Shown here: positions 1 through 11,454 of the stretch, piece by piece | Layout of the letters: each line of letters starts with the position of its first letter | Numbering within the stretch: position 1 is the first letter of the stretch | DNA from: Silvanigrellaceae bacterium | GTDB taxonomy: Bacteria > Bdellovibrionota_B > Oligoflexia > Silvanigrellales > Silvanigrellaceae | Assembly: GCA_049423385.1 (NCBI GenBank) | Contig: JBMSQQ010000102.1 | Coordinates: 1 to 11,454, forward strand | Direction of reading: 5' to 3' | Length of the DNA: 11,454 bases | Program-made: the position numbers and the translations under genes | Notes under the pieces: generated by a model | Databases searched by the model: none | Seen by the model: only the letters and a program-made list of their open reading frames with translations | Told to the model about the DNA's origin: nothing

Positions 1-402
1 GGCATCACGGTTGTGCATCGCCTGCAACATCATTTGAACAGCATGACCAATTGTGTGCGCGGCCCGCTCCTGAGGAAGCGCCTTTTGCATTCCAACATCC
101 AGAGAAAAGGCCACCGCTCGCATATTGTTTGACCGGTAAATCATGAAGCGCTGTACTTCAGAACCCATAGCACTTCGGCAGATGTTGTGATGAAAACGCG
201 TCGTCTCGGAACGCTCAAACCCTTCGAGCGAGTGAACGACAACCCTCGAGCCTGTGGAACTCAAAAGGCCATCGACATCCGCGATGTTCTCTGTCGCATG
301 AACTTCGAGTTCTGCATTTTTCAACGACCGAAAATAAAGAGCGCTGTTGGCATTTTTCTTGCACAACAACACGGCCTTTCGCTCAATCTTGCCGTCGGCC
401 AT
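1..402 (-). CDS. Partial protein (runs off the left edge) with an N-terminal degenerate receiver (REC)-like domain
   Basis: Not in the ORF track; translated by hand. ATG at 402-400 follows a G-rich RBS (GGGGGGGAT). The frame is open to base 1: MADGKIERKAVLLCKKNANSALYFRSLKNAELEVHATENIADVDGLLSSTGSRVVVHSLEGFERSETTRFHHNICRSAMGSEVQRFMIYRSNNMRAVAFSLDVGMQKALPQERAAHTIGHAVQMMLQAMHNRDA. The alternating beta/alpha pattern resembles a REC fold without the acidic pocket. The coding call is firmer than the domain call. Confidence 0.6.
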   Translation of the reverse strand, partial: MADGKIERKAVLLCKKNANSALYFRSLKNAELEVHATENIADVDGLLSSTGSRVVVHSLEGFERSETTRFHHNICRSAMGSEVQRFMIYRSNNMRAVAFSLDVGMQKALPQERAAHTIGHAVQMMLQAMHNRDA

Positions 403-435
403 ATCCCCCCCGGATTCTCACGGCTCCGGTATGTG

Positions 436-462
436 GATTCGGCAATACAAAAACGAACTTGA
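436..462 (-). promoter_or_regulatory. Putative sigma28 (FliA)-type promoter for the 402..<1 gene
   Basis: The minus strand reads TCAA-N15-GCCGAATC against the consensus TAAA-N15-GCCGATAA. It lies in the intergenic gap 33 nt upstream of the ATG. Confidence 0.5.
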
Positions 463-468
463 GAGGGT

Positions 469-1488
469 TCACAATGCCAGCAATGCTGCTCCCAATCCCC
501 CTGCAGAATCGCCCAGTTGGTGCTGATAGACGGGTACCCGGCTGTCGGGAAGGAAGGTATGATGCGAAAGCGCCTCGGAGAGCCCCTGATAGATGGATGG
601 CTGTAAACTCAGACCTCCGCCCAACACAAAGTAATGAGGGTCAAAAACAGAGGTCAGGCTGCCGAGGAATCGGGCCAGGTCGCTCCTGTACCGCGCCACC
701 ACAGCCATTGCTGCAGGGTCGGAGGCAGCTGCCTTTTCAAAGATTTCTTTCGCGGAAAGGGGCGCAGGCCCCAGCTGGCTGTAATGCCGTGTGGCCATCA
801 ATGACTCTATTCCAGGGCCCGACAAGTACTGCTCCGCACAACCTGACTGGCCACAATAGCACTGGTGACCATCACGGTAGAGGATGGTGTGTCCCAATTC
901 GCCACCGCCGCCACGCGAACCTTGGACCGTTCTGCCATTGATGACAATTCCACCACCACAACCGGTGCCAAGAATAATTCCCACAGACGTTTGCGAATGG
1001 ACACTCACACCGGTTTTCTGTTCATGCATCAGCCCTGCACCACAGAGAGCTTCAGCCAAGGCAAAACAGTTGGCATCGTTCTCAGCCCGCATGACCACCG
1101 ACGAAGGCAACTTTGCCTTGCGCCGAATGTCGCCCAACAGATCCTGGTTCACCAGAACCATCGTGTTGCCGTTGAGCATGCGGAATGTTTTGGGGTCAAT
1201 CGAGCCAGGAAGTCCAAGGCCGATCCCATGAAGATTTTTTTCATCAACACCGGCAGAGGACAAGGTCGAAGTGATCAGTCCCACCATTTTCTCAACGATG
1301 GCCTGATAACCTTTGTGCCGTTCGGTGGGTTCGCGCATTTTTGCAAGGACCTGGCCATGAAGATGGCCAGAAACGGGATGCGCGCATACGAAAGCATCAC
1401 CCGTCTTGCTCTGCGACGCTTCTTTTTCAAGGCGAAAAAGGGTGGCTTCGATCTTTGTTCCACCCACATCGAAACCCATCAGAAACAT
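469..1488 (-). CDS. ROK family sugar kinase (Mak/NagK-like)
   Basis: Motifs GFDVGGTK (phosphate-1), GLGLPG, ENDANCFALAE, ILGTGCGGG, and the Zn motif GELGH...CYCGQSGCAE. No N-terminal HTH. Start placed at ATG 1488, whose RBS GAGGG overlaps the pyrE stop; the ORF track extends to 1515. Confidence 0.92.
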   Translation of the reverse strand: MFLMGFDVGGTKIEATLFRLEKEASQSKTGDAFVCAHPVSGHLHGQVLAKMREPTERHKGYQAIVEKMVGLITSTLSSAGVDEKNLHGIGLGLPGSIDPKTFRMLNGNTMVLVNQDLLGDIRRKAKLPSSVVMRAENDANCFALAEALCGAGLMHEQKTGVSVHSQTSVGIILGTGCGGGIVINGRTVQGSRGGGGELGHTILYRDGHQCYCGQSGCAEQYLSGPGIESLMATRHYSQLGPAPLSAKEIFEKAAASDPAAMAVVARYRSDLARFLGSLTSVFDPHYFVLGGGLSLQPSIYQGLSEALSHHTFLPDSRVPVYQHQLGDSAGGLGAALLAL

Positions 1489-1498
1489 GTTTTTTCCC

Positions 1499-2167
1499 TC
1501 AATCAATTGAATCATTCATTGCGCTGAAGCCTTCCAGCCAGGCCAAGACTGTGCGCAGTTCGGACTGGGAGATCAAGCCCATGCCCTTGGCAACTTCAAG
1601 AATCTGCACTGTTTCAAACAGAGCCACAAACGGCAGATTGATGCTCTCGAATTTCCGGTGCGACGACGGTATCGCATGTGTCGTGACCGTCGTCGACATC
1701 ACCATCCGGGTATCCAGCTGACGCAAGACTTCAACCGACTTGAGCACGCTCTGACCGGTTGTCATCATGTCATCGACGACCACATGCGGTTTGCGCGGAT
1801 TGAATTCCCCTTCAACCATCTGTTGCAAACCGTGACCTTTTGGCTTTTGGCGCACATAAATGAATTCGCAATCCCATTGATTGGCAAGAGCCATGGCGGG
1901 CGCAATACCGGCGGTTGCCGTTCCGGCAAAAACAACATCGCGCGGAAGGCAGCCCAGATTTTTCAGCTCTGACTCAATTTTTTGGGCCCAGATCGTCACC
2001 AGATTCTTGCGCAGCACTGGATTCGTGAATGCGCGACGATGATCGAGATATATGGGTGCCTTCGCTCCACTCGACAAAACGAAGGGGCTGGAAGCATCGA
2101 CCTTGATGACACCATGATTGAAAAAAAGATCCACGACTGTGGATTCAGGATTTTTGCTGTTGGTCAT
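1499..2167 (-). CDS. pyrE: Orotate phosphoribosyltransferase
   Basis: Motifs FVLSSGAKAPIYLDHR, ATAGIA, flexible loop YVRQKPKGHG and PRPP loop VVVDDMMTTGQS. Start placed at MTNSK (2167), overlapping the upstream gene by 23 nt. Confidence 0.9.
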   Translation of the reverse strand: MTNSKNPESTVVDLFFNHGVIKVDASSPFVLSSGAKAPIYLDHRRAFTNPVLRKNLVTIWAQKIESELKNLGCLPRDVVFAGTATAGIAPAMALANQWDCEFIYVRQKPKGHGLQQMVEGEFNPRKPHVVVDDMMTTGQSVLKSVEVLRQLDTRMVMSTTVTTHAIPSSHRKFESINLPFVALFETVQILEVAKGMGLISQSELRTVLAWLEGFSAMNDSID

Positions 2168-3371
2168 TCCTGTTTTCCCGTGAAGAAAATTTAATACCCA
2201 GGCGTTGAGCACATTCACTTGCGAACTGGAGATTCCACATTGCAGCTGTTGCAACATGCACAACGTCTGCTCCTGCCTTCAAAAACGCTTCAAAATCGTC
2301 AACCGTGGTGCAGCCACCAACACCCACAAGCGCAAAACTTCTACTGTCGAGTCCCAAACTCCTGCGGCACCGGCTCAACTTTCCGATCATCTGGATCGCC
2401 TCATCGCGGATAGCAGCGCCACAGACTCCGCCATGTGCGGATCCGGATCCAAGTGCACGTTCACCTGCGGGAGTTACGATATTCGCACTCACCGTATTGA
2501 TCGCACTGATTCCATGCGCATATTTTGCAATCACTTCGACGGTTGACAAAATATTTTTTTCCGGGACCACGCCCAACTTGATGACAAGTCTCATTTCAGG
2601 AAAATCGGTCAATGCTTCGGACGCTGCGCGCACAGTTTCGGTGAGTGCTTTCAGGTCGGTGAAAATCGGCGCACCCGCCTCGTTCGGACAACTCACGTTC
2701 ATTTCGAGGAGGGAACCACCTGCAGCGCGAACGCATTGAGCGGCAAGCCTGGCAGTGGTGGACGTGTCGAGCAAAAAATCACTCCAGGGTCGGTTTTCCA
2801 GGCGAGAGCCCTGAAAACTCAGGACAGTCATCTTCCCTTGCGAAAAAGCACCCGGCAACAACCGGGAGAAATCCTGGCCCCACTCTTTTGGAGACAAACT
2901 GGGAACGCCAAAAGCATTGGTGATGCTCAGCCGTGACCTGAGCTCACTGTCGAGAAGGTCCTCGGCTCGAAGCGGAACCACTTCAACGGTTGAACGAAAG
3001 TTTTCTCCAGGGTTTGCATTGCGCAGCTGAAAATCGCATCCAACCAGCCTTTCGGGGCAAGCGGCTGAATCCTCATTTGAAAGGAGATTTTGGATTCTCA
3101 GGACATTGGGCCATGGATGACTCTGCCATGAACAGCTGCGCACCGTTTTATAAACCGGCATGCAAAAGCCAGCCTCCAGAGCAACATCAACGTAGGCTGA
3201 AGACAACAACGGCCCTGCCGGCATACCCAACGGAAGATGCAGCGGCACATCGAAAACTCCGAACTGCGGTGCCTGTTCAAAACGCACCACTGGAAACAGC
3301 CCATCCCTGTTCCAAACAGACGACGGGCCATTGCGCAGGTTCTCTTCGTAACTGGCCAGAGGATTATACAT
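2145..3371 (-). CDS. pyrD: FMN-dependent dihydroorotate dehydrogenase-like protein (class 1-like, catalytic Cys)
   Basis: Motifs PAGP, YKT (FMN-binding Lys), ITNAFG, EMNVSCPN (catalytic Cys loop), IKL, AINT, GGVCG and VGVGG. Directly upstream of pyrE. The ATG overlaps the upstream stop (TGATG). Dihydropyrimidine dehydrogenase subunits share these motifs, so the substrate rests partly on context. Confidence 0.78.
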   Translation of the reverse strand: MYNPLASYEENLRNGPSSVWNRDGLFPVVRFEQAPQFGVFDVPLHLPLGMPAGPLLSSAYVDVALEAGFCMPVYKTVRSCSWQSHPWPNVLRIQNLLSNEDSAACPERLVGCDFQLRNANPGENFRSTVEVVPLRAEDLLDSELRSRLSITNAFGVPSLSPKEWGQDFSRLLPGAFSQGKMTVLSFQGSRLENRPWSDFLLDTSTTARLAAQCVRAAGGSLLEMNVSCPNEAGAPIFTDLKALTETVRAASEALTDFPEMRLVIKLGVVPEKNILSTVEVIAKYAHGISAINTVSANIVTPAGERALGSGSAHGGVCGAAIRDEAIQMIGKLSRCRRSLGLDSRSFALVGVGGCTTVDDFEAFLKAGADVVHVATAAMWNLQFASECAQRLGIKFSSRENRNDQQQKS

Positions 3372-4387
3372 CAGGCGAGCCCCAACACCCGCCGACCGTT
3401 TTCGGTTGCAATTCGAATCAATTCCGCCGAGTCGTAAAAATGGGTGGCCTCGAGAAGCATCCTGAGTTCCACCATCGGGTCGCCATCAGCAAATGGTTTG
3501 TAGATGTCCGAGATATTGTCGGACCCGATGGCCACACACAATCCCGCAGGAATCATCTCGTCGATCGGTGTGATTGCATTGTGGGTCGGAGTCAGAACTT
3601 CGTTGCGCCGTGCATCCAGCCAGGCTCCAGGACATGCAACGAAACTCAATCCGGCATCATTGCAAAGTTTGTAGAGCTCTTGTCGATATGACTTTGGTTG
3701 GCAACCAATGCTGATGCCATGAACTGCGGTCACCTTGCCTTCCAGACCATGACGAATCACGGTTCGGGCAAGCTGTTCGGTTTCACGTTCATTTGGATCG
3801 TTGTTTTGATCGACGTGCACATGCACGCGCTTGCCCGTCGCCTTCGCAGCTGACAGAAGCACATCAAGATGTTCCTGCTCTCGTCCTCGATCTGCACCGG
3901 GCAGACCACCAATCACGTCGACGCTTTCCAGCGACTTCTCGAAGAATTGCCGCGCTTCCTCGTTCAAAACACCCTTGAGCGTTTGGCACGCAAGCACAAG
4001 TTTCATTTGCAATTGTTGGGACGCGTATTCTTTTGCACGCAAGGCTGCGTCGAGTGCACGGGTGCCAGCAACCGGGTCGCAGTCAATGAAAGTGAGTGCC
4101 AGACGCACACCGAATTCATGTTGCGCCCGCAGTGCGGATGTGATGTGTGCAAAATAGTCGTCTTCGCTGGCCGACTTCTTCCACGCATCAACCAACTGCC
4201 ACTTTTCCTGCAGCGGGCGTTCCACAACCGCGTCCAACGCGATTGATGATTGCCCCAAAACTGGCTGACCCATGGGCAGATCGGCCGGAGTCACCGAATA
4301 GGCCCTGTCGAAATGCGCATGCGCATTCACGAAACCGCCGGCGGAAATGATCTTTTGCCGCAACTGGGCCAATGGCATCCAGAACAT
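3371..4387 (-). CDS. Metal-dependent amidohydrolase, cytosine deaminase (CodA)-like barrel, substrate unknown
   Basis: Motifs FVNAHAHFD (HxH), HVHVDQ, VTAVHG and IGSDNISDIYKPF align with CodA HIHLD, DVHCDE, VTASH and FGHDDVFDPWYPL. Start is ATG 4387 (7 nt after GGAG) or ATG 4390 (overlapping the argG stop). Confidence 0.85.
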   Translation of the reverse strand: MFWMPLAQLRQKIISAGGFVNAHAHFDRAYSVTPADLPMGQPVLGQSSIALDAVVERPLQEKWQLVDAWKKSASEDDYFAHITSALRAQHEFGVRLALTFIDCDPVAGTRALDAALRAKEYASQQLQMKLVLACQTLKGVLNEEARQFFEKSLESVDVIGGLPGADRGREQEHLDVLLSAAKATGKRVHVHVDQNNDPNERETEQLARTVIRHGLEGKVTAVHGISIGCQPKSYRQELYKLCNDAGLSFVACPGAWLDARRNEVLTPTHNAITPIDEMIPAGLCVAIGSDNISDIYKPFADGDPMVELRMLLEATHFYDSAELIRIATENGRRVLGLA

Positions 4388-4389
4388 CA

Positions 4390-6051
4390 TCAAACTCCAT
4401 TCATCAGGGCTGGCTTTTGTTGCTCGCCACGCGCAGCAATGGGCTTGCGGGCCTGTGTTTTGAGCCGCTCGCAGATGTTCATCAAGACATCATATTCACT
4501 GACCAGCTGAACACCGTTGATGACGCTCCATTTGCGAATTTCCGTCCCATCTCGCACTTCAACGTTGTTGTTTTCAGGGCTCATCACATTGACGATGAGG
4601 TCAAAGCGGTTCTGCTTCAGCAGGTCGAGCAGGTTTGGCTTCTTGTTTGAATCCGAAACTTTGTAGACGCAAACGGCAGGCACGCCAGCCTTTTGCAGGA
4701 CCGCATGTGTGCCCTCGGTTGCAAAAAGAACAAATCCACTGTCGGCAAGCTTGGAAACCAATGGCAAAAACCGCTGCTTCTGCTCTGTGCTGCCAATCGA
4801 AATAAGTGCATAACGCTCTGTTTCACGGGCCATGCGCATCTGCATCGTGTAAATCTCGGTGAATGCAGCAGACGCATTCTGGTTGAACGCATTGCTCTTC
4901 ATGAACGTTGCCAGTTTTTCATCAAACAAACTGTTTGGAGTCTCAACAGCAACAGTTTCTGCACGCCCCTTGAACAGGCGCAACGTCACTGTTCCAGTCA
5001 CTTTTTCGTTCACGGCATCAACGTACATATTGAGGTTGTGCATCAGTGGTTCATACCATTGCGCACCATAGCAGAGGTAACCCCATTTCTGGTCAACAAG
5101 AGTCTTGAATTCGTTTTCCTGGCGGGTGCAGACGTATTTTTCGAGAGTCTCGTGCGCACGGACAATGATGGTTGCAGCCGGCGCTTCATAGATACCGCGA
5201 ACCTTCAATCCAACAACCCGATCCTCAATGTGGTGGGTCACACCAACACCATGGTTTGCACCCATCTCGTTCAACTGCGCAATGAGTGGTACAAGTCCCA
5301 TGTCCTGACCGTTCAGCTGAACGGGAAGCCCCTTGAGGAAGCCAATCGTGATCGTCGTCGGTTCGTGAGGAGTTTCCTCGATGGGCTTGCAGATCTGAAG
5401 AATATTCTTGAGAGGTGGAACGAGCGCGGGGTTTTCGATTTCGCCACCCTCTGCAGAGATTCCCCACATGTTGTCGTCGTAGCTGTAGGGTGAATCTGCA
5501 GTTTGTTTGACCGGTATGTTGTGCTGACGCGCGTATTCCAATTCTTCGTCGCGGCCCATTCCCCACTCGCGCACGGGTGCGATGATCTTCATTTCTGGAG
5601 CCAGCGTCAGGATGCTCCCTTCAAGCCGAACCTGATCGTTTCCTTTGCCTGTGCAGCCATGTGCAATGCAGTCGCAGCCTTCCGCGCGCGCAACATCGAC
5701 GGCAAGCTTCGCCAACAAGGGGCGACCCAGCGGTGTCGCAAGGTGATAGTCACCTTGATAACGCGCGTTTGCCTTGATTCCTTTGGCCAGGTACTCGTAG
5801 GCAAATTCGTTTTTCGCATCCACAACCACAGCCTTGATGGCTCCAAGGCGAAGCGCCTTTTGACGAATTTCCTCGAGGTTGTCTGCCTGCTGACCAATAT
5901 CGATGGTCAGGGCGATGACTTCTGCCTGGTATTCATCCTGAATCCATTTGAGCATCACGCTGGTGTCGAGTCCGCCCGAGTAAAGGAGAACCACTTTGCG
6001 GATTTCACCCTTGCGACCTTCATATGAGGAAACCTTCATGTAATTGTTCAT
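4390..6051 (-). CDS. argG: Argininosuccinate synthase with a C-terminal MGS-like (CarB allosteric-type) domain
   Basis: Motifs LLYSGGLDTS (PP-loop), TPLGRP, HGCTGKGNDQVR, APVREW, YSYDDNMWGISAEGG and EDRVVGLKVRGIYEAP. About 140 extra C-terminal residues include ATEGTHAVL, YKVS, PNLLDLLK, DLIVN and DGTEIR. Start at ATG 6051, with GGGAGGT 9 nt upstream. Confidence 0.92.
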   Translation of the reverse strand: MNNYMKVSSYEGRKGEIRKVVLLYSGGLDTSVMLKWIQDEYQAEVIALTIDIGQQADNLEEIRQKALRLGAIKAVVVDAKNEFAYEYLAKGIKANARYQGDYHLATPLGRPLLAKLAVDVARAEGCDCIAHGCTGKGNDQVRLEGSILTLAPEMKIIAPVREWGMGRDEELEYARQHNIPVKQTADSPYSYDDNMWGISAEGGEIENPALVPPLKNILQICKPIEETPHEPTTITIGFLKGLPVQLNGQDMGLVPLIAQLNEMGANHGVGVTHHIEDRVVGLKVRGIYEAPAATIIVRAHETLEKYVCTRQENEFKTLVDQKWGYLCYGAQWYEPLMHNLNMYVDAVNEKVTGTVTLRLFKGRAETVAVETPNSLFDEKLATFMKSNAFNQNASAAFTEIYTMQMRMARETERYALISIGSTEQKQRFLPLVSKLADSGFVLFATEGTHAVLQKAGVPAVCVYKVSDSNKKPNLLDLLKQNRFDLIVNVMSPENNNVEVRDGTEIRKWSVINGVQLVSEYDVLMNICERLKTQARKPIAARGEQQKPALMNGV

Positions 6052-6085
6052 CAGCGCTGGACCTCCCGCAAACAGAATTTCAGGC

Positions 6086-6111
6086 AAAAAAAAACCCGCT
6101 CAACGCGGGTT
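6086..6111 (-). terminator. Intrinsic terminator, possibly an attenuator, just upstream of argG
   Basis: The minus strand reads AACCCGC-GTTGA-GCGGGTT-TTTTTTT: a 7-bp stem, a 5-nt loop and 9 consecutive U after GCGGG. It ends 34 nt before the argG ATG. Confidence 0.85.
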
Positions 6112-6122
6112 AAAATTTAATA

Positions 6123-6182
6123 TCAGGTGGGGTTTGGAGTCCCTTCAGCATGCACGTCTTGAACAGCGAACACCACAGGCAT
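6123..6182 (-). other. Possible 19-aa leader ORF (MPVVFAVQDVHAEGTPNPT)
   Basis: ATG at 6182 with AAGGGG 9 nt upstream; TGA at 6125-6123, 11 nt before the terminator stem. Short enough to arise by chance. Confidence 0.3.
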
Positions 6183-6239
6183 CTCTACCAACCCCTTCGA
6201 AAATCTTTCGTAAAGGGCTACGGGAGTCTGGTGGGAATG

Positions 6240-7541
6240 TCAAGACGCCTTCTTGATGGACGCATCGTCTTTGGCTGCTTCCGTTGAGTTCTTTTGGTCA
6301 ACAGAAGGCACCGGAAGTGGGATCGATGACATGGGCGCAGGCTCAACCGCTGGGAACTGTGCCTTGATCTCGAGAATTTCGTCGAGGTTGTCGAAAAAGA
6401 TGTCGACAATTTCTGGATCAAAGTGGCTACCGCTGCAGTTGCGAAGCTCATCGAACACCTTGTCGATTGGCCATGATTCCTTGTAGACGCGCCGTGAACA
6501 GAGCGCATCGAAAACATCGGCAAGAGCAACAACCCGACCCTCTGCCGGGATGTCTTTGCCCTTCAGGCCACGTGGATATCCGGTTCCATCCCAACGTTCG
6601 TGATGAGTGTAAGCAATCACCGCACCCATCTGAAGGAATGGTGAATCGGCGCCACGCAAAACTTCATAGCCTTTCACCGTATGCAGTTTCATGATTTCAA
6701 ATTCTTCAGGAGTCAGCCGTCCTGGCTTCTTGAGAACGGCGTCTGGAGTCGAAATCTTTCCAACGTCATGCAACATGGCCGCCAGCCTCATGACTTCGCA
6801 GGCAGCATCATCGAAGCCCAATTGTCGATACAACAACACGCTGTAACGACTCATTCGTTCGATGTGTCCACCCGTGTCTGTGTCATGGTATTCCGACGCC
6901 TTCACGAATTTCTTCACTGTCTCAATGCGGGACTGGCGCAAATCCTGGGCCATGCGCAGATTTCTGAGCACCACGCCGCACTGGCTTGAAAGAGCGCGCA
7001 GATAGGATTCAACCTTGGCCGGAAACGGAGACACTTCACCGCTGAAGTTCTCACCCATCAGGTGGTTGATAAGCTGCAGGACCCCCAGAACGTTTCCGCG
7101 CGAGTCGCACATCGGGATCACCAGCATGGATCTGCTGCGATAATTGGTCATGATGTCGAATGACGGATTGAACGAAAAAGGAGACTCCGATGGCAGATTA
7201 TAAACATCCTGAATATTCAGGGTTTTTCTGGACGAAGCGGCAAATCCGGCAGCAGTCTTGAGGTCGATCGGCAGCGTGTAATTTTTCAGCGCTGCCTTGA
7301 CTCCGCGGGCCTCGAGCACCCGGTTTCGGGTCAGCACAAACCGAAGTTGGTTTCCATCCGCCTCGTAAACTGTGCACCCTTCGCAATTACCCATAATCAA
7401 AGCAGTATCTGCCATAAGGCTCAGCAGCTCACTGGCATCGTCCATCTCGCTGAGAGCCAAACCGCTTTTTACAAGCAGGTTGAGATAGTCGATTGAATCT
7501 TCAGCATCCTGGACGCCAGGATTTTGTTTGTTCTCGGCCAT
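6240..7541 (-). CDS. GAF + HD-GYP domain protein, probable cyclic dinucleotide (c-di-GMP) phosphodiesterase
   Basis: N-terminal GAF (AGFAASSRKTLNIQDVY...FNPSFD...YRSRSMLVIPM...VLGVLQLIN). HD-GYP motifs DTDTGGHIERM, LHDVGK, KPGRLTPEEF, HHERWDGTGYP, ADVFDAL and RVYK. GAGG RBS upstream. Confidence 0.93.
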   Translation of the reverse strand: MAENKQNPGVQDAEDSIDYLNLLVKSGLALSEMDDASELLSLMADTALIMGNCEGCTVYEADGNQLRFVLTRNRVLEARGVKAALKNYTLPIDLKTAAGFAASSRKTLNIQDVYNLPSESPFSFNPSFDIMTNYRSRSMLVIPMCDSRGNVLGVLQLINHLMGENFSGEVSPFPAKVESYLRALSSQCGVVLRNLRMAQDLRQSRIETVKKFVKASEYHDTDTGGHIERMSRYSVLLYRQLGFDDAACEVMRLAAMLHDVGKISTPDAVLKKPGRLTPEEFEIMKLHTVKGYEVLRGADSPFLQMGAVIAYTHHERWDGTGYPRGLKGKDIPAEGRVVALADVFDALCSRRVYKESWPIDKVFDELRNCSGSHFDPEIVDIFFDNLDEILEIKAQFPAVEPAPMSSIPLPVPSVDQKNSTEAAKDDASIKKAS

Positions 7542-7614
7542 TCACAACCTCATTCCAGCAGCCGTCGATGCACACGCATGCATCATCTCCCCAGAAACGG
7601 CTCCATTCGATCCG

Positions 7615-7641
7615 GTATCGGAACTCTTTGGCCCGGCTTGA
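7615..7641 (-). promoter_or_regulatory. Putative sigma28 (FliA)-type promoter for the HD-GYP gene
   Basis: The minus strand reads TCAA-N15-TCCGATAC against the consensus TAAA-N15-GCCGATAA. It has the same TCAAG -35 and spacing as the site at 436-462. Confidence 0.5.
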
Positions 7642-7805
7642 GCCTGGTTGCGAACATTTCCTGACATGACACTTCGACACTTCCTTGCCGCCGGTGAGAA
7701 ACCTGCCAAGCCACTTGTCTTTTTCGCCTGATACGGACTATGTAGGGGGCGTTCCGCAGACTCCGAACTTCACCTGATTTTTTTTTCCTCCCGACGAGGT
7801 GATTT

Positions 7806-9416
7806 ATGATTGCGAGATACAGCCGCCCGGAAATGTCCAAGCTTTGGTCCGAAGATTCAAAATACATCTCATGGTCTCGGGTTGAACGCGCACATTTGGA
7901 GGCCCTTGTGGAACGCCGGGGAGTTCCCGCGGCAGTTCTTGCAGCATTCGACAGCGCCATCAAAAAAACCAACGCGGGCGACTATCTCAAACGCGAAGAG
8001 GAAACCGGACACGACGTGATTGCCTACGTTGCGGAGGTGGGCGAAGCCATGGGCGACGCCGGACGCTGGCTGCATCAAGGCCTCACAAGTTCGGACGTGC
8101 TCGACACTGCCTTGAGTTTGCGCCTTGGTGAAAGCCTTGAACTGCTGCGCAAACCTCTGTTTGCCTTGCGGAAGGCTCTTGCCAAGCAAGCCTTCAATCA
8201 CGTCAACACGCCCATCATGGGTCGCACCCACGGCATACATGCCGAACCTTTGTCGTTTGGCCAGGTCCTTGCGGGACATTTTGAAGATTTTCAGCGCGCA
8301 CATGTTGAACTTGTTGAAACACAAAAGCTCTGTTCAACCGGAAAAATGTCGGGTGCCGTTGGCCAATATTCACAGTTGACTCCGGAACACGAAGCACACG
8401 TTCTGAACAAGCTGGGTCTCACGCCCGAGCCGATTGCGACGCAGGTCATCCCGCGCGATCGCATCCTGCGCGTTGGTCATGCCTGTGAAAGTCTCGCCAA
8501 CGCCATCGAACGATTTGCGGTCAACATGCGTCATTGGGCCCGCACGGAATTACAGGAAGTCATCGAACCCTTTGGCAGCAAGCAAAAAGGCAGTTCCGCG
8601 ATGCCGCACAAAAAGAATCCGGTGCTCGCGGAAAATTTGTCAGGACTCGCACGCTCCATCCGTGGGTATGTGCAGATGCTCGGACAAAACACCGCGCTCT
8701 GGCATGAGCGGGACATCTCCCACAGCAGCGTCGAACGACTGGCTTTGCCCGACATGTTCGTCACCCTGGACTTCATGACTGCGCGCTGCGCAGACCTCAT
8801 CGAAAAAATGGTTGTTCAACCCGATGTGATGAGACGCAATCTTGAGCGCCTGGGTGGACTTTGGGCCAGTCAATCGGTCCTCACCCAACTCACAAATTCA
8901 GGAATGAACCGCACGGCTGCATACGAACTTGTGCAAAAAATCGCGCTGCCGCTCAACATGCAATCTGCGCGGGAAACCCTTCCCCCCGATGCGTTTCTCA
9001 AGGCACTGGAAGCGCAGGCTTCGGTTGTCGACCTCGTTGGCAAGGACAACCTGCGCGGATTGTTCAATCTTGAGCGTTTTCTGGCCCAGACACCGACCCG
9101 GTTCCTCACAGTCTTTGGAGTGACGCCGGACGAGATCGCACGGGTTCATGGCGGACGGGTGGATGCCAGCACGGTCCCCGCGCTTCAAAAAATCCTGAGA
9201 GTCACAGTTGCCTTGCACGCAGACGTGCTCGACACCGAGGCCAAAACAATTGAAGAGCATATGCATTCGCAAGGTCTCAGTGCCCGCCTGAAACGATCGA
9301 AAGTTTTTACAATCAACGTACCAAATGAAGATGAAACAGCCTCGCTGTTGGGTTATGTCTCATCGGTCTTGCGCAATGAGGTCATGGAATCCATTCACAT
9401 GGAGGTCATTCAATGA
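7806..9416 (+). CDS. purB: Adenylosuccinate lyase fused to a C-terminal PurS-like domain
   Basis: Motifs MIARYSRPEM, HQGLTSSD, MGRTHGIHAEP, GKMSGAVG, GSSAMPHKKNP and WHERDISHSSVER. The last ~75 aa (RVTVALHADVLDTEAKTI...SKVFTI...VLRNEVMESIHMEV) match the PurS pattern. RBS GAGGTG. Confidence 0.93.
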   Translation: MIARYSRPEMSKLWSEDSKYISWSRVERAHLEALVERRGVPAAVLAAFDSAIKKTNAGDYLKREEETGHDVIAYVAEVGEAMGDAGRWLHQGLTSSDVLDTALSLRLGESLELLRKPLFALRKALAKQAFNHVNTPIMGRTHGIHAEPLSFGQVLAGHFEDFQRAHVELVETQKLCSTGKMSGAVGQYSQLTPEHEAHVLNKLGLTPEPIATQVIPRDRILRVGHACESLANAIERFAVNMRHWARTELQEVIEPFGSKQKGSSAMPHKKNPVLAENLSGLARSIRGYVQMLGQNTALWHERDISHSSVERLALPDMFVTLDFMTARCADLIEKMVVQPDVMRRNLERLGGLWASQSVLTQLTNSGMNRTAAYELVQKIALPLNMQSARETLPPDAFLKALEAQASVVDLVGKDNLRGLFNLERFLAQTPTRFLTVFGVTPDEIARVHGGRVDASTVPALQKILRVTVALHADVLDTEAKTIEEHMHSQGLSARLKRSKVFTINVPNEDETASLLGYVSSVLRNEVMESIHMEVIQ

Positions 9417-10147
9417 CCAGAAAGAACGCGGCAGTTCTTCAATTCCCGGGAACAAACTGTGACCAGGACACCTTGCGGTGGCTGGCTCGAAACCTCGACC
9501 TCGATGTCTCCTTCGTACGTTCACAAGAAGACATCGAAAAACGCCCCCCTGGACACACTTCGGTGATCATTCTCCCAGGGGGATTTTCTTTTGGTGACTA
9601 TTTGCGTGCAGGCGCCCTTGCAGCCCGCTCTCCATTGATGGACTGGGTTCGTCGGGAAGCAGCTGCCGGCGTTGCTGTTCTGGGCATTTGCAATGGATTC
9701 CAAATACTGTGTGAATCAGGATTGCTTCCAGGTGCGCTCGCTCTCAACACGATTCGCCAACACGTTCATGAATTTGTAACGATTCACGTCGAAATGTCCC
9801 TGTCATCGCCTTGGGCACCCAACCTGACATCCGGACGTTTGCTCACCCTGCCGATTTCATGTGGCATGGGAAATTTCATTGCACCCAGGAAAGAAGAAGG
9901 TTTCCGCACCTTGTTCCGTTACACGCAAAACATTCTTGGCAGCACCGAGAGTATTGCGGGCATTTCGAACCCCGAGGGAAATATTGTTGGAATGATGCCA
10001 CACCCCGAGCGTGCAAGTGATCCTGTGCTCGGTGCCACGGATGGATTGTTGATGCTCGACGCTCTCGCCGAGCGGCTGAATATTCCTGTGCGCCCCGGAA
10101 GCCCGTTGGCCATCTGGCGCGAAACCAAGGGAATACACGTTCACTGA
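9413..10147 (+). CDS. purQ: FGAM synthase glutaminase subunit PurQ
   Basis: Motifs [29 protein letters not shown] (nucleophile Cys) and GMMPHPER (His/Glu). ATGA overlap with the purB-purS stop. Confidence 0.95.
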
Positions 10148-10172
10148 AAATTTCCAGTTGAGGTTGAAATCG

Positions 10173-11454
10173 ATGTCTTCAGCTCAAGGGTCCGCAGCAG
10201 AACAAAACCGCGACGAAAAAAAATGGACTGAACTCGCCCAAGGCTTCGGACTCTCGGGCGACGAGTTCAAGTCACTCAAGGAACTCCTCAAACGCCAACC
10301 CTCTCTCGAAGAGATTGCTGTTGTCGGAGCCTTGTGGAGTGAACACTGTTCGTACAAGTCTTCACGTGTTCACTTGTCTCGCTTCCACACCAGTGAACCC
10401 TGGGTTTTGCAAGGACCCGGCGAAAATGCGGGAATCGTGGAAATTGCACCGGGAGTGGGTCTCGCCTTCAAAATGGAAAGCCACAATCACCCCAGTTACA
10501 TCGAACCCTATCAGGGTGCCGCAACCGGCGTCGGTGGCATTCTCCGCGACGTTTTCTGCATGGGAGCGCGGCCTGTCGCCAACATGAATTGTCTTCGCTA
10601 CGGTGAAGGAGTCTACAACGCTCATCTGCTCAAGCACACTGTTCGCGGCATCGGCGATTATGGAAACTCGGTTGGTGTGCCAACCGTGGGTGGACAAACG
10701 CGCTTTCACCACGGCTACTCGAAAAACATTCTCGTCAATGCCTTCACCGCCGGACTCGTCAAGTCTGATGCGATTTTTCGCGGAAAACTCCAGAACGATT
10801 CGGCGCCCGCGCAAAAGCAGGTTGCAAGCGGATTGTTGCCCGATCAGGATGTCAGTGAAAGTTCAAAAAAGAAGTTGTTCCCTCAGGGGGCAAACCTTTT
10901 GATCTATTTTGGCAGTGCCACTGGCCGTGACGGTGTTCATGGAGCAACAATGAGCTCAGACACCTTTGGCGAAACATCAGCATCGCTGAAACCAACCGTG
11001 CAGGTGGGTGACCCTTTTGCCGAGAAAAAACTTCTCGAAGTGACGCTTGAACTTTTGAAAAAGAATATCGTCGTTGGATTGCAGGACATGGGTGCTGCCG
11101 GACTCACTTCGAGCGGCGTCGAAATGGCTGGCCGTTCGGGCTGTGGGGTCGCCATCGACCTGAACCTGATTCCTGCACGCACGGCAAGGCTCAAGGCATT
11201 TGAATTTCTTTTGTCGGAATCTCAGGAACGCATGCTATGCGCCGTGACACCTGAAATGGCAGACGAGGTGCTGACTCTTTGCAGGAAGCACCAGGTGGCC
11301 GCAGCGGTGATTGGCTCGGTCAATGACACGGGCGAATTCATTTGCCTTCACAACGACAAGGTTGTCTGCGCCTTGCCGGTGGATATTCTCACCGACAATG
11401 CACCCAAATACCGTTGGCCATTACAGGATCGCAACGAATACCTGAAGCAACATT
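10173..11454 (+). CDS. purL: FGAM synthase subunit PurL (small type), partial, runs off the right edge
   Basis: Not in the ORF track; translated by hand from ATG 10173 (GAGG upstream). Motifs [64 protein letters not shown] and LSESQERM. No stop before the window end. Confidence 0.96.

Follow-up and report, generated by a model that had tools for sequence, protein, structure and literature searches.

The window, that is the whole stretch of 11,454 nt of DNA from a Silvanigrellaceae bacterium that was analysed, contains four minus-strand genes in the order argG-MGS, amidohydrolase, pyrD-like and pyrE. The open reading frames extend over positions 6087..4390 for ArgG-MGS (likely ATG at 6051), 4393..3371 for the amidohydrolase, 3371..2145 for the DHO_dh-like protein and 2263..1499 for the PyrE-like protein (likely ATG at 2167). 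Each gene abuts or overlaps the next, as an earlier note on this DNA had described and as direct reading of the junctions confirms. The ArgG stop codon TGA (4392-4390) overlaps by one base with the amidohydrolase ATG at 4390-4388, which is followed by a second possible start, ATG, at 4387. At the next junction the stop codon of the amidohydrolase runs into the start codon of the pyrD-like gene as TGATG (3373-3369), and the pyrE ATG (2167), with AGGA immediately upstream, lies 23 nt ahead of the pyrD-like stop (2145). These overlaps suggest translational coupling of the four genes. The remaining genes of the window encode a ROK kinase, a GAF-HD protein, purB-purS, purQ and purL. Among the Pfam and NCBIfam family matches in the window there is no argH, pyrB or pyrC, in agreement with the same note, and the window as a whole gave no match to an Rfam family.

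Two elements precede argG, both on the minus strand. A terminator-like hairpin followed by a run of T (6093..6111) lies 42 nt ahead of the argG start codon and could either terminate the upstream gene or act as an attenuator in the leader. The other is a 23-nt motif (6119..6141) shared with the purB leader (7759-7781, plus strand), identical at 19 of 23 bases (83%) and oriented alike with respect to the two operons. The motif core has just two exact matches in the 3.47 Mb genome, one in each of these leaders. The sharing claimed earlier thus stands, but conservation does not: a search of 24 related loci (L022-L045), some of which end short of the leader, gave no match to the motif ahead of argG with up to 3 mismatches.

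The first gene of the operon (4390..6051) encodes an argininosuccinate synthase, at approximately 4816-5997, with a C-terminal CarB-type allosteric (MGS-like) domain at approximately 4501-4770, as identified by family models and PDB alignments. For the ArgG part the equivalog cut-offs are exceeded by a wide margin, with 502 bits for NF001770 (cut-off 334) and 459 bits for TIGR00032 (cut-off 268). Residues 31-425 align without large gaps to residues 2-395, the full length, of the substrate-bound Thermus thermophilus argininosuccinate synthetase 1J1Z and retain the blocks YSGGLDTS, GKGNDQVR and RG.YE.P, of which SGGLDTS is the ATP-pyrophosphatase motif and others are presumably citrulline-binding. 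The tail matches PF02142 with 56 bits and positions 914-1050 of CarB with an E-value of 2.5e-12, and it also aligns to the allosteric domain of human CPS1 (2YVQ); the difference is that in this operon the domain is attached to ArgG. The earlier reading of an intact ArgG bearing an MGS domain is therefore upheld by these scores, and the protein is predicted to ligate citrulline and aspartate with ATP. No description of the ArgG-MGS fusion was found in a literature search.

The second gene (3371..4390) encodes a barrel-only amidohydrolase of the PRK06886 family, a family named only as hypothetical protein (NF005365, 371 bits, cut-off 340). That it would be an AtzC-like member of the CodA superfamily is borne out, since AtzC and CodA are the nearest solved relatives by profile search and Foldseek. 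The best PDB profile match is AtzC (2QT3/4CQB, E 5e-29), followed by cytosine deaminases. The AF2 model (pLDDT 85.5) is a (beta/alpha)8 barrel, for which the best Foldseek matches are 5-methylcytosine deaminase/CodA (1K6W, 4R7W; TM 0.80) and AtzC (TM 0.72). Identity to AtzC is approximately 25%, and the protein is shorter (340 aa against 403); its profile covers residues 54-353 of AtzC, and it therefore has no counterpart of the AtzC N-terminal extension. An alignment of 14 sequences has H25, H27, H193, H225, D292 and Q196 invariant, and the HxH, His, His and Asp metal-ligand positions on the barrel agree with those of AtzC and place the enzyme in the mononuclear CodA/AtzC subtype. After the third His the sequence reads HVDQ, in contrast to HIHD in AtzC. 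The Gln of this H193-V-D-Q196 motif, found in 14/14 sequences, occupies what we take to be the position of the catalytic Glu of CodA (HxxE, after the third metal-binding His). This replacement leaves the acid-base chemistry uncertain and counts against the reaction proposed below. Two other assignments were rejected. The protein is named cytosine deaminase in the automatic source annotation, but it is below every curated cut-off for that function (76-91 bits, cut-offs 403-483) and has Gln in place of Glu. It is not recognised as a dihydroorotase either, with no DHOase model among its NCBIfam matches and no entry titled dihydroorotase among the listed Foldseek rows.

The third gene (2145..3371) encodes a divergent, class-1-like dihydroorotate dehydrogenase of 408 aa with an insertion at approximately residues 95-145. 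PF01180 (DHO_dh) matches with 55 bits against 27, over profile positions 121-275 only, which is the C-terminal half, and the protein is below every NCBIfam PyrD cut-off (best NF005574, 61 bits against 269). The family alignment nevertheless retains YKTVR, SI(T/S)N.FGVPS, N.SCPNE and INT.SA, and K75, N152, N225-S-C228-P-N230 and N292 are invariant in 17/17 sequences. Among these we take the Lys to bind FMN, the Asn residues to bind substrate and the Cys of the SCPN loop to be catalytic, as in class 1 enzymes. The AF2 model (pLDDT 83.5) matches DHODH and DPD barrels with a TM to target of 0.68-0.77. The last gene (1499..2167) encodes a probable, divergent orotate phosphoribosyltransferase, PyrE, with 88 bits for TIGR00336 (cut-off 107), a cut-off also missed by 4 of 14 control genomes. 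The best PDB matches are all OPRTs, and 3M3H aligns across residues 16-211, nearly the full length (E 1.4e-27). The two genes are the sole DHO_dh above cut-off and the single PyrE-like gene found in the genome; no second pyrD or pyrE was found.

In the source genome (3.47 Mb, 90.6% complete) carA, carB and the ornithine carbamoyltransferase (OTC) gene are adjacent in one operon on contig C11, and pyrF is present but unlinked to the four-gene operon. The absence of pyrB, pyrC and argH proposed earlier held when the genome was searched. The best match to pyrB is OTC (140 bits, cut-off 237) and the best match to argH is an aspartase; no pyrC-type dihydroorotase was found above cut-off by profile search. 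Since argB and argC were not found either, OTC and ArgG are left without an arginine pathway to serve.

The adjacency of ArgG-MGS and the amidohydrolase is conserved over distant lineages, in operons with pyrD, pyrE and pyrF, the outcome that the earlier note had named as support. Across 80 loci, one per species, the neighbourhood of the amidohydrolase (within 7 kb) includes ArgG in 63 loci, MGS in 64, DHO_dh in 47, PyrE in 37 and PyrF in 17. Whole ArgG-MGS/amidohydrolase/PyrD/PyrE/PyrF operons were confirmed with Pfam, some with a canonical PyrD (217-233 bits). That pyrD-pyrE, an ordinary argG and a salvage gene for cytosine deaminase lie together by chance is consistent with the automatic name of the hydrolase but is extremely improbable, given the low cytosine-deaminase scores, the gene overlaps, the adjacency in 63/80 loci and the MGS fusion that accompanies the amidohydrolase in 32 of 40 further genomes.

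Together the gene content and the gene order point to the operon as a route to UMP that bypasses PyrB (aspartate carbamoyltransferase) and PyrC (dihydroorotase) via argininosuccinate, a reading to which we give a probability of roughly 0.6. The N-C-N-aspartate skeleton found in the pyrimidine ring is already present in argininosuccinate. Citrulline would be made by CarAB and ornithine carbamoyltransferase and joined to aspartate by ArgG-MGS with ATP. The amidohydrolase, acting on argininosuccinate or on its six-membered cyclic form, would then close the ring onto the beta-carboxylate and displace ornithine from C2 in an AtzC-like reaction, giving dihydroorotate. The split is balanced without net water, since dihydroorotate (C5H6N2O4) and ornithine (C5H12N2O2) add up to argininosuccinate (C10H18N4O6). 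UMP would then be completed by the DHO_dh-like enzyme, PyrE and the unlinked PyrF. Ornithine would return to the first step and so carry the carbamoyl group catalytically, and the CarB-type domain on ArgG would put the new committed step under nucleotide control. No description of a route from argininosuccinate to pyrimidines was found in a full-text literature search. The genomic tests of the bypass, on gene absences and conserved adjacency, are all favourable, with the chemistry itself predicted. A variant in which the flavoenzyme first oxidises the ornithine-bearing ring is disfavoured, because at least 7 of the 40 genomes encode a canonical PyrD (217-245 bits) as the DHO_dh next to the pair or close to it; dihydroorotate itself is therefore the simplest candidate for the product passed on.

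The distribution of the genes was compared within and outside the family, mostly in incomplete MAGs. The amidohydrolase is above cut-off in 19/19 Silvanigrellaceae genomes (family f1) and in 0/12 from other families. The 19 genomes all have pyrF and none has pyrB above cut-off, and argH was found in 0/13 genomes of the source genus. A further sample comprised 40 other genomes with the amidohydrolase, mostly Patescibacteria, with pyrF in 34 and DHO_dh in 38. The co-occurrence expected for a bypass was recovered in the 32 with ArgG-MGS: none has pyrB above cut-off, 26 lack argH, and 28 have no TIGR00857 (dihydroorotase) match at E<=1e-5, in a search that gave matches in each of the 14 reference genomes, E. 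coli among them. Most have pyrD and pyrF, often within the operon of the pair. The six that do have argH count against the bypass, although two of them (G043, G066) have an extra, plain argG adjoining it, which speaks for it. It also counts against the bypass that members of the amidohydrolase family occur in genomes with pyrB as well. Two genomes without ArgG-MGS (G032, G063) have the amidohydrolase together with pyrB and pyrC above cut-offs, and two Melainabacteria (G036, G057) have it with a plain ArgG, argH, a DHOase-like protein (229-255 bits) and a carbamoyltransferase (159-170 bits).

The source genome encodes a 591-aa allantoinase/DHOase-like protein (C78) with 176 bits for TIGR00857 (cut-off 279) and 213 bits for an allantoinase model. 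Judged by these matches it could cyclise carbamoyl-aspartate, which counts against a one-step bypass. The amidohydrolase would in that case cut the guanidino C-N(delta) bond of argininosuccinate to N-carbamoyl-aspartate and ornithine, and the C78 protein would close the ring. Similar proteins (138-143 bits) occur in three of the eight Silvanigrellaceae-type genomes among the 40 (G065, G069, G070), but the other five (G031, G064, G066, G067, G068) have no comparable match, the C78 gene adjoins a CoA-transferase gene and not pyrimidine genes, and 28 of the 32 ArgG-MGS genomes lack a TIGR00857 match at E<=1e-5. This division of the reaction into two steps is considered unlikely.

The supply of citrulline differs between genomes. 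OTC, ArcA and CarB were not found in most small genomes with the ArgG-MGS/amidohydrolase pair, CarB being missing from 5/5 small genomes tested, and that no citrulline-supplying gene was seen in most of them counts against the bypass. In Patescibacteria without CarB or OTC the pair may be fed by imported citrulline. A DDAH-like gene, of a family that makes citrulline, is found beside ArgG-MGS in six genomes and inside the clusters of Saccharibacteria-type genomes, so that a feed from arginine-type guanidines is conceivable; this also speaks for the bypass. Alternatively the ureido donor is not citrulline, or no free argininosuccinate is formed, and an amine or ammonia is removed from another guanidino-succinate to give dihydroorotate. 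The missing supply genes and the relatives of the amidohydrolase, which are mostly deaminases, would fit, but the ArgG scores and the presumed citrulline-binding blocks aligned to 1J1Z, carAB-OTC in the source genome and the DDAH-like genes inside clusters argue against it, and we regard it as quite improbable.

Import of dihydroorotate, orotate or carbamoyl-aspartate is slightly less improbable, though still doubtful. Only PyrD, PyrE and PyrF would then serve pyrimidine synthesis, with ArgG-MGS and the amidohydrolase in arginine, citrulline or nitrogen salvage and the linkage to the pyr genes regulatory. Many holders have small genomes and are host-dependent, the amidohydrolase without ArgG-MGS is also found in pyrB-bearing genomes, and two relatives without the cluster (G024, G027) have pyrF without pyrB, which likewise counts against the bypass. 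On the other hand, the source genus keeps carAB-OTC and ArgG without argB, argC and argH, leaving argininosuccinate with no known fate, the ArgG-MGS/amidohydrolase/PyrD/PyrE/PyrF order is kept over distant lineages, and G043 and G066 have a plain argG with argH of their own for arginine, separate from ArgG-MGS.

The six-step pyrimidine pathway is, to our knowledge, taught as universal, and genome surveys use PyrB and PyrC to mark nucleotide autonomy. On a slight balance of probability, the bypass through argininosuccinate constitutes a second natural pyrimidine route, with ornithine as carbamoyl carrier, ArgG-MGS as nucleotide-regulated committed step and a CodA/AtzC-type enzyme that splits argininosuccinate, present in Silvanigrellaceae, many Patescibacteria and perhaps Blattabacterium. 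If this is true, two enzymes thought universal are replaced in many small-genome bacteria, and many ultrasmall bacteria classed as nucleotide-auxotrophic would make the pyrimidine ring themselves, out of aspartate and citrulline or arginine from the host. A new enzyme reaction would be added, the widespread PRK06886 family and the ArgG-MGS fusion would acquire a function, the orphan carAB-OTC-argG genes of argH-less genomes would be explained, and Patescibacteria and some endosymbionts would call for a new reading of their metabolic dependence.

The proposed reaction has its closest model in AtzC, the N-isopropylammelide isopropylaminohydrolase, which displaces an alkylamine (isopropylamine) from a ring amidine carbon, the same type of reaction; the AtzC substrate is a triazine, whereas that of the amidohydrolase would be an amino-acid-bearing dihydropyrimidine. 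CodA has the closest fold among the listed Foldseek rows and is of the same superfamily subtype, but the partners of the amidohydrolase are ArgG-MGS and pyrDEF and not codB-type salvage genes. The bypass shares with the canonical pathway (CarAB, PyrB, PyrC, PyrD, PyrE, PyrF) the conversion of dihydroorotate to orotate, OMP and UMP by the same enzyme families, and the source genome likewise starts from carbamoyl phosphate made by CarAB. It differs in that no PyrB or PyrC was found in that genome, that the carbamoyl group would ride on ornithine as citrulline, that ArgG spends one extra ATP and that the predicted intermediate is argininosuccinate rather than carbamoyl-aspartate. As in the urea/ornithine cycle (OTC, ArgG, ArgH, arginase), ornithine would take up the carbamoyl group, be coupled to aspartate by ArgG and be regenerated, and thus serve as a catalytic carrier. 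In that cycle ArgH, which was not found in the source genus, and arginase release fumarate and urea, whereas the hydrolase would keep the aspartate skeleton and release dihydroorotate.

The four genes of the operon follow one another in the same direction on the minus strand: ArgG-MGS (open reading frame 6087..4390, 565 aa, with the ATG at 6051 as the likely start), the amidohydrolase (4393..3371, 340 aa), a DHO_dh-like gene (3371..2145, 408 aa) and a PyrE-like gene (2263..1499, 254 aa). The simplest account is that the first two together do the work of PyrB and PyrC, and with its variants summed we put the probability of this replacement at roughly three in four. The junctions, read in the sequence, are as tight as the earlier note had described them: the ArgG stop TGA overlaps an ATG of the amidohydrolase gene by one base, TGATG combines the amidohydrolase stop with the pyrD-like start, and the pyrD-like stop comes 23 nt after the PyrE start supported by homology (the ATG at 2167, preceded by AGGA). 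Domain and family searches of the window agree with the same note in finding no argH, pyrB or pyrC among its genes. The end of pyrE is overlapped by 17 nt by a ROK-family sugar kinase (469-1515, minus strand), and a GAF-HD (HD-GYP-like) protein (6240-7541, minus strand) is located upstream of the argG leader. On the plus strand a purB-purS fusion (7806-9416), with the PurS domain PF02700 at its C-terminal end (residues 465-534, E 1.6e-6), is followed downstream by purQ (9413-10147) and purL (10158 onward).

The ArgG part passes the equivalogs curated for argininosuccinate synthase (502 bits; cut-off 334) and aligns end to end with T. thermophilus 1J1Z. The extra 140 residues form an MGS-like domain, best matched by two C-terminal allosteric domains, that of CarB (positions 914-1050, E 2.5e-12) and that of human CPS1, so the claim of an MGS domain on an intact ArgG stands. 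A CarB-type allosteric domain in this place fits feedback control of a new committed step, with the domain as putative regulator.

The amidohydrolase is above cut-off solely for NF005365 (PRK06886), a family titled 'hypothetical protein'; it fails every cytosine-deaminase model. With a 14-sequence profile the best solved relative is AtzC, N-isopropylammelide isopropylaminohydrolase (E 5e-29), the cytosine deaminases coming next. By fold, the AF2 model (pLDDT 85.5) reaches a TM of 0.80 with CodA-type enzymes and of 0.72 with AtzC, with no dihydroorotase-titled entry among the fold matches listed. The enzyme is thus CodA-like with AtzC kinship, as had been guessed, AtzC being best by profile and the CodA type best by fold. 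All five metal-ligand positions are invariant in the 14-sequence alignment. The position that we take to be the catalytic Glu of CodA is an invariant Gln in this family. One invariant Gln is matched by a Gln in AtzC; its equivalent in CodA presumably contacts the ring lactam.

The DHO_dh-like protein has a Pfam match to its C-terminal half only and failed every PyrD equivalog; it is a distinct subfamily. Features typical of class 1 enzymes are retained in its 17-sequence alignment, namely the Lys, the Asn residues and the cysteine-bearing SCPN loop, and the predicted model superposes on DHODH barrels. The best solved relatives of the PyrE-like protein are without exception orotate phosphoribosyltransferases.

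The source genome is a MAG of 183 contigs totalling 3.47 Mb (90.6% complete), and the window makes up its contig C102. A search of this genome, as the earlier note had proposed, found carA, carB and ornithine carbamoyltransferase (OTC) contiguous on contig C11 and pyrF adjoining purK on C140; a divergent arginine-deiminase-like gene is also present. No pyrB was found, the sole carbamoyltransferase being OTC (384 bits with the OTC model, 140 with the ATCase model), nor was argH, for which the top matches are aspartase and purB. Searches of the genome gave neither argB nor argC, and no second DHO_dh or PyrE was found there. With OTC, carAB and ArgG present, the genome encodes the means to produce carbamoyl phosphate, citrulline and argininosuccinate; by gene content argininosuccinate would have no known enzyme consuming it, and the missing enzymes are those expected to supply dihydroorotate. 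The search for Amidohydro_1 proteins gave only four: the operon enzyme, HutI, a TRZ/ATZ-type hydrolase, and an allantoinase/DHOase-like protein of 591 aa that is below every cut-off. The last is a candidate ring-closing enzyme for a two-step variant, in which the amidohydrolase would give N-carbamoyl-aspartate and ornithine and which may operate in the source genome.

The same pattern extends through the Silvanigrellaceae. Among 31 genomes, the source and 30 relatives, the PRK06886 amidohydrolase is above cut-off in 19/19 of the family and 0/12 from other families, and pyrB in 0/19 and 4/12, respectively, the family genomes being kin whose counts stand for one family and not for 19 separate events. 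Two further genomes outside the family have sub-cut-off matches to the pyrB model (227 and 180 bits). An argH above cut-off occurs in three of the 19 family genomes and in none of the 13 of the genus. The pyrF gene is found in 19/19 of the family and 8/12 of the others, including all six with pyrB-type matches. The other two of these eight (G024 and G027, family f5) have a strong OMP-decarboxylase-family match of 181-190 bits, no pyrB match and no PRK06886 gene.

Outside the family, one genome from each species was scanned with a pattern, which gave 387 stretches with an amidohydrolase relative. The best 80 loci were retained and their 7 kb neighbourhoods searched by tblastn, the queries being taken from the window and four of the 80 loci. 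The clustering is conserved: in these neighbourhoods, many of them truncated and the counts uncorrected for this, ArgG was found near the amidohydrolase in 63/80 loci, the MGS tail in 64, DHO_dh in 47, PyrE in 37, PyrF in 17 and a DDAH-like gene in 8. By Pfam there are complete operons, locus L046 having the order ArgG-MGS, amidohydrolase, divergent DHO_dh, PRTase and OMP decarboxylase. Loci L066 and L053 share this order, but their DHO_dh is canonical (217 and 233 bits); the PyrE call in L053 rests on tblastn for an ORF with no Pfam match. In the closed Roizmanbacteria chromosome of L094 (1.1 Mb), the pair is adjoined by pyrF and a 633-aa ORF (3617-5518) that combines a DHO_dh domain with a weak match to the PRTase-type PF24390 in its C-terminal part (25.6 bits, cut-off 27) and may be a DHO_dh-PRTase fusion. 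The Saccharibacteria-type clusters L085 and L098 have a 267-aa gene of the DDAH/arginine-deiminase superfamily (7195-7998 and 7179-7982) between ArgG-MGS and the amidohydrolase. Some records whose titles read 'uncultured Pseudomonadales' or 'Gammaproteobacteria' (L046, L047, L052, L056, L070, L097 and others) belong to genomes of 0.8-1.5 Mb. In a quick tree the amidohydrolases of these genomes branch among those of Patescibacteria, and the titles were therefore treated as unreliable; Gammaproteobacteria were not counted as an independent lineage, save for L043 and L075, which have pyrB.

Whole-genome profiles were made for 40 of the 80 genomes, mostly MAGs and of unstated completeness, hand-picked in favour of long loci and taxonomic spread and therefore not random. 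ArgG-MGS, with the match extending into the MGS tail, is present in 32/40, DHO_dh in 38/40 and pyrF in 34/40; at least seven genomes have a canonical DHO_dh within the cluster or close to it. The cluster genomes do not routinely encode the canonical genes. Only two of the 40 have pyrB above cut-off (G032 and G063), both without ArgG-MGS, giving 0/32. A TIGR00857 dihydroorotase match at E<=1e-5 was found in 9/40 and in 4/32 with ArgG-MGS, leaving 28/32 without a match; the control search was positive in 14/14 reference genomes. The real-looking matches (G032, G063, G036 and G057) are all in genomes without ArgG-MGS, and the remaining ones are of 138-143 bits in three Silvanigrellaceae-type genomes and two trivial fragments. 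An argH above cut-off is present in 11/40 and in 6/32 with ArgG-MGS; in two of these six (G043 and G066) a second, plain argG directly adjoins argH, which fits separate enzymes for arginine and for the proposed route.

Several observations stand against replacement of PyrB and PyrC by the pair. One is that the amidohydrolase family is also found in genomes without ArgG-MGS, namely the two with pyrB and pyrC, a Melainabacteria clade with plain ArgG, argH and likely canonical genes, two Bacteroidia and Blattabacterium. There the enzyme may use argininosuccinate from plain ArgG or do something else. Two closed Blattabacterium cuenoti chromosomes (L048 and L092, 0.56-0.59 Mb; genomes G035 and G055) encode the amidohydrolase without pyr neighbours, plain ArgG, CarB, canonical PyrD and PyrF, and have no pyrB above cut-off, no TIGR00857 match and no argH at E<=1e-30. 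Another is that a citrulline source was not found in most small genomes: OTC-like matches are lacking in most of those profiled, and CarB was not found in 5/5 tested, the sole matches being MGS tails. ArcA was rejected as the source, being seen only in Silvanigrellaceae-type genomes, where it is divergent, and in the Saccharibacteria-type G053. A search with PF02274 then uncovered small DDAH-like genes, in six genomes immediately beside ArgG-MGS (G044, G048, G050, G051, G058 and G060), and the in-cluster gene is a possible citrulline source.

The argG leader has a terminator-like hairpin at 6111-6093, 42 nt 5' of the ATG at 6051, and is not a known riboswitch or attenuator, because an Rfam scan of the entire window at E<=1 gave zero matches. 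A 23-nt motif, detected solely on allowing mismatches between leaders, occurs at 6119-6141 in this leader and at 7759-7781 in the purB leader, with 19/23 bases alike and in equal orientation relative to the argG operon and purB; the only exact word of at least nine bases common to both leaders is a T-run. The exact motif core has just these two copies genome-wide, the next best match (contig C99, two mismatches) lying within an ORF, and related loci gave no copy 5' of argG. The motif noted earlier as shared with the pur leader exists, but as an unexplained pair of copies and probably not as the mark of a regulon.

For the replacement of PyrB and PyrC by the pair, we predict, with somewhat less confidence than for the replacement itself, a single enzyme converting argininosuccinate to dihydroorotate and ornithine. 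In argininosuccinate the ureido carbon is already attached to the nitrogen of aspartate, and the molecule cyclises spontaneously to anhydrides. Ring closure would be by the free guanidino nitrogen onto the beta-carboxylate, with oxygen taking the place of the ornithine nitrogen at C2, and by our arithmetic the atoms of argininosuccinate balance those of dihydroorotate plus ornithine. Free dihydroorotate is the likeliest product because a canonical PyrD follows the pair in several operons. In the source genome ornithine would be recycled through OTC, which would explain carAB, OTC and argG without argB, argC and argH.

A full-text literature search that took in a minority of subscription journals gave no account of such a route or of a fusion of ArgG to MGS, and no function for PRK06886; an earlier report may exist outside the literature searched. 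The evidence so far points to a new pathway assembled from known folds. The precedent for the proposed amidohydrolase step is AtzC, in which an alkylamine is displaced from a ring amidine carbon.

Follow-up and report, generated by a model that had tools for sequence, protein, structure and literature searches.

Pyrimidine synthesis through orotate is a six-step pathway regarded as near-universal, with aspartate carbamoyltransferase (ATCase, PyrB) and dihydroorotase (PyrC) as its steps 2 and 3. In canonical dihydroorotases the metal site is binuclear, with two zinc ions bridged by a carboxylated lysine. In the cytosine deaminase CodA of E. coli, Glu217 is the proton shuttle. N-isopropylammelide isopropylaminohydrolase (AtzC) acts by hydrolysis at a ring amidine carbon that lies between lactam N-H groups, displacing an alkylamine from that carbon. 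Two further elements of the present locus have a known background. Argininosuccinate, the sole metabolite common to ArgG and ArgH, spontaneously forms cyclic anhydrides, and the MGS-like domain is of the type found as the allosteric domain in the large subunit of carbamoyl-phosphate synthase (CPSase).

The window analysed here is a stretch of 11,454 nucleotides from a Silvanigrellaceae bacterium (contig JBMSQQ010000102.1). It encodes a hydrolase related to CodA and AtzC, here called X, between genes for an ArgG fusion protein and a PyrD-like flavoprotein (Table 1). From comparative genomics it is rather probable that X produces dihydroorotate and ornithine from argininosuccinate or from the cyclic anhydride of this compound, which would give a route to pyrimidines without PyrB and PyrC. 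No description of the X family or of a PyrB/PyrC-independent route was found in the open-access PMC and bioRxiv literature, and a full-text search of the open-access literature for 'PRK06886', the family to which X belongs, gave zero matches.

Table 1. Coordinates of X, its motif residues and the adjoining operon genes in the window
Feature	Position	Strand	Basis
Open reading frame behind X	3371..4393	(-)	
X, compact CodA/AtzC-like amidohydrolase	3371..4390	(-)	NF005365, AF2 model, Foldseek, motif conservation
X H23, H25, D27, R28	4321-4304	(-)	HAHFD, residues 23-27
X Q135	3985-3983	(-)	
X H189, H191, D193, Q194	3823-3806	(-)	HVHVDQ, residues 189-194
X H223	3721-3719	(-)	
X D290, N291	3520-3515	(-)	GSDN, residues 288-291
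ArgG part of 565-aa fusion protein	4813..6087	(-)	NF001770 501.8 bits (cut-off 334)
MGS-like domain, fused at the ArgG C-terminus	4393..4812	(-)	PF02142 56.4 bits
PyrD', divergent dihydroorotate-dehydrogenase-like flavoprotein, 408 aa	2145..3371	(-)	PF01180 54.7 bits
PyrE', divergent orotate-phosphoribosyltransferase-like	1499..2263	(-)	NF001729 102.1 bits (cut-off 245); TIGR00336 87.7 bits (cut-off 106.8)

X is a compact single-barrel amidohydrolase with Gln at the CodA Glu position

Read from the ATG at 4387, X has 338 amino acids and the C-terminus ...ATENGRRVLGLA; there is also an ATG at 4390, which shares bases with the stop codon of argG. X belongs to the NCBIfam family NF005365 (PRK06886), on which it scores 371.1 bits against a cut-off of 340 (E = 4.3e-111), the match spanning X residues 9-339 and model positions 11-324 of 327. 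It also exceeds the Pfam thresholds of the amidohydrolase superfamily (PF07969, 54.1 bits with a cut-off of 29.7; PF01979, 37.0 bits with a cut-off of 25). The AlphaFold2 (AF2) model is one (beta/alpha)8 barrel (pLDDT 95.1, pTM 0.93) with the HxH, H, H and D metal ligands of that superfamily, and a second domain is absent. The best PDB matches in Foldseek were cytosine and 5-methylcytosine deaminases and AtzC, proteins of 400-423 aa, at E ~1e-20 and TMq 0.77-0.82, with the next fold class at 1e-10. Since the HxH histidines are residues 23 and 25, only 22 residues precede the motif, as the earlier note had counted, and 48 residues follow D290. AtzC extends further at both ends: the core of the alignment (query 16-337, chain positions 53-353 of 403) is preceded by 52 and followed by ~50 residues. 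Thus, X is a single-barrel CodA/AtzC-like amidohydrolase without the beta-sandwich of CodA, both segments of which the note had judged to be absent. The metal ligands are retained, again as proposed: H23, H25, H223 and D290 do not vary among 46 aligned sequences, and H191 hardly does. The GSDN motif was likewise found.

In a HMMER alignment of X to the Klebsiella CodA-type deaminase 4r7w, 'vhvhvdqnndp' pairs with 'vdvhcdeiddp', which places Gln194 exactly on the CodA Glu, where the earlier note had put it, and Q135 on the CodA Gln. X therefore has Gln in the place of the final residue of the CodA motif H-x-x-E, which begins with the third metal His and ends with the catalytic Glu. The note had allowed that close homologues might all keep Glu, which would make the Gln a private or sequencing change. 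Column 194 is Gln in all 120 aligned proteins, comprising X and homologues of at least 55% identity, and Gln194 is a mark of the family, neither a private change nor a sequencing error. Among 106 aligned representatives of 50%-identity clusters, 58 have Gln, 41 have Glu and 7 have another residue. The Gln type is compact (340 aa as the median, with 27 residues ahead of HxH and 52 beyond the metal Asp) and the Glu type is long (median 410 aa, 58 and 102 residues, respectively), with exceptions in four compact Glu-type representatives and in 14 of the Gln type that have C-terminal tails of 64-85 residues. Homologues of X carry the source label 'cytosine/creatinine deaminase', which is an automatic name.

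X falls well short of the CodA models (NF005759, 91.3 bits against 403; NF005748, 85.5 against 438; NF006685, 76.1 against 483). These scores, together with Gln194 and the missing beta-sandwich, support the view of the note that X is not a standard cytosine deaminase. The companion claim, that it is not a canonical PyrC, holds as well: there is no dihydroorotase model among the eight NCBIfam matches of X at E<=0.01 and no dihydroorotase among the Foldseek matches that were listed. A scan of the window's genome (G000) with the dihydroorotase model TIGR00857 did not pick up the X locus.

Gene order and gene content in Silvanigrellaceae and other lineages

The order argG(+MGS)-X-pyrD'-pyrE' is kept in nine of nine Silvanigrellaceae loci from several genera, and in the window the argG/X and X/pyrD' junctions are both TGATG stop-start overlaps. 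The ArgG of the operon is the single Arginosuc_synth match in G000 and is 76-96% identical across the nine loci. CPSase large-subunit models match its MGS-like domain at positions 914-1050 of 1058. In other lineages it is X that carries an MGS-like domain, at its N-terminus, as in 80 of 80 metagenome loci retrieved, and the MGS-like domains compared are 33-42% identical. An obligatory catalytic role of this domain, as a cyclase comparable to IMP cyclohydrolase, was not retained because the G093 operon and the Bacteroidota X and ArgH proteins are without it; by analogy with CPSase, it is more likely to be regulatory. No DHO_dh-family gene of G000 other than PyrD' exceeds the cut-off. The PyrD' loop NVSCPNEAG is matched in alignment by NVSSPNTAG of human DHODH, and the AF2 model of PyrD' (pLDDT 81.7) has DHODH and DPD as best PDB matches, over 367-397 columns. 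PyrE' is the best pyrE match in G000 and follows PyrD' in all nine loci; the alignment with homologues begins only at residue 43, which puts the probable start near 2137.

X was found in G000 and in 25 of 26 family genomes, and in none of 77 genomes of other families of the class. ATCase is absent in all 27 Silvanigrellaceae genomes, where the best score on the ATCase model was 149 bits, from OTCases, while 60 of the 77 genomes of the other families reached 180-298 bits. No dihydroorotase (pyrC_multi) exceeded the cut-off in the 16 panel genomes, 13 of which are Silvanigrellaceae; 11 of these 13 gave 28 bits or less, or no match. PyrF is present in 27 of 27 Silvanigrellaceae genomes. PyrD' is the only DHO_dh match in most of them, and an additional DHO_dh gene occurs in G078 (197 bits) and G101 (125 bits). 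The genome searches used a loose first filter, with controls detected in 14 of 14 named genomes for each gene family, and many of the genomes are MAGs that are 85-94% complete. A cyclic amidohydrolase of G000 (C78) was tried as the real PyrC (allantoinase model 214 bits, pyrC_multi 177 bits, all below the cut-off) and rejected, because the genes clustered around it are CoA-transferase, aconitase-like and HMG-CoA-lyase-like genes and only two of the 13 Silvanigrellaceae have it. The combination of missing PyrB and present PyrD is not exclusive to X-bearing genomes, since it also occurs without X in G037-G039 (1-7 contigs, DHO_dh 143-151 bits) and in G004 and G014 (DHO_dh 197-231 bits); none of these five genomes has an ATCase match or X.

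G000, which is 90.6% complete, has a single transcarbamylase, ArgF (388 bits on TIGR00658 versus 140 on the ATCase model), and ArgH was not found in it (best 71.7 bits, cut-off 279.5). ArgG is present in the window's genus and ArgH occurs in none of its 10 genomes. CarB and any transcarbamylase are absent from G092, G093, G101, G082 and G080, which are 93-98% complete (G093 in 1 contig, G092 in 3 contigs). All five of these carbamoyl-phosphate-free genomes have X, and the three that were checked (G092, G093 and G101) have the full operon and also lack ArgH. A full-length arginine-deiminase-like gene is present in 13 of 13 Silvanigrellaceae genomes tested, at 212-260 bits, below the cut-off of 489.

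Outside the class, argH lies immediately upstream of X in two Bacteroidota genomes of 6.5 and 6.0 Mb (G105 and G271). There argH scores 319 and 327 bits, which exceeds the cut-off, and X reaches 485 and 499 bits. A canonical PyrD (259-273 bits) is present in each of the two, and ArgG, CarB and all transcarbamylases are absent from them. X is over the cut-off in only 2 of the 251 genomes of the Bacteroidota sample, too few for a phylum-wide test of anticorrelation. Blattabacteriaceae genomes of 0.5-0.6 Mb all have X (11 of 11, 501-551 bits), and ATCase was found in none of the 41 genomes sampled in the Blattabacteriaceae survey (best 76.6 bits). G104, from the reduced-genome set, has ArgG, CarAB, one acetylornithine-type transcarbamylase and a canonical PyrD, and pyrC is absent. 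In published work, Blattabacterium models required dihydroorotate from the host (PMC3287516), and in a later model the gap was filled by BLBBGE_317 as EC 3.5.2.3 (PMC3819652). This gene may or may not be the X orthologue.

In the metagenome loci L085 and L087 the order is PyrR-[MGS-X]-CarA-CarB-PyrD(quinone type, 455 bits)-PyrF, and X sits in the pyrB-pyrC slot. Neighbours of MGS-X elsewhere include ArgF (L098), ArgF with acetylornithine carbamoyltransferase (L096) and, in L107, a gene resembling ArgH. At most MGS-X loci the adjoining genes are unrelated: tblastn of 80 loci gave CarB in 3, PyrF in 2 and an OTC-type gene in 2, and YkuD, YgfZ-like and Tag genes were frequent among the 12 loci that a Pfam scan covered. 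The MGS-X fusions score 382 bits on NF005365.

Argininosuccinate as the candidate substrate of X

The constant genomic partner of X is ArgG or ArgH, which is consistent with the guanidinium or amidinium substrate that the earlier note had proposed. There, a guanidinium hydrolase and a non-canonical dihydroorotase were treated as alternatives; the genome evidence suggests that the two are one enzyme. We infer the substrate of X from its gene neighbourhood and from gene absence, and the product and mechanism along with it. In the first step, the ArgG-MGS fusion encoded immediately upstream would make argininosuccinate from citrulline and aspartate; in some Bacteroidota, ArgH working in reverse would make it from arginine and fumarate. 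X would then convert argininosuccinate to (S)-dihydroorotate with release of ornithine, and PyrD', PyrE' and PyrF would bring dihydroorotate to UMP. In G000, CarAB and ArgF could reload ornithine to citrulline, making ornithine a catalytic carbamoyl carrier, and relatives without CarB or ArgF could obtain citrulline from an arginine-deiminase-like enzyme. The position of X in a pyr operon, the absence of PyrC and the adjacency of PyrD' support the prediction that X supplies dihydroorotate to PyrD in vivo.

Chemically, the guanidino NH2 would close onto the beta-carboxyl of the aspartate moiety to give the six-membered anhydride, either spontaneously or in the active site of X. The metal-bound hydroxide of X would attack C2 and expel the ornithine delta-amine, much as AtzC expels isopropylamine. 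Gln194 could replace the CodA Glu because ring N3 is already an N-H lactam, or because the substrate is already protonated, so that hydrogen bonding and not protonation would be needed at this residue. The order may also be reversed, with hydrolysis to carbamoyl-aspartate and then ring closure in the same site. We know of no precedent for one enzyme doing both ring closure and amine displacement.

A plain dihydroorotase is an unlikely reading, but one with arguments of its own. X would be a non-canonical mononuclear enzyme of CodA fold that interconverts N-carbamoyl-L-aspartate and dihydroorotate, the carbamoyl-aspartate coming either from an unrecognised enzyme, namely a separate argininosuccinate hydrolase or a promiscuous transcarbamylase of the ornithine type, or from uptake. 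The missing CodA Glu would fit ring opening and closing, which needs only the metal-bound Asp. X occupies the usual pyrB-pyrC place in the L085 pyr operon, which fits equally well with PyrB encoded elsewhere, and a canonical dihydroorotase is missing in all 16 panel genomes. The EC 3.5.2.3 gene of the gap-filling Blattabacterium model would also agree (PMC3819652), if it is the X orthologue. However, seven X-bearing genomes (the five carbamoyl-phosphate-free ones, G105 and G271) are without a transcarbamylase or CarB and thus have no known source of carbamoyl-aspartate. The operon partner of X is ArgG or ArgH and not any transcarbamylase, and an extra conserved hydrolase is absent, the minimal conserved set being ArgG or ArgH, X and PyrD. 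Dihydroorotase models and structures, too, are absent among the matches of X that were listed.

The remaining readings are far less probable. PyrD' (55 bits) and PyrE' (88-102 bits) are very divergent and below equivalog cut-offs, which could mean altered substrates; the product of argG-X-pyrD'-pyrE' might then be a specialised pyrimidine nucleotide of the 2-amino or 2-(alkylamino) kind instead of UMP, with X acting after oxidation or leaving the ornithine moiety in place. This is improbable, given that X lies beside a canonical PyrD in Bacteroidota and L085 (236-455 bits), that Silvanigrellaceae are without another UMP route and still have PyrF in every genome, and that PyrD' retains the N-x-S-C-P-N substrate loop. 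A shade more doubtful again is a housekeeping or repair hydrolase of the arginine pathway, for example one that reopens argininosuccinate cyclic anhydrides, its pyrimidine link being incidental. Such anhydrides do form, and X adjoins argG or argH in three lineages, but G105 and G271 have ArgH and not ArgG, ArgF or CarB, so there is no arginine synthesis to protect, and the window's genus has ArgG without ArgH. Repair would also leave unexplained how PyrD, PyrE and PyrF are fed without PyrB and PyrC, and X is translationally coupled to pyrD'. We give least credence to a salvage deaminase of a nucleobase or small amidine (cytosine, isocytosine, creatinine or pterin). It would suit the fold and metal ligands of the CodA/AtzC group and the automatic deaminase label of the homologues; against it are the Gln at the catalytic Glu position in all 120 close homologues, the CodA models that all lie far above X in their cut-offs, the biosynthetic gene context and the retention of X in endosymbiont genomes of 0.5-0.6 Mb.

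Conversion of argininosuccinate by X thus remains the reading we prefer. In its widest form, for which we put the chances slightly above even, Silvanigrellaceae, Blattabacterium, some other Bacteroidota and the widespread MGS-X clade make the pyrimidine ring without ATCase and dihydroorotase, X acting on argininosuccinate as a masked carbamoyl-aspartate and releasing ornithine. Gene content would allow three versions: an ornithine-carrier cycle (CarAB, ArgF, ArgG, then X), a carbamoyl-phosphate-free version from arginine (arginine deiminase, ArgG, then X) and an ATP-free version (ArgH in reverse, then X). If true, this would be a second way to dihydroorotate, and pyrimidine supply would be linked to arginine metabolism instead of carbamoyl-aspartate. 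Such a route would account for the 'missing' pyrB and pyrC in genome-scale models, such as the import of dihydroorotate in Blattabacterium, and would alter auxotrophy predictions for predatory and symbiotic bacteria. The 'hypothetical protein' family PRK06886 and the recurrent CPSase-type MGS domain would gain a function, and a deaminase scaffold would have been retuned for a new reaction through the exchange of Glu for Gln and the loss of the beta-sandwich.

Comparison with known systems

The family that X joins, NF005365, is named 'hypothetical protein'; X scores 371 bits on it and the Bacteroidota members 485-551 bits. PyrC (EC 3.5.2.3) is of the same superfamily, and X appears at the same place in the pathway, giving dihydroorotate to PyrD. 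Specific similarity of X to PyrC was undetectable among the matches listed, the proposed substrate differs, and X aligns to the mononuclear CodA/AtzC pattern, unlike the binuclear PyrC. CodA and 5-methylcytosine deaminase (PDB 1k6w, 4r7w) have the barrel and metal ligands of X (Foldseek E ~1e-20, TMq 0.79-0.82), and the substrate-binding Gln of CodA aligns with Q135. Unlike CodA, X has Gln194 at the catalytic Glu, is without the beta-sandwich and lies in a biosynthetic context.

AtzC (PDB 2qt3, 4cqb) is the best sequence match of X among solved structures (E = 8e-23, residues 16-337) and also a top structural match (TMq 0.77). It differs in having ~400 aa with N- and C-terminal beta-sandwich segments that are absent in X; identity is ~25%, and H-I-H-D of AtzC aligns with H-V-D-Q of X. 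Unlike X, AtzC belongs to a catabolic pathway, where its substrate is a triazine xenobiotic, and is unlinked to argG, argH or pyr genes. Both proteins share the metal-site pattern of an HxHxD(K/R) start followed by H, H and D-N, and the alkylamine displacement of AtzC is the same step that is proposed for X.

Motifs, fold and family of the amidohydrolase

The compact amidohydrolase X carries HAHFD near its N-terminus (residues 23-27), HVHVDQ (residues 189-194; nt 3823-3806) and GSDN (residues 288-291), and its C-terminus is ATENGRRVLGLA, all as an earlier note on this DNA had described; H223 is also present. In an HMMER alignment with the CodA-type 4r7w, 'vhvhvdqnndp' pairs with 'vdvhcdeiddp', so that Gln194 occupies the position of the catalytic Glu, as that note had proposed, and Q135 that of the CodA substrate Gln. 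The predicted lack of both sandwich segments was borne out, AtzC having ∼50 extra residues at either end compared with X. An AlphaFold2 model (46 sequences; pLDDT 95.1, pTM 0.93) forms one barrel, whose best PDB matches were cytosine and 5-methylcytosine deaminases and AtzC (E ∼1e-20, TMq 0.77-0.82). Adenosine deaminases, TrzN and imidazolonepropionase trailed by ten orders of magnitude, and there was no dihydroorotase among the PDB matches listed.

Gln at the CodA Glu position is a character of the X family. The possibility that close homologues all keep Glu was checked in 120 aligned proteins, comprising the X protein (P0001) and homologues at at least 55% identity, and Gln was present in 120/120. 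Across 106 aligned 50%-cluster representatives the same column held Q in 58, E in 41 and other residues in 7; with few exceptions the Q-type proteins are compact (median 340 aa) and the E-type long (median 410 aa). X scores 371 bits on the NCBIfam model NF005365 (PRK06886, 'hypothetical protein'), above its threshold of 340, and full-text search of open-access PMC and bioRxiv gave no paper on PRK06886. On CodA models it scores 76-91 bits, the cut-offs being 403-483, in agreement with the claim that it is not a standard cytosine deaminase. Its named homologues belong to Silvanigrella, Fluviispira, Pigmentibacter and Spirobacillus. ESM Atlas matches of the protein P0155 include compact X-like clusters (∼300-340 aa), in which labels of Uroviricota or Nucleocytoviricota are frequent; the X-type barrel may have relatives in phages and giant viruses.

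The operon and pyrimidine genes in Silvanigrellaceae

X is followed by the divergent DHODH-like and OPRT-like proteins PyrD' and PyrE', with TGATG stop-start overlaps at the argG/X and X/pyrD' junctions. The ArgG(+MGS)-X-PyrD'-PyrE' block was intact in 9/9 family loci examined, the MGS part being absent only from G093. X was found in 25/26 family genomes as well as in the window's own, and in 0/77 sampled genomes of other families of the class; many of the comparison genomes are MAGs.

Features of the window (first eight rows) and of other loci discussed in the text
Feature	Position	Strand
ArgG + MGS-like domain fusion, 565 aa	4390-6087	-
X amidohydrolase	3371-4387/4393	-
PyrD', dihydroorotate-dehydrogenase-like, 408 aa	2145-3371	-
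PyrE', orotate-phosphoribosyltransferase-like	1499-2263	-
ROK kinase		-
GAF + HD-GYP (HD_5) protein	6240-7541	-
purB-purS fusion	7806-9416	+
purQ, purL		+
Cyclic amidohydrolase of the window's genome (L129), 486 aa	G000:C78:10640-12100	
MGS-X, metagenome locus	L085:7959-9413	
ArgG open frame of Blattabacterium G104, 590 aa	L142:14619-16391	
X pseudogene, Blattabacteriaceae (19 stop codons)	G362:C1:1137338-1138303	
X pseudogene, Blattabacteriaceae (6 or more stop codons)	G370:C1:1307335-1308302	

The window spans an entire contig of 11,454 b, and its genome (90.6% completeness) has in this operon its only ArgG, its only DHO_dh match over cut-off and its best PyrE match. PyrF is present, as in 27/27 family genomes. 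The sole transcarbamylase is an ornithine carbamoyltransferase adjoining carB, and no ArgH was found in this genome; ArgH occurs in 0/10 genomes of its genus and 9/17 of the remaining family genomes. The top score of the ATCase model in the 27 family genomes was 149 bits, from matches that are OTCases, and 60/77 genomes of other families scored 180-298 bits. No panel genome gave a dihydroorotase-model match over cut-off, and 11/13 family genomes scored at most 28 bits or had no match. A full-length arginine-deiminase-like gene, below the model cut-off, was present in 13/13 family genomes tested.

The one dihydroorotase-like gene of the window's genome, on contig C78, was rejected as PyrC because it belongs to a catabolic cluster and just 2/13 of the family genomes tested carry it. 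Its allantoinase/hydantoinase/dihydroorotase-like product falls below every model cut-off, and its neighbours encode a CoA-transferase, an aconitase/IPM-isomerase-like large subunit and an HMG-CoA-lyase-like protein; the cluster may represent an uncharacterised catabolic pathway.

Neither CarB nor any transcarbamylase was found in five family genomes (G092, G093, G101, G082 and G080), one of which, G093, is a single contig. X is present in all five, and the complete operon was seen in the three checked, G092, G093 and G101. These three retain PyrD', PyrE' and PyrF, and the gene absences thus leave them with an ArgG that has no ArgH to feed and with carbamoyl-aspartate not makeable by known enzymes. 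X genomes are not alone in combining PyrD with a lack of PyrB: G037-G039, complete or near-complete genomes (2.2-3.1 Mb) of another family of the class, gave a DHO_dh match of 143-151 bits, no ATCase-model match and no X.

In the window's divergent purB operon, adenylosuccinate lyase (TIGR00928, 394 bits) is fused to a C-terminal PurS (PF02700, residues 465-534), with purQ and purL following; four relatives (L135, L035, L038, L041) conserve the full 536-aa form, with 58-81% identity. The GAF/HD-GYP protein between this operon and that of argG keeps its position in four relatives (58-91% identity) and may have a regulatory role.

Homologues in other lineages

The strongest members of the X family are from Bacteroidota, where it is rare (2/251 sampled genomes). 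Both of these, G105 and G271, have argH directly upstream of X. Their PyrD is canonical, and neither ArgG nor CarB nor any transcarbamylase was found in them. Within Blattabacteriaceae, X occurs in 11/11 genomes of 0.5-0.6 Mb and two of 1.3-1.5 Mb, and is a pseudogene in two others; the decayed copies are in genomes of 1.6-1.7 Mb, whereas X is intact in every 0.5-0.6 Mb genome. ATCase was found in 0/41 sampled Blattabacteriaceae genomes. Blattabacterium G104 encodes ArgG, CarAB, one acetylornithine-type transcarbamylase and a canonical PyrD, with no dihydroorotase found. Its ArgG frame matches ArgG from residue 195 only, reflecting either a ∼190-aa N-terminal extension or fused domain, or an over-called start. 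According to passages of two papers, Blattabacterium metabolic models at first needed dihydroorotate from the host (PMC3287516), and in a later model the gap was filled by a gene named dihydroorotase (PMC3819652).

A large, widespread further clade, MGS-X, has a CPSase-type MGS-like domain at the N-terminus of X and retains HxH...HVDQ...DN. It is encoded on at least 427 metagenome stretches and was surveyed at the level of individual loci, at most of which the neighbours are unrelated. Gene order in L085 and L087 is PyrR-[MGS-X]-CarA-CarB-PyrD-PyrF; ornithine-type transcarbamylases adjoin MGS-X in L098 and L096, and an ArgH-like gene lies beside it in L107. The proteins (metagenome loci L049-L128) are ∼480 aa and, at 382 bits, over the NF005365 cut-off; the commonest phylum of their Atlas clusters is Pseudomonadota.

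A candidate route from argininosuccinate to dihydroorotate

The recurrent partners beside X are ArgG and ArgH, whose common metabolite is argininosuccinate, and in Bacteroidota and L085 the next enzyme is canonical PyrD. Since ArgG and ArgH share this metabolite, and PyrB and PyrC are absent from the X genomes analysed, which keep the late pathway, the simplest reading of the gene content is that X probably converts argininosuccinate to dihydroorotate and free ornithine. A plain dihydroorotase would account for the L085 operon equally well, but fails to account for the X genomes without any transcarbamylase or CarB, and we consider it unlikely.

For the argininosuccinate reaction, the substrate would close to its six-membered anhydride, which arises spontaneously, and X would displace the ornithine amine hydrolytically at C2; amine displacement by hydrolysis is the reaction type of AtzC and isocytosine-type deaminases. 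Gln at the CodA Glu site would suit a substrate that already bears a hydrogen on its ring N3, or one that arrives with its guanidinium protonated. The following step, by PyrD', is plausibly ordinary, because the N-x-S-C-P-N loop is retained in alignment with human DHODH and the PyrD' model is a DHODH/DPD-like barrel. We found no description of an argininosuccinate-to-dihydroorotate route in the open-access PMC and bioRxiv literature, so the pathway, if confirmed, would be without described precedent there, whilst the enzyme itself falls within the known CodA/AtzC branch of amidohydrolases.

Follow-up and report, generated by a model that had tools for sequence, protein, structure and literature searches.

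An argininosuccinate synthase with a CarB-type allosteric domain heads a putative pyrimidine operon in Silvanigrellaceae

Within the window analysed here, the whole stretch of 11,454 nucleotides from a freshwater bacterium of the Silvanigrellaceae, the gene of an argininosuccinate synthase (ArgG) continues past the usual end of the enzyme into a domain resembling the C-terminal MGS domain of CarB. What is such a domain doing on ArgG, and which pathway does the enzyme serve? A sequence-only reading had proposed that ArgG carries a CarB-type allosteric domain and is under nucleotide feedback, as the committed step of a pyrimidine route and not of arginine synthesis. We favour, at a probability of roughly 0.55, the interpretation that ArgG-MGS is a working citrulline-aspartate ligase with an allosteric sensor and forms the entry to a pyrimidine route encoded by its operon, instead of serving arginine synthesis in this genome.

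Structure of the ArgG-MGS gene

The frame of ArgG-MGS is open up to TTG 6087 (4390-6087, 565 aa), and residue numbers given below are positions in this 565-aa frame; the likely start is ATG 6051 rather than the TTG, because of the homologue alignment and a GGGAGG Shine-Dalgarno-like site 10 nt upstream (Table 1). The letters previously quoted for the junction, FNQNASAAFTEIY and then YALISIGSTEQKQRF...DGTEIRK, were recovered in this minus-strand frame, where three Pfam domains follow one another (Arginosuc_synth, aa 31-192; Arginosuc_syn_C, aa 201-419; MGS, PF02142, aa 440-529). The span first assigned to the extra domain, 4459-4818, equals residues 424-543 and takes in the folded domain as a whole (its strands and helices occupy 425-545 in the predicted models). 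A chimera near position 4820 had been suggested as a possible source of error. The junction (4813-4830) is spanned, with no joint or loose end, by contigs of four out of four runs from two studies, none of them flagged as a possible source, and is no assembly artefact; independent assemblies show the same architecture. Residues P559, A560 and L561 of the C-terminal tail are invariant in 17/17 aligned sequences from Silvanigrellaceae loci and near relatives, and the K-P-A-L tail is missing from the Patescibacteria forms. A predicted complex of the ArgG body (aa 13-422) with the MGS domain (aa 423-548) scored 0.12 against a mark of 0.32 and is neutral on docking.

Table 1. Features of the ArgG-MGS locus, with positions in the window.
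Feature	Position	Strand	Basis or detail
ArgG-MGS CDS	4390..6051	-	553 aa from ATG 6051; stop TGA 4392-4390
ArgG catalytic module (aa 31-419; ATP-pyrophosphatase domain with SGGLDTS plus synthase C-domain)	4831..5997	-	Pfam PF00764, PF20979
CarB-type MGS-like domain (aa 423-548; Pfam match aa 440-529 = 4501-4770)	4444..4821	-	Pfam, NCBIfam, predicted fold
Putative effector pocket codons: S430 4798-4800, K437 4777-4779, T457 4717-4719, T460 4708-4710, K476 4660-4662, N500 4588-4590, D513 4549-4551	within 4549..4800	-	E. coli CarB alignment
C-terminal tail motif K-P-A-L (aa 558-561)	4405..4416	-	homologue alignment
PRK06886-family metal amidohydrolase (CodA-like)	3371..4390	-	NF005365, 371.1 bits vs cut-off 340
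Divergent dihydroorotate-dehydrogenase-like (DHODH-like) gene (408 aa)	2145..3371	-	PF01180, 54.7 bits, C-terminal half only
Orotate-phosphoribosyltransferase-like (OPRT-like) gene	1499..2263	-	TIGR00336, 87.7 bits, below cut-off 106.8
Leader hairpin AACCCGC-GTTGA-GCGGGTT, then T9, 33 nt before ATG	6084..6111	-	sequence

The catalytic module

The NCBIfam models NF001770 (501.8 bits, cut-off 334) and TIGR00032 (458.8 bits, cut-off 268.2) both matched ArgG-MGS. The best structural matches of the module are canonical short-type ArgGs from T. thermophilus (1j1z) and L. pneumophila (6xnq; Foldseek E 9e-38), which can be aligned with it end to end, share 37-41% identity over its whole length and have all their motifs retained in ArgG-MGS; human ASS1 (2nz2) shares 34%. 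The SGGLDTS loop (S37-S43) is invariant in 46/46 fused proteins, and so are the positions equivalent to Y84, R92, T116, N120, D121, R124, S173, E184, E258 and Y270 of 1j1z, which we take to be the binders of citrulline and aspartate. The module looks intact, and on family assignment ArgG-MGS was confirmed as a complete argininosuccinate synthase (EC 6.3.4.5), predicted to convert citrulline, aspartate and ATP to argininosuccinate. It differs from canonical ArgG in being longer by about 140 C-terminal residues, which make up the presumed sensor domain, and in having no ArgH partner in its genome, in which no ArgH, needed for arginine, scored above cut-off (best match 71.7 bits, an aspartase). 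In a quick, midpoint-rooted tree, in which the plain ArgGs themselves sit on long branches, a long branch (SH-aLRT 98) set the bodies of 46 fused ArgGs apart from those of seven plain members of their class.

The MGS-like domain and its putative effector pocket

Pfam PF02142 matched the extra domain with 56.4 bits (gathering score 24.1, E 3.3e-15) over profile positions 2-93 of 94, and the NCBIfam CarB models placed aa 403-546 on CarB positions 914-1050 of 1058. Apart from ArgG, the only PDB sequence matches were CPS chains, led by the L4 domain of human CPS1, the N-acetylglutamate switch (2yvq, E 3e-10, 31% identity; also 5dou), and followed by E. coli CarB (E 2e-5). The predicted model (pLDDT 87.6) has a five-stranded parallel sheet and lies nearer to the CPS domains than to methylglyoxal synthase (MgsA) or PurH: Foldseek ranks 1-16 are all CarB or CPS1 chains (best 1jdb/1ce8 and 2yvq/5dou; TMq 0.69-0.72, rmsd 2.0-2.5 A, 27-31% identity), MgsA appears from rank 19 (13-17% identity) and PurH at rank 43. 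The top match is the MGS-like domain of E. coli CarB (residues ~933-1073 of 1jdb and 1ce8; TMq 0.71, rmsd 2.2-2.5 A, 27% identity). The assignment to the CarB/CPS1 allosteric type was thus confirmed by sequence and by predicted fold. An MgsA identity was rejected, as no MgsA chain occurred among the PDB sequence matches to E 1 and its fold matches were weaker than those of CPS. The domain is indeed unusual for ArgG: plain ArgGs have no MGS domain, and here it stands C-terminal to ArgG and not to a carbamoyl-phosphate synthetase, i.e., on a ligase of the ATP-pyrophosphatase fold in place of the ATP-grasp synthetase of E. coli. CarB has its ornithine site at the interface to a domain that ArgG-MGS lacks.

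The residues listed earlier as retained from the CarB site could all be aligned: S430 with S948, K437 with K954, A456-T457-x-G459-T460 with A973-T974-x-G976-T977, K476-V477 with K993-V994, N500 with N1015 and D513 with D1025. Among S948, K954, T974, T977, K993, N1015 and T1017, six of the seven pocket residues are retained, T1017 being replaced by M502; we take K954, T974, N1015 and T1017 to belong to the nucleotide pocket of E. coli CarB. Across the wider family, K437, T457, T460 and K476 are invariant in 46/46 fused proteins, and they are four of only nine invariant residues among 146 positions (chance of all four, 7e-6), with D513 kept in 45/46. The S948, N1015 and T1017 positions, presumably ribose contacts in CarB, are less well kept (S 26, T 13 and A 7; N in 35/46 and H in nine; P in 33/46). 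At the position of K476, E. coli CarB likewise has Lys, whereas human CPS1, which shares fold and pocket position with ArgG-MGS and takes an amino-acid derivative, has a Trp that we assume to be relevant to its type of ligand. The effector proposed here would carry a phosphate, and the likeliest candidates are nucleotides such as UMP, UTP or IMP, or PRPP.

The MGS-like domain is a ligand sensor in both CarB and CPS1, according to PMC6245113 and PMC4655335; in the former, a review, T977, K993 and S948 of E. coli CarB are described as critical for the action of UMP and tied to UMP/IMP, and in the latter N-acetylglutamate occupies the same pocket in human CPS1. As this pocket can take a compound other than a nucleotide, the nucleotide feedback of ArgG proposed earlier is an inference, and so is the sign of the regulation.

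The CarB of the same genome presents the opposite picture. Pfam detects no MGS domain in it, and its tail matches no CPS chain of the PDB. Where E. coli CarB has S948, K954, T974, G976, T977 and K993, the resident protein has V, L, V, D, S and L, so that three of K954, T974, T977 and K993 are lost outright and T977 is replaced by Ser. The fused domain gave no significant BLASTP match to this resident CarB, and the idea that it is a recent copy of the resident domain was dropped on that result.

Operon and gene content

ArgG-MGS is followed by the PRK06886 amidohydrolase, the DHODH-like and the OPRT-like gene, an order kept in 13/13 loci long enough to show it. The ATG of the amidohydrolase (4390-4388) overlaps the stop of argG-MGS as TGATG. 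Its HxH motif, H191/H193, H225 and D292 are invariant, and it has Gln at the position of what we take to be the catalytic Glu of CodA. The DHODH-like gene is the sole DHO_dh match above cut-off in the genome and the OPRT-like gene the sole one of its kind; the start of the latter is probably internal, because homologues align from about aa 22-43 of the listed frame. As both score below the NCBIfam family cut-offs, their substrates may differ from dihydroorotate and orotate. In 13/13 family loci argG-MGS is preceded, at a distance of 21-103 nt, by a GC hairpin with a run of 8-9 T, and the leader matched no Rfam family at gathering score (best 21 bits against 50).

The genome itself (90.6% complete) contains one ArgG and PyrF; ArgH, ATCase, and any PyrD or PyrE besides the DHODH-like and OPRT-like genes of the operon were not found in it, and its only transcarbamoylase is an OTCase (388 bits, cut-off 281). 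In the 25 Silvanigrellaceae genomes surveyed, ArgG-MGS and PRK06886 are present in all and always adjacent, PyrF and arginine deiminase occur in 24 each and CarB in 19, while ATCase was found in none (0/25) and a canonical-scoring PyrD in two; these absences are read from draft genomes, four of which are 98% complete in 3-30 contigs. ArgH is present in 7/25 (0/13 in the genus). Three family genomes have a plain ArgG besides the fused one, and in one of them (G015) it adjoins ArgH, CarB and OTCase; a second ArgG was not found in four of the seven ArgH-bearing genomes. Among 16 other genomes of the class there is neither ArgG-MGS nor PRK06886, and six have ATCase above cut-off, and five carriers from other lineages have ATCase in 0/5, ArgH in 1/5 and PyrF in 4/5. 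The pyrimidine context proposed earlier is supported by this distribution (no ArgH and no ATCase in this genome, DHODH-like and OPRT-like genes in the operon). The word "committed" fares less well, because argininosuccinate might be passed on to arginine as well in those ArgH-bearing genomes that yielded no second ArgG.

Distribution of the fusion

The ArgG plus MGS architecture, for which a survey had been advised, occurs in all 25 family genomes and in 65/80 related loci from several phyla, and all 65 ArgG genes found beside PRK06886 have the MGS domain. A search by the MGS domain alone returned 20 protein clusters, every one of which carries the ArgG and MGS families together. The carriers include very small genomes, and also a cultured strain, Fluviispira multicolorata 33A1-SZDP, which has the operon (locus L049). 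The same type of MGS domain is fused, in addition, to PRK06886, a dihydroorotase-like protein, DHODH, CarA, CarB and CarB-ATCase, and one protein of 923 aa combines PRK06886, DHODH-like and PyrE-like modules; the search for longer homologues of the amidohydrolase covered proteins of 596-2000 aa, and the MGS fusions of about 480 aa came from a profile search. Such fusions appear to link steps of the putative route, and since the domain sits on several of its enzymes, it seems to behave as a movable sensor of the pyrimidine pathway.

Discussion

The operon headed by ArgG-MGS probably encodes an as yet undescribed pyrimidine route that starts from citrulline and aspartate. Citrulline would be supplied by arginine deiminase, or by CarAB together with OTCase, and ArgG would provide the ATP-driven entry by joining it to aspartate as argininosuccinate. 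For the reactions after ArgG we infer the following order: the PRK06886 amidohydrolase would split argininosuccinate into ornithine and a compound resembling carbamoyl-aspartate or dihydroorotate, which the DHODH-like enzyme would oxidise and the OPRT-like enzyme ribosylate, and decarboxylation of the product by PyrF would yield UMP. The sensor would have shifted from CarB, which has lost its own site here, to the first enzyme dedicated to the route. In E. coli, ATCase is inhibited by CTP/UTP through PyrI and the pyrBI leader contains an attenuator, so that a sensor on the first dedicated enzyme and a leader with hairpin and U-run might represent a logic common to both systems, whereas the two differ in enzyme, in sensor fold and in presumed intermediates. 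A literature search of sources other than subscription journals and supplements returned neither an ArgG-MGS fusion nor a route from argininosuccinate to pyrimidines, and the accessible part of the Spirobacillus genome paper mentions neither pyrimidine nor arginine or citrulline.

That the fusion merely reflects a misassembly, or two genes read through a frameshift, has a negligible probability, given the bridging of the junction by independent contigs from four runs of two studies, the co-occurrence of both families in 20/20 domain-search clusters, and the presence of the fusion in 25/25 family genomes and at 65 loci across phyla. Improbable, too, is an ordinary arginine-pathway ArgG whose domain senses ornithine, arginine or an acetylglutamate-like compound and whose pyrimidine-like neighbours are incidental. 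Its catalytic module is canonical, seven of the 25 family genomes have ArgH (four of these with no second ArgG found), and the homologous CPS1 domain takes N-acetylglutamate (PMC4655335); however, ArgH was not found in 18/25 family genomes, in any of the 13 of the genus or in 4/5 other carriers, a plain ArgG, where present, is a separate gene and in G015 is the one adjoining ArgH, the MGS domain is on every one of the 65 ArgG genes beside PRK06886, and K476 agrees with the nucleotide-binding CarB and not with the Trp of CPS1.

The operon might instead make another base or nucleotide, e.g., a 2-amino or otherwise altered pyrimidine from cyclised argininosuccinate, which the MGS domain would then sense. 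The divergence of the DHODH-like and OPRT-like proteins below their family cut-offs, and an amidohydrolase without the Glu that CodA presumably uses, would agree with such a product, but the cluster coincides with the lack of ATCase (0/25) and of a canonical PyrD (missing in 23/25) and with the retention of PyrF (24/25), a pattern that fits the replacement of a primary pathway, and some carriers have very small genomes; we therefore consider this alternative unlikely, if worth keeping in mind. There is also a slight chance that the domain has no ligand at all and plays a structural or assembly role, tethering ArgG to the amidohydrolase and to later enzymes and thereby channelling argininosuccinate. 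That the same domain occurs on ArgG, PRK06886, a dihydroorotase-like protein and DHODH in different organisms, and that the stop codon of argG-MGS and the start codon of the amidohydrolase overlap, might be expected of a scaffold, yet invariance falls on the aligned pocket ligands (K, T, T, K) and not on surface patches, and the CarB and CPS1 versions of the domain are ligand sensors.

Taking the pyrimidine reading further, to a degree of confidence that is evenly poised, we propose a hitherto undescribed pathway of de novo pyrimidine synthesis with ArgG-MGS as its nucleotide-gated entry enzyme. It would transfer the ureido unit of citrulline to aspartate via argininosuccinate, release a ring precursor and ornithine by PRK06886, and replace ATCase, possibly dihydroorotase, and canonical DHODH. 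This pathway would operate in Silvanigrellaceae, many Patescibacteria and other bacteria with small genomes, with the sensor moved onto whichever enzyme opens the route.

To our knowledge, the early steps of pyrimidine synthesis (CPSase, ATCase, dihydroorotase) are regarded as universal, and Patescibacteria are generally held to lack nucleotide synthesis; bacteria without genes for these three enzymes are scored as pyrimidine auxotrophs. H. influenzae is still counted among such auxotrophs in a 2026 review (PMC13328217). With a presumably regulated ArgG at the head of a conserved operon, in genomes that lack ATCase, ArgH or a normal PyrD, our analysis suggests a second way to build the pyrimidine ring, from arginine or citrulline plus aspartate. 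Since the Silvanigrellaceae have cultured members, isotope tracing and genetics are feasible in this family. If the proposal is true, an allosteric module has moved between unrelated enzymes during the rewiring of a pathway, and the metabolism reconstructed for Patescibacteria and other reduced genomes would have to be revised.

Domain architecture of ArgG-MGS

The argG-MGS frame encodes 565 residues, in which residue numbers are counted here, and its product is most likely 553 aa long, because homologues start at Met13 and GGGAGG precedes the ATG at 6051. Two ArgG domains (aa 31-192 and 201-419; Pfam) are followed by an MGS-like domain at aa 440-529 (56.4 bits vs. a gathering score of 24.1), and the sequence-only reading, which had placed such a domain past the ArgG C-terminus (residues 424-543), was right in this: its peptides are present in the translation and both families are matched above cut-off. 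The N-terminal 424 residues exceed two ArgG equivalog cut-offs (501.8 vs. 334 and 458.8 vs. 268.2; NCBIfam), and positions 914-1050 of the NCBIfam CarB model correspond to aa 403-546. The ArgG module aligns end to end with Thermus thermophilus 1j1z and Legionella pneumophila 6xnq. In a multi-phylum set of 46 fused proteins, the SGGLDTS loop is invariant (46/46), as are the positions of 1j1z Y84, R92, T116, N120, D121, R124, S173, E184, E258 and Y270 (46/46), which are substrate-binding residues of that enzyme; judged by its sequence, the ArgG module of the fusion looks functional.

A chimera at the ArgG/MGS junction, for which a check had been proposed, is excluded: contigs from four runs (two studies) cross the junction unbroken, with zero joints or loose ends and no run flagged as a possible source. 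A word-indexed search in which only the domain (aa 420-565) served as query found 20 protein clusters, and every one of them combines the ArgG and MGS families.

The C-terminal tail carries a KPAL(L) motif, of which P559, A560 and L561 are invariant in 17 sequences from Silvanigrellaceae loci and near relatives; the motif is missing in the Patescibacteria forms. For CPS1, the C-tail has been described as important for activation (PMC4655335).

Coordinates of the features (window positions unless a locus is named)
Feature	Position	Strand	Remark
ArgG-MGS open frame	4390-6087	-	565-aa frame
KPAL(L) tail motif	4405-4416	-	
PRK06886 amidohydrolase	3371-4390	-	
GC hairpin and nine T	6084-6111	-	33 nt before the ATG of argG-MGS
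GAF/HD_5 protein	6240-7541	-	
PurB-PurS	7806-9416	+	
Resident CarB	L003:1495-4731		own-genome contig C11; 1078 aa; Pfam, PDB, alignment
Aspartate ammonia-lyase	L013:1351-3198		own-genome contig C8

A CarB-type domain and its putative pocket

Outside ArgG, sequence matches in the PDB were CPS chains only (human CPS1 domain 2yvq, E 3e-10; E. coli CarB, E 2e-5). For an AlphaFold model of the domain (pLDDT 87.6, built on the 46-sequence alignment), the closest folds are those of E. coli CarB (1jdb; 1ce8 with IMP) and human CPS1, with TMq 0.69-0.72, rmsd 2.0-2.5 Å and 27-31% identity, while methylglyoxal synthases first appear at rank 19 of the fold matches (13-17% identity) and PurH at rank 43; a full-length model (pLDDT 74.6) finds ArgG structures first, then CPS. 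The CarB-type assignment made from the sequence alone is thereby borne out.

In an alignment with E. coli CarB residues 933-1073 (K-12 record), S430, K437, T457, G459, T460, K476, N500 and D513 correspond to S948, K954, T974, G976, T977, K993, N1015 and D1025, so that the Ser, Lys, ATxGT, Asn and Asp positions are retained as had been claimed; M502 occupies the position of T1017, which is not kept. In CarB, K954, T974, N1015, T1017 and D1025 have roles in the IMP site. According to a review, T977 and K993 are crucial to UMP inhibition and binding, and an S948F mutant no longer responds to UMP or IMP (PMC6245113). K437, T457, T460 and K476 are invariant in the 46 fused proteins, which come from several phyla with domains down to 29% identity, and make up four of only nine invariant positions among 146 (p = 7e-6 for all four, under a model placing invariant positions at random); D513 is kept in 45/46. 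The S948 position is more variable (S 26, T 13, A 7), as are those of N1015 (N 35, H 9) and T1017 (mainly Pro), and this variability of predicted ribose-contact positions across phyla is a weak point of the nucleotide-sensor reading. CPS1 has, in the alignment, a Trp in place of K476, presumably part of the N-acetylglutamate pocket, which would make the predicted pocket of ArgG-MGS more like the phosphate- and nucleotide-binding CarB version.

The CarB of the same genome lacks a Pfam MGS match, its last 149 residues matched no CPS chain in the PDB, and BLASTP of the ArgG-MGS domain against its domain found nothing. The S948, K954, T974, G976, T977 and K993 positions are occupied in it by V, L, V, D, S and L. 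This CarB thus appears to have lost its allosteric site, and the intact putative sensor of this genome would therefore be on ArgG, not on CarB. At least five further genomes of the family (G001, G014, G015, G020 and G024) have open frames of >1000 aa whose match to the CarB model breaks off before about model position 1000 of 1052.

Operon, leader and resident pathway genes

The argG-MGS stop overlaps the start of the amidohydrolase gene (TGATG), whose product matches NF005365 (PRK06886, 'hypothetical protein'; 371 bits vs. 340); DHODH-like and OPRT-like genes, both under family cut-offs, and a ROK kinase follow. The amidohydrolase retains the metal ligands HxH, H191/H193, H225 and D292, and Gln196 of its H-x-D-Q motif is invariant. 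Cytosine deaminase CodA has its catalytic Glu at this position; a chemistry on argininosuccinate is putative, and the Gln for Glu weakens this reading. One protein of 923 aa (P0023) joins PRK06886 amidohydrolase, DHODH-like and PyrE-like modules.

ArgG-MGS is the sole ArgG of its genome (assembly of 3.47 Mb, 90.6% complete), and no ArgH above cut-off was found in this draft, the top match being an aspartase. The single transcarbamoylase is an OTCase (387.9 vs. 280.85; ATCase models 140-154, under cut-off) adjoining carA-carB. A PyrF gene is present; a second DHO_dh or PyrE match, or a dihydroorotase above cut-off, was not found in the genome.

A hairpin with 8-9 T lies 21-103 nt 5' of argG-MGS in all 13 Silvanigrellaceae loci (L020-L032), and the gene upstream of it varies among genera. 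The gap between T run and start codon shrinks to 12 nt in one locus, too short to hold a promoter, and therefore transcripts must traverse the hairpin, which is most simply a leader terminator. The pyrBI operon has a UTP-sensitive attenuator, and by analogy the hairpin might be one of this kind, a lead rather than a finding; no Rfam family matches it.

Directly upstream of the argG-MGS region lies a GAF and HD-GYP-type (HD_5) protein gene; loci of three genera (g1, g2 and g4) have it there too, and in one g3 locus its upstream distance is ~4 kb. Adenylosuccinate lyase PurB has a PurS domain fused to its C-terminus (Pfam Lyase_1, ADSL_C, PurS), and purQ and purL come after its gene; related loci from two genera show, at this position, matches over the full length (residues 1-536, PurS included). 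Elsewhere in the genome, an aspartate ammonia-lyase (752 bits) is extended at its N-terminus by ~150 aa. Weak matches of this extension to part of the family 2B encapsulin shell and Pat acetyltransferase models may point to a nucleotide-binding regulatory domain.

Distribution of the fusion

Among 41 related genomes (Oligoflexia/Bdellovibrionota), the proposed survey of the architecture found it confined to the window's family, the Silvanigrellaceae; four of the 16 other genomes encode a plain ArgG that stops near residue 420.

Genes in 25 Silvanigrellaceae genomes and 16 other genomes of the class (absences are from draft genomes)
Gene	Family	Other
ArgG-MGS	25/25	0/16
PRK06886 over cut-off, adjacent to ArgG-MGS	25/25	0/16
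ATCase over cut-off	0/25	6/16 (two more just below)
ArgH over cut-off	7/25 (0/13 in the window's genus)	4/16 (fifth just below)
DHO_dh match of at least 125 bits	2/25	10/16
PyrF	24/25	12/16
Full-length arginine deiminase match	24/25	1 strong match
CarB	19/25	10/16

The order ArgG-MGS, amidohydrolase, DHODH-like, OPRT-like is kept in all 13 long-enough loci (15 fetched). Seven family genomes, one of them 98% complete in 3 contigs, have no transcarbamoylase-like match at all, and the six without CarB are largely the same; they retain arginine deiminase, the operon and PyrF, and therefore can obtain citrulline from arginine and need no carbamoyl phosphate. Three family genomes have a plain ArgG in addition, which in G015 adjoins ArgH, CarB and OTCase. 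In four ArgH-bearing family genomes a second ArgG was not found, so the fused protein may be used for both purposes there.

A scan with the amidohydrolase alignment gave 80 loci, 65 with an ArgG; all 65 match beyond residue 520 and are thus domain-bearing (55 near full length, 58-95% identity). Among the carriers are records labelled Saccharibacteria, Microgenomates, Roizmanbacteria, Paceibacterota and Woesebacteria, as well as MAGs labelled Pseudomonadales or Gammaproteobacteria; the other 15 loci, three of them short, have the amidohydrolase without a nearby ArgG (incl. Blattabacterium, Gastranaerophilales and Bacteroidia). Five carriers of other lineages showed ATCase in 0/5, ArgH in 1/5 (Fluviispira) and PyrF in 4/5. 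A maximum-likelihood tree of the ArgG body, made with a quick method and rooted at the midpoint, sets the 46 fused forms apart (SH-aLRT 98) from seven plain ArgGs of the class, which sit on long branches. The Silvanigrellaceae contribute a single clade of 13 (SH-aLRT 100) that lies within the other fused forms, a pattern consistent with a fused gene that has spread horizontally.

Searched with a profile built from the 46 domains, 1.84 billion representatives yielded 2547 matches (E up to 0.001); 32 of the best 150, picked for unusual length, were domain-scanned (39 proteins overall, P0023 included). Among these, the same MGS type occurs on ArgG, PRK06886 (P0077, 412 bits vs. 340; P0114), a dihydroorotase-like protein (P0043), DHODH (P0055), CarB, a CarB-ATCase fusion (P0155), CarA (P0158) and a GNAT acetyltransferase (P0038). 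It also occurs on an AsnRS-like catalytic core without anticodon domain, alone (P0051, P0088, P0044) or followed by DHODH and phosphoribosyltransferase (P0074, P0034), which may be another undescribed opening of a pyrimidine-type route. The domain fusions link the amidohydrolase to later pyrimidine steps, and the putative sensor is attached to whichever enzyme acts near the start of a pyrimidine-type route. This speaks for an effector of the whole pathway rather than for an ArgG-specific role.

Implications

A full-text literature search found no published description of an ArgG-MGS fusion. The pyrimidine reading is weakened by the DHODH-like and OPRT-like proteins being under family cut-offs, by ArgH in part of the family, and by absences being drawn from draft genomes. 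The best explanation, from sequence and predicted structure, is that a functional ArgG would be gated by a putative phosphate-bearing effector, probably a nucleotide, and would open a pyrimidine route that depends on argininosuccinate. The Silvanigrellaceae have cultured members, and both the fusion and MGS-PRK06886 were seen here.
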